From a virus: 51,701 bases of DNA. Both the position numbers and the translations under genes were made by a program. The notes beneath the pieces are model-generated. The model worked only from the letters and a program-made list of their open reading frames with translations, did not search any database and was not told the origin of the DNA. The DNA is taken from positions 1-51,701 of the IMG/VR virus record IMGVR_UViG_3300045988_094113; one strand, written 5' to 3'. Shown here piece by piece: positions 1-51,701 of this stretch (positions are counted from its first letter, which is position 1; the number at the start of each line of letters is the position of its first letter).

Positions 1-99
1 ACAGAATTTACCGTAGAACAGCAAAGTATGGAAACAGATGAAGGTGGCATTGCAGTTGTAGATAACGGTGATTTAACAACAATGTAAATAAAAAAAAAC
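1..99. repeat. Terminal direct repeat, left copy (identical to 51603..51701); contains the last 87 nt of the major tail protein gene
   Basis: Base-by-base comparison: 1-99 equals 51603-51701 including the A9-C tail. Confidence 0.95.
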
Positions 100-113
100 A
101 AGGAGAATATAAC

Positions 114-524
114 ATGGCAGTAAAAAAGAGAGAAGTAAACGTAACAAGTATTGAAGATTTAAAGAATTATGCAAGTGGAACAATTGTGGAGATGCCGCCT
201 TTTGCAGAAGGGCAACCGCTTATTGCAAGATTAAAACGTCCGTCTATCTTAGGAATGGCGAAACAAGGAAAAATTCCCAACACGTTACTTGTGAAAGCAA
301 ATGAACTATTTTTACAAAATGGTGCAGGACTTGATGCAGAGGAAGAAGATACAATGAAACAGTTGTATGATGTATTAGACCTTATCGCAAAGGAAACGCT
401 TGTAGAACCAACATATGAAGATATTAAAAGTGTAGGGTTAGAGCTTACGGATGAACAAATGATGTTTTTGTTTAACTATTCGCAACAGGGGGTAAAAGCA
501 TTAGAATCCTTTCGTACAAAGTAA
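114..524 (+). CDS. Tail assembly chaperone (gpG-like position)
   Basis: 136 aa, GGAG RBS, lies between major tail protein and tape measure, acidic C-terminal half. Confidence 0.6.
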   Translation: MAVKKREVNVTSIEDLKNYASGTIVEMPPFAEGQPLIARLKRPSILGMAKQGKIPNTLLVKANELFLQNGAGLDAEEEDTMKQLYDVLDLIAKETLVEPTYEDIKSVGLELTDEQMMFLFNYSQQGVKALESFRTK

Positions 525-546
525 AAAGATAGAAAGTATACTGTCC

Positions 547-750
547 ATGTCAAAGCTGTATAATTGTTTGCCAAGTGATATCATAGGCGTTGAGGACAAT
601 TATACAGCTTTTTGTTTTAATGAAGCATGTGCAGAGATAATGTTACGCTTACAGAATGAAGAGAAACCAATATATAGAGAACAAAGAGAAGAAGAACAAG
701 AAGAATATAGCAATTTTACAGAGTTTTATAAAAAGTTTGGAGGTAAATAA
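547..750 (+). CDS. Small acidic protein in gpT-like position upstream of tape measure
   Basis: 67 aa, synteny only; weak RBS; +1 frame relative to 114..524. Confidence 0.4.
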   Translation: MSKLYNCLPSDIIGVEDNYTAFCFNEACAEIMLRLQNEEKPIYREQREEEQEEYSNFTEFYKKFGGK

Positions 751-752
751 TC

Positions 753-3413
753 ATGGCAATAAACATGGGTTCTGCTATAGCTTACCTCGAATTAGATACC
801 TCTAAATTCTCTAAAGGTTTCGCAAGTGCCTATAATGATTTGAAGGTATTCGGGGACAAAAGCGCAACAGCAGGACAAAAATTTAAAGGATTTTCCAGTG
901 CCTTAAATACCGTTGGAAGTGGACTAGCCAAAGGTGTAACATTACCATTATTAGGCGTTGGAACAGCGGCTGTAAAAGTAGCAAGCTCATTTGATAGTGC
1001 AATGTCCGAAGTAAAAGCAATAAGTGGAGCAACAGGAACACAATTTACGCAATTAAGAGACAAAGCAATAGAAATGGGTGCTAAAACAAAATTTAGTGCA
1101 ACAGAAAGTGCCGAAGCTTTCAAATATATGGCAATGGCAGGTTGGGATACAAAGGATATGCTGAATAGTATTTCTGGTGTTATGAACCTTGCCGCCGCAA
1201 GCGGTGAAGATTTAGGCACTGTATCCGATATCGTAACTGATGCAATGACAGCATTTGGACTTGCCGCTGATGGTACAACAAAAGTTTTAAAAAATGGATA
1301 CAATGTAGAAGTAAGCAATGCAGAACATTTTTCAGATGTTCTTGCAGAAGCAAGTTCACGAAGCAACACAAATGTATCATTGATGGGTGCGACTTTTAAG
1401 TATGTTGCGCCAATAGCAGGCGCAATGGGTTATAGCATAGAAGATACAGCCGTTGCAATAGGTTTGATGGCAAATGCGGGTATTAAAGGCGAGCAGGCAG
1501 GAACAGCATTAAGAAGTACAATAACAAGGCTTGTGAAACCAACAAAAGAGTCTGGAACAGCAATGGACGCATTAGGTATAAGTGTTACAAATTCTGATGG
1601 TTCTATGAAAAGCCTAGACAATATCTTAAAACAAGTTAGAGGTTCTATGTCTGGATTAACAGAAGACCAAAAAGCTAGTTATGCGGCTATGTTAGCAGGG
1701 CAAGAAGGAATGTCAGGGTTACTTGCGATAGTTAATGCGAGTGACGAAGATTATCAAAAGCTTTCAGAAAGTATACAGAATTGTACTGGTGCATCACAAG
1801 AAATGGCAGATACAATGCAGGATAATTTGGGAGGTGCAGTAACATTATTAAAAAGTGCGTTGGAAAGTGCAGGAATAACAATAGGAGAAAGATTAACACC
1901 ATACATAAGAGAGTTGGCAGAATGGATAACAGGGCTTGTAGAAAAATTCAACAGTTTATCCGATGCACAGCAAGATTTAATTGTAAAAATAGGCTTAATA
2001 CTTGCGGCAATTGCACCAGTAATGTTAATTGGTTCAAAAGTTTTTTCTTTATTTAGTTCTATTATAGGAATTATAACAACAGTTGGAAGTGCATTGTCTA
2101 CAGTATTTGCTTTTGGTCTAAATGCAACTGCATTGAGTGCCGCAGGAGCTTCTACCGGTGTGACGATGTTAGCTGGCGCAATAGGATTTTTAACAAGTCC
2201 AATAACATTAGTTATAGCGGCTATAACAGCACTTGTAGCGGCATTTGTTATAGCATACAAGAAAAGCGAAACATTTAGAAATTTCATAAACAACCTTGTA
2301 GAAGATTTAAAAACATTTTTTACAGAAACAGTACCACAAGCATTTGAAATATTTAAGGAAAAAATTTCAGAAGTATTTGAAAATGCAAAACAAAAGATTG
2401 GAGAATTTAAGGATAAATGTCAAGAGATAGTGCAAAATGTTATAGAATTTTTTACAGTAACATTACCGCAAGGAATAGAGCAATTCGCAACAGTAACGAT
2501 TCCAAGTTTTGTGCAAAATGTAATAACATTTTTACAAGAATTACCGCATAATTTAGGAATCATGGTAGGAGAAATGTTAGGACATTTATATCTATTTGCT
2601 ACCAGCGCAATAGAATGGGCAACAACAGCGATACCAGAGTTTATAAACAGCGTTGTGACGTTTTTCCAAGAATTACCTAACAGGGTATGGGAATGGCTTG
2701 TAAACACATATAACAAGGTAACTGAATGGGGTTCTAATATAATACAAAAGGGAATAGAAGTTGGAAGTAACTTTTTACAAACAGTTGGAGAATTTTTTTC
2801 ACAGTTACCAGATAGAATATGGAATTTTCTTGCACAAACATTTCAAAAAGTTGTTGCATGGGGTTCACAAATGGTATCAAATGGACGTGCCGCAATTACT
2901 GGTTTTGTTTCTACAGTAGTTGGAATTGTTACAAGCTTACCATCAAAAGTGTGGGGTATATTATCTCAAATTCCCGCAAAGGTAAGACAATTAGGTTCAC
3001 AACTTAGAAGCGTAGGTGCGGCGGCTTTTAATGCGTTATGGGACGGAATAAAAAGCGTAGGAAATTCTATACTAGATTGGGTATCCGGTTTTGCAAGCTC
3101 AATAAAGTCTTTCATTTCTGGAATAGTAGAAGGGTTTAACAATGTCGTAGGAAGTGCTAACAGTGCTAAGAGTGCCGCCGCAAGTGTAAAAGGAAGTCAT
3201 GCAAATGGACTTGACTATGTTCCGTATAATGGATATATTGCAGAACTTCATAAAGGAGAAAGAGTATTGACAGCACAGGAAAACAAAGAGTATAATGAAG
3301 GACGTAGAGGACAGGGTGGCGATACGTTTAATTTCTATAATACAAAGCCAGAGCCGTATGAGTATGCACGACAAATGAAACGGGCAAGAAAGGAACTGTT
3401 GCAGGGAATTTAA
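753..3413 (+). CDS. Tail tape measure protein (TP901-family core)
   Basis: 886 aa; AMSEVKAISGATG...FKYMAMAGWD...GEDLGTVSDIVTDAMTAFGL core, central TM helices, about four tandem 40-aa repeats (FLQELP / FFQELP / FFSQLP / VTSLP). Confidence 0.95.
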   Translation: MAINMGSAIAYLELDTSKFSKGFASAYNDLKVFGDKSATAGQKFKGFSSALNTVGSGLAKGVTLPLLGVGTAAVKVASSFDSAMSEVKAISGATGTQFTQLRDKAIEMGAKTKFSATESAEAFKYMAMAGWDTKDMLNSISGVMNLAAASGEDLGTVSDIVTDAMTAFGLAADGTTKVLKNGYNVEVSNAEHFSDVLAEASSRSNTNVSLMGATFKYVAPIAGAMGYSIEDTAVAIGLMANAGIKGEQAGTALRSTITRLVKPTKESGTAMDALGISVTNSDGSMKSLDNILKQVRGSMSGLTEDQKASYAAMLAGQEGMSGLLAIVNASDEDYQKLSESIQNCTGASQEMADTMQDNLGGAVTLLKSALESAGITIGERLTPYIRELAEWITGLVEKFNSLSDAQQDLIVKIGLILAAIAPVMLIGSKVFSLFSSIIGIITTVGSALSTVFAFGLNATALSAAGASTGVTMLAGAIGFLTSPITLVIAAITALVAAFVIAYKKSETFRNFINNLVEDLKTFFTETVPQAFEIFKEKISEVFENAKQKIGEFKDKCQEIVQNVIEFFTVTLPQGIEQFATVTIPSFVQNVITFLQELPHNLGIMVGEMLGHLYLFATSAIEWATTAIPEFINSVVTFFQELPNRVWEWLVNTYNKVTEWGSNIIQKGIEVGSNFLQTVGEFFSQLPDRIWNFLAQTFQKVVAWGSQMVSNGRAAITGFVSTVVGIVTSLPSKVWGILSQIPAKVRQLGSQLRSVGAAAFNALWDGIKSVGNSILDWVSGFASSIKSFISGIVEGFNNVVGSANSAKSAAASVKGSHANGLDYVPYNGYIAELHKGERVLTAQENKEYNEGRRGQGGDTFNFYNTKPEPYEYARQMKRARKELLQGI

Positions 3414-3431
3414 AAAAGGAGTTGACAAAAG

Positions 3432-4391
3432 ATGGTAGAAAGTGTTACAATAGTAAACAAAGAGAGTGGTGAACAAATAGAGATTGGAACAGGAGCGAAT
3501 TATGTTCTTGATTCCGTTGATTGGGATTCTCCATCAGTAACAATGCAATCATATAGAACTCCATTTCAAGTTGGTAAAACATTATCTGGTGTAGTGGTCG
3601 GCACAAGAAAGCCGACCATAACCGGGTATATCATTGCAGATGTTACAAAGATAAACAGTCTTGGAATGACATGGGAAGAATATAACAAAAGACAAAAACA
3701 AGAGATAGAACAAAAGAAGAAAGAATTAAACAAACTAATATCTGTGTATCAAGATGTTACAATAAAAGTAGGAGAATATAACTTAGACGCAAGACCAACA
3801 GGTTTTGTGAAGTATTCAACAGACAGCAAAGAAAACAATGAGATATTGTGTTTATTCAGTATAGAATTTGAATGTTTTAATCCAATGTTTTACAAACAAA
3901 GTAAGACAGTTGTGCTTGCGACTACAGAAAGCAAATTTACATTTCCTATGATACTGACAAGTGACACAAAAGACGAATATGCAGTATTTGGAGAGATAGC
4001 AAAAAGACAAAGCATGATTGCTGAGAACGATGGTGATGTTGATGTAGGTTGCACAATCATAATACAGGCAAAAGGTGGGGAAATAAAAAATCCAAAAGTT
4101 TATAATGTGACAACTGGTGAGTACATACAATTAACAAATATGACTCTTAAAAATGGAGAGTGGCTTGTTATAACAACAGAAATAGGCGAGGAAGATGTCT
4201 TATACTATAACATATACAATGGTTCTGTAAGTTCTGCAAGACGTATTTCAAGCGTTGATGTTGGAAGTAGTTTTTTCAAAATACGAAGAGGTAGTGCGTA
4301 TTATGGTTATTCTGTTAGTTCACAATATGAAAACAATATGGATATGAGATTGACATATACAGAAAGATATGCGAATATAGAGGAAATGTGA
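3432..4391 (+). CDS. Distal tail protein (Dit-like)
   Basis: 319 aa directly after tape measure; synteny and size. Confidence 0.65.
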   Translation: MVESVTIVNKESGEQIEIGTGANYVLDSVDWDSPSVTMQSYRTPFQVGKTLSGVVVGTRKPTITGYIIADVTKINSLGMTWEEYNKRQKQEIEQKKKELNKLISVYQDVTIKVGEYNLDARPTGFVKYSTDSKENNEILCLFSIEFECFNPMFYKQSKTVVLATTESKFTFPMILTSDTKDEYAVFGEIAKRQSMIAENDGDVDVGCTIIIQAKGGEIKNPKVYNVTTGEYIQLTNMTLKNGEWLVITTEIGEEDVLYYNIYNGSVSSARRISSVDVGSSFFKIRRGSAYYGYSVSSQYENNMDMRLTYTERYANIEEM

Positions 4392-4392
4392 T

Positions 4393-5985
4393 ATGATAGA
4401 AATATTAAATTATGATTTGCTGAAAGTAAACATATTAAGAAAATACACATTTTGCCAATACGAAAGATGTTTTAGAGATATCGGAGAATTTACAATCAAT
4501 GCTGTTTTGGACGATGAAAACATTTATTTGTTAGATAAAACAAAACAATATTATGTATTATTTGATTCAAAGTATTTTGGAATGATTGAGAATATAGAAA
4601 AAGACAGTGATTCAGAATACGATAAAACTATAACAATTAAAGGCAGAATGGCAAATGTGTTATTTACAAAGAGAGTAATAAACGGGACGTTAAATTTTAG
4701 TGGCAATTCGTCACAGTATATAAACGAACTTGTGACGCAGAATCTTGTAAAAGAATCAGACAGGGAAAGATATGTAAATATCGATATACAATACAATGAT
4801 AAGCAGTATTTATTTGAGCATAGCAGTAACATAAACAAACAAATAACAGGTGGGTATCTGTGGGATGAGATGCAAAAAGTGTTGGAGCAAGATTCTAACG
4901 GGATTGATTTTGTACCAGTAACTACAACACCAAAAATTTCCAGTTGGGCGTTAATAATTATTGCAGGCAAGGACAGAACGAAAGGCAATTCACAAGGGTA
5001 TGAGCCTGTTATATTTTCGCAATCGTTGAGTAACATTGAAAGAACAACATACAATATAGATAGTAAAGGATATACTAACTATGCCTATGTTGCAGGCGAG
5101 GGAGAAGGCTCTGAACGTAAATGGATTATACAGCGTATAAATGAAAATGCAGGAAGAAAAAATATGTCAGAGCATATTTCAAACATAGATGGTTGGAATA
5201 GAGCTGAATTGTGGGTTGATGCAAGAGATTTGCAGAGCGAGGATGAGAACGGAAATGTTATTTCTGATACAGACTATGAACAATTATTGATACAGAGGGC
5301 AAACCAAAAAGCGGTTGAAAATAATTTGGAAGAAAGCTATGAAGCAACATTAACAGAGGGTGCATCAGTAAGGTATAAATTAGGGAAGGACTATGATTTA
5401 GGTGATTTTGTAACAATCATAGATGATGAACTCGGCATATCTGTAAATGCACAGGTAACAAAAGTCACAATATCAGAACAAAACGGAAGAGTTATTGTGG
5501 ATATAACATTTACTTATGGCAAGATTGTTAGGGATAAAGTTCAAGAAATTTCTAACAATGCAAACAAACTTGAGGAAGTAAATAACACAGTAAAGTATTT
5601 GGAGTCGAATGCTAAAGTGATAGAAAAAGACAAGGTCAGCTACGGAAATAAAAAGCTATTGTGGAGTGGGATACTTAAAAAAGGGAATACTGTAAATCTC
5701 GGAAGTAATGATTGGAATAAATATGTTTTATTTGGAGTAAAAACAAATGATGGTAACATGATGATGCTAGGACTGAGGTGTGATTCTGGTACAATTGCAT
5801 ATATCAGTTTTTTCGGTGGCTCTGATAACGGTACAATAAGCTATTTATACAAAGGTAATACAGAAATTTCGAATACAAACGTATTTAAAAATGTATCTGT
5901 ATCAAGACACAAATACGTTGAGTATCAAGGTGATAGTGGTAATGCAATAAATGTTGACATTACAGAATTATGGGGTATAATGTAA
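4393..5985 (+). CDS. Tail-associated protein in Tal position (siphovirus Gp37-like)
   Basis: 530 aa, starts 2 nt after Dit stop; N-terminus resembles Gp37-like tail proteins from memory. Confidence 0.55.
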   Translation: MIEILNYDLLKVNILRKYTFCQYERCFRDIGEFTINAVLDDENIYLLDKTKQYYVLFDSKYFGMIENIEKDSDSEYDKTITIKGRMANVLFTKRVINGTLNFSGNSSQYINELVTQNLVKESDRERYVNIDIQYNDKQYLFEHSSNINKQITGGYLWDEMQKVLEQDSNGIDFVPVTTTPKISSWALIIIAGKDRTKGNSQGYEPVIFSQSLSNIERTTYNIDSKGYTNYAYVAGEGEGSERKWIIQRINENAGRKNMSEHISNIDGWNRAELWVDARDLQSEDENGNVISDTDYEQLLIQRANQKAVENNLEESYEATLTEGASVRYKLGKDYDLGDFVTIIDDELGISVNAQVTKVTISEQNGRVIVDITFTYGKIVRDKVQEISNNANKLEEVNNTVKYLESNAKVIEKDKVSYGNKKLLWSGILKKGNTVNLGSNDWNKYVLFGVKTNDGNMMMLGLRCDSGTIAYISFFGGSDNGTISYLYKGNTEISNTNVFKNVSVSRHKYVEYQGDSGNAINVDITELWGIM

Positions 5986-6003
5986 ATATAAGGAGGTAAA
6001 GAA

Positions 6004-6972
6004 ATGGCAGAAAAATATGGATTTTTTAATGCTAACAAAAACAGTGATGGAAGCTATGACAGAACATATGATGCATCAGACTTTTCAAGTTTCTTTAGAC
6101 GGCTAGTTGGAAATGGTGTGTTTGATGGAACTGGAACAGGATTGCAAGTTGTTGCAAAATCTGGTAGGATAGTAACATTAAAAGCAGGAGCGGCTTATAT
6201 CAATGGATATTGGTATGAGCTTACAGAAGATATGACTTTTACATTGCCCGTAAATAATGGTGCTAGTGCAAGAACAGATTTGATTGTGTTACAATGGTCA
6301 TCAATAAGCAGAAGCATTAAAGCGACAACAAGAACAGGTGTATCTACAATATCAGCAAATAGAGGGACAGCAAATTATGAACTTGTATTAGCAGACATTA
6401 AGGTTGGAGTGAGTGCTACAGAAATAACAAATGCAAATATACATGACGATAGGCAGGACAAAAACCTATGTGGAATTGTAACAGGACTTATAGACCAGAT
6501 AGATGCAACAGAAGCGTTTAAACAAATGAACGCACAATTTAACGAGTGGTTTGATACAATTAAAGGACAGTTATCTACTGATGCCGCAGGAAATTTACAG
6601 ACACAAATTGATAATACAAATAAAAAGATTACTACAGAGGTAAATAATATTAAAACAAAAATAAATGGACAAACGGCAGTAGTTACAAAAAATGTAGTTT
6701 GCAATGGCGGTGCTTATGATAGTTTTAAAATGCCACTATCTAGTGGTTTTACGGCTGATAATTGTATGGTTATAGGGTACGCCGCAAAAATGACATCTGG
6801 AACTGGATTCAGTAAAAATTGGTGTACCGGAAGTGATATTAACAATGCTTATGGTATTTATTGTAAATTAAATAGTGACGATACTGTAACAGTTGGACTT
6901 ACAACAAACACATCACTGAGGGGAAATATAAGTCTCAAAGTTATGATTATGAAAACAGATGATATATCATAA
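6004..6972 (+). CDS. Putative tail fibre / receptor-binding protein
   Basis: 322 aa; YGFFN...DRTYDASDFSSFFRRLVGNGVF N-terminus typical of Firmicute phage fibre proteins; last gene of tail block. Confidence 0.5.
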   Translation: MAEKYGFFNANKNSDGSYDRTYDASDFSSFFRRLVGNGVFDGTGTGLQVVAKSGRIVTLKAGAAYINGYWYELTEDMTFTLPVNNGASARTDLIVLQWSSISRSIKATTRTGVSTISANRGTANYELVLADIKVGVSATEITNANIHDDRQDKNLCGIVTGLIDQIDATEAFKQMNAQFNEWFDTIKGQLSTDAAGNLQTQIDNTNKKITTEVNNIKTKINGQTAVVTKNVVCNGGAYDSFKMPLSSGFTADNCMVIGYAAKMTSGTGFSKNWCTGSDINNAYGIYCKLNSDDTVTVGLTTNTSLRGNISLKVMIMKTDDIS

Positions 6973-7045
6973 TGAGTAAAGAAACAGAACTTTCGTATTT
7001 AGGCACAAATGCAGAGTAATGCTTAAAAATATATAAGGTGATAAA

Positions 7046-7345
7046 ATGGAAGAAAAAAAGATACAAGAATTATTGTTGGACACACAAAAAGAATATACGA
7101 GGTCGAACAAATTTAAAGACAAAATTATTGTTATTCTAATTATTTTGATGTTTCTTGAAGCAGTTGTTGGATATTGTGGTTTTGTGTATTATGAAAGCCA
7201 ATTTGATTATGTGGAAACATATGATACGACAAAGGATGTGGATATAGACACAAAAGGAAATAATGCAAATGCAGAATACAATGATGTAAACGGCAATCAG
7301 TACAATGACGATGCAGTTCACAATGAAGGTGGTGAGAGTAAATAA
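7046..7345 (+). CDS. Single-pass membrane protein
   Basis: 99 aa; hydrophobic helix IIVILIILMFLEAVVGYCGFVYY, acidic N/D-rich tail. Confidence 0.5.
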   Translation: MEEKKIQELLLDTQKEYTRSNKFKDKIIVILIILMFLEAVVGYCGFVYYESQFDYVETYDTTKDVDIDTKGNNANAEYNDVNGNQYNDDAVHNEGGESK

Positions 7346-7485
7346 TGACATCTAAAGCAAGTATACACGTTACAAAGTCGACAAGGGTTACAAGAACAAA
7401 AGTTTCAAAATCTGGAAAAACTAAAAGCGGAACAAAGCGTTGTCCAGTTTGCGGTAAATATATGGGGCGTGTAAAGAATGGATAA
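7345..7485 (+). CDS. 46-aa highly basic peptide with CPVC motif (not in ORF track)
   Basis: ATG overlaps upstream stop (taATG); its stop overlaps next start (ATGgataa); 13 K/R, no D/E. Confidence 0.45.
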   Translation: MTSKASIHVTKSTRVTRTKVSKSGKTKSGTKRCPVCGKYMGRVKNG

Positions 7486-7711
7486 AGCGAATAGTGAAAC
7501 AAGAAAGAAACTAAGAGAGATAACAAACGTAAAAGATTTTGAAAATCTGTTAGAACAAATTATGTTATCAGAAGAGGAAAAGCAAATTCTATGGATGCAT
7601 TACAAAGAAGAAAAGAGTTTGCTTTATATTGCTGATATATTAGGAATGTCAGAAACAACGATTAAAAAGAAGCATAGAAAAATTCTGATGAAGATTGGTA
7701 AAGCATTTTAG
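7478..7711 (+). CDS. Sigma-70 region 4-like HTH protein (possible late transcription regulator)
   Basis: 77 aa; LSEEEKQILWMHYKEEKSLLYIADILGMSETTIKKKHRKIL matches the ECF sigma region 4 pattern. Confidence 0.6.
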   Translation: MDKANSETRKKLREITNVKDFENLLEQIMLSEEEKQILWMHYKEEKSLLYIADILGMSETTIKKKHRKILMKIGKAF

Positions 7712-7738
7712 GAAGGTCAAACGACCTTCCTTTTTTAT
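7711..7738 (+). terminator. Intrinsic terminator
   Basis: ggaaggtc-aaac-gaccttcc followed by tttttt. Confidence 0.85.
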
Positions 7739-7830
7739 TACACTAAAATGTAACTAAGTAGACACTTTTATGGAACATTGCATAATATATATGTGCTACA
7801 ATGTAGTCATAGCAGAAAGGAGTGAAAGTG

Positions 7831-8268
7831 ATGTACAATTATACACCATATGGAGTCGGAATGAGTCCATACCAACAACAGCTAACGCAAAACAGAATGG
7901 AACAATTACAAGGGCAATATAACAATATGTACAACCAGAATGTGATGCAAGGTCAGCAACAGCAGAACATACAAATGTTAAAAGGCAGACCAGTATCCAG
8001 TTACGATGAAGCTAAAGCGGCTATGATAGATTTAGACGGTAGTATGTTTGTGTTTACTGATATTGCAAACAAAAGGATATATACAAAACAAATAATGTTA
8101 GATGGTAGTGCAGAATTAAAGGTATATACATTACAGGAGCAAAACATAAAAGAACAAAAACAAAATACAGATTATGTTTTACAAAGTGATTTTGAACAGG
8201 CTATAGAAATATTAAAAAATCAGATTCTTGAATTAAAAGGAGTGAAAGAAGATGAACAAAAACTTTAA
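7831..8268 (+). CDS. Hypothetical protein, Q/N/Y-rich N-terminus
   Basis: ATG 7 nt after AAAGGAG; the track start at 7822 is GTG inside the RBS. Confidence 0.6.
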   Translation: MYNYTPYGVGMSPYQQQLTQNRMEQLQGQYNNMYNQNVMQGQQQQNIQMLKGRPVSSYDEAKAAMIDLDGSMFVFTDIANKRIYTKQIMLDGSAELKVYTLQEQNIKEQKQNTDYVLQSDFEQAIEILKNQILELKGVKEDEQKL

Positions 8269-8428
8269 TAGCAATCCTCTTTTTCAGAGGGCACAGCAAA
8301 TGGCACAGGGAAAGAGTGAACAGCAACTAGAACAAACGGCAGAGAACTTGTGCAAACAGCGTGGAATTGATATGCAACAGGCATTAAAACAGTTTCAACA
8401 ATTCAAGAAAATGTTTGGTATTAAGTAG
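8252..8428 (+). CDS. 58-aa Q-rich hypothetical protein (below ORF-track cutoff)
   Basis: AAAGGAG RBS 9 nt upstream; fills the 8269-8476 gap. Confidence 0.45.
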   Translation: MNKNFNSNPLFQRAQQMAQGKSEQQLEQTAENLCKQRGIDMQQALKQFQQFKKMFGIK

Positions 8429-8476
8429 GTATAAACCATAAGGTTTATATAAATAATATTTAAGGAGGTACTTATT

Positions 8477-9169
8477 ATGAGTATGGATGGAAATGGACTT
8501 AGTGTAGCAGATGCATTAGCACTAGGACGAGACAATGATGGTATGTTTGGGGATGGAAACGGCAGTTGGATTTTCTTCCTTTTCTTTCTCCTTGCGTGGG
8601 GTGGAAACTTTGGCAACTGGGGAGGTAATGGAATGAATAGTACAGCAAGTGCATATACCGATAGTGCAATCCAGAGAGGCTTTGACAACCAAGCAGTAAT
8701 AAACAAACTGAATGGTTTAGAGAGTGGTTTATGTGATGGCTTCTATGCAGTAAATACTTCACTTCTGAATGGCTTTAATGGAACACAGCAAGCCATTAAC
8801 AATGTAGCTGTAGCAGGTATGCAGAACACAAATGCACTTGCAACACAGCTTTCCGATTGCTGTTGCACAACTCAAAGAAGCATTGATGCAGTACGGTATG
8901 AAAATGCAAGAAACACTTGTGATATCGTAAATGCAATCAAAGCTGATGGTGATGCAACAAGAGCATTGATGACACAGAATGAAATTCAGAGTTTACGTGA
9001 TCAGTTACAGACAGCAAACTTCCAGTTGAGCCAGCAGGCACAGAACGCTACTCTAATTGCAACATTAAGACCTACGCCTATTCCGGCTTATCAAACTTGC
9101 AGTCCGTATGAAAGCGCACAGTTGTTTTCACATTATGGAACAGCCTGCAATAATGGATGCGGATGCTAA
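8477..9169 (+). CDS. Hypothetical membrane-anchored G/N/W- and Cys-rich protein
   Basis: 230 aa; AGGAGG RBS; helix SWIFFLFFLLAWGG flanked by GNG repeats; CCC triplet; C-terminal NNGCGC. Confidence 0.65.
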   Translation: MSMDGNGLSVADALALGRDNDGMFGDGNGSWIFFLFFLLAWGGNFGNWGGNGMNSTASAYTDSAIQRGFDNQAVINKLNGLESGLCDGFYAVNTSLLNGFNGTQQAINNVAVAGMQNTNALATQLSDCCCTTQRSIDAVRYENARNTCDIVNAIKADGDATRALMTQNEIQSLRDQLQTANFQLSQQAQNATLIATLRPTPIPAYQTCSPYESAQLFSHYGTACNNGCGC

Positions 9170-9222
9170 AGCGTTATTTGATGATTTAAGAGGTTTTCCG
9201 CTTATGCGTGATGAATTTGTAG

Positions 9223-9250
9223 GGGCGGTGAATAACCGCCCTTATTCGTT
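9223..9250 (+). terminator. Weak intrinsic terminator / attenuator inside the cassette
   Basis: gggcggt-gaata-accgccc then ttattcgttt. Confidence 0.45.
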
Positions 9251-9281
9251 TAATTAGAACGTTTAGAAAGGAGATTATAAT

Positions 9282-9656
9282 ATGGCTTGTATTTATTATA
9301 ATAACAATGGCTGTGGATGTGGTGGTTGTATACATTTTGTAAAAACAAATAGCGTAACATTAGTCGATAATGTTTTAATATTAAACATACCACAGGCAAC
9401 ATATAGTAACAAAGAAAAGGTATGTATTTGTATTGCACAAACAATACCAGAAATAACAAGTGCTGATACTGTAGCAGTAACAATAGGAGCAGGAGCAACA
9501 CAGTATGTATTGAGAAACAGGATTGGAAACAATGTCCATGCAGACCAGATACGAAGCAGAAGAGTATATCACACAAATGTAGCAACGGACACTGGTGTGT
9601 TTACGGTAAGTAGTTGTGAACTGTGCAATACAGCATTTAACTTTCCAACGATTTAG
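9282..9656 (+). CDS. Hypothetical Cys-rich protein (N-terminal NNNGCGCGGC)
   Basis: 124 aa; AGGAG RBS. Confidence 0.65.
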   Translation: MACIYYNNNGCGCGGCIHFVKTNSVTLVDNVLILNIPQATYSNKEKVCICIAQTIPEITSADTVAVTIGAGATQYVLRNRIGNNVHADQIRSRRVYHTNVATDTGVFTVSSCELCNTAFNFPTI

Positions 9657-9668
9657 GAGGTGTAAGCT

Positions 9669-16123: not shown

Positions 16124-18850
16124 ATGAATATGGGTAATTTTTTTGATTTGCATAGGCATACAGAGTACAGCCTATTCGATGGATTTGGAAATCCAAAAGA
16201 TTTAGCAAACATAGCAAAAGAATTAGGTTATAAAGCATTAGGAATAAGCGACCATGGAAGTATCAGTGGATTGATTAAACATTACCAAGCGTGTAATGAA
16301 GTTGGAATTAAACCAGTTATGGGTTGCGAAGTTTATTTCTTGCCAGATTATAACAAAAAGAATGAACAAAGTAAAAGGTACTACCATTTGAATTTGTTCG
16401 TAAAGAATTTGCAAGGATACAAAAATTTATGTCACATTATGACAAAGGCAAATACAGAACAATTTCATTATAAACCAATTGTAGATTTTAAGTTATTAGA
16501 GCAATACAATGATGGATTGATATGTACAACAGCTTGTATAGCTTCGGCAACGTCACAAGCTATTTTAAACGGACATGAAAAGACAGCAGGAAAGTTATTG
16601 GATAAGTTTAAGTCTATATTTAAAAATGACTTATATGCTGAAATACAGCCTTATAAGATAGATAACAAATATACGCAACAGAAAGCAGATTATACATTGA
16701 TGCATTTAGCAAGAGAAAGAAAGATAAAATGCATCCTAACAAGCGATAGTCATTTTGGTAGAAAAGAGGATTTCGATACATATTGTAAAATGCATGAAAT
16801 AGGGAAAACAACACTTGATGTAAAAAATACATACGGTGAACGTTATATGCCAAGTGAGTATGAAATAACAGAAAGATTTGCAAAGATGTACAAAAAGAAG
16901 TTTAAAAACAGTATGCAAGTCGCAGAAATGTTTGCCGACAATATGAAAGAAATCTATAAAAAGGTTGAGGACAATATTCTTGATGGTTTGGAACTTGAGC
17001 TACCAAAAACAAAAAATGGAAAGAAAGAGCTTTTACGACTTACGAAACAAGGTTTAAAAGATAGAGGAAAATATACAAAAGAATATATAAACAGATGTAA
17101 AGAAGAATTGGAAGTTATAAATTATCATGGTTTTGCCGATTATTTCTTGATAGTCCGTGATTATATCAATTGGGCGAAAGAACAAGGAATTGCAGTAGGT
17201 AAAGGAAGAGGCTCTGCTTGTAATTGTTTGGTAGCATATGCGGTAGGAATCACTGATGTAGATAGTATTAAGTATAAACTTGACTTTAGCCGATTTATGC
17301 GAAAGGAAAAGAAAGCTCTCCCTGATATCGACACCGACTTTGAAACGCCACGTAGGCAAGAAGTTATTGATTATGTTATAAAAAAATATCCAAACAAAGC
17401 CATACAGATATGTTCATATGGTATGTATGGTATAGATAACCTTATAAATGATTTAGCAGGCGTATGTGATTTGAAAACAACAAAAGAAGTAGATTATTAT
17501 GAAGCTGATGAAAACAAAAAGAAAGTTGCGGAGATTAAGAGTTTTATAAAAACATTTGAACATGATGGTGAACTTGACTTACAACAAATTAAGAAAGCAG
17601 AACAAACAGAAGAATATAATGAACAGTACGACAATATCATAAAGCATTTTTGCAAGATGTATGGAAAGATAAGATATCTAGGAAAACATGCCGCAGGAGT
17701 AGCAGTAGTTGGAACAGATATAAGTGATTATACTTGTATTATTATGCGTGACAGAAAAACAGGAGCATTAAGCAGTTGTTTTGATAAAGATGATTTGGAA
17801 CATATAAATTGCACAAAATTTGATATGTTAGGTCTTTCCACAATGGGAGAGCTAAAAGAATTGGAACAGCTTACAGGTCATAAAGTAACAGAAGAAGAGG
17901 AAAGTGATAGTAAAGTTTTAAAGAATTTCAGAGATGAAAAAACAGAAGGTATTTTCCAGTTTGAGAAAAGCACACCAAAAAAGATTCTTAGAACAATCCA
18001 TGCAGATTGTGTGGAAGATATTATTGCGGTAAATGCTCTGAATCGTCCTGCCCCATTACAGTTAAAAATGCATGAACAGTTTGCAAGAAACAAAATGTCT
18101 GGAAAGATTGATAAAAGTACACCGTATTACAGATATACAAAAGAAACATATGGAACAATGCTATACCAAGAGCAAACAGTTGAAGTAGCGCAAAAGGTAG
18201 GACATTTAACAGCACAGCAGAGTTTTGATATGCTAAAGATTATGAAGAAAGAAGAAAATTTACATAAACCAGAATATATACCGGTTATTGAACAGATGCG
18301 AAAAGATTTTTATAATGGTTGTAAAAGGGAAGGAATGAGCAAAGGAGAAACAAGTAGATTATGGGCGAGTATGTTAATCTATGGCTTTAATAAAGGTCAC
18401 TCAACCGCATATGCGCTTATTCCAATAGACCAGATGTGGTACAAGGTTTACTATCCAACAGAGTTTTGGTTTACAAAAGTTAAGTTCGCACAGAATGATG
18501 CAGAAGTATATAAATATAGTGAATGTGCTGTAAAGGATGGAGTTGTAGTAATGTTACCACATGTAAATTATAGTGCATTAACAAGTCTTAGAACATATGA
18601 CGGAGAAAATGTAATACAGCAAGGAATAAGCACTATAAAAGGTGTAGGAGAAAAGGCGGCAGAAGCAATAGAACAGGAACGTAAAAAAGGAGCATTTAAA
18701 AGTTATGATGATTTTTATGACCGTTGTAAAGGCAGAGCAGTAACAAGTAGGGTTATTGATATATTAAAAGAACAGGGTGCGCTTGAATTTAACAAAAAGC
18801 GGTATCTATCAAGAGTTGTTAAATATAACAGTAGTTTAATGGTAAGGTGA
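16124..18850 (+). CDS. DNA polymerase III alpha subunit-like (DnaE-type, short form)
   Basis: 908 aa; PHP motif DLHRHTEYSLFDG...SDHGSISG; DIDTDF; HhH GVGEKAAEAI. Confidence 0.9.
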   Translation: MNMGNFFDLHRHTEYSLFDGFGNPKDLANIAKELGYKALGISDHGSISGLIKHYQACNEVGIKPVMGCEVYFLPDYNKKNEQSKRYYHLNLFVKNLQGYKNLCHIMTKANTEQFHYKPIVDFKLLEQYNDGLICTTACIASATSQAILNGHEKTAGKLLDKFKSIFKNDLYAEIQPYKIDNKYTQQKADYTLMHLARERKIKCILTSDSHFGRKEDFDTYCKMHEIGKTTLDVKNTYGERYMPSEYEITERFAKMYKKKFKNSMQVAEMFADNMKEIYKKVEDNILDGLELELPKTKNGKKELLRLTKQGLKDRGKYTKEYINRCKEELEVINYHGFADYFLIVRDYINWAKEQGIAVGKGRGSACNCLVAYAVGITDVDSIKYKLDFSRFMRKEKKALPDIDTDFETPRRQEVIDYVIKKYPNKAIQICSYGMYGIDNLINDLAGVCDLKTTKEVDYYEADENKKKVAEIKSFIKTFEHDGELDLQQIKKAEQTEEYNEQYDNIIKHFCKMYGKIRYLGKHAAGVAVVGTDISDYTCIIMRDRKTGALSSCFDKDDLEHINCTKFDMLGLSTMGELKELEQLTGHKVTEEEESDSKVLKNFRDEKTEGIFQFEKSTPKKILRTIHADCVEDIIAVNALNRPAPLQLKMHEQFARNKMSGKIDKSTPYYRYTKETYGTMLYQEQTVEVAQKVGHLTAQQSFDMLKIMKKEENLHKPEYIPVIEQMRKDFYNGCKREGMSKGETSRLWASMLIYGFNKGHSTAYALIPIDQMWYKVYYPTEFWFTKVKFAQNDAEVYKYSECAVKDGVVVMLPHVNYSALTSLRTYDGENVIQQGISTIKGVGEKAAEAIEQERKKGAFKSYDDFYDRCKGRAVTSRVIDILKEQGALEFNKKRYLSRVVKYNSSLMVR

Positions 18851-18855
18851 TAAAT

Positions 18856-19413
18856 ATGGAAACAAAATATGAAAAAGGTTATACAAGATGTAAACGTTGT
18901 AAATATTGTAAAGAAATAGTATTAAGAAAAGGAAATGAAATTATAGCAGTAGAATTACAATGTAAAAATGGCATGGTAAAAGAAGTGTTAGATGATAATG
19001 AATCGTGTGTCGCATATGAATATTTCTTAGATGAATATAATAAGAAGATGGGGAAGGTGGCAGAAATGGTAAAAAGAACAGATAATGTAAATCATCCGGA
19101 ACACTATGTAAATAGTTGTTCCATTGAATGTATAGATGCAATGCAAGCAACGTTTGGAACAAAGGATTTAGCAAAGTATTGTGTAATAAATGCATATAAA
19201 TATTTATGGAGATATAAAAACAAGAACGGGAAAGAAGATTTAAACAAAGCAGAATGGTATTTAAACAAATTTGATGAATTATTAGAGGAGAGCGATAATA
19301 AGCCATATTCGGAACGGATTCCTAGTAGGTATGTAAATGTATGCATAACTCTTAGAAAGTGGCTTAAAATGGCAAATACGGCGTTAGGAGGGGATACAGT
19401 AAATGAAGAGTAA
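18856..19413 (+). CDS. DUF3310-like protein with N-terminal Cys cluster
   Basis: HPEHYVN...IECIDAM...YKYLWRYKNKNGKEDLNKAEWYLNK. Confidence 0.65.
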   Translation: METKYEKGYTRCKRCKYCKEIVLRKGNEIIAVELQCKNGMVKEVLDDNESCVAYEYFLDEYNKKMGKVAEMVKRTDNVNHPEHYVNSCSIECIDAMQATFGTKDLAKYCVINAYKYLWRYKNKNGKEDLNKAEWYLNKFDELLEESDNKPYSERIPSRYVNVCITLRKWLKMANTALGGDTVNEE

Positions 19414-20326
19414 AGGATTTAACAAAGAAGGTATTCTCCGGTTATGTAATGAGATAGACAAAAAGGAAAGCGGAAGTGTTTACAGTTTAGGTAGTAAAAG
19501 TAAAAACCTAGAAATCCCTAGGTGGAGTACAGGACTTGTAGATTTGGATAATATCATTGGCGGTGGTGTACCATGTGGAAGAACAATAGAAATATTTGGC
19601 GCAGAAAGCGCAGGCAAAACAACACTTGCATACCAGTTATGCGCCCAGCATGAAATGTGCCTTAACATTCCGATTGAACGAACATTTGACAGTGAAAGGG
19701 CAAAACTTTTTGGTAACAGACCAAAACAAATGCTCATATATAATGCACAGTATGGAGAGAAAGCTTTTAACAGGGCGATACGCTTTGCAGAAGAAGGAAT
19801 ACCGCTTATTGTGATAGACAGTGTTCCATCATTGCAACCAAAAGATGATATTGAAAAAATAAGAAAGGCGGTAAATACAGACAGCGAACAGGAAATGCGT
19901 ATTGGTGGTGTAGCAAGGCTTATGGATAAGTATTTACCAACATTAGAAGATGTTATTGAACAAACGGGAACAACAGTTATATTCATTAACCAGATACGTG
20001 ATAAAATGAACGCATTGCCTTTTGGAGATAATATACAAACACCGGGAGGACATAAGTTAAAACATAGTTGTTCATTAAGGATACAGGTAGCAAGGAAAGG
20101 TTATATAGAAATACCAAACCATAACCCATTTAACACAGAAACAAAAGAACGTATTGGAATGATAATGAAGGTAAAGGTTGTAAAAAGCAAAGTATCGCCA
20201 CCAATGCAAAGCTGTGAAATCCCATTATTCTATGAACGTGGTTTCGTTGATTTTGCAGACCTTGATACTGTAAGAAAAGAGATAATGGAAGAACATAAAA
20301 AAATGTATAAGGAAATGTTACAGTGA
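19403..20326 (+). CDS. RecA-family recombination ATPase
   Basis: GLVDLDNIIGGGVPCGRTIEIFGAESAGKTT (Walker A); LIVIDSV (Walker B). Confidence 0.8.
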   Translation: MKSKGFNKEGILRLCNEIDKKESGSVYSLGSKSKNLEIPRWSTGLVDLDNIIGGGVPCGRTIEIFGAESAGKTTLAYQLCAQHEMCLNIPIERTFDSERAKLFGNRPKQMLIYNAQYGEKAFNRAIRFAEEGIPLIVIDSVPSLQPKDDIEKIRKAVNTDSEQEMRIGGVARLMDKYLPTLEDVIEQTGTTVIFINQIRDKMNALPFGDNIQTPGGHKLKHSCSLRIQVARKGYIEIPNHNPFNTETKERIGMIMKVKVVKSKVSPPMQSCEIPLFYERGFVDFADLDTVRKEIMEEHKKMYKEMLQ

Positions 20327-20508
20327 TATTTTATTGTATTGTTTTTAAACGAAAAATAGAAAGTATCACAGAACATAGATTTTTCTGTTATGCATTAAAT
20401 AAACAGGAATGTGTAAAAAGATTTTGTGATACCGGACATGAAGAAAAAGACATTATCTCGATACATATAGTAGAACAGGAAGAAGGTGGAACAAAATGGG
20501 AATCTTAG
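20323..20508 (+). CDS. Hypothetical protein
   Basis: 61 aa, GTG start overlapping the upstream stop. Confidence 0.35.
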   Translation: MIFYCIVFKRKIESITEHRFFCYALNKQECVKRFCDTGHEEKDIISIHIVEQEEGGTKWES

Positions 20509-21350
20509 AAGATATAAAGAAAGATGCGATACAAACAGGAACAAAGTTACAAACGTCAGAAGAGCGTGATATTGAAGAACTTTTAAATAACCTTTTTTAT
20601 TTAGACAAAAATATTCCAGAAGAATTAAAGTTTCTAAAAAGTGTTATGACAAGAGGTGCAGAAACACAGGAAAGAAAAGGTTTACACGCTAGTGCAGTTA
20701 TTGTATCAGACGATAAGTTTTGCTACAGACAACAGTTACTAAGTTTATACTATAAACAACTACAGGGAGAACAAACACCAGTAGGATTGAAGCGTATCTT
20801 TTCAGAGGGTGATGCAATTCATGAGAAGTGGCAAAGGTTATTTATCCGTGGTGGCTTATGTAAGCCGCTAGAATGTGATTATAGCCGTTTTGCAGAAGAA
20901 TATGATTTATCCTATACACCGGATATAATTTGCCATTTACCACGCAATATGAAGCTTACAGGGGTACATGATGATAGTGTACCAAAGGATGCTTATATTG
21001 TAGAAATAAAGAGTGTTAATACATTTACGTTTAAAAAACAAAAGTACCATGCAAGTGGTAGAAAACAGTGCCAGTTATATATGTATTTGACTGGAATCCA
21101 TAAAGGTATCGTTCTATGTGATGATAAAAACACACAGGAATTTAAGGTGTATAAATATGAGTATAACCCAAGTGAGATTGCACCGTATATACGAAGGCTG
21201 GAACAAATACAGGAATGTAAGGAAAGGCTTATAAATAAACATAAAATGGTAGCACGTCACAGCAAATGTATTGGTTATAATTGTAAGATGGCACAAAGTT
21301 GTCCATTGCGTGAAGTGTGTTACAAAAAATCAAAAGAAAGGTTGGTATAA
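20496..21350 (+). CDS. PD-(D/E)XK exonuclease, Cas4/RecB-like
   Basis: D...IVEIKS motif; one N-terminal Cys plus CIGYNCKMAQSCPLREVC cluster. Confidence 0.7.
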   Translation: MGILEDIKKDAIQTGTKLQTSEERDIEELLNNLFYLDKNIPEELKFLKSVMTRGAETQERKGLHASAVIVSDDKFCYRQQLLSLYYKQLQGEQTPVGLKRIFSEGDAIHEKWQRLFIRGGLCKPLECDYSRFAEEYDLSYTPDIICHLPRNMKLTGVHDDSVPKDAYIVEIKSVNTFTFKKQKYHASGRKQCQLYMYLTGIHKGIVLCDDKNTQEFKVYKYEYNPSEIAPYIRRLEQIQECKERLINKHKMVARHSKCIGYNCKMAQSCPLREVCYKKSKERLV

Positions 21351-21353
21351 GTA

Positions 21354-21551
21354 ATGGAAGAAACAAAAATAAAAGTAACAGAAGCAGAAGTAATTGTGCA
21401 GAGAGTCACAGTAGGATTTTACTTTATAATTAAGTATAAAAAAGTTGGTGATAAAAATTATACATTGGGATATGGCTCATATAATATACATATGGTATTT
21501 GATTGGTTAGGCAAATGTTTTGAAATTGTATCACAGGAAAGTGGAAACTAA
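21354..21551 (+). CDS. Hypothetical protein
   Basis: 65 aa. Confidence 0.45.
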   Translation: MEETKIKVTEAEVIVQRVTVGFYFIIKYKKVGDKNYTLGYGSYNIHMVFDWLGKCFEIVSQESGN

Positions 21552-21552
21552 A

Positions 21553-21618
21553 ATGGACATAATTATTGGTTTCTGTTTATGTATTGTGGCATGTCTTATT
21601 ATAAAAAATATATTATAA
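21553..21618 (+). CDS. 21-aa hydrophobic peptide (speculative)
   Basis: MDIIIGFCLCIVACLIIKNIL, ATG 1 nt after the upstream stop. Confidence 0.25.
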   Translation: MDIIIGFCLCIVACLIIKNIL

Positions 21619-21629
21619 AAGAACAATAA

Positions 21630-21662
21630 GGGGTTGCATTTGCAACCCTTTTATGTTATAAT
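21630..21662 (+). promoter_or_regulatory. Hairpin with embedded -35 box plus promoter
   Basis: gggttgc-attt-gcaaccc then tttt; TTGCAT-17-TATAAT. Confidence 0.7.
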
Positions 21663-21688
21663 AAAATAAAACAAAAGGAGAAAACAAA

Positions 21689-22081
21689 ATGTCTAAATAT
21701 TGTAAAGCATATAAATTAAAAGTAACATATTTAGATTGTTTAGAATGTGAAACAAAGGAGTGTAAACAAACAGTGAAAAAAGTGTACCTTGAATTAGAGC
21801 CAGAACAAAAAGTCTTTCTTGTGTATAAAAGTAAGAAAGAAGGAAATAAAGAAAATATAATAATACGTTGCAATGTATTTGAATGTCTTGTAAGAAAGAA
21901 CAAAATACTTTATTTCCTAGATAAAGAAAGAGTGGTACTAGGTAAAGATAATTTAAGTGAAACAAAAACAAGATTCTTATGCAGTAATGCAAATATTGAT
22001 ACTGGATATAGAGGATTACAGATAGATAAATACCCAGTATTTACAACAAAGGAAAAATGTTTGGAGTGGTTGAAAGCATGA
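21689..22081 (+). CDS. Hypothetical Cys-rich protein
   Basis: 130 aa; shared leader aaaacaaaaggagaaaacaaa. Confidence 0.55.
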   Translation: MSKYCKAYKLKVTYLDCLECETKECKQTVKKVYLELEPEQKVFLVYKSKKEGNKENIIIRCNVFECLVRKNKILYFLDKERVVLGKDNLSETKTRFLCSNANIDTGYRGLQIDKYPVFTTKEKCLEWLKA

Positions 22082-22524
22082 GGAAAATAAGTTGTGCAGA
22101 ATGTTGTTATTTAAACAAGAATGAAAAAATAGAAGAAAGTATGGTAAATCGCTACAAATACAAATGTATGTCTAGCAGGAAGGAATATATCGTTGGATGT
22201 ATTAGAAAAGACAGTGAACTTAAAACAATGGGCTGTAGTGATTGCAATAGAATAAAAGTTGGAACAAGTTTTACATTTAACAAAACAAAATGTTTTTATT
22301 GTGGAAGTATACAGACAGAAAATGGTAGAATGTATTTAGTCTATAATGCGTCAACTTATGTTCAAAATGGTTTTTATGTTGATGTAGTAGAACAGAATTG
22401 GTTTTCAGAGCATATAAAAGAGATTGTTATTGAATACCAAACAAAAGAACAAATTGAAGCAATAAAACAAACAGCAAAGTGTTATAAGAAGAGGATTGAA
22501 GAACGTGAAAAAAGATGTAAATAG
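22078..22524 (+). CDS. Hypothetical Cys-rich (zinc-binding?) protein
   Basis: 148 aa; ATGA overlap with the upstream stop. Confidence 0.5.
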   Translation: MRKISCAECCYLNKNEKIEESMVNRYKYKCMSSRKEYIVGCIRKDSELKTMGCSDCNRIKVGTSFTFNKTKCFYCGSIQTENGRMYLVYNASTYVQNGFYVDVVEQNWFSEHIKEIVIEYQTKEQIEAIKQTAKCYKKRIEEREKRCK

Positions 22525-23272
22525 TGATTATAAGAAAAGATTTATGAATGGTTTTAAAATGTTATGTAACAGTAAATCTCCTTATACAGTATGGAGCGAT
22601 TGTATGGCTTTATTTGCCATTACGTTAGCTAATACAAGTATTTTACCATTAGCAAAAGAAGAACCTTTTAAAAGCGTATATACAGGGCGAGAAAAGGAAT
22701 ATTTACGCATTATAAACAGATATGATAAAAAAGAGCAAAAGTTATTCCCACAAATGTTTGCATTACTTGTGGAAGAATTAGAATTACATCCTAACCAAGA
22801 TTTACTAGGTAGTTTATTTATGGAATTAGAAATATCTAATAAACACGCAGGACAATTCTTCACACCGTATAGTGTTTGTGAAGTAATGGCAAATGCTTTG
22901 ATTGAACGTAAACAATTAGGAAAAACAGTACATAAGAAAGGTTATGCAAGTATATATGACGCGGCTTGTGGTGCAGGTGCAACCCTTGTATGTGCAAGTG
23001 AAATATACAAAAGTATGTTTAAAAAATACAATTATCAGAACCATATAATGTTTGTAGGGCAGGACATAGATATAACTTGTGTACATATGTGTTATATTCA
23101 GCTTGCATTACATGGTCTTGCAGGATATGTGATACATGGAAATACACTAATGAAGCCAGAGCCAGTATTACCGGAAGATATAGAAAGTATTTGGTTTACG
23201 CCAATGTGGTTTTCAGAAGTATGGACATTAAGAAGATTTTTTCACAATCAAGATATTTTAGGAAGGAGATAA
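22505..23272 (+). CDS. N6-adenine MTase-like protein lacking the catalytic NPPY/F motif
   Basis: GQFFTP...YDAACGAGATLV (motif I)...VGQDID...HGNTL, then the ORF ends; start codon uncertain (GTG 22505). Confidence 0.55.
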   Translation: MKKDVNSDYKKRFMNGFKMLCNSKSPYTVWSDCMALFAITLANTSILPLAKEEPFKSVYTGREKEYLRIINRYDKKEQKLFPQMFALLVEELELHPNQDLLGSLFMELEISNKHAGQFFTPYSVCEVMANALIERKQLGKTVHKKGYASIYDAACGAGATLVCASEIYKSMFKKYNYQNHIMFVGQDIDITCVHMCYIQLALHGLAGYVIHGNTLMKPEPVLPEDIESIWFTPMWFSEVWTLRRFFHNQDILGRR

Positions 23273-23276
23273 AACA

Positions 23277-23900
23277 GTGTCTAAAATAGTAATAGGTATA
23301 GACCAATCTTACACTCGCACAGGAATAACAATTTTAGAAGATAAAAAAATATTTAGAATGAAATCTATAGATTTTCATGATTGTAGTAACAACACAGAAA
23401 AACGCTTGGAAATATATACATATTTAGAAACGATATTCAAACGTAGATTATGTAAACAAATAGAAAATAGAAATGTTATTATCATAACAGAGCGTATTCG
23501 TCTGAGGTCACAAGGATTTCTGTCAGAAGCTTATATCAAGTCTACAGGTGCATTGGTAGCAACAATAATAGACGTTGCAAATATCTATGATATTCCTGTC
23601 TATTCTGTTGACACCCGTTCGTGGAAAGGACAGATTGTAGGAGATTCAAAACCGTTAAACAATTCATATGGAATAAATAAAGAAAAATACCGTACAATCT
23701 TGTATATGAGAAATAAAGGACTTCTAAAGTATATTGCAGAACCTTATACCGGAAGAGGTAAACAAGGAGTGGTGAACATTAAAATAAATGGAAAGAAAAC
23801 ACCATGTAAAATCAATGACGATCTAGCAGATAGTTATTGTATTGCAATGTATGGATTTATTCCGAAAGAAAAACAGAAATTAAAAGAGGAAAACTTTTAG
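23277..23900 (+). CDS. RuvC-like Holliday junction resolvase
   Basis: GTG start; IGIDQSYTRTG, ITERIR, NDDLADSYCIA. Confidence 0.7.
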   Translation: MSKIVIGIDQSYTRTGITILEDKKIFRMKSIDFHDCSNNTEKRLEIYTYLETIFKRRLCKQIENRNVIIITERIRLRSQGFLSEAYIKSTGALVATIIDVANIYDIPVYSVDTRSWKGQIVGDSKPLNNSYGINKEKYRTILYMRNKGLLKYIAEPYTGRGKQGVVNIKINGKKTPCKINDDLADSYCIAMYGFIPKEKQKLKEENF

Positions 23901-23928
23901 GGCGGCTTTTATGGCTGTCCTTTTTATT
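23899..23928 (+). terminator. Probable intrinsic terminator
   Basis: 8-bp stem with two G-U pairs, then ttttt. Confidence 0.45.
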
Positions 23929-23950
23929 TGCCCTTTTAAAGCATTTATAC

Positions 23951-23979
23951 TTGCTATTATATATTTATAGGGTTATAAT
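23951..23979 (+). promoter_or_regulatory. Sigma-A-type promoter
   Basis: TTGCTA-17-TATAAT. Confidence 0.6.
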
Positions 23980-24046
23980 ATAAAAGTGCCTTATTCATTT
24001 AAATAGGCGCATTGTAGGGTATATTAAAGTTATAGGAGGAATGGAT

Positions 24047-24283
24047 ATGTACAAGAAAGGAATATCTATTGAAGGAAATGCTATAAACAATAGTATAGGT
24101 TACTGTCATTACAAAGAGCATGAAGGGGAACTGAATAAAGAGCTTGTAAAACAAAGGCAATGTATATTAAAGAATTGTGTACATTTAGAAAAATATAGTG
24201 AAAAGGCATTTGAACAGAAAGCAAAGTATTATAATAAAAGTGGAAAAAATAAAAGGTGCAGGAAACATAGAACAAAGCTGTAA
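24047..24283 (+). CDS. Hypothetical basic C/H-rich protein
   Basis: 78 aa; AGGAGG 7 nt upstream. Confidence 0.5.
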   Translation: MYKKGISIEGNAINNSIGYCHYKEHEGELNKELVKQRQCILKNCVHLEKYSEKAFEQKAKYYNKSGKNKRCRKHRTKL

Positions 24284-24382
24284 AATGCTTTTTAAAGGAA
24301 TTATGTTTATAAATATATAAATTATCACATTATAAATAAAAATTGAAAATAGCGTATAAATAGAAGCTTATGGAGGTATTGT

Positions 24383-24667
24383 ATGGAATGTAATATAATG
24401 GGATTAGATAGAAAGGTCATAAAGAAACCATGCTATAAAACAAAATATAAAAACATTGTTATTGTAAAATTAGCAGATAGTTGCTATTCTATAACGCATT
24501 ATCAAACAGGAGTTGCAATTGTATATGACAGGTATACTTCAAAGCAAAAAGCATTAGCAAATTTAGATGATGTTGTTAACAGACAAAGGGAAATCTTTAA
24601 AAGAAATAACATAAAATCTTTAAAACAATATTGTAAACAATGCGGAATAGAACAAATAAATTTTTAA
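24383..24667 (+). CDS. Hypothetical protein
   Basis: 94 aa; GGAGG RBS. Confidence 0.5.
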   Translation: MECNIMGLDRKVIKKPCYKTKYKNIVIVKLADSCYSITHYQTGVAIVYDRYTSKQKALANLDDVVNRQREIFKRNNIKSLKQYCKQCGIEQINF

Positions 24668-24727
24668 AATGTTAAATAAAGGGGATTTTTCTTTCTTTAT
24701 ATATTTCTTTCTTAAAGGGAATTAAAA

Positions 24728-24821
24728 ACACAATAATATATAACAGATGTTAGTCTGATTTATATAACAAATAAATTAAAATATTTTACAAATAATTATT
24801 GACAGTTATATATTATTGTGT
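24728..24821. repeat. 17-bp perfect inverted repeat; the right arm is exactly the spacer of the 24799 promoter
   Basis: acacaataatatataac (24728-24744) and gttatatattattgtgt (24805-24821). Confidence 0.85.
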
Positions 24822-24827
24822 TAATAT
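24799..24827 (+). promoter_or_regulatory. Sigma-A-type promoter with TGTG -16 element
   Basis: TTGACA-17-TAATAT. Confidence 0.65.
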
Positions 24828-24880
24828 ATAGTTACAAACAAGAAAACAAAAGATTGAATACAGAAAGGTTGGTAAATAAT

Positions 24881-25195
24881 ATGTATACAAAGAATATTGG
24901 AATTAGAAAAAGAGCTACAACAATCGTTGGTGAAAATGGAAAGAAAATGTATCCGGTAGGAAAATGGGAAAAATATTCTCATGTGTTTTATAATCATTGT
25001 GATAAATGTTTTAACAATATGATGGAAACACATACAGATGAAAGTGAAAAGAAATTAGATGAAGCAGAACATTTACAAGAATGTTTTGAACATAATCCAA
25101 AAGTAAATGGTATTGTGTATGCATATTATGAAGATTACAAAAAAATGCGGAATATTATTGAAGCATATGTTTTAAGACATAATGGAAAAATTTAA
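24881..25195 (+). CDS. Hypothetical early protein
   Basis: 104 aa; ATG after aaaggttggtaaataat. Confidence 0.55.
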   Translation: MYTKNIGIRKRATTIVGENGKKMYPVGKWEKYSHVFYNHCDKCFNNMMETHTDESEKKLDEAEHLQECFEHNPKVNGIVYAYYEDYKKMRNIIEAYVLRHNGKI

Positions 25196-25199
25196 AATA

Positions 25200-25232
25200 A
25201 GGGTTGACAAACTCAACCCTATAGTATATAAT
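25200..25232 (+). promoter_or_regulatory. Hairpin with embedded -35 box plus promoter
   Basis: agggttga-caaac-tcaaccct; TTGACA-17-TATAAT. Confidence 0.7.
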
Positions 25233-25276
25233 TAAAGCATAAACAAAGTAAACAAAAAGTTGGAGGAATAAAAGTT

Positions 25277-25528
25277 ATGAATAAAACAGAATTAAATGCA
25301 ATGAGAATAGAAGTGTTAAGAGCATATGAATTTTATTATGAAAACACAATTGATGTTTATTGTGGTTCTGATACAGGAGAAACTATCATAGAAAAAGAAA
25401 CAGAAAAACTCAATGAAACTTTAGGTGAAATTGAGAAAATGTATAATCATATGTTTTCCATTGAAACTTATAAATATCTTGAAAAAAAAGCAAAATACAA
25501 TGTAGAAACTTATATGCAGGAGGTATAA
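25277..25528 (+). CDS. Hypothetical early protein
   Basis: 83 aa; shared leader. Confidence 0.55.
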   Translation: MNKTELNAMRIEVLRAYEFYYENTIDVYCGSDTGETIIEKETEKLNETLGEIEKMYNHMFSIETYKYLEKKAKYNVETYMQEV

Positions 25529-25533
25529 AAGTT

Positions 25534-25794
25534 ATGACAAAAGAAATTATTGTGGCAAGAGTAATTACAACAGGAGTAGAAATTTTTAAATCTTATGTAA
25601 CAAATATTAAGCTTGTTGAAACAAGAGACATTGAAGGACATAAAGCAGGATGGCAAGAAAAAGACTATACATTCTTGTATAAAGGCGTTCCGTGTAGATT
25701 AAATGAACATATCGTACCAGATAGTAACGGTGAAGTTGTATACAGTGCTAAATACAGATATGAATTTATTCATAATTATAAAGAATGTGAATAG
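25534..25794 (+). CDS. Hypothetical protein
   Basis: 86 aa; GGAGG RBS. Confidence 0.55.
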   Translation: MTKEIIVARVITTGVEIFKSYVTNIKLVETRDIEGHKAGWQEKDYTFLYKGVPCRLNEHIVPDSNGEVVYSAKYRYEFIHNYKECE

Positions 25795-25819
25795 TTATTG
25801 TTTATTTGTAAAAAAATCC

Positions 25820-25851
25820 TTGACAACAGGTAAAACATATGATATTATAAT
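25820..25851 (+). promoter_or_regulatory. Sigma-A-type promoter
   Basis: TTGACA-17-TATTAT (or 20-nt spacer to TATAAT). Confidence 0.55.
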
Positions 25852-25892
25852 TATAGAGTTAAGGAAAAGCAAAAGTTTTGGAGGTAAAAGTT

Positions 25893-26090
25893 ATGAAGGA
25901 ATTAACAATGGAAACAATTAAAACAATGAATTGTGAAATTATTACAGAAGAACAGTATGAAGCACTTGAGGAAAGTGAATTTGTTGAAGAAATTGAAGAC
26001 TGCGGAATGTCTGGTTATTACCCATCAACGCATTGGTATTGTGTACATTTAGTAGATGGAGATAATATTGATATATATTGCAAATGGTAG
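25893..26090 (+). CDS. Hypothetical acidic early protein
   Basis: 65 aa; leader gcaaaagttttggaggtaaaagtt. Confidence 0.55.
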   Translation: MKELTMETIKTMNCEIITEEQYEALEESEFVEEIEDCGMSGYYPSTHWYCVHLVDGDNIDIYCKW

Positions 26091-26095
26091 GTGTA

Positions 26096-26326
26096 ATGAT
26101 GATTAACTGGGATGTGTTTATTGATAAATATGAAGCAGAACATAAACAGATAAATGAAGATTCAGAATCATTTGATAAGTTTATCGAAAAAGGATGCGAC
26201 CAATTTTTGTGTAAATTTGTTGGGTCAAAGTATTGTATTGTAAGTAGTTGTAAAAGATGCAAGCTTAGTAATTGTAGAGGATGTAAACATCTAAAAGAGT
26301 GCATAGAAGAATTGATGGAGAATTAA
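26096..26326 (+). CDS. Hypothetical Cys-rich protein
   Basis: 76 aa; CKRCKLSNCRGCKHLKEC. Confidence 0.45.
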   Translation: MMINWDVFIDKYEAEHKQINEDSESFDKFIEKGCDQFLCKFVGSKYCIVSSCKRCKLSNCRGCKHLKECIEELMEN

Positions 26327-26329
26327 GAA

Positions 26330-26374
26330 ATGAAAGCGGATTTAGAAAATGGAACAAAAGTTTTTTGGAGGTAA
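26330..26374 (+). pseudogene. Remnant copy of the 5' end of gene 27236..27862
   Basis: 31 of the first 34 nt are identical to 27236-27269; 14 codons then TAA. Confidence 0.6.
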
Positions 26375-26378
26375 GCAA

Positions 26379-26933
26379 ATGAAATTAACAGCAGAAATTA
26401 TTAAACAGTATCATTTAGATATTTTAAAGTGTGCAACATTAGAAGAAAAACAAAATATGTTTTTAAGTCAAGTGAGAAACAACAAAGATTTTGCAGTATT
26501 ACAGCATAGAAAAATGTGGATATGGATAGCACAGCAATACGCAAAAGGAAGAAAAACATATGTACCAGATTTAAAAAGAGAATATATAAAAGAGTATTGT
26601 TTTAATGCGGTTGTTCTAAATTATTGTTTTTGTTGTGAGTATTCAGCAGATGAAGAATGTTGGTCATCATGTTTAAAATGTCCAATATTATGGACAGATG
26701 GTTATTGTAGTACGAAAAATAGTTCGGAGTATACACAGATGATTGATAAATCGTGTATTTTATGTGATAGTCCAATTCCAGAAGATATTGAAGGGTTTAT
26801 AAAATCGCCATATTTCAAAACAAAAAGACAATATAAATTGGCAAAAGAAGCAATGAAACAAAAGAGAAAATGTGTAAAGCTAGCATACAAAATCTCACAA
26901 TTACCAGAAAGGAAAGAAGTATATGAAGATTAA
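26379..26933 (+). CDS. Hypothetical Cys-rich protein
   Basis: 184 aa; GGAGG RBS. Confidence 0.55.
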   Translation: MKLTAEIIKQYHLDILKCATLEEKQNMFLSQVRNNKDFAVLQHRKMWIWIAQQYAKGRKTYVPDLKREYIKEYCFNAVVLNYCFCCEYSADEECWSSCLKCPILWTDGYCSTKNSSEYTQMIDKSCILCDSPIPEDIEGFIKSPYFKTKRQYKLAKEAMKQKRKCVKLAYKISQLPERKEVYED

Positions 26934-27234
26934 ATTTCCTACTTATTGGACAATGCGTGAAAGAATAGAGTTTTTACAAAGAACAGTTCTAATACATAGT
27001 TATTTGTATTATGAACAAAACAAAAACCTTATATCAGATAGCAGTTATGATGAACTTGCAAAGCAGTTAGTAGAATTACAGAAGGGAGTTAGTTTATACA
27101 TTTTACAAGAAATAAACTATTATTATGTTTTCTATGATTTTGACGGAACAACGGGTTTTGATTTATGGCACAGATTAAAACAGGATGATAAAGACTATAT
27201 ACAAATGATAGCATTGAGTTTAGGAAAGGAATAA
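26923..27234 (+). CDS. Stand-alone protein resembling NAD-dependent DNA ligase domain Ia
   Basis: IEFLQRTVLIHSYLYYEQNKNLISDSSYDELAKQLVELQ matches the LigA N-terminal pattern HxYxY-x9-D-x2-YD-x-L. Confidence 0.45.
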   Translation: MKIKFPTYWTMRERIEFLQRTVLIHSYLYYEQNKNLISDSSYDELAKQLVELQKGVSLYILQEINYYYVFYDFDGTTGFDLWHRLKQDDKDYIQMIALSLGKE

Positions 27235-27235
27235 A

Positions 27236-27862
27236 ATGAAAGCAGATTTTGAAAAAGGAACAAAAGTTTGCAGTAAATGCAGAAGGGAATTACCAATAGA
27301 AATGTTCTTTGAAGATAAAAATAACCCAGATGGATTGTATTATTATTGTAATAAATGTCATAATTTATTGACAAAAGAATATCGAGATAAAAATAAAATA
27401 AAGGTAAAAAAATATTATGACAAAAAACAAAACACATTTGGAAGAAGTGGTTGTTTGCGTGGTAACCATGGTATGTTGAAGAGGGATTATGAGTTGACAA
27501 AAGAACAATTAGCAAGAAGAGAATATCAGAGATGCAACAAACGTAAAATAATAATAAACGCGCAAGGTATTCTTATTTGGTATAGTAATTTATTAAATGA
27601 TATAGATCAAAAAGAGTACAAGAGGATAATGGACAAAGAATATATGCGACAAAAGTATTGTGCGATTAGAGGATATATTGCAAGAGTACAGCCATCAGAA
27701 CACTTTTTATTTGATTTTGATTTAGAGGAAATGTTAAAAAATAATGTGTATTACTCTACAAATGGAGAAAAAAGATACATAACAAAATGGTGGAAAGGTG
27801 AAATAAGACACTGGACAGTGAATGATGGTATTTGGAAGGAGATAAAACAAAATGAAGATTGA
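27236..27862 (+). CDS. Hypothetical protein with N-terminal zinc ribbon
   Basis: 208 aa; CSKC...x20...CNKC. Confidence 0.5.
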   Translation: MKADFEKGTKVCSKCRRELPIEMFFEDKNNPDGLYYYCNKCHNLLTKEYRDKNKIKVKKYYDKKQNTFGRSGCLRGNHGMLKRDYELTKEQLARREYQRCNKRKIIINAQGILIWYSNLLNDIDQKEYKRIMDKEYMRQKYCAIRGYIARVQPSEHFLFDFDLEEMLKNNVYYSTNGEKRYITKWWKGEIRHWTVNDGIWKEIKQNED

Positions 27863-28433
27863 AAAAGAATATAATTTACATGAGCTTGCAAACAAAGTAA
27901 AGGAAAGCATTAAATTGGGCTATAGGCTTACAGCAAAGACTGCTAACCTTAATCTCATAACAGCACAGCAAATTGTAGATGTTTTGGAAACAGTAGCAAG
28001 CTGGGAAAAGGATAAAGCAAATGAAATGGAGTTACATAACAAAAAAGATGCAAATGGTAACACATTAAGAAGTATGGATTATATTTTAAAAAGAATGTTA
28101 AAACCCGTTTGTTTTGGTTGTCATGTTGATGGGGTCAGAAAATGCAACTTATGCATATATGAGAAAGAATGCATGATTGAAACAGAAATAAGAGATTGTT
28201 TCGGAGCATATGACGGTGATATAGAATGTGAATGTTGTGATAGTAAAGAAGAGTGTGAAAATGCTCGTGATGCCGCAGTATTAAATGAAACGCAAACAAA
28301 TAATACAGTACCAGATTGCTATGGTTGCTATTATGATAAAGGCTTATATTGCCCTGATTGTAAAAGCAGAGAGTCTTGTGTAGAAGAAACAATAAATAGA
28401 AAAAACATAGAAGAGGACGATGATTTTATTTAA
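27852..28433 (+). CDS. Hypothetical protein with three tandem Cys motifs
   Basis: C-[FY]-G-[CA]-x6/7-C-x2-C-x5-C, three copies. Confidence 0.55.
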   Translation: MKIEKEYNLHELANKVKESIKLGYRLTAKTANLNLITAQQIVDVLETVASWEKDKANEMELHNKKDANGNTLRSMDYILKRMLKPVCFGCHVDGVRKCNLCIYEKECMIETEIRDCFGAYDGDIECECCDSKEECENARDAAVLNETQTNNTVPDCYGCYYDKGLYCPDCKSRESCVEETINRKNIEEDDDFI

Positions 28434-28981
28434 TGGCAAAAAGGACAACTAAATGGTACAGGAAGAATGAAGCAGAAGTAATGCACAGGTTAGGTTTTGA
28501 GCCGACAAGAAACAGCGGAGCAACATGGATTGATAAAGGTGATGGACAAAGCGACCATTGTTTGTGTGAGTTAAAAAGCACAGACCATGAAAGTTTTAGT
28601 ATAAAACAAAGTGTGTTGCATCAATTAGAAGCACAAGCCATAGAAGCTCATAAATTACCCGTATTTGCTTTCCAATTCATTAACACAGATGAAGTATGGG
28701 TTGCGATAAAAGAAAGTGATATATCGGAATTTAAAGCACTTATGAAAGGTGTATTGCCGAATATGCCATTATCACCATTATTAGAAAAACATGAAGAAAA
28801 TGTTGACAGAATAGAAGAAAAGAAGTATAATAGTATTTGTAAGCAGGGTAACACAAAAGAAAATTTAAAAGCAAGAATGGCTTACATGAAACAGAAAGAA
28901 TTGGAGAGAGCAGAAAGAGAACAGGAGTTCAAAAAGAAAAACAAAGAAAGGAGGAAGGAAAGCAGATGGAGAGAAAGCTAA
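28433..28981 (+). CDS. Putative PD-(D/E)XK nuclease / resolvase-like protein
   Basis: NSGATWIDKGDG...CELKST pattern; basic coiled-coil tail. Confidence 0.4.
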   Translation: MAKRTTKWYRKNEAEVMHRLGFEPTRNSGATWIDKGDGQSDHCLCELKSTDHESFSIKQSVLHQLEAQAIEAHKLPVFAFQFINTDEVWVAIKESDISEFKALMKGVLPNMPLSPLLEKHEENVDRIEEKKYNSICKQGNTKENLKARMAYMKQKELERAEREQEFKKKNKERRKESRWRES

Positions 28982-29361
28982 AACAGCAAGGTATTGCTTC
29001 ATTTGAAGGGTTGAGTATTGGAAAGAATAAAACAATTCAAGTAAAGTTCAAATTGCGATATGACGAGATTTTGACAAGTGTTGAGTTGTTGCAAGGTTTG
29101 AACAATGATATTACACTTCATGCAAAAGTGCCAGATAAAAAGCCGATGAATCTCGGTATTTTTACTATCGGAGCAATTAACTTTGATAAGGATGGAAATG
29201 CAACAATCCCTTTTAAATCATTAACAGATAATGTAAATGTAGAAAGTATTTGCAGTTTAGTTGATGAAGAATTGATACAGTTAAGATTCCAAGCCATTAT
29301 TGAACTTCCCGACACAAGTGTAGAAGAAAGTGAAGGGGGTGCAGAAGAATGGGACGATTAA
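28966..29361 (+). CDS. Hypothetical protein with acidic-aromatic C-terminus
   Basis: 131 aa; ends EESEGGAEEWDD. Confidence 0.5.
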   Translation: MERKLKQQGIASFEGLSIGKNKTIQVKFKLRYDEILTSVELLQGLNNDITLHAKVPDKKPMNLGIFTIGAINFDKDGNATIPFKSLTDNVNVESICSLVDEELIQLRFQAIIELPDTSVEESEGGAEEWDD

Positions 29362-29609
29362 ACTATAATGAGCTTTCTAAAAGGCGTTTTAAAGAACAGA
29401 GAAATATCGTTATTTCAGAAGCAAGAAATGTTAAAACAAATGATTTAGAAGGTTATGCAGTTACAGAACAGCTTGTAACAGAAGAAAACGGAAAAGAAGT
29501 AAGAATTTTCCTAAAAGGTGGACTCGGCTTAGTCGACAAAGAAGGACTCATAAAATTAAGAGATTGTTTGAATGAAGCAATTGAAAAAACAAATCCAAGT
29601 TCTTGTTAA
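29349..29609 (+). CDS. Hypothetical protein
   Basis: 86 aa. Confidence 0.5.
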   Translation: MGRLNYNELSKRRFKEQRNIVISEARNVKTNDLEGYAVTEQLVTEENGKEVRIFLKGGLGLVDKEGLIKLRDCLNEAIEKTNPSSC

Positions 29610-29616
29610 AAAGGTA

Positions 29617-29645
29617 TTGACACAAACAAATAAATGTGTTAATAT
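29617..29645 (+). promoter_or_regulatory. Sigma-A-type promoter with TGTG -16 element
   Basis: TTGACA-17-TAATAT. Confidence 0.65.
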
Positions 29646-29699
29646 AAAGACAACATAACAAAGAGAAACAATAATAGAGAAGAAAAGGAGAATAATGTT

Positions 29700-30449
29700 A
29701 TGGCAAAAAATTGGAGCGCATATGAAGCGGCAAAAGAAATTTATGGAAACAACAAGGAAAACATTGCAGAGATTGGAAGTAGATTTCCGCTTTTTGCAAG
29801 AACAGTAGCACTTGCAGACAGTGAATATCTGTTAGACATTTTAAAAGCACTTCCTGCTAAAGTAACAGCAAGAGTTGTAGAAACAGGACTTAAAGAGATG
29901 GAGACAGAAGAACCATTCATGGAAATTCCACAGGAAGAAGAAGCACCAAAGAAAGGTAAAGCAAAGAAACAGGATGCAGAAGAACAGGAAGATGAATGGT
30001 CAGATGATGCAGAGGAAGAAAGCACCTATGAGTCTATGACAGCAAAAGACCTCTATGCATTATGTTGTAAACGTGGTATTTCATCACTTTGCAAGAGCCG
30101 CAAGAAAGATGAACTTATCAAGCTGTTAGAAAAACTTGATAACGGTGAGATTGAGCCGTCTAAGGGAAAAGGTAAAGCAAAGGAAGAAAAGAAAACAACA
30201 TCAAAGAAGGATGCTAAAAAAGAAGAACCAGTTGAGGAAGATGACGATGACTGGGGAGAAGATGACGAAGAAGAAACAAACCCGTATGTAGGAAAAACCG
30301 CAATGGAGCTTTTCAAAATGTGTAAAGAAAGAGGTCTGAAAGTAAAACCAAAACAGAAGCCAGATGTATATGCAGATATGTTGAAAGCTGATGATGCAAA
30401 AGGTGAGGAAGATACAGAAGAAGAGGACGATGACGACTGGGAAATCTAA
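29700..30449 (+). CDS. Very acidic protein with two SAP/HeH-like motifs
   Basis: 249 aa; MTAKDLYALCCKRGI...ELIKLL and KTAMELFKMCKERGL...; ends EEEDDDDWEI. Confidence 0.55.
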   Translation: MAKNWSAYEAAKEIYGNNKENIAEIGSRFPLFARTVALADSEYLLDILKALPAKVTARVVETGLKEMETEEPFMEIPQEEEAPKKGKAKKQDAEEQEDEWSDDAEEESTYESMTAKDLYALCCKRGISSLCKSRKKDELIKLLEKLDNGEIEPSKGKGKAKEEKKTTSKKDAKKEEPVEEDDDDWGEDDEEETNPYVGKTAMELFKMCKERGLKVKPKQKPDVYADMLKADDAKGEEDTEEEDDDDWEI

Positions 30450-30612
30450 TCGTTAAAATGTAACACGTAAACAAATACTCTGATAATGTATTAAAAAAAA
30501 ACTACAATAAAATATATCTGAACGTTTTTAAAATTTCAAAATTGAGCTAAATAATCATACAATGCAAAAGTTATTGAAAAAATGAATACTCTAATTGAAT
30601 AGTAAATCATAA

Positions 30613-30658
30613 AAGGCAGGATGGTAGGAACAAAACTATTTATCCTGCCTTTTATTTT
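30613..30658 (+). terminator. Intrinsic terminator (A-tract 5', T-tract 3', so potentially bidirectional)
   Basis: aaggcaggat-19 nt-atcctgcctt then ttatttt. Confidence 0.7.
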
Positions 30659-30672
30659 AGGAGAAATAAAAA

Positions 30673-31032
30673 ATGAACGCAAAACAAATATTAGACATTG
30701 ATTGCAGAATCGAAGAAAACAAAAACATATTAAACAAATTCTTGTGGAAAGTAAAACCAGTACAGAAATTAAAAATACCAAAAGGAAGTATGCTAAAAAT
30801 TGATGATTTAGAATACATCATACATGGTATATGCAAAAGATATGGATACAGTCAGCAAGGTATAAAAGAATATTGGGAAAATGGTGAATTTATTTATTAT
30901 AATTGTCCTGTATTAAATTCTAAACGGGAATGGGTTGGTTATGTATATGGGAAAACATTGTGGGAGTTAGAAGCAAAATTGCTTATCAAGATTTATGCAG
31001 AGATAATGAAGGAGAAAAAAGAAAATGAATGA
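30673..31032 (+). CDS. Hypothetical protein
   Basis: 119 aa; AGGAG RBS. Confidence 0.55.
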   Translation: MNAKQILDIDCRIEENKNILNKFLWKVKPVQKLKIPKGSMLKIDDLEYIIHGICKRYGYSQQGIKEYWENGEFIYYNCPVLNSKREWVGYVYGKTLWELEAKLLIKIYAEIMKEKKENE

Positions 31033-31498
31033 TATATACTTTTACACCGATGGAGCGTGTTCTAATAATGGAAGTAAAGATGCAAAAGGCGGTTGGGCGT
31101 ATGTAGCCGTAAAGGTGGCTAATGAGTCTGTAGATGTAAGAATTAAAAAGGGTGCTAAAGAAAATACAACCAACAATGAAATGGAGCTTACAGCGGTATA
31201 TATGGCGTTAGTAAAAGCCTTAAAAGAGGGATATAAAAGGGTGACAATATTCAGTGATAGTGCGTATGTTGTGAACGCTATAACAAAAGGATGGCTTCTA
31301 AACTGGTATAACAATGATTGGAGAACAGCAGAAGATAAGCCAGTAAAGAATAAAAATATATGGGAGAAAATGTTTAAACTTGTATATACAAAAAAGCTTA
31401 CAATTAAAATGGTAAAGGTCGCAGGGCATAAAGGAGATCCGTTAAATGAATTAGCCGATAAATGTGCAGTAAAGGCTCGTGAAGAGTTGGAGGGTTAA
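31025..31498 (+). CDS. Ribonuclease HI
   Basis: YTDGAC, NNEMELTAV, FSDSAYV, GHKGDPLNELADKCA (DEDD plus H). Confidence 0.85.
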   Translation: MNDIYFYTDGACSNNGSKDAKGGWAYVAVKVANESVDVRIKKGAKENTTNNEMELTAVYMALVKALKEGYKRVTIFSDSAYVVNAITKGWLLNWYNNDWRTAEDKPVKNKNIWEKMFKLVYTKKLTIKMVKVAGHKGDPLNELADKCAVKAREELEG

Positions 31499-31504
31499 AC
31501 AAAA

Positions 31505-31870
31505 ATGTATATAAGTGAGAAGATAATAGAGAGAGAATTTTCTGGAAAGAATATGAAAGAAGCATATTTAAAATGTTGTAAATGGGTTAGCACAAACATT
31601 ATAGCAGTAAACAACAGTGAAAACATTACATACTCAATTCAGAAAAAGAAAACACAAGACACATATGTAGTAGTATTAAAAGTATATGTTTTTGCAGATG
31701 AACAAGAAACAAAAGAAAAGCATTGTGACATATGCAAAGAAGTAAGACACAATTTATTCATGGAAGAAAACAAACATATGTGTGAGGGATGTAAATTAAA
31801 TCCATATAGAAAGAGATTAGGAGAAAAATTAAAATCGTTAAAAGAAGGATTGAAAGGAACAATATTATGA
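31505..31870 (+). CDS. Hypothetical protein with C-terminal zinc ribbon
   Basis: 121 aa; CDIC...CEGC. Confidence 0.5.
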   Translation: MYISEKIIEREFSGKNMKEAYLKCCKWVSTNIIAVNNSENITYSIQKKKTQDTYVVVLKVYVFADEQETKEKHCDICKEVRHNLFMEENKHMCEGCKLNPYRKRLGEKLKSLKEGLKGTIL

Positions 31871-32280
31871 AAAAAATGCAAAAGGTAAAAAAAAGTGTTT
31901 TAAAAACTATGTTAGAAACATTTATAGAATTGTTGATTGCGTTTAAATATGCAGTCATTGAAGAGTTAGGAAAGATTGCTATAGTGGTACAAATAATAAT
32001 TCCAATAATCTGTTTTTATGCAGGAATGGATATGAAAACATTTGTTTTTGTAATAGTGCTACTAACAGTTATAGTGAAATATATTAAAGAGGTGGGATAC
32101 AAATTAAATAGTGTAAGCGAAAGAGGATTTCCACTTCCGGGGCATAGGTTTACAAAAATGGATAATAATGGATTCATAATGGTTAAGGATGAAGATATGC
32201 AAGAAGCAATACTATATTTATGTGATGTTGAAAATTATCTAAGAAATAAAGGGTTGATAAAAGATGATGATACCGTGTAA
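31867..32280 (+). CDS. Membrane protein (two TM helices)
   Basis: 137 aa; IAIVVQIIIPIICFYAG and FVFVIVLLTVIV. Confidence 0.5.
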   Translation: MKKMQKVKKSVLKTMLETFIELLIAFKYAVIEELGKIAIVVQIIIPIICFYAGMDMKTFVFVIVLLTVIVKYIKEVGYKLNSVSERGFPLPGHRFTKMDNNGFIMVKDEDMQEAILYLCDVENYLRNKGLIKDDDTV

Positions 32281-32464
32281 GGGTTGCATTGATAGAAGTG
32301 CAGAGTGCCACATAAACTGCAAGAAATATAAGGACTATCAAAAGGTTGTTAAAAGGGTAAGAAAAGAGCGCATAAAACAAAAGCAAAAAGAAAGTTGTAG
32401 TTTTGGAAGTGCATACTATACGATGGTAAAAGAAAACTTGAAAAAAATAAATAAAAAGCATTGA
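32264..32464 (+). CDS. Small Cys-rich basic protein
   Basis: 66 aa; CKGCIDRSAECHINC; its TGA stop lies inside the next -35 box. Confidence 0.5.
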   Translation: MMIPCKGCIDRSAECHINCKKYKDYQKVVKRVRKERIKQKQKESCSFGSAYYTMVKENLKKINKKH

Positions 32465-32492
32465 CAAGCAGTAACTCTTATGGTAATATAAT
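32461..32492 (+). promoter_or_regulatory. Sigma-A-type promoter, extended -10
   Basis: TTGACA-17-(TGG)TAATAT. Confidence 0.65.
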
Positions 32493-32496
32493 CATA

Positions 32497-32683
32497 GGAG
32501 TTATAAAGAGGATAGTTATAAATAAGTGACAGCCGGAGAATGTCAGCCAGTGAAAGGAATAAACCTTATTGTTTGCCCCCTTCGTAATTGGTAAGAAACT
32601 TTTAAAAAAAATATATTAAGAGTTCAATCACTCTAAGACAATAAGGTTTAATATATAGCAGGGGTTCGCCCCTGCTTGTTTTA
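32497..32683 (+). ncRNA. Predicted structured leader / short terminated transcript, about 185 nt
   Basis: No ORF; 9-nt direct repeat agttataaa twice; 12-bp long-range helix 32561-32572 with 32638-32649; ends at a strong terminator. Confidence 0.4.
32657..32683 (+). terminator. Strong intrinsic terminator 35 nt upstream of the next start codon
   Basis: agcagggg-ttcg-cccctgct then tgtttt. Confidence 0.8.
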
Positions 32684-32718
32684 GTATTACAAATAAAAAG
32701 AATAGGAGAGAGCAAAGC

Positions 32719-33228
32719 ATGGGATTAAAAAAAGGACAAGTGCCAAAGCCATATGAAGACGGTATGCTTATAAATATGCGTGACAGAACACCGGAAGAAC
32801 GTCATGAGATAGCAATGAAAGGTGTAGAAGCAAGAAGAAAAAAGAAAGAACGAAATATGGCTTTGCAGAACTGTATGCGGCAGTTATTGGAAATGAAAAC
32901 AAACAGTGATAAGAAAAAACAGATTTTAAAGAATTTTGGTTTTACAGATGAAGAATTAACAAACCAGAGCTTACTTATGGTTGCATTATTCCAAAAAGGT
33001 TTAACAGGTGACGTTGGTGCTATAAAAGAGATAACGCAGATGATGGATAAACTTGATATGTTCAAGAAAACAGGAAAGATACAAAACAATGTAACTATAA
33101 ACCTTGTAACACAAGGGGAAAGTTATACACCTACAGCGCAAGATGAAGAGGAAATATGGAAAGCAGAAAATGCAGAAGAATGGATGGAAGAAGAGGATGA
33201 AGAATGGGGCAATGAAATCTATGAGTAA
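32719..33228 (+). CDS. Putative terminase small subunit
   Basis: 169 aa; basic N-terminal half, GLTGDVGAIKEI motif, acidic tail; weak motif-level call. Confidence 0.35.
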   Translation: MGLKKGQVPKPYEDGMLINMRDRTPEERHEIAMKGVEARRKKKERNMALQNCMRQLLEMKTNSDKKKQILKNFGFTDEELTNQSLLMVALFQKGLTGDVGAIKEITQMMDKLDMFKKTGKIQNNVTINLVTQGESYTPTAQDEEEIWKAENAEEWMEEEDEEWGNEIYE

Positions 33229-33409
33229 TATCTTAGATGTGTTTTCTAAGGAAAATAAGCGATTAAATTCAATAAGCAGGATAAATCCTAGTATAAATAA
33301 TAAAAATGGCTTAAATCGCAAATTAGGGGCATTAGAAAGCAAGTCAGAATTGCAGTGGATAAGCGAACATGTAAAAGAACCTAAAATTTTATATAATATT
33401 TTAAAATAA
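33212..33409 (+). CDS. Hypothetical protein
   Basis: about 65 aa; the track ORF start at 33143 overlaps the upstream gene. Confidence 0.35.
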   Translation: MKSMSNILDVFSKENKRLNSISRINPSINNKNGLNRKLGALESKSELQWISEHVKEPKILYNILK

Positions 33410-33412
33410 TAC

Positions 33413-33441
33413 TTGACATATATTTTGTTATATTATATAAT
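33413..33441 (+). promoter_or_regulatory. Sigma-A-type promoter
   Basis: TTGACA-17-TATAAT. Confidence 0.65.
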
Positions 33442-33462
33442 ATATATTATAAAGGAGATAAA

Positions 33463-33783
33463 ATGGACAGGAAATTAAATAGAATATCTCTAACAATGAT
33501 TCTTGTAGGAATATTGTTTATATTAAGTGGACAATTTTCCATGAATATGGACAGAACAATATATAAAGCAAAGCAAAATGCAGTAAATGATTATAAGCAA
33601 AGTATAAAAGAAAAAGAGTTTACAATACAAATACAAAACAATAGAAAAGCAAATGTAAAAGTATTAGGTTATAAACCAAACAGTAATACAAAAGAAACAA
33701 TATTAGAAGCATATGGAATTGTAAAGTTAAAACAAAACAATAATGGTTTAGAAATAATAGTGGATACAGAGAGTGGTGAATAA
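33463..33783 (+). CDS. Signal-anchored / secreted small protein
   Basis: 106 aa; N-terminal ISLTMILVGILFILSG. Confidence 0.5.
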   Translation: MDRKLNRISLTMILVGILFILSGQFSMNMDRTIYKAKQNAVNDYKQSIKEKEFTIQIQNNRKANVKVLGYKPNSNTKETILEAYGIVKLKQNNNGLEIIVDTESGE

Positions 33784-33936
33784 ATGGGAACATTGAAACA
33801 AGACCAAGAAGCAATCCATGATTATGTTACTAAATATGCAATAAAGCATAATATAACATATGAACAGGCATTAGAACATAAAATAGTTCAAAATGTGATA
33901 ACATGGATGAATTTAAGAAGGAGAGAACAGAAATAA
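33784..33936 (+). CDS. 50-aa hypothetical protein (not in ORF track)
   Basis: taaATG coupling to the upstream gene. Confidence 0.35.
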   Translation: MGTLKQDQEAIHDYVTKYAIKHNITYEQALEHKIVQNVITWMNLRRREQK

Positions 33937-33938
33937 AT

Positions 33939-34247
33939 ATGGGAATATTGTATGATATTCAAAAACAAGCAGAACAATTTACATTGGAAAATAGAATGGT
34001 ACAATGTACAGAAGAGATGGCAGAGCTTACACAAGCGTTTTGCAAATACCAAAGAATAAAATCAAAGGATAAAACTTGTAAAACAAAAGAACCAACAGTA
34101 ATGTATAGTATAACAGAAGAAATAGCAGACGTAGAAATATGTTTGGAACAGATAAAGTATCTGTTAGGTGTGGAAAGGCAAAATCAGATAGAACAAATAA
34201 AGCAAGAAAAATACAAAAGAACAGAACGAAGGTTAATACAAGAATAA
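33939..34247 (+). CDS. MazG-like nucleotide pyrophosphohydrolase
   Basis: EEMAELTQA and EEIADVEICLEQ motifs; AGGAG RBS. Confidence 0.65.
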   Translation: MGILYDIQKQAEQFTLENRMVQCTEEMAELTQAFCKYQRIKSKDKTCKTKEPTVMYSITEEIADVEICLEQIKYLLGVERQNQIEQIKQEKYKRTERRLIQE

Positions 34248-34322
34248 GTAAAAGAAAAAGTATATAAATATACTACAGTTTACCTCTAACAAAACATAGA
34301 ACAAAACAGGAAGGAGAAACAA

Positions 34323-34856
34323 ATGCAGAAACTAAACATAGTATATAGGCAGATAAAGGATTTAAAACCCTATAAAAAGAACGCAAAGAAACATAATAAG
34401 GAGCAAGTGGAATGGATAGCAAATAGTATCAAAGAGTTTGGTTTTACACAGCCAGTAATAGTAGACAAAAACAATGAAGTAGTAGCAGGACATGGTAGAA
34501 TATTAGGAGCAAAGAAAGCAGGATTAAAAAGTGTACCAACTGTATGCCTAGAAGATTTAACAGAAGAACAAATAAAAGCATATAGGTTAGTAGATAACAA
34601 ACTAAATGAAAGTGAATGGGATTATAATTTACTGGATGAAGAACTGGAAAACCTAACAGAAGATATAGACATGGATTTGTTTGGGTTTGATTTAACGGAA
34701 GAAATAGAACAAGAAGAAACAAAAAAGAAAGTTGAATTTGATGTAAAGAAAGAAAATAAAATAATAATTACTTGTAAAACAAAAAGACAAACAGAAGAGT
34801 TGTATAAAAGATTAGTTGAGGAAGGGTATTCATGCACAAAGAGGATTTCAGAGTAA
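34323..34856 (+). CDS. ParB-like nuclease domain protein
   Basis: IKDLKPY...FGFTQPVIVD...VVAGHGRILGAKKAG. Confidence 0.75.
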   Translation: MQKLNIVYRQIKDLKPYKKNAKKHNKEQVEWIANSIKEFGFTQPVIVDKNNEVVAGHGRILGAKKAGLKSVPTVCLEDLTEEQIKAYRLVDNKLNESEWDYNLLDEELENLTEDIDMDLFGFDLTEEIEQEETKKKVEFDVKKENKIIITCKTKRQTEELYKRLVEEGYSCTKRISE

Positions 34857-35638
34857 TAAAACAGAAAGGATTTTATAAACTTATAAATGGTGATTGCTTG
34901 GAAGTTATGAAGGGTATACCTGACAAAAGCATTGATTGTATTGTGTGCGACCCACCATATGGTACAACAGCGTGTAAATGGGATTCTATTATTCCTTTTG
35001 ATTTAATGTGGGAACAGTTAGAAAGGATAATAAAGGATGATGGTGCAATTGTTTTGTTTGGTTCTGAACCTTTTTCAAGTGCATTAAGAATGAGTAACAT
35101 AAAAAAATATAAATATGATTGGAAGTGGATAAAAGATAATTGCACAGGTTTTCAAACTGTAAAAACACAACCTTTAAAAAAACAAGAAGATATTATTGTT
35201 TTCTCATTAGGAACGATTGCTAGTGGCAGTAAAAGAAATATGAAATATTATCCACAAAATTTGACGAAAATAAAACCTAAAATTAAGAAAGTTGGAAAGA
35301 AGCCAAGATATGTAGGTGATAGATTGAAACAAGAGGGAAGGGAATATGTTTGTAGCTTCTCAAACTATCCAAATAATTTATTGGAATTTCCAAGAGAACA
35401 AAATTGTGTCCATCCGACACAAAAGCCTGTTGATTTATTATCTTATTTGATAAAAACATATTCAAACGAAGGTGAAACAGTTTTGGACTTTACTATGGGT
35501 TCTGGAAGTACAGGAGTTGCTTGTATGGAAACAGGCAGAAAATTTATAGGAATAGAGTTAGACGAACAGTATTTTAAAATATCATGTGGGAGAGTTAAGC
35601 AGGCATTAGAATATAAAAATGATTATGGCGATTGGTAA
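34832..35638 (+). CDS. DNA methyltransferase, beta class (N6A or N4C)
   Basis: IVCDPPYGT (motif IV) precedes FTMGSGSTGVAC (motif I). Confidence 0.85.
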   Translation: MHKEDFRVIKQKGFYKLINGDCLEVMKGIPDKSIDCIVCDPPYGTTACKWDSIIPFDLMWEQLERIIKDDGAIVLFGSEPFSSALRMSNIKKYKYDWKWIKDNCTGFQTVKTQPLKKQEDIIVFSLGTIASGSKRNMKYYPQNLTKIKPKIKKVGKKPRYVGDRLKQEGREYVCSFSNYPNNLLEFPREQNCVHPTQKPVDLLSYLIKTYSNEGETVLDFTMGSGSTGVACMETGRKFIGIELDEQYFKISCGRVKQALEYKNDYGDW

Positions 35639-35658
35639 TTTATGAAATGTTAAAACAA

Positions 35659-35690
35659 AAGCACGTTGTAAAATACGTGCTTATTTTATT
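35659..35690 (+). terminator. Intrinsic terminator
   Basis: aagcacgt-8 nt-acgtgctt then attttatt. Confidence 0.7.
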
Positions 35691-35721
35691 ATATAAATAT
35701 AAAATATTTTATAAAAACATA

Positions 35722-35749
35722 TTGACTTTTTGTTATATTGTGTTATAAT
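35722..35749 (+). promoter_or_regulatory. Sigma-A-type promoter with TGTG element
   Basis: TTGACT-16-TATAAT. Confidence 0.65.
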
Positions 35750-35791
35750 ATAATTAAAGTTAAGGAAAACAAAAGGTTGGAGGAAAACAAA

Positions 35792-35953
35792 ATGAGAGAA
35801 ATTATTAAAGCATTAGAAAACAAAGGCTATATAGTATGCAATCAGTTTGATGGATTCTATGGAACAGAAGAAAACAGATATGAATTATGGAACATGAGTG
35901 GAGAGCTTATTGAAGATAACATGACAATTGAAGATTTAAAGAAAATGTTATAA
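35792..35953 (+). CDS. 53-aa hypothetical protein
   Basis: Leader aaggaaaacaaaaggttggaggaaaacaaa is nearly identical to the early-region leaders. Confidence 0.5.
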   Translation: MREIIKALENKGYIVCNQFDGFYGTEENRYELWNMSGELIEDNMTIEDLKKML

Positions 35954-35959
35954 AAGTAG

Positions 35960-35988
35960 TTGACAAAAGTAGAACAATATGTTATTAT
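35960..35988 (+). promoter_or_regulatory. Sigma-A-type promoter
   Basis: TTGACA-17-TATTAT. Confidence 0.6.
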
Positions 35989-36039
35989 ATAAATAAGTTA
36001 AGAGAGAACAAACAAACAAAAAAACAAAAGGAGAATAAT

Positions 36040-36192
36040 ATGTATACAATAGAATTAAATAATGGGAAAGTAAAAGCAAATATTGAAACTGTAAAATTTA
36101 AGAACAAGAAAGATGCATGTGAGTGGATTGAGGATTTTAAAAAATTTTTGACACCAAATATAAAAGCAAAGGTTGTAAAGTGTAAGAAATAA
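36040..36192 (+). CDS. 50-aa hypothetical protein (not in ORF track)
   Basis: AAGGAG RBS; fills a gap in the ORF track. Confidence 0.45.
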   Translation: MYTIELNNGKVKANIETVKFKNKKDACEWIEDFKKFLTPNIKAKVVKCKK

Positions 36193-36214
36193 ACAAAATA
36201 GCTTAAAATAATTA

Positions 36215-36242
36215 TTGATAAAACAACATGAGCAAAGATAAT
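36215..36242 (+). promoter_or_regulatory. Possible promoter
   Basis: TTGATA-16-GATAAT. Confidence 0.35.
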
Positions 36243-36261
36243 AGAAAAAGGAGATATAAAT

Positions 36262-36726
36262 ATGAAGAATAAAGAAAAATTCGCAAAAGAGATTGTGGAA
36301 ATTGCTTGTGATGGTAATGATATTGCTGTCAATAAAAACACTGGCAAACCAGAAAGTTGCGAGTCCTTAAATTGTAATGAATGCTTGTTTTCATGACACG
36401 GCGGTCAGTCGTGTTATGATGTAATAAGAGAATGGGCAGAATTAGAGTACGTCGAAAAGCCAGTGATAAGCAAAAGGGATAGAATGTTTCTTGATTATAT
36501 AGATAAGAAATTTCATTATCTTGTAAGGACGTGTGTCGGAGATGTTAGACTGTTTTCCATAAAGCCGAGAAAAGGTCAAATGGAATGGAGGTGTAATTAT
36601 CTTTCATTTACTTCTTTATTGGATTCATTTAATATTGATTTACCAATGGTTAAATGGGAGGATAATAAACCATGGTTAATTGAGGACTTGAAGAAGTTGG
36701 AGGTAGTAGAAGAATATGAAATATAA
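36262..36726 (+). CDS. Cys-rich hypothetical protein interrupted by one in-frame TGA (36394-36396)
   Basis: AAGGAG RBS at 36262; 44 codons, TGA, then 110 open codons in the same frame; the downstream part has no RBS of its own. Confidence 0.5.
36392..36418 (+). other. 9-bp hairpin enclosing the in-frame TGA
   Basis: catgacacg-gcggtcagt-cgtgttatg (one G-U pair); locally GC-rich. Confidence 0.7.
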
Positions 36727-36781
36727 AGTTGGAGATAAGGTCAGAGTCAGAAGCGACTTGAAAGCGTATGAAATATGGTAA
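36716..36781 (+). pseudogene. 21-codon gene fragment (MKYKVGDKVRVRSDLKAYEIW)
   Basis: Short ORF squeezed between neighbouring genes. Confidence 0.25.
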
Positions 36782-36969
36782 TAAACAGTTTAATGGATTT
36801 AATTAAAAAGTTGTTTGATGATAACTATGAAAATATTGTTATTATTGATTCAAGCGATAGAGAAAAATATGAAGCAGACAAGATGACAATAAAACAATTG
36901 AAGAGTTACGACGTAAACAAAATAGATGTTATAACAGCAGATGAAGATAAAATATATATTTGTTTTTAA
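36775..36969 (+). CDS. Hypothetical protein
   Basis: 64 aa. Confidence 0.4.
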   Translation: MVINSLMDLIKKLFDDNYENIVIIDSSDREKYEADKMTIKQLKSYDVNKIDVITADEDKIYICF

Positions 36970-37070
36970 AACAAATTGACAGGTGTTAAAGTCATTAAAA
37001 CACAAAGTAAACTTACTCTTTTTCATGTAGGGTGTGTATCCTCTCATATAAAAATATACACCCTATACAA

Positions 37071-37142
37071 TGCCCTATGGCGAAATGGTAACGCACAAGA
37101 ATTTGACTCTTGTAATTGTTGGTTCGAGTCCAACTAGGGTAG
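37071..37142 (+). tRNA. tRNA-Gln (anticodon UUG)
   Basis: Hand-folded cloverleaf: acceptor tgcccta/tagggta (U1-A72), D arm gcg/cgc, anticodon stem caaga/tcttg with loop atTTGac, T arm gttgg-ttcgagt-ccaac. Confidence 0.85.
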
Positions 37143-37228
37143 CTGTGCATGAATAATGCACACAAGATATATAGTTCTTCATTGATTAGTGCGGCGAAGT
37201 AGCAATGCATCGATGAAAAGCCGCACAA

Positions 37229-37302
37229 GGGTCATTAGTTCAGTTGGTTAGAACATTCGCCTCATAAGCGAACGGTCGTAGGTTCGAGTCCTACATGACC
37301 CA
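37229..37302 (+). tRNA. tRNA-Met (anticodon CAU; an Ile2 or initiator identity cannot be excluded)
   Basis: Acceptor gggtcat/atgaccc, anticodon stem ttcgc/gcgaa with loop ctCATaa, T arm gtagg-ttcgagt-cctac. Confidence 0.85.
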
Positions 37303-37352
37303 TTTAGGCATAAGCCTATAGAAAACATATAAAAATTATGGAGGGAACAAAA

Positions 37353-37646
37353 ATGGAAGAAAGACAATTAACAGAAGTAATTGAAACAATGGAAAAGAAA
37401 CAGGATACATTACTAGAAAGTATGTCAGTTATTTTGAATTATCTGCTATCTGAAACTGTTCAGAAAGAACCAAAAGACGAAAAAGAAAAAGAAGAGATGC
37501 AACGCAAGATGCAAGTGCTGTTGATTTACAGGGATGAATGTATGGAAGCTGTGTATGGTGAAAAATATACAAAGCACATGAATGAAGCGAACAAAGAAAT
37601 AGCAAAAGATATTATAAAAGATATTTTAGGAAATATTTTAAAATAA
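37353..37646 (+). CDS. Hypothetical acidic coiled-coil protein
   Basis: 97 aa; GGAGGG RBS. Confidence 0.5.
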   Translation: MEERQLTEVIETMEKKQDTLLESMSVILNYLLSETVQKEPKDEKEKEEMQRKMQVLLIYRDECMEAVYGEKYTKHMNEANKEIAKDIIKDILGNILK

Positions 37647-37649
37647 GCA

Positions 37650-37678
37650 TTGCATAAATAAATATAATATGGTATAAT
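37650..37678 (+). promoter_or_regulatory. Sigma-A-type promoter, extended -10, upstream of terL
   Basis: TTGCAT-17-(TGG)TATAAT. Confidence 0.6.
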
Positions 37679-37681
37679 AAT

Positions 37682-37723
37682 TATAAGCAAGGTGTAGTAA
37701 GTAAAAGCTATGTCTTGCTTATA
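37682..37723 (+). promoter_or_regulatory. 10-bp hairpin in the terL leader
   Basis: tataagcaag-22 nt-cttgcttata, no T-run. Confidence 0.5.
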
Positions 37724-37747
37724 GTTGTATAAAAGGAGAGGAAACAA

Positions 37748-38800
37748 ATGTCAGAATTGAACATCAATGTTTCTAATCGTTTTGCAAATTTTTTGACAGA
37801 CTGGGAATATGAACAATACTTATTATTTGGTGGGTATGGTTCTGGAAAGTCATATCATGTAGCGTTAAAGATTATACTTAAATTGATGGAAGAAAAAAGA
37901 ACAGCACTTGTAGTAAGACAGGTAAAAGATACAATACGTGAAAGCTGTTTTGCATTATTCAAAGAAATCCTAACAGAATTAGGAATATTATCTTCCAGAG
38001 AAGCACGATACACAAGTAGTACAAATGGTGAAGTAATAGCAATAGCAAGTCCAATGGAGATACGTTTTCCGAATGGTAGCAGGATAATATTCAAAGGATT
38101 GGACAATGTAGAAAAGATTAAGTCTGTACATGGTGTAAGTATTGTATGGATGGAAGAATGCAGTGAGATAACATTTGCGGCATATACAGAGCTTTTAGGG
38201 CGTGTTCGTGAACCAAATAAAACATTACATTTTATAATGACAACAAACCCTATAGGAAAAGAAAATTGGGTGTATGATACATTTTTCGTACATACAGATG
38301 AAAAGGGAAAAGAGCATATAATACAAAGTGAAAAAGAGGTATACAAAAAGCGCACGCTTGTAAATAAAAATAATGGTGTGTACTATCATCATAGTTTGCC
38401 GGATGATAATCCATTTTTACCAGAAAGCTATATAAAACGTTTGGATAGCCTAAAGAATAGTGATATGCATTTATGGCTTGTAGCAAGATGGGGGAGGTTT
38501 GGAGCAAGTGGTTTAAGAGTATTACCAAAATTTACAGTTGCAAAAAATGCAAAAGAGTTTGCAAATGCAGTAAACAATATATCATCACATTACCATTTCT
38601 TCGGTTTAGATTTTGGTTTTGAAACATCATACAATGCACTAATGAGCTGTGCAGTCGATGATACAAACAAGATACTATATATCTATGATGAAGTATATAG
38701 AAATCATATAACAGATAATAACTTTATAAAACTTGACAGTGTACAAAAAGTAAAGGAAAGAGCAGAAAGGTGTGAACAGCCTATTTTCGCAGATGCGGCT
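37748..38800 (+). CDS. terL: Terminase large subunit, exon 1 (ATPase and start of nuclease domain)
   Basis: Walker A GGYGSGKS, Walker B IVWMEE; ends ...PIFADAA at a U that can pair with G in a predicted P1. Confidence 0.85.
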
Positions 38801-39640
38801 AGAAATGTTTTGGTCGCGTAAAATCGCATTAAATACTGGAAACGCTTTAGAGTCGTTAGTACCATAGAGTGATAATCTAACGAATTAGCCAACCAGTAGT
38901 AGTTTAAATAAACGGAGGTAAAATAATATGAAAGTAAAACAAATAAATAAAATAAAAGGATTAGAACATATAAATGATGGGTATTATGTTTCGTATGATG
39001 GCAGAGTTTTTTCGTTGAGAGATAAACATGGAAATGTGAGCATGAGTAATAGACATGAGTTAAAACAATATGAAAAGACAGGTGGTTATTTAAATGTAGC
39101 ATTGACAACGAAACATAATAAAACAAATTATTTGCGTGTTAACAGATTAGTAGCATTAGCATTTGTTAAAGGTAGGACAGCAAAAAGAAAATATGTGAAT
39201 CATATGGATGAAAATAGAAAAAATAATAATGCAGATAATTTGAATTGGGTAACACCAAGAGAGAATAATAATTGGAGTTTAGCGAAAACAGTTTATATGT
39301 ATGATTTGAAAGGGAATTATGTTAAGAGTTATATATCAACAACAGATGCAAGTAATGATGGATTTAATAGAAGTCATGTTGCAAATGTTTGTAGATGTAT
39401 AGAAAGACAACATAAAGGTTATTTATTTTCATACCAAAAGCTTTCAAAAGAACAAGCTATTCAACGACTATCGAAAACCAGTTATATTAGATATCCTAAA
39501 TATGATGGTAAGTAGAGTACACACAAGCGTGTGGAAATGTGCGAAACAGAAATGTTAAGATATAGTCTAATCTGTAGCGAGAGCTACAGCAGTTCATAAG
39601 AGAACGTATATAGAAGTAGCGAACTATATAGAATAAAATG
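38801..39640 (+). mobile_element. Group I intron (840 nt) with a homing-endonuclease ORF
   Basis: Joining the exons restores ADAA/EPKSI in frame; P1 gcggcU with GGUCGC (38812-38817); last intron base is G; multiple hairpins in the 3' 125 nt. Confidence 0.75.
38928..39515 (+). CDS. HNH homing endonuclease (NUMOD4-like N-terminus)
   Basis: GYYVSYDGRVFS; VNHMDENRKNNNADNLNWVTPREN; GGAGG RBS. Confidence 0.85.
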   Translation: MKVKQINKIKGLEHINDGYYVSYDGRVFSLRDKHGNVSMSNRHELKQYEKTGGYLNVALTTKHNKTNYLRVNRLVALAFVKGRTAKRKYVNHMDENRKNNNADNLNWVTPRENNNWSLAKTVYMYDLKGNYVKSYISTTDASNDGFNRSHVANVCRCIERQHKGYLFSYQKLSKEQAIQRLSKTSYIRYPKYDGK

Positions 39641-39946
39641 GAACCAAAATCAATACAGTATTATAGGCAAGAAGGATTTACGATGTATGGTTGTAAAAAG
39701 TATGCAGGAAGTAAGTTACAAAATGTGAAGAAAATAAAAAGATTCAACAAAATCGTATGTTCCCCAAAATGTAAAAACACAATAAGGGAATTAAAAGATT
39801 TAACATATGCAAAGGATAAGCAAGGTAATATTATTTATGATGAATTTAATATTGATGCACATACATTAGATGGTATTGCATACGCATTAAACAATTATAC
39901 AGTAGCGGATTTAAAGGACTATAAGGCAAATACAAAGGTAGGATAG
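39641..39946 (+). CDS. terL: Terminase large subunit, exon 2
   Basis: [13 protein letters not shown]...[13 protein letters not shown]...[12 protein letters not shown] matches the C-terminal nuclease region of PBSX-type terminases. Confidence 0.8.
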
Positions 39947-40015
39947 GTAAATGTAAGCCTACTAAAAGAAATCGTCTTAAAACGGCAAATAGAAGCTTAG
40001 AGAGGTATAAGAGAT

Positions 40016-40267
40016 ATGTTTAAATATTGGAAAGAATACAGGAGAATACATGAAACAATAGGAATGTTAAAAGAAATGCAAGAACAGAACATAACAGATG
40101 ATTATAGTTGTGGTTTGCATAATGGTTTAGAGTTAGCACTTGCAGTTGTGGAAGATAGAGAGCCGGAGTTTAAAACATATGAAACAGAACCAGTAAATAT
40201 TGAAACAAAAGAAGAACAAGGAACAGGAAGAACAGTAGCAAGTGGAATAAAAATAAAAAGGAGGTAA
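40016..40267 (+). CDS. Hypothetical protein
   Basis: 83 aa. Confidence 0.5.
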   Translation: MFKYWKEYRRIHETIGMLKEMQEQNITDDYSCGLHNGLELALAVVEDREPEFKTYETEPVNIETKEEQGTGRTVASGIKIKRR

Positions 40268-40273
40268 TGTAAC

Positions 40274-40552
40274 ATGAAAGATGTACAGCAGAAAACTTGT
40301 TCTGCCGGGGTGCAGACGGTGTTTACTATGTTGTTAAGGAGAAGCCAGTTTTTGGTAAAGAATTTTACAAACAATCAAATTACTGTAAAGCTTGGAGATA
40401 ATGATTCTTATAGCGTAATTGGTGCAGGAAGTTGGGAGCGTGTATTTAATAACATAGAAGATAGAACAAGTGGAACAAGTGAAGCAACAAACATTGTTAA
40501 GGTCACAGCAACAGAAGATGGACTCGTTGAAGTTGCAAGTGTTGATTTTTAG
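40274..40552 (+). CDS. Hypothetical protein
   Basis: 92 aa; AGGAGG RBS. Confidence 0.5.
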   Translation: MKDVQQKTCSAGVQTVFTMLLRRSQFLVKNFTNNQITVKLGDNDSYSVIGAGSWERVFNNIEDRTSGTSEATNIVKVTATEDGLVEVASVDF

Positions 40553-40560
40553 GTGATAGT

Positions 40561-41826
40561 ATGATTAAAGATAACAGAAATAATGAGCAAATATATGGTC
40601 GTAATGATATGATAATGTTAGACCCGAATAACAAAATTTATGGTAGCCTTGGACTCGCTGACAATTATGTTATGAAAACAGAAGAGGGAACAAGGCTGAC
40701 ATTAAGTAATCCAAAGTTGGGTAAATTTGGTGATGTATTAACAGAATTTAATATCTATGGGCGCAGTGAACAGTTTTCGACAACAGGTGTTCAATTGCTT
40801 AACGAAAATATTGAGAGAAATAATAGAGGAGTATTTATAAAAATAAATGGGTCAACTGCTACTTTTAAGGGGATTGTTTCTGATGAAGCTAATATTAGAG
40901 TTAATATTCAAAAAAATATAAAATTAAAACCTGGGAAATATACAGCTAGTTCCTCAAATAAAAAAATAGAAGCTGATTTTTCAGTGGTAAAAGCTAATGG
41001 TGAACAAATATATGATCGTCATATAGAGATTGACGGAACGGAAAAAGAAGTAAGGTTTAGAGTACTGTTTGGGTTAAGACCATCGGCTAAAGGTGATGTT
41101 ATTGACGAAACAACTAATATTATGATTAACGAGGGAGACATAGCACTTCCATATGAACCATACACAGGAGGCAAACCATCTCCATCACCAGAATATCCGC
41201 AGGAGATTAAGAGCGTGGTGAATCCTATAGTTAAAGTAACAAACGAAGATGGAACACAATTTGAGACTGTTACTCTTCCATACACACTCAACGCCATCCC
41301 AGTAGAATCTGGTGGAAATGTAACGATTGACGGTCAGCAGTATATTGCGGATAGAGTTGTGGAAAAAGACGGTGTATTTGGCATCGAAAGAAATACCGCA
41401 ATAGATGCACCAGTGTTAACTAAAACACTAAAAGAAACACCTGATATGAAAGGAAGATTTCTTCAAAATGGTGCATTCAAAAAAACTTTTACATATTCTT
41501 ATGCACCGCTGGTAAATATCGGTTATGGCAAAACATGAGGTATCGCGGGAAGTGTAATTGATAGATGGTTATTCGGAGTAAATAAAACAAATTTGTACAT
41601 ATCACCGCCTAAAGACCTGAATTACACCTCAGAGGATATACTTAATGCTCTAAAAGATTTAGATATAAAAGTTTATGGAGCTTTAGTCGTACCGTTTTTT
41701 GAGCCTTTTACCGGGGATATACAAGCTAAATTGCGAGCCCTTGTAACTTATTATCCAGTAACAATTGTTGAGAATAATTATAACACATGGATGAAAGCAA
41801 CATATAAGTCTACAGAATCAGTTTAA
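40561..41826 (+). CDS. Tail-fibre-like protein interrupted by one in-frame TGA (41536-41538)
   Basis: 325 codons, TGA, then 96 open codons in the same frame; PSPEYPQEI motif; the track start at 41593 is TTG without an RBS. Confidence 0.5.
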
Positions 41827-41877
41827 AGGTGGTGATTGCATGGAAGAAACGAAAATAAAAGTAGGAGGTCTTATAAT

Positions 41878-42195
41878 GTGACAACAGCGGAAATGATTGG
41901 TATAGTTGTTTTAGGGTTGAGTTCACTTATTGGAATATTTACAGCAGTATATAGACCATTGAATGAAAACACAAAAGCAATGACTGAATTAACATTAAAA
42001 ATGGAACAACTTGCAGAGAAAATAGACGAGCAAAACAAAAAAATTGAAGGACAAGAAAAAGCATTATTAGAGTATAAAGACCATGTTAGAGATTCACAGA
42101 AAAGACAATGGGATAAGCTAGATGAACATGACAAAACGTTGCAACAAGTAAGTCATGCATTAGAAATGTGTAAACAAGAACATGAAAAGGAGTGA
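41878..42195 (+). CDS. N-terminal TM plus coiled-coil protein (lysis-cassette accessory)
   Basis: GTG 8 nt after TAGGAGG; IGIVVLGLSSLIGIFTAV followed by a coiled coil. Confidence 0.5.
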   Translation: MTTAEMIGIVVLGLSSLIGIFTAVYRPLNENTKAMTELTLKMEQLAEKIDEQNKKIEGQEKALLEYKDHVRDSQKRQWDKLDEHDKTLQQVSHALEMCKQEHEKE

Positions 42196-42202
42196 CAAAC
42201 AT

Positions 42203-42433
42203 ATGTTTAAAAATTGTGTATTTAAACCAGATGTTAATACAGTAAAGTGGTGTAAAGCAACAGGAATAAGAGCCGTTAAAACAATGGCACAAACGGCTGT
42301 AGGTGTGATTGGAGCAAGTACAGTAGTAAATATGGTAGATTGGAAGATGGTATTATCTGCAAGCCTTGTAGCAGGCATTACAAGCGTTTTAACAAGCATT
42401 GCAGGTTTACCAGAAGTAGAAGCAACAAAGTAA
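42203..42433 (+). CDS. Holin
   Basis: 76 aa; AAAGGAG RBS; AVKTMAQTAVGVIGA...LVAGITSVLTSIAGLPE; directly upstream of the endolysin. Confidence 0.7.
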   Translation: MFKNCVFKPDVNTVKWCKATGIRAVKTMAQTAVGVIGASTVVNMVDWKMVLSASLVAGITSVLTSIAGLPEVEATK

Positions 42434-42448
42434 AGGAGTGGATCAGTA

Positions 42449-43792
42449 ATGGCACATTTATTTGTTATAGCAGGACATGGAGCAGGAGATTGTGGAGCAG
42501 TAGGATATGGATATACAGAAGCGGAAAGAGTTAGATATTTAGCATCAAGGTTATCAGCGTTAGGTGGTAGTAATGTTACTATTGCAGATACAAACCGAAA
42601 TTGGTACGCCGATAATGGAATCATGAGTTTAAATATCCCTAAAGACTGGCAGATTTTGGAATTACACATGGACAGTGCAGGAGCTTCGGCAAATGGTGGT
42701 CATGTAATTATTAAACAAGGATTTAATCCAGATAAATATGATACTGCATTGTCAAATTTTATCAGTACATTCTTTCCGGGTCGGTCAATCAAGTTAGATG
42801 CTAGGAATGATTTAGCAAACCCAAACAGAGCGGCAGTAAGAGGATATAGCTATCGACTTTTGGAAAATGGATTTATAACAAACAGTTATGATTTAAACAA
42901 ATTCAACACACAAACGGATGAACTTGCAAGAGGAATATTAAGAGCATTTGATATTGGAGTTGCCGAAACAAAACAAAACAAGCAGGTTGATGAAGATGGG
43001 GAAACAAAATCTGGAACACATCAAGATACAGTACAACATTTTGGTAAAATTACATATAGAGCGCATATGCGTGATTTTGGTTGGGGTTGTTGGCAGTGTG
43101 ATGGTTTGATGGTTGGAACAATCGGAGAGAATAGACGTATTGAAGCGTTTAACCTTATACCAGTTGGAGAAACGGATGTATCAGTACATATAAAGGATAT
43201 CGGTGATAAAGAATATAAGAATATCACTAGAAATACTTTGATTGGTACAATGGGGCAGAAAAAACGTATCGAAGCAATTAAAATTACAGGCAAAGACACA
43301 AATTATGCTTACAGAGTACACCAGAAAAATATCGGTTGGAGTGCATGGACATTTAACGGTAATTGGTGTGGAGTGAAAGGAAAGAAACTACAGATTGAAG
43401 CAATCGAGATAACAAAAGCGAAATTCCTTGCTACTCCATTTGTACAAAACAAAGGTTGGCTACAAGAATCTGTATGCAACAACGTTATCGGAATAACAGG
43501 ACATAATTTACGTTTAGAAGCGTTTAAAATCAATCCTTTAGGCATGGATATTGGTATTAAAGCACATATACAGGATAAAGGTTGGGTTGATTATGGAACG
43601 ATAAACAAAGATACTGTTATCGGTACGACAAACGAGAGTAAACGTATAGAATGTTTATGCTTTAAAGGTGATTTTGAATACAGAGTACATGTTCAGAATA
43701 GTGGTTGGACTGATTGGACAAAAGCTGATGGAGTAGCAACACTCGGAACTGTAGGACAGGCATTAAGAATTGAAGCAATACAGTTTAGATAA
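42449..43792 (+). CDS. Endolysin: N-acetylmuramoyl-L-alanine amidase plus six ChW cell-wall-binding repeats
   Basis: FVIAGHGAGDCGAVG N-terminus; six repeats of the type YRVH.QN.GW..W...G...GT.G...RIEAI.I. Confidence 0.85.
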   Translation: MAHLFVIAGHGAGDCGAVGYGYTEAERVRYLASRLSALGGSNVTIADTNRNWYADNGIMSLNIPKDWQILELHMDSAGASANGGHVIIKQGFNPDKYDTALSNFISTFFPGRSIKLDARNDLANPNRAAVRGYSYRLLENGFITNSYDLNKFNTQTDELARGILRAFDIGVAETKQNKQVDEDGETKSGTHQDTVQHFGKITYRAHMRDFGWGCWQCDGLMVGTIGENRRIEAFNLIPVGETDVSVHIKDIGDKEYKNITRNTLIGTMGQKKRIEAIKITGKDTNYAYRVHQKNIGWSAWTFNGNWCGVKGKKLQIEAIEITKAKFLATPFVQNKGWLQESVCNNVIGITGHNLRLEAFKINPLGMDIGIKAHIQDKGWVDYGTINKDTVIGTTNESKRIECLCFKGDFEYRVHVQNSGWTDWTKADGVATLGTVGQALRIEAIQFR

Positions 43793-43797
43793 AATTT

Positions 43798-43826
43798 AGG
43801 TGGCAGAAATGCCACCTTTATTTATT
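43798..43826 (+). terminator. Intrinsic terminator
   Basis: aggtggca-gaaa-tgccacct then ttatttatt. Confidence 0.85.
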
Positions 43827-43867
43827 ATATATAATATATATTATATTAAATATATTTATTGTTATTG

Positions 43868-43896
43868 TTGACATATATATATTATTATGATATAAT
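43868..43896 (+). promoter_or_regulatory. Sigma-A-type promoter upstream of portal
   Basis: TTGACA-17-TATAAT. Confidence 0.7.
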
Positions 43897-43921
43897 ATGT
43901 TAAGAAAGGAGAATATGTGTA

Positions 43922-45508
43922 ATGACTACAAAAAAACAATATCCTGTTGAAGTAACAACAGCATTAGCAAGTTTCCCTTATTTTGTTTTAAGAAATGAGA
44001 TAAAAACAGGATATAATCTATATACACAAGAATTATTACAGATACAGCAAAATTATATAGATTATAAAGAAGGTGCTAAGTTTTATACAGAAGGTAGTGC
44101 AGGGGATTATGTTCCGTCAAACATTAAGTTCAAGATTGCGAAAACATTGATAGACAAAGAAGCAAGATTTATGTTTTCGCAAACACCAGATTTTTATGTA
44201 CAACCAGTTGACGTAACAGAACAAGCAAATTCAGAAGCACAAGAATACCAAAGGTTAGTTGATAAGGTTTTAAATAATAAAAACAATAATTTTTCAAGAG
44301 CATTATTACAGAGTGCAAAAGATTGTTTCATCGGTAAACGTGTTGCGTGTTTAGTAGATTTTTCAGAAGAAGATGGCATACAAACACATTTTTATAATAG
44401 CTTGCAATTTTACTATGAAACAGAATATGGCTCTGACAGACTGACAAAGTTTGTAAGTTTTGAAAATGTGAGTGAAAGCAAAACAACCAGTGAAAGGCTG
44501 TACCTTGTAAACAGGTATGAAGAAAGAGAAAATGCAATTTATATGAGTTCTATTTTATACAATGGTTCTGGTAAACCAGTAGAGGAACTTATTGCAGAAA
44601 CAAAAACAAAATTAGAATATATTCCGGCAGTTGTTATTTTCAATGATGGGACATTGCAAGATAAACGTGGTGTGTCTGAAATGGAAAGCCTAGCATACTA
44701 TGAGGAAGGATATAGCAGATTAAGCAACGGGGATATTGACAGTGAAAGAAAAGGTATGAACCCTATTCGATATACTGTAGATATGAGTCCAAACACGACA
44801 AAAAACCTTCCGAGTGGTGCTGGTGCTTATTGGGATTTACAAACCAATCAAAACATAGATAACAAGTCTCCTATGGTTGGAACATTAGCACCACAAATGA
44901 ACCATACAGAAGCGGTAAAAGAAACGCTAACAAGAATTAAAACAGCTATGTACAACGAAGTGGATGTTCCAAACATAAGTGAAGAAACAATGGCAGGAAC
45001 AATAACAAGCGGTAAAGCATTAAAAGCACTGTACTATCCGTTGCAAGTTAGATGTGATGAAAAGATGAAAGCATGGCGTCCTGCATTAGAGTTTATTGTT
45101 GAAACAATATTAGACCTTGCTAAATTGAATAAGGATATCGTTTCGACATTGTATGTTATTCCAACACTTGCAGAAATACAGTATAATATACAAGTTGTAG
45201 AAAATTATGCACTGATGGAAGATGAAGAAACAGAAAAAGACTCAGACCTTGCTGAGATAGCCGCTAATGCACGAAGCAGAAAGTCATATATTAAAAAGTG
45301 GCGTAAAGAAGAGTTTAAAACAGATGAACAGATTGAAAAGGAACTTATGCAGATTGCGGTTGAGTTGAGTATGTTCGACAGTATGAGTATGAATACACAG
45401 GTACAAAGTGAATTGGATAAACAAACAACAGATGGTGAAGTGCAAAATAATATTGATGATATAGAAACACAAACAAAGTTGGGTGAACAGAATGGCACAG
45501 AAGTTTAG
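43922..45508 (+). CDS. Portal protein
   Basis: 528 aa; position and size; followed by a Mu F / SPP1 gp7-like gene. Confidence 0.8.
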   Translation: MTTKKQYPVEVTTALASFPYFVLRNEIKTGYNLYTQELLQIQQNYIDYKEGAKFYTEGSAGDYVPSNIKFKIAKTLIDKEARFMFSQTPDFYVQPVDVTEQANSEAQEYQRLVDKVLNNKNNNFSRALLQSAKDCFIGKRVACLVDFSEEDGIQTHFYNSLQFYYETEYGSDRLTKFVSFENVSESKTTSERLYLVNRYEERENAIYMSSILYNGSGKPVEELIAETKTKLEYIPAVVIFNDGTLQDKRGVSEMESLAYYEEGYSRLSNGDIDSERKGMNPIRYTVDMSPNTTKNLPSGAGAYWDLQTNQNIDNKSPMVGTLAPQMNHTEAVKETLTRIKTAMYNEVDVPNISEETMAGTITSGKALKALYYPLQVRCDEKMKAWRPALEFIVETILDLAKLNKDIVSTLYVIPTLAEIQYNIQVVENYALMEDEETEKDSDLAEIAANARSRKSYIKKWRKEEFKTDEQIEKELMQIAVELSMFDSMSMNTQVQSELDKQTTDGEVQNNIDDIETQTKLGEQNGTEV

Positions 45509-46490
45509 ATTAAAAAATGCCGAGGAAGTAAGAAATACAACTACAATGCAAATGCAAAGAGAGATACAAAAAATGTATAGGCAATTATACAAAGATGTTT
45601 CTAAAAAAGTTGCAAACATGAATGATACGAATTATCAGAAACAAAACCTTATAATCTTAAAACGTGACATTAAAAAGCGAATAGAACAACTAAACAAAGA
45701 TATAAAAGGTGGAGTTATTAGAAACATGACAACTGTATGTAATGAAGTAGTTGTTGACATCCGTTATTTTTTAAAACAGTGTGGTTTTAAAGATTCTGAT
45801 ATACACAATGCATTTCAGTATGTTCCAGATATGGTTGTAAGGAATATCGTTAACGGTAATATATATCAAGATGATTGGAGTCTTAGTGCCGCCATATGGG
45901 GGTATAACAAAAAAACACAAGATAGTTTGGACAGAATAATATCTATTGGAACGGCACAAGGGAAAAGCGCATTAGAGATAGCAAAGGAATTAGAAAGTTA
46001 TGTAGAACCAAACGCACAAAAGAAAACCAGGACAATACAAAGTTGGAGAATTGCAAGGCAAAGTGATGTTGATGCAGGAAGAGCGCAATATGTTGGAGAA
46101 AAGATAAAAGATACATTTTATTTTGGAAAAGTTGATTACAATGCACAGCGTTTAGCAAGAACAATGATAAGCCATGCATACCAACAAAGTTTTGAAAATG
46201 TGAACAAAAATGACCCTTTTGTTATTGGTTATAGATGGCTTACAAGCAACTTTCATGGTCGAGTGTGTGATATATGCAGAGAAAGAGCAGAAACAGACCA
46301 ATATGGTTTAGGAACAGGAGTGTTTCCTAAAGATGCGTTACCTTTAGACCATCCGAATGGAATGTGTACATTTGAAGCAGTAATGCCGGATGATATGAAA
46401 ACAATTGCACAAAAGATTGGAATGTGGTATAATAGTCCTACAGGAACTTATCCAGACATAGATAGATATGTTTTGGATTTTGTACAGTAG
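45492..46490 (+). CDS. Minor head protein (Mu F / SPP1 gp7-like)
   Basis: C-terminal CDICRERA...LPLDHPNGMCTFE. Confidence 0.75.
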   Translation: MAQKFRLKNAEEVRNTTTMQMQREIQKMYRQLYKDVSKKVANMNDTNYQKQNLIILKRDIKKRIEQLNKDIKGGVIRNMTTVCNEVVVDIRYFLKQCGFKDSDIHNAFQYVPDMVVRNIVNGNIYQDDWSLSAAIWGYNKKTQDSLDRIISIGTAQGKSALEIAKELESYVEPNAQKKTRTIQSWRIARQSDVDAGRAQYVGEKIKDTFYFGKVDYNAQRLARTMISHAYQQSFENVNKNDPFVIGYRWLTSNFHGRVCDICRERAETDQYGLGTGVFPKDALPLDHPNGMCTFEAVMPDDMKTIAQKIGMWYNSPTGTYPDIDRYVLDFVQ

Positions 46491-46498
46491 AAAGGAAC

Positions 46499-46924
46499 GT
46501 GAGAACAGTTATGGAAATTAAGAGAGTATGCAAAAAATGTGGAGAAGTATTTGAGATTGATTCTAGCAACCTTATTAGAAAGGACGTACACGATGAATAT
46601 GGTAATTTTTACAAACTTATGTATTGTGATTGCGTAAGATGCCACACAAGGGATTTTGTACAGATAGATGATAAAAATACCCTTAAAGAATTTAAACGTC
46701 TTAAAAAGCTAATTATTGAGGTTGCAAAGAAGAATGTAAAAGGGCAGACTGTATCCCCGAAAGACATTAAGAAAAAAGACAGACTTATGAAGCAGATTAG
46801 AGAAGATAGGGAGAAATTAAAAGAGGTTTGTGCAGGAAAAAAATATTTTGATGAAAATGAAAAAATTGTTACAGAGTGCTTGACATTTGAAAAGGTTGGT
46901 GATATAATTGAAAGTAACTTGTGA
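46499..46924 (+). CDS. Zinc-ribbon protein
   Basis: CKKC...CVRC; start uncertain (GTG 46499 or ATG 46511). Confidence 0.5.
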   Translation: MRTVMEIKRVCKKCGEVFEIDSSNLIRKDVHDEYGNFYKLMYCDCVRCHTRDFVQIDDKNTLKEFKRLKKLIIEVAKKNVKGQTVSPKDIKKKDRLMKQIREDREKLKEVCAGKKYFDENEKIVTECLTFEKVGDIIESNL

Positions 46925-47219
46925 TAAGTGCCACAAGGAATTTGATTTAACGCTAAAACAGGAACAAAAGGTTGTAGGCAATACAGAAATAACAAAGACA
47001 TTTATAGAATGTCCGTTTTGCAATGAGAAGTTCGGTGCTTATTATGATACACAAAGTACACTTGTATTAAAAAAGCAAATACGAAAACATATTGCAAAGT
47101 TACAAACTATAAGAGATGAACACCAATACAAAAGGGAAATGAAAGCAGTAGAGAAGAAGCAAAAACGATTAGAAAGAGAAACAAGAATACTTGAAACAAA
47201 GTATAGTAAAGAGTTTTAG
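46908..47219 (+). CDS. Zinc-ribbon protein, paralog-like to the upstream gene
   Basis: TTG start; CDKC...CPFC followed by a basic coiled coil. Confidence 0.45.
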   Translation: MKVTCDKCHKEFDLTLKQEQKVVGNTEITKTFIECPFCNEKFGAYYDTQSTLVLKKQIRKHIAKLQTIRDEHQYKREMKAVEKKQKRLERETRILETKYSKEF

Positions 47220-47233
47220 AAAGGGAAAAGCAA

Positions 47234-47896
47234 ATGGCAGAAACAAATACTAATGTAAACACAAATGGAGATAATACAACAAATACAAATGGAGATGGAA
47301 ACCAGAACACACAACAAAATGCTAATACTAATTCACAGAACACAAATACAAATGTGGTTGACGCTGAGAAAGTAAAGAATGATGCAATTGCAGAGTATTT
47401 GAAAGAATTAGGTGTTGAAGATGGTGATACTCTTAAAGGTATTGTTACAAAAGCAAAAGAAGAGGAAGAAAAGAATAAAACAGATTTAGAAAAGTCTAAT
47501 GACACTCTTACAGCTACAACAAAAGAACTTGTTGCAGAACGTGAAGCTCGTATCATTGCAGAAGCAAAGTTATCTGCAATTCAATTAGGAGCTAAACCAG
47601 AACTTGTAGATGATTTGGTTATTATTGCAAAAGCGAAAGTAACAAAAGATAAAGATATCAATGCTATTATTGCAGAAATTAAAGACAGCACAAGTGGAAA
47701 GGTTTATTTTTCTAATGAAGATGAAAATGAAGAGAAAAAAGGAACAGTAACAAGAAAAAGAGTAAACAAAAAACCGGAAACAAACACTGATGGCAACAAT
47801 AACGCAGACGGTCAGAAAAACAAGAATAAAGGAACAATGGCAGAAAGATTGCTTGCAAACAGAGTAAAACCAAAAAGTCATTATTTCAGTAAATAA
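47234..47896 (+). CDS. Scaffolding protein
   Basis: 220 aa; N/T-rich low-complexity N-terminus, helical acidic core, position before the capsid gene. Confidence 0.7.
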   Translation: MAETNTNVNTNGDNTTNTNGDGNQNTQQNANTNSQNTNTNVVDAEKVKNDAIAEYLKELGVEDGDTLKGIVTKAKEEEEKNKTDLEKSNDTLTATTKELVAEREARIIAEAKLSAIQLGAKPELVDDLVIIAKAKVTKDKDINAIIAEIKDSTSGKVYFSNEDENEEKKGTVTRKRVNKKPETNTDGNNNADGQKNKNKGTMAERLLANRVKPKSHYFSK

Positions 47897-47914
47897 TATT
47901 AAGGAGGAAAATAA

Positions 47915-48304
47915 ATGTTTAACAATACAGGAATTATGAAAGAAACATATGGAAACAAAAATCAGATTCTTTTTGCAGTAGAACATCAAGTATCTATGGG
48001 AATTGTTGTAGATACTACTTGTGGTGTTGCTGAGAATGGAAGAAAAATTGCGAAAGCAGGAACACCAGTAACAGGAAATCTTGATGAAAGAACAACAGCA
48101 TTTACACTAGCCGCTACAACAACAGGAGCTTCAAACGCAGTTGGTATTCTTTTACATGATGTTGATGTAACAGACGATGATAACAACGGAACAGTTCTTT
48201 TATTTGGATTTGTTAATACAAACCGAATTGATGAAACAACAAAAGCAAAAATCACAGCAGAAGTTAAAGCCGCACTTCCAATGATTAAGTTTGTGGCTTG
48301 TTAA
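47915..48304 (+). CDS. Putative head decoration protein
   Basis: 129 aa between scaffold and major capsid genes; AGGAGG RBS. Confidence 0.45.
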   Translation: MFNNTGIMKETYGNKNQILFAVEHQVSMGIVVDTTCGVAENGRKIAKAGTPVTGNLDERTTAFTLAATTTGASNAVGILLHDVDVTDDDNNGTVLLFGFVNTNRIDETTKAKITAEVKAALPMIKFVAC

Positions 48305-48330
48305 TAACAAATAAGGAGGAATAAACAGAC

Positions 48331-49365
48331 ATGACTATTTATGATTTAATTCTTAGTGAAGAAATTGTAACATACTGGGAACTTTTACAGCAAGACAGAG
48401 AGCCATATATGGGAGAAGAACTTTTTCCGGATGATAAAAAGCTCGGACTCGACCTTAAATGGTTAAAGGGTTCTAATGGACTTCCGGTAGTTTTGAAACC
48501 AAGTGCATATGATGTAGCGGCTATTCCGAGAGCTAGAATTGGCTTTGAAAAGCTTAGTGCAGAAATGCCATTTTTCAAAGAATCATTGTATATTGATGAA
48601 GAGCTTAGACAGGAGCTTAACAAGGTTATTGAGAGTGGAAACCAAGCATACATTGATGCAATTGTAAACAGAATTTTTGCAGACGAAACACAGCTTCTTG
48701 AAGGTGCGGCGGCACAGAGAGAGCGTATGCGTATGATGGCACTTACCACAGGTACTATTGTTATGGAGGGCAATGGACAGGCATATGAATATGATTATCA
48801 GATGCCACAGTCACACAAAGTAACAACTAAGAAGTCATGGAGTGACCCAACAGCAACGATTATGAATGATATCAGAGATGGTATCAATAAAATCGTAGAG
48901 GATACAGGTGTTACACCAGAAAGAGCAGTTTGCAATTCAAAAGTATTTGCAAATTTTAGAAACAATACAGAAATTAAAAAATCTATTCTTACACTTACCG
49001 AAGGTGTTGGATTTGTTTCCGACCAGAAAATTAAACAATACATTTCTGATGAACTCGGACTTGAGATCGCAGTTAATGATAAACGGTATAAAGATGAAGA
49101 TGGAACAACACAAAAGTATATTCCAGATGATGTATTTGTAATATTCCCTTCTGGAAAACTCGGTAATACATGGTTTGGAACAACACCAGAAGAATCTGAC
49201 CTTATGGCAGGAAGTGTTGCAAATGTAAACATTACCGACACTGGTGTTGCTGTTACGACAATTAAAGTTCCAGACCCAGTTACCGTAGAAACAAAAGTGA
49301 CAATGATTTGTTTGCCAGATTTCCCAACAGCAGACCAAGTGTATATTATTGATACAACAGTTTAG
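48331..49365 (+). CDS. Major capsid protein (lambda gpE-like family)
   Basis: 344 aa; N-terminal pattern ...YWE...PYMGEELFP..K..GLDLKW; strong RBS. Confidence 0.8.
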   Translation: MTIYDLILSEEIVTYWELLQQDREPYMGEELFPDDKKLGLDLKWLKGSNGLPVVLKPSAYDVAAIPRARIGFEKLSAEMPFFKESLYIDEELRQELNKVIESGNQAYIDAIVNRIFADETQLLEGAAAQRERMRMMALTTGTIVMEGNGQAYEYDYQMPQSHKVTTKKSWSDPTATIMNDIRDGINKIVEDTGVTPERAVCNSKVFANFRNNTEIKKSILTLTEGVGFVSDQKIKQYISDELGLEIAVNDKRYKDEDGTTQKYIPDDVFVIFPSGKLGNTWFGTTPEESDLMAGSVANVNITDTGVAVTTIKVPDPVTVETKVTMICLPDFPTADQVYIIDTTV

Positions 49366-49376
49366 GAGGGAAAAAT

Positions 49377-49688
49377 ATGGCATTTGTAGAAGCAGTAAAA
49401 AACAGGCATTATATTAAAGTTTCTAAAAGTGCTTATGACAGCATTTTCAAGAAAAAGGGATATAGACTTGTAGACGAAGCAAAGAAAATAAATAAAGAAA
49501 ATATTGTTGATGATTTTGTTGAAAAAGCAGAACATGAAGTTGTAGAAACAGAAGTTCCGGTTTCGGAGATGAATAAAGAACAGCTTATGAAGTATGCAGA
49601 AGAACATAACATTGATACTTCTTCCGCAAAGAATGTAAGAGAAGCAAGACAGATTATTCAAAACGCCATTAGAGAACAGAATATGTAA
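49377..49688 (+). CDS. Hypothetical protein with C-terminal HeH/Rho-N-like motif
   Basis: MNKEQLMKYAEEHNIDTSSAKNVREARQIIQ. Confidence 0.5.
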   Translation: MAFVEAVKNRHYIKVSKSAYDSIFKKKGYRLVDEAKKINKENIVDDFVEKAEHEVVETEVPVSEMNKEQLMKYAEEHNIDTSSAKNVREARQIIQNAIREQNM

Positions 49689-49705
49689 ATATTGGAGGTG
49701 CTAAC

Positions 49706-49954
49706 ATGGACAATCTTGAAAAGTTAAAATTTAATTTACGTGAAGAGCAAACCCCGTATTTTACAGATGAAGAACTTCTCTATTTGTTGGAAAAAAATAA
49801 TGGGAATGTGAACAGAGCAAGCTATGAAGGACTGATATTAAAAGCAGAAACTACAGGTTTGAATGTAAGTGGACTTACCACAAAAGACAGTTCCAGTTAT
49901 TTTAAAATGTTAGCATCTCGATATATTGAAACAAATAGTGGGGTGCTGATATGA
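49706..49954 (+). CDS. Head-tail connector (adaptor) protein
   Basis: 82 aa; synteny. Confidence 0.5.
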   Translation: MDNLEKLKFNLREEQTPYFTDEELLYLLEKNNGNVNRASYEGLILKAETTGLNVSGLTTKDSSSYFKMLASRYIETNSGVLI

Positions 49955-50331
49955 GAAGCGGAAAGCTATTTACAGAACTTTACAAAGTAAAAAGAGAGAT
50001 TAAGTTGCATGGTGAAGAATATACCGTGTACAAACAGAAAACAGACAAATATGGAGAAACCACTAGCGATATTGAAGAGATTCAAAAGGTTAGTGGTTTA
50101 TTCCACATTACAAAGGGATATACAGCACAAACAGTAAGTGACGGAACAAAAGTAAGAGCAAAGTCGCAACCGATGTTAATGATATGTATGGAAGGTTCAG
50201 AACAAATTGAAAATGGAATGTTTGTTATGATAAATGATAACAGATACAATATTGTAGACAAGAACAATATACAAGAATATAACATGGTTGTAGATTTATC
50301 TTTGGAGTTGGTACAAGATGGCAGGAATTAG
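49951..50331 (+). CDS. Head closure / head-tail joining protein
   Basis: 126 aa; ATGA overlap; synteny. Confidence 0.5.
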   Translation: MRSGKLFTELYKVKREIKLHGEEYTVYKQKTDKYGETTSDIEEIQKVSGLFHITKGYTAQTVSDGTKVRAKSQPMLMICMEGSEQIENGMFVMINDNRYNIVDKNNIQEYNMVVDLSLELVQDGRN

Positions 50332-50674
50332 ATTAGATGCTTCGAAGCTTTTAGCAAATTTACAGAGTGCAGAAACAAAGTCGCAAATTGCTATTAAAAT
50401 GTTTGCGAACGAAGGTGCAAAGAAATTTCAAAATTATGCAAAACAAAATAGACCATGGACAGATAGAACAGGTCATGCAAGGCAAAGGCTCACAGGATGG
50501 GTTGAAACGTTGAGCAATAAAACAAGAATCTATATAGGTCATGGTGTTGATTATGGAGTATATTTGGAATTGTGCCACGAAAAAAGATATGCAATACTAC
50601 AAAAGACTGTAAATGCAGAAAGCGGAGAAGTGTTAGAAGGGTACAAGGAGTTGTTAAAGTATTTGAAACCATGA
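50318..50674 (+). CDS. HK97 gp10-like tail component
   Basis: NRPWTDRTGHARQRLTG...GHGVDYGVYLE. Confidence 0.65.
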   Translation: MAGIRLDASKLLANLQSAETKSQIAIKMFANEGAKKFQNYAKQNRPWTDRTGHARQRLTGWVETLSNKTRIYIGHGVDYGVYLELCHEKRYAILQKTVNAESGEVLEGYKELLKYLKP

Positions 50675-51027
50675 GCATATTAAAACAAATATATGATACA
50701 ATTGCGGAAGATGGAACAGAAACATTTTTTCCGTCACAGCACAGTGGAGAATGTATAAAAGAATATGTGGTTGTTAAGTTGGAAGATATAACAGTTCCAT
50801 TAACTGTATCCAGTGAAAGACCATTATATACCATAATGTGTTATGTTCCGCAAAACAATTATAGCAGGCTTGAAAGCCTAACATATGAAACAAAACAAAA
50901 GCTAAAAAAAATGTATCCAACAATAATGTATATAGGAAATGAAACAGCAAGCTTTTATGATTCTGATGTAAAAGGACATATGAAGAGTTTCCAGTATGCA
51001 GGATGCAGAAAGATAGAACAATATTGA
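50671..51027 (+). CDS. Tail completion protein
   Basis: 118 aa from an ATG in ATGA overlap; the track start at 50572 overlaps the upstream gene. Confidence 0.5.
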   Translation: MSILKQIYDTIAEDGTETFFPSQHSGECIKEYVVVKLEDITVPLTVSSERPLYTIMCYVPQNNYSRLESLTYETKQKLKKMYPTIMYIGNETASFYDSDVKGHMKSFQYAGCRKIEQY

Positions 51028-51041
51028 AAGGAGAATAAATA

Positions 51042-51689
51042 ATGCCTAGAACAAAAAAGAAAGCTGTAGGTATTCCTACTATAGACGTTGCGCTTGTTGT
51101 GGTAAGAACAGGCACAGAAGATAGTGGAATGGAGATTGCAGTTGATACGGCTAATAAGATTGGAGTAGAACCACAAACAGATACGGTAGATGCGATTAAG
51201 CTTGTAAAACTCGGAAAGTTATTAGCACAGAAACCAAGTACAACGACAATTACTGGACACCAGATTACATTAACAGACAATGTATTTATTCCAGAACTTG
51301 TAAAGATTTTTCAAGGTGGAACAGTAGAAGGAAGTGGTACAACACTTAAATATACGCCACCAGTTGCAGGCAGTGCAGATAAAGGGGAGGTATTTGAGCT
51401 TGATTGTTATTCAGCAGTATATGATGCATCTGGACAAATCACGATGTATGAAAAGATAACATATCCGAATTGTCAGGGGACACCTGTTACAATAAATACA
51501 GAGGATGATGTATTTAGAGTTCCAGAATATACAATCAATAGCGCACCGAAAACAGGTCAAGCACCATATATGATACAGTATGTAGAACAGTTACCTAACT
51601 TGACAGAATTTACCGTAGAACAGCAAAGTATGGAAACAGATGAAGGTGGCATTGCAGTTGTAGATAACGGTGATTTAACAACAATGTAA
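51042..51689 (+). CDS. Major tail protein
   Basis: 215 aa; AGGAG RBS; immediately precedes the chaperones and tape measure on the circular map. Confidence 0.7.
   Translation: MPRTKKKAVGIPTIDVALVVVRTGTEDSGMEIAVDTANKIGVEPQTDTVDAIKLVKLGKLLAQKPSTTTITGHQITLTDNVFIPELVKIFQGGTVEGSGTTLKYTPPVAGSADKGEVFELDCYSAVYDASGQITMYEKITYPNCQGTPVTINTEDDVFRVPEYTINSAPKTGQAPYMIQYVEQLPNLTEFTVEQQSMETDEGGIAVVDNGDLTTM

Positions 51690-51701: not shown

Follow-up and report, generated by a model that had tools for sequence, protein, structure and literature searches.

A conserved leader (attenuator) RNA lies directly ahead of the probable small terminase gene (terS) in the 51,701-nucleotide phage genome analysed here, which we call the window throughout; it has no Rfam match, and the literature that we searched does not describe it. 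The same cassette is common to about 20 lineages of related ~50-kb phages, whose downstream proteins are down to 45% identical to that of the window. Its order is TTGACA-17-TGnTAnnnT, a 5' module, a long-range helix that we call P3 (0-24 bp), a terminator and, 20-61 nt further on, the gene for a 169-aa protein. Comparison of these sequences leads us to propose, tentatively and with slightly less than even confidence, that the leader acts in cis as a factor-dependent checkpoint on read-through into terS.

Parts of the leader and their conservation

The earlier note on this DNA had described a promoter, a structured leader and a strong terminator just before the packaging genes. All of these parts are present, and comparison with relatives shows that they form a real, conserved unit, made up with its flanking genes of the following features:

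32264-32464, + strand: 66-aa Cys-rich ORF with the motif P-C-x2-C-x2-R-x3-C-H-x2-C-x2-Y, then a long basic helix; its stop overlaps the -35 hexamer
32461-32489, + strand: predicted sigma-A promoter, with -35 TTGACA (32461-32466), a 17-nt spacer, TG (32481-32482) and TAATAT (32484-32489), giving TGgTAATAT, an extended -10
32494-32556, + strand: 5' module, its extent given by the covariance model R1 (70.1 bits, E = 4e-18)
32496-32500, + strand: purine motif AGGAG at the 5' end of the RNA, near-invariant in alignments and Shine-Dalgarno-like
32501-32521, + strand: hairpin P1, with arms TTATAA (32501-32506) and TTATAA (32516-32521) and loop AGAGGATAG, which holds a near-invariant GGAU (32510-32513)
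32522-32548, + strand: linker AUAAGUG and hairpin P2, in which TGACA (32527-32531) pairs with TGTCA (32541-32545), then GCC
32560-32650, + strand: domain P3, a helix of 32560-32574 with 32636-32650 that encloses 61 nt (32575-32635)
32657-32688, + strand: intrinsic terminator with an 8-bp stem (six G-C pairs), a UUCG loop and the tail UGUUUUAGUAUU
32704-33228, + strand: 169-aa gene of phrog_2412 with ribosome-binding site AGGAGAG (32704-32710), ATG at 32719 and a weak DUF5681 match

The promoter shows 10 of 12 consensus matches plus the TG, and transcription is predicted to start at about 32494-32497. As claimed earlier, the leader carries no ORF: none of at least 30 aa lies on the + strand within 32465-32718. 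Promoter-like matches are no commoner than chance (17 found versus 16 expected) and the fold of the whole leader as a single sequence is not significant (z = -1.3), so the case for the leader has to be made by comparison with relatives. We collected these with blastn (CS266P1-4), with protein-guided searches (IMG/VR, MAG and metagenome loci) and with a sequence-pattern scan (lineage L113). Carriers of the cassette are the Clostridium phages CS266P1-4, Dulem virus 36 and contigs from IMG/VR or metagenomes; they are phages of gut Clostridia.

Promoter geometry was kept in 37 of the 37 loci first collected and also in more distant lineages, with a spacer of 17 nt (once 18 nt) whose sequence diverges. 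It was also kept where the Cys-rich ORF is missing, which shows that the promoter is not a by-product of that coding sequence. Identity between the window and lineage L030 reaches 95% in the 5' module and 100% in the P3 arms, compared with 51-70% at the third codon positions of the flanking genes. In L113, about 85 extra nt (4033-4117) separate the promoter from the 5' module, which places the module away from the very start of the transcript.

The earlier note had also pointed to covariation in related phages as a check on the leader. We made this comparison, and it came out clearly for hairpin P1. Compensatory changes were observed at 6 of 6 P1 pairs in the alignment of relatives, where 96% of cells are paired and at least 10 different stem sequences occur; 0 of 500 column shuffles reached this covariation score, and slid controls were paired at only 31-44%. 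The GGAU loop is kept in 31 of 32 aligned sequences. This hairpin also accounts for what had been taken for a 9-nt direct repeat and a possible part of a pac site. The sequence AGTTATAAA does occur at both 32499 and 32514, but TTATAA is its own reverse complement, so the two copies are really the P1 arms, which covary in relatives; a direct repeat belonging to a pac site is not borne out.

The linker and P2 follow the consensus AAGUG-RYAGCC ... AAAU-RYCWRCC. A P2 hairpin of 4-7 bp is predicted in every lineage, with a primary sequence that is highly conserved despite a pairing register that shifts by clade. Across lineages at 45% identity, about 20 nucleotides of P1 and P2 are near-invariant, and these conserved nucleotides are located in loops and linkers. 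The AGGAG motif that precedes P1 may be a 5' stabiliser or a protein site. A leader peptide (AUN in the P1 loop, then AAG-UGG-UAG, 5-6 codons) was considered for the same stretch and rejected: its start is mostly AUU or AUA, its codons amount to no more than the covarying arm of P1, and L012, L035, L088 and L091 do not keep the frame.

The long-range helix of P3, originally given as 12 bp, comprises 13 Watson-Crick bp, or 15 bp counting G-U pairs; a helix of at least 12 bp arose in 0.2% of 1000 dinucleotide-preserving shuffles. Relatives carry a P3 helix at the same place in at least eight unrelated sequences, 11-24 bp long and enclosing 46-132 nt, and stepwise compensatory changes are found inside the CS266P-type clade. 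P3 has shrunk to a small hairpin or been lost in L087, L089 and Dulem virus 36, which makes it an optional domain. Among lineages its interior holds no universal motif (CCUCG occurs in about five, AGCCAU in about seven). An invertible segment between the P3 arms was rejected as well, the interiors in relatives being collinear with no sign of inversion.

The GC-rich terminator is confirmed as AGCAGGGG-TTCG-CCCCTGCT at 32657-32676, followed by TGTTTT, a G+C-rich hairpin and then a U-rich tract, the two parts expected of an intrinsic terminator. In 16 of 16 representative lineages a hairpin with a T-rich tail occupies this site, built from 12 different stems, and it ends 31-61 nt before the start codon in representatives and about 20 nt before it in Dulem virus 36. 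Both P3 and terminator stem sequences differ in nearly every lineage, and relatives place the terminator anywhere from about 40 to 250 nt beyond the 5' module. Taken together, the comparison of the module, P1, P3 and the terminator points to selection on RNA, or at least single-stranded, structure plus specific nucleotides. Between the stem arms of the L029 terminator (2930-2950) a small inversion is seen: where sister lineages have GACAAGG-GCAA-CCTTGTC, the loop is exactly reverse-complemented in L029 (GACAAGG-TTGC-CCTTGTC).

We then searched for the element elsewhere. Rfam 15 gave no match at gathering score in the window and chance-level matches only at E up to 10 (32000-33200), nothing relevant was found with Rfam in 10 diverse relatives, and ARAGORN reported nothing at the leader site. 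With R1, the covariance model built from the 5' module, we found no second copy in the 51.7-kb genome, where the next match scores 14.8 bits; this excludes a second copy of the module in the manner of nutL/nutR. No R1 match was found in 150 other genomes of the family of one phage-bearing MAG. A protein-independent pattern scan of IMG/VR recovered the module solely in this cassette, plus low-scoring chance matches to R1, the best of which falls in a coding region.

Flanking genes and genome setting

The 169-aa gene behind the terminator had been guessed to encode the small terminase. Its protein matches only phrog_2412, of unknown function, and DUF5681 below threshold; searches for a match to a TerS family, a PDB sequence or a known fold returned none, and AF2 gave a model of low quality (pLDDT 60). 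Support for the guess came from synteny. A profile search yielded more than 1000 distant representatives of the protein, ten sampled ones being phrog_2412 members, and in 4 of 4 contigs examined the distant phrog_2412 genes abut or overlap terL, directly upstream of it. Since these distant relatives lie directly before terL, the 169-aa gene is probably terS.

No promoter was found in the 42 nt between the terminator and the ATG, so terS and the small overlapping ORF at 33143-33409 depend on read-through; the next consensus promoter after terS is at 33413. In the window terL starts at 37748, about 4.5-5 kb downstream of the probable terS, and MazG-like, ParB-like, methylase and tRNA genes lie between the two. 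The tRNA genes, at 37071 and 37229, are the sole matches of the Rfam and tRNA scans. The terL gene is itself split into an N-terminal part (37748-38821) and a C-terminal part (39638-39946) with an HNH endonuclease ORF (38928-39515) between them. CS266P3 has an identical split-terL layout with I-HmuI-like endonucleases, and the split looks like an intron or a homing-endonuclease insertion.

A terminator-like hairpin was also seen in an unrelated phage contig (L145:150-310), where AGTAGGA-GAAA-TCCTACT and then TTTTT lie about 90 nt upstream of a phrog_2412 terS. That terS abuts terL, and the hairpin region has no R1 module. A terminator just ahead of terS may therefore be more widespread.

The phage record is complete (51.7 kb, with terminal repeats) and has a G+C content of about 32%, and its + strand carries all genes. 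About 20 near-consensus promoters are spread over this strand genome-wide. At least 13 promoters on the coding strand are perfect (12/12, TTGACA-N16-18-TATAAT) and several more reach 11/12; some consensus promoters stand ahead of portal and head genes. Examples of the perfect ones are:

3267, 5954, 10520, 10815, 11172, 11736, 12056, 12450, 25204, 28803, 33413, 43868 and 46880, + strand: perfect 12/12 promoters

This pattern suggests that the phage depends on consensus promoters for host sigma-A all along its genome. Within this setting, the terminator at 32657 is the first strong one on the + strand beyond 23899 and closes the replication-gene block, and nowhere else in the genome does a terminator separate a gene from its promoter. 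Further along the + strand, the terminators at 35659 and 43798 each have a near-consensus promoter of their own behind them (35722 and 43868). At 16058-16090 terminator and promoter overlap: the -35 of the near-consensus promoter that comes next (TTGACT-17-TATAAT with TG) lies within the terminator hairpin (AGGCTTGACTAATGTCAAGCCT).

Two proteins of the window had been put forward as candidate factors for the leader. One, encoded at 7478-7711, is a 77-aa protein that consists of a sigma-70 region 4 domain alone (Pfam E = 6e-9), with a terminator at 7710 directly behind its gene. The domain is thus genuine, but nothing ties this protein to the leader. It could bind the -35-like TTGACA, which is unusually frequent in this genome.

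The other candidate is the Cys-rich protein encoded immediately upstream, in a position that had been called Q-like. The P, C, R, C, H, C and Y of its motif are invariant and the second cysteine is nearly so (it is Arg in L113, C8R), and the AF2 model (pLDDT 81) consists of an N-terminal knuckle and a single long basic helix. We found no Pfam, PHROG, PDB sequence or Foldseek fold match for it, and none to a Q family. The ORF adjoins the promoter in 17 of 18 lineages checked, ending at most 16 nt from the -35, and does so in L113 too. Yet its link to the leader is weakened in three ways: L113 has lost one of the cysteines, the ORF is missing from L035 and Dulem virus 36, which both keep promoter, module, terminator and terS, and distant homologues of the protein occur in other phage contexts without an R1 match. 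Because its coupling with the RNA is obligatory in neither direction, we rejected the protein as a dedicated factor, though it may still be a partner of the leader.

Proposed read-through control and competing readings

In the checkpoint that we propose, host sigma-A RNA polymerase would initiate at the near-consensus extended -10 promoter, at about 32496, and transcribe a folded RNA made up of AGGAG, P1 with its GGAU loop, AAGUG, P2 and the variable P3 before it encounters the strong intrinsic terminator (32657-32682). Most transcripts would stop there and accumulate as an abundant ~190-nt RNA with a protective hairpin at either end, and terS (32719-33228) together with the small overlapping ORF would be made only by those polymerases that pass the terminator. 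The invariant 5' module would set the fraction that reads through, by travelling with the polymerase, by acting on it or by binding a protein. We take this module as the probable recognition site because the window holds no competing pairing and the distance from module to terminator varies. Sequence and comparison establish the parts, how they are conserved, the covariation at the RNA level and that terS has no separate promoter; from these we infer that the promoter fires, how efficiently the terminator would work, that a factor takes part and in which direction control would run.

Against the checkpoint stand the adjacent Cys-rich protein, which is dispensable in two lineages, and the downstream terminators, which have promoters of their own, so that a processive function would not be required. 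Transcripts entering from upstream genes would bear the module as well, and a constitutive antiterminator made of RNA only would then leave the conserved terminator without a point. A consensus promoter placed straight ahead of a terminator would, moreover, fit equally well an RNA that is itself the product. The main competitor to the checkpoint builds on this last point and takes the transcript as an abundant small RNA in its own right, encoded by the phage and acting in trans, for instance as a decoy or partner of a host or phage protein through its GGAU loop and AAGUG-RYAGCC, with terS expressed by normal leak through the terminator. Such a role would account for the retention of a consensus promoter immediately before a conserved terminator. 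It also suits the hairpins at the 5' and 3' ends with their SD-like 5' motif, as in stable Firmicute RNAs, the conserved nucleotides in loops and linkers, a P3 whose size varies as in a scaffold, and the lack of any alternative structure joining module to terminator. However, the RNA is fused to terS at 20-61 nt in every lineage, with no promoter between and never elsewhere, which is how a leader behaves, and there is one copy per genome. We consider the small RNA possible but distinctly less probable than the checkpoint. A purely passive arrangement is less probable again, and we hold it to be unlikely: the terminator would insulate the late/packaging block and keep TerS at a low, fixed level, the 5' hairpins would stabilise the transcript, and nothing would be regulated. 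The terminator does close the replication block, about 20 near-consensus promoters and punctuating terminators are found genome-wide, and a terminator-like hairpin stands ahead of terS in the unrelated contig L145 too. What this arrangement leaves unexplained are the ~20 near-invariant P1/P2 nucleotides across 45%-identity lineages and the promoter upstream of the terminator in all lineages, whereas at 43798/43868 it is the terminator that precedes the promoter.

Quite improbable, in our judgement, is the reading in which AAGTGRYAGCC, AAATRYCWRCC and, in some clades, a third GGTAGCC are DNA sites for TerS and part of pac or cosB. Sites of the pac and cos type are commonly located in or beside terS, the downstream gene is probably terS, and RYAGCC-like motifs occur 2-3 times per leader. 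The covariation of P1, P3 and the terminator is nevertheless an RNA-level signature that recognition of double-stranded DNA would not need, and the record starts of CS266P1-4 are arbitrary relative to the leader site. This reading is compatible with the RNA readings rather than exclusive of them.

A riboswitch-like element had also been suggested. We folded leaders up to the terminator loop and scored the P2 region versus the terminator 5' arm against shuffles. In the window, no leader segment pairs with the terminator 5' arm better than chance: the duplex with the P2 region gives -4.3 kcal/mol against a shuffled mean of -5.9 (z = +0.79), and 12.5 kcal/mol is lost when the terminator 3' arm is blocked. 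In truncated folds, most of the 5' arm of the terminator stays unpaired. With nothing in competition with the terminator hairpin and no Rfam family matched, switching of the riboswitch or zipper kind is unsupported in the window. In sharp contrast, the P2 3' arm is complementary to the terminator 5' arm in L089 (1054-1200; 10 perfect bp, z = -4.4) and in L093 (891-1160; z = -3.1), a classic 1:2 / 2:3 / 3:4 attenuator or zipper layout unlike that of the window. One leader family may thus use differing read-through mechanisms. As a general account, a structure-switching attenuator, in which the P2 3' arm would pair with the terminator 5' arm and extend P3 into an antiterminator, draws on the strong complementarity of these two lineages and on its order of weak hairpin, long stem and terminator, which resembles the pLS20 zipper attenuator (PMC13401043). 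But neither the window (z = +0.8) nor 13 other lineages show this pairing. In the large CS266P-type clade, where the complementarity is likewise missing, the 5' arm of the terminator is predicted to be free before its partner is synthesised. Rfam returned no riboswitch match, and we hold this account to be very improbable.

A bolder reading has the 5' module as a new element that modifies the host RNA polymerase or recruits a factor to it, or else has the abundant terminated non-coding RNA capturing a host RNA-binding protein. We think this rather unlikely, a shade less so than the passive arrangement. The GGA in a hairpin loop beside the 5' AGGAG resembles CsrA-type sites.

Control of late and packaging genes is essentially uncharted in phages of gut Clostridia, and the element described here, supported by covariation and without an Rfam match, sits at the boundary of the replication and packaging modules. 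Because the phage family has cultured members, the CS266P phages with their Clostridium host, the proposal is directly testable. A stable small RNA would count among the regulatory RNAs of phages as a new one. A module that acts on RNA polymerase would extend the very few known RNA-based antiterminators by a new class. Either way, the promoter, leader and terminator form a compact part of possible use for expression control in Clostridia.

Comparison with known systems

The earlier note had likened the arrangement to the PR', 6S RNA and tR' of lambda. The likeness extends to a strong promoter, a ~190-nt transcript and an intrinsic terminator, all predicted here, at the entry to late/packaging genes, and to a small gene that ends at the -35 hexamer. 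It stops at the factor and at the reach of the control: there is no Q homologue here, and the later terminators at 35659 and 43798 have their own promoters, so that we see no sign that the late genes as a whole depend on processive read-through as in lambda. The leader RNA is moreover conserved and structured, which Q does not need, and, unlike in lambda, the first transcribed stretch showed no conserved pause element resembling a -10.

In phage Mu, the small zinc-finger protein Com binds the mom leader RNA and acts on translation, not termination. Here too the gene for a zinc-finger-like protein of ~60 aa immediately precedes a structured leader that would gate the next gene. The two proteins have no sequence or fold relation, however, and the coupling of the Cys-rich gene with the RNA is not obligatory.

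Among Gram-positive systems, the zipper-type attenuator cATT of pLS20 has a weak hairpin, a long stem-loop and an intrinsic terminator in a long leader (PMC13401043). The order of elements is the same here, but complementarity between the upstream hairpin and the terminator is found solely in L089 and L093, not in the window. The conAn system of pLS20-type conjugative plasmids consists of a small protein gene and then a structured RNA of 260-600 nt on Gram-positive mobile DNA; its conAn2 RNA carries a short GC-rich stretch and a long-range inverted repeat around a variable core, with poor sequence conservation between systems, and the inverted repeat is dispensable in pLS20 (PMC8191782). Our cassette likewise has a small protein gene followed by a structured RNA whose long-range helix surrounds a variable core. 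It differs in belonging to a phage rather than a conjugative element, in having a promoter between the small gene and the RNA, and in a P3 helix that is maintained by covariation yet lost in minimal variants. The likeness drawn here is one of layout, and the ORFs neighbouring the leader have no family assignment.

The put sites of HK022 (putL and putR) and the Bacillus EAR element are likewise compact two-hairpin RNA modules placed after a promoter and before a terminator. They act independently of distance and without pairing with the terminator, and by analogy the two-hairpin architecture of the leader would be compatible with this mode of action. There is one copy here rather than two, and read-in transcripts would carry the module, so that constitutive action would cancel the conserved terminator; the Rfam scans gave no match, and for put the likeness is one of architecture. 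If the module does act on the polymerase or recruit a factor to it, it would be, to our knowledge, the first antitermination RNA of the put or nut type from a phage of Gram-positive bacteria. Given that no pairing competes with the terminator in the window and that the spacing of module and terminator varies, the logic of the leader would be N/nut-, put- or conAn-like rather than riboswitch-like.

Follow-up and report, generated by a model that had tools for sequence, protein, structure and literature searches.

The window, meaning the whole stretch of 51,701 bp that was analysed, is a complete phage genome with direct terminal repeats and a G+C content of 32%, in which the plus strand carries nearly all genes. 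Assembly yields a complete unit with terminal redundancy and high coverage, which suggests that the phage replicates. The gene examined here (36262–36726, plus strand) lies in an accessory stretch, flanked upstream by a ParB-nuclease-like gene and an N6/N4 methylase gene and downstream by two tRNAs and the large terminase gene. When the whole window was searched using ARAGORN and Rfam the only tRNAs identified were tRNA-Gln(ttg) and tRNA-Met(cat); neither a suppressor tRNA with the anticodon UCA nor a tRNA-Sec was found, and Rfam gave no family other than the two tRNAs. A host search over genome contigs returned five weak matches to metagenome-assembled genomes, including Lachnospiraceae, Holdemania and a Bacteroidales bin (probably an artefact of binning), and these are too little to name the host. 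The phage encodes a ChW-amidase endolysin, and since ChW repeats are found in Clostridia the host is presumably of the Clostridia type with a standard genetic code.

The reading frame starts at an ATG at 36262, preceded by the Shine-Dalgarno sequence AAGGAG at 36248–36253 (8 nt before the ATG, as read from the sequence), and runs for 44 codons (36262–36393) to an in-frame TGA at codon 45 (36394–36396), exactly as the preliminary description had reported. These 44 codons encode Cys16, Cys33, Cys38 and Cys41 and end before Cys51, the fourth invariant cysteine of the motif as defined by the conserved columns of 112 homologs. The frame past the TGA (36397–36726) was also correctly described as open, and comprises 109 codons, 46–154, followed by a TAA at 36724–36726. 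It encodes Cys51, a helix spanning residues 51–61 and a β-rich C-terminal domain, and is translated only through UGA read-through or a restart. This downstream part had been described as having no Shine-Dalgarno sequence, which is true of the GTG at 36463; a weak AAGGG precedes an in-frame ATG at 36484. A putative restart ORF of 80 codons (36484–36726) extends from this codon, Met75, to the end of the gene, and the same 80-aa ORF is called from 36484 by gene callers on identical contigs. This ORF may be expressed, in which case, going by the structure model, its product would have a C-terminal domain missing its first strand and part of its helix. Elsewhere in the genome TGA is a normal stop, as had been stated: it ends 12 of 78 greedily chosen plus-strand ORFs of at least 70 codons, and the read-through extensions of these other ORFs are almost all 0–11 codons long.

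The two halves of the frame had been read as one protein, and the profile comparison confirms this. The 154-aa read-through product matches phrog_22292 with an E value of 1.6e-31, its residues 1–151 aligning with positions 1–151 of the 155 in the profile. Public data contain approximately 1950 homologs of about 150 aa, most of the best 120 coming from human-gut phage contigs; all of these 120 are uninterrupted. The invariant residues C33, C38, C41, C51, W58, E60 and E62 are all contained in the read-through translation. The AlphaFold model (pLDDT 87) has an N-terminal helical module containing the four cysteines, which is probably metal-binding, followed by the β-rich C-terminal domain; the N-terminal module also occurs joined to different C-terminal parts, as in Roseburia phage Jekyll. 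Searches for a function gave no match in Pfam or NCBIfam, nothing significant in a profile search of the PDB (best E value 0.16) and no match at E ≤ 0.001 in a Foldseek search of the PDB, while the matches obtained in BFVD were uncharacterised phage proteins only.

The ancestral state of codon 45 was examined in nine related loci, those sharing the loop motif GH[GA], which were read at the DNA level. All nine have GGA, encoding glycine; Cys and TGA, the states raised for this position in the preliminary description, do not occur among them. The sequence TCA GGA CAC is present at the site in L005, L018, L049, L051, L053, L055, L056 and L057, and also in L005–L008 (95% protein identity). In relatives with the motif CLFS-G-H-G the codon is GGA, from which the window differs by a single G to T change at 36394. 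The L018 locus differs from the window at 4 positions in the 465 nt of the gene, and all four differences are nonsynonymous (Gly45stop, Asp48Gly, Ile95Val and Pro115Leu). Alignment of the 112 homologs places column 45 in a loop of 5–12 residues between Cys41 and Cys51, where the column is a gap in 30, glycine in 25 and otherwise R, D, S, E, N or K; tryptophan does not occur in the Cys41–Cys51 loop of any of the 112. Judged from these alignments the stop is a single derived G to T substitution within a loop whose length varies. No other homolog with a TGA at codon 45 was found in IMG/VR, in metagenome contigs or among the best 120 of the approximately 1950 homologs. An exact-pattern search of IMG/VR for the TGA allele gave 0 matches, and nine metagenome-contig matches to a degenerate pattern were rejected as chance, the sequences being unrelated and having many stops in that frame.

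The TGA lies within a hairpin, which in the minimum free energy fold consists of a 5′ arm at 36391–36402, the loop GGUCA at 36403–36407 and a 3′ arm at 36408–36419 on the plus strand. The hairpin noted previously is thus real, but its description as a 9-bp stem with a 9-nt loop gives way to a stronger stem of 12 bp, including G-U pairs, and a loop of 5 nt. The TGA occupies positions 4–6 of the 5′ arm, confirming its placement there, and the surrounding patch is GC-rich as described, with 12 of the 17 nucleotides at 36397–36413 being G or C compared to 32% for the genome. A 61-nt segment folds with an energy of −23.2 kcal/mol (z = −5.2), and none of 200 shuffled sequences folded as well. A second derived substitution, at 36404 in the loop, changes GAT to GGT (Asp48Gly) and leaves the fold unaffected. 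The same hairpin is present without the stop in L018, L005 and L051, where it contains one internal G.A mismatch located exactly at 36394; from the ancestral to the window form the energy changes from −14.2 to −18.2 kcal/mol as RNA and from −6.3 to −7.9 kcal/mol as DNA. In L049, L053, L055 and L057 the hairpin decays with no compensating changes, and in more distant members of the sub-family the substitutions GGC to GCC and TAT to AAC break pairs, again uncompensated. The hairpin is therefore older than the stop and, given its uncompensated decay, gives no sign of selection on the structure. The codon comparison indicates that it is an accidental by-product of the codons CAC GGC ... TCG TGT, encoding His-Gly ... 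Ser-Cys. A permissive Rfam search of 36200–36800 gave two chance matches only, to a miRNA and a snoRNA, with E values of 2 or more.

The downstream gene that overlaps this one is likewise disrupted in the strain. In relatives its ATG overlaps the 3′ end of the phrog_22292 gene, and the gene encodes 200–201 aa in L018 and L005, the L018 protein matching phrog_7488. In the window approximately 830 bp are missing between ~36759 and ~36771, and a stub of 21 codons remains at 36716–36781 on the plus strand. Other relatives have different genes of 68–164 aa at this slot, including genes for YopX and DUF7694 proteins, and the slot is therefore a mosaic hot spot. In G001, the closest relative genome available and the record from which L018 comes, two genes that are intact in the window are split: the homolog of the 908-aa ORF at 16124–18850, with ~760 bp extra between its parts, and the homolog of the 194-aa ORF at 26349–26933, which is divided into 75 and 139 aa. 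This phage group is therefore one in which insertions and disruptions occur commonly.

On the GGA codon of the close relatives, the restriction of the TGA to this strain, the deletion of the neighbouring gene and the relaxed constraint seen in the four protein-changing differences from L018, the suggestion that the stop is a recent nonsense mutation creating a pseudogene was upheld. We consider it very probable that the TGA is a real, strain-specific nonsense allele of the phrog_22292 gene and that the hairpin is no recoding signal. A recent substitution in one strain would have converted GGA, encoding Gly45, to TGA in a small accessory phage gene. Translation from the Shine-Dalgarno sequence and ATG would then end after 44 residues, before Cys51 and the whole of the C-terminal domain, and the allele would therefore be effectively null. 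The gene would be in the course of being lost together with the downstream gene that overlaps it, itself deleted in this strain. A strain-specific nonsense allele is an ordinary event, and the main value of the case is as a negative result, in that comparison with relatives exposes a selenoprotein or recoding look-alike as a derived nonsense allele. For annotation, 36262–36726 should be marked as a disrupted phrog_22292 gene, and neither as two genes nor as a selenoprotein.

The position of the substitution within the hairpin bears on its mutational origin. The mutated G was the single internal mismatch of the ancestral stem, and its replacement by T creates a pair with the A of the other arm. 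Ranked by local stabilisation, the change is 10th of the 1395 possible single substitutions in the gene and comes 2nd when only the 91 stop-creating ones are counted. A change of this type is the signature of template switching at a quasi-palindrome, where a nascent strand that has stalled is copied from the opposite arm and an imperfect inverted repeat is thereby made more perfect (PMC7202029); cases mentioned in that source include phage T4 rIIB, yeast CYC1 and the E. coli thyA hotspot, from Ripley (1982) and the Lovett laboratory. The hairpin region resembles these systems in having an ancestral imperfect repeat, a substitution at the mismatch to the complement of the opposite arm and a perfect stem that grows from 8 to 12 bp. 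The ancestral hairpin would thus have been a quasi-palindrome with one G.A mismatch, at which intramolecular template switching during replication would have replaced the G by the complement of the opposite arm. The comparison differs in that the known systems are measured hotspots, whereas here one natural event is inferred by comparison with relatives. A single event is moreover judged after the fact, and a neighbouring G.T mispair of the stem was left uncorrected, which counts against a template switch. We therefore propose this origin tentatively, rating its likelihood at somewhat below even. The hairpin probably accounts for how the mutation arose and not for how the codon is decoded, and a mutation at the only mismatch of an ancestral quasi-palindrome would make a tidy natural example of a probable template switch in a gut phage.

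A second in-frame TGA was identified in the same strain at 41536–41538, in a plus-strand gene at 40561–41826, where it replaces the TGG of the invariant Trp326. This gene has thousands of database homologs, most of the closest being uninterrupted and about 421 aa long, and in the aligned uninterrupted 421-aa homologs the TGA falls on the invariant tryptophan of the motif GYGKT-W-GIAGS. The RNA around 41536 folds no better than shuffled sequences (z = 0.23), giving no local structure at this site, and no motif or structure shared between the two TGA sites was found. A scan of the plus strand for TGAs that join long open stretches in the frame of a gene gave only 36394 and 41536, a third match at 15656 being due to an alternate frame. 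In the comparison with G001, which covers the window from ~17 kb to ~51.3 kb (35 kb compared), none of the other window ORFs was flagged as interrupted in frame by a stop; the second gene was not flagged in this comparison, the region being too diverged. Recurrent truncation of the second gene by TGA in other strains was considered and rejected, as the variant P0161 proved to be a frameshift ending at a TAA.

If decay were random, it would be mildly surprising for an otherwise intact genome to have two nonsense codons that are both UGA; for two nonsense changes, the chance that both would be TGA is roughly estimated at 10–15%. The pair raises the alternative that the phrog_22292 gene remains partly functional through passive UGA leakage or UGA suppression at the level of the host. 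Either near-cognate tRNA-Trp or a suppressor or variant tRNA of the host would then read both UGAs, inserting tryptophan at position 45 here and restoring the wild-type tryptophan in the second gene, and such suppression could be an early step toward TGA recoding. This reading draws on the identity of the two stops, one of them exactly at an invariant TGG codon, on the lack of any further split ORF across the 35 kb or on the plus strand, and on the completeness of the genome at 65–88x coverage. The base following the UGA at codon 45 is moreover a C, and UGA-C is the weakest termination signal in E. coli, so that some full-length product may arise by leakage. Background read-through of UGA in bacteria is attributed to endogenous tRNA-Trp(CCA) and is raised by variant tRNAs (PMC13092985), and closely related phages can differ in the coding of TGA (Borges et al., bioRxiv 10.1101/2021.08.26.457843).

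Against UGA suppression, such codons number only two in the genome, the phage carries no suppressor tRNA, and TGA ends 15% of the ORFs, which is undepleted compared to the 2.7% to which TGA stops fall in pre-recoding relatives of recoded phages (Borges et al., bioRxiv 10.1101/2021.08.26.457843). None of the 112 homologs has a tryptophan in the loop that contains codon 45. Deletion of the downstream partner gene and the exclusively nonsynonymous substitutions fit loss of function, the second gene of another strain is truncated by a frameshift and not by a TGA, and the presumed Clostridia-type host would use the standard code. It is thus unlikely that the phrog_22292 gene is kept partly functional in this way, and we regard as distinctly unlikely the specific case in which the host decodes UGA appreciably, for example through a variant tRNA-Trp or a weakened RF2, with both TGAs tolerated or neutral. 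The second TGA, at a conserved tryptophan codon, leaves a small chance of UGA suppression in the host; if true, UGA decoding by the host would mean that TGA recoding is seen here at its very beginning, in a standard-code, Clostridia-type siphophage that has yet to acquire a suppressor tRNA. An outright change of genetic code was rejected, TGA still being a frequent stop in a genome with two in-frame TGAs only and no suppressor tRNA.

The window shares with the stop-recoded gut phages (TGA to Trp, TAG to Gln; Borges et al.) a low G+C content, an in-frame TGA near the packaging and lysis region and, at one site, the replacement of a tryptophan codon by TGA; it differs from them in the number of such codons, in lacking a suppressor tRNA and in the continued use of TGA as a stop. 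A likeness also exists to the A1 protein of the RNA phage Q-beta, in that UGA is the stop most easily misread by tRNA-Trp. The read-through stop of Q-beta A1 is conserved and functional and lies at the end of a complete coat gene, whereas the stop here interrupts a domain and is not conserved.

In a further alternative the hairpin would stimulate programmed read-through or attenuation, setting the ratio of the 44-aa to the 154-aa product. The hairpin is strong, it surrounds the stop, and the UGA-C context is favourable. However the stop is absent from all relatives, whereas programmed events are conserved, and the hairpin is present in relatives without the stop and lost in others with no compensation. 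Known stimulatory structures start approximately 8 nt beyond the stop codon, which in this gene is instead enclosed by the 5′ arm, and considering the footprint of the ribosome the helix would already be melted when the codon is decoded. The second TGA, in addition, is in unstructured RNA. The hairpin-driven read-through or attenuation envisaged in the preliminary description was not sustained, and is very unlikely compared with a derived nonsense allele.

Whether the base at 36394 is real depends on the contigs that carry it. Six contigs of 51.6–51.7 kb are the recorded sources of the 44-aa product and likewise of the truncated product of the second gene. Five loci fetched from the six contigs (L064–L068) derive from MEGAHIT (k119, k127), SPAdes and Logan assemblies; the aligned loci L064–L066 match the window with 100% identity over the overlap, and L064 and L065 carry both TGA contexts. 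Coverage stated in the contig names is 65x and 88x. Run ERR589811 is indicated by two of the names and sample SAMEA2737816 by one, both within PRJEB6997, and all the contigs with the TGA allele probably represent one phage population in one person. A consensus base-call or assembly error, the true base being G, would gain from the possibility that these contigs share one read set and from the position of the site in a hairpin with GGC motifs, a context prone to sequence-specific Illumina errors. Such errors are strand-specific and in the minority and should lose the consensus at this depth, and the different assemblers recovered the same base. A stop is also present at the second site in the same genome, which is unstructured. 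An assembler artefact is unlikely as the source of the TGA, and an error in the base itself is highly improbable.

Selenocysteine at codon 45, with the hairpin acting as a bacterial SECIS element, was also considered. The locus resembles the E. coli fdhF type in having an in-frame UGA at a stable stem-loop with a small apical loop starting GG in a Cys-rich gene, and UGA-CAC-GGC matches the start of the fdhF element. The loop GGUCA opens with two G residues, and with the 12-bp stem it falls within the bacterial SECIS model, which specifies a loop of 3–9 nt with an early G and an upper stem of 4–16 bp. However, Cys/Sec pairing is the main signature by which selenoprotein genes are recognised (PMC13188914), and no such pair exists here, the close relatives having glycine in a column that is otherwise variable or gapped. 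The loop had rightly been judged too close to the UGA for a SECIS, although the gap is 6 nt and not 4: it begins at 36403, compared to the 16–37 nt from the UGA in the model (PMC13188914). With the UGA in the A site the footprint of the ribosome would place the whole 5′ arm inside it, leaving nothing to present to SelB, and CAC GGC is ancestral and plainly encodes His-Gly. With glycine in the homologs, the wrong spacing, a TGA in one strain and in no other homolog found, no Rfam match and a phage that lacks tRNA-Sec and other Sec machinery, the locus is unlike bacterial selenoproteins and the probability of selenocysteine here is negligible.

Several minor observations were made in the same region and across the window. 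Through the G to T change, AGGACA in the region 36393–36420 becomes ATGACA, which makes a better −35-like hexamer, and a TG-n-TATGAT follows 16 nt on. In principle this could allow a transcription start inside the broken gene; the pair is a consensus match only, with 13 such sites in 1.8 kb compared to 10.4 expected. The antisense strand contains dozens of stop-free stretches of 40–220 codons, which are most likely a by-product of the composition of the coding strand, and minus-strand ORFs in mechanical ORF lists of this genome should not be taken as genes. The large terminase gene, terL (37748–38821 plus 39638–39946), is split by an insert of ~850 bp at 38795–39643, for which no Rfam intron family reached the gathering score. 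The insert carries an HNH endonuclease ORF (38928–39515), and in L005 and L051 terL is contiguous, joining window position 38794 to ~39641–39644.
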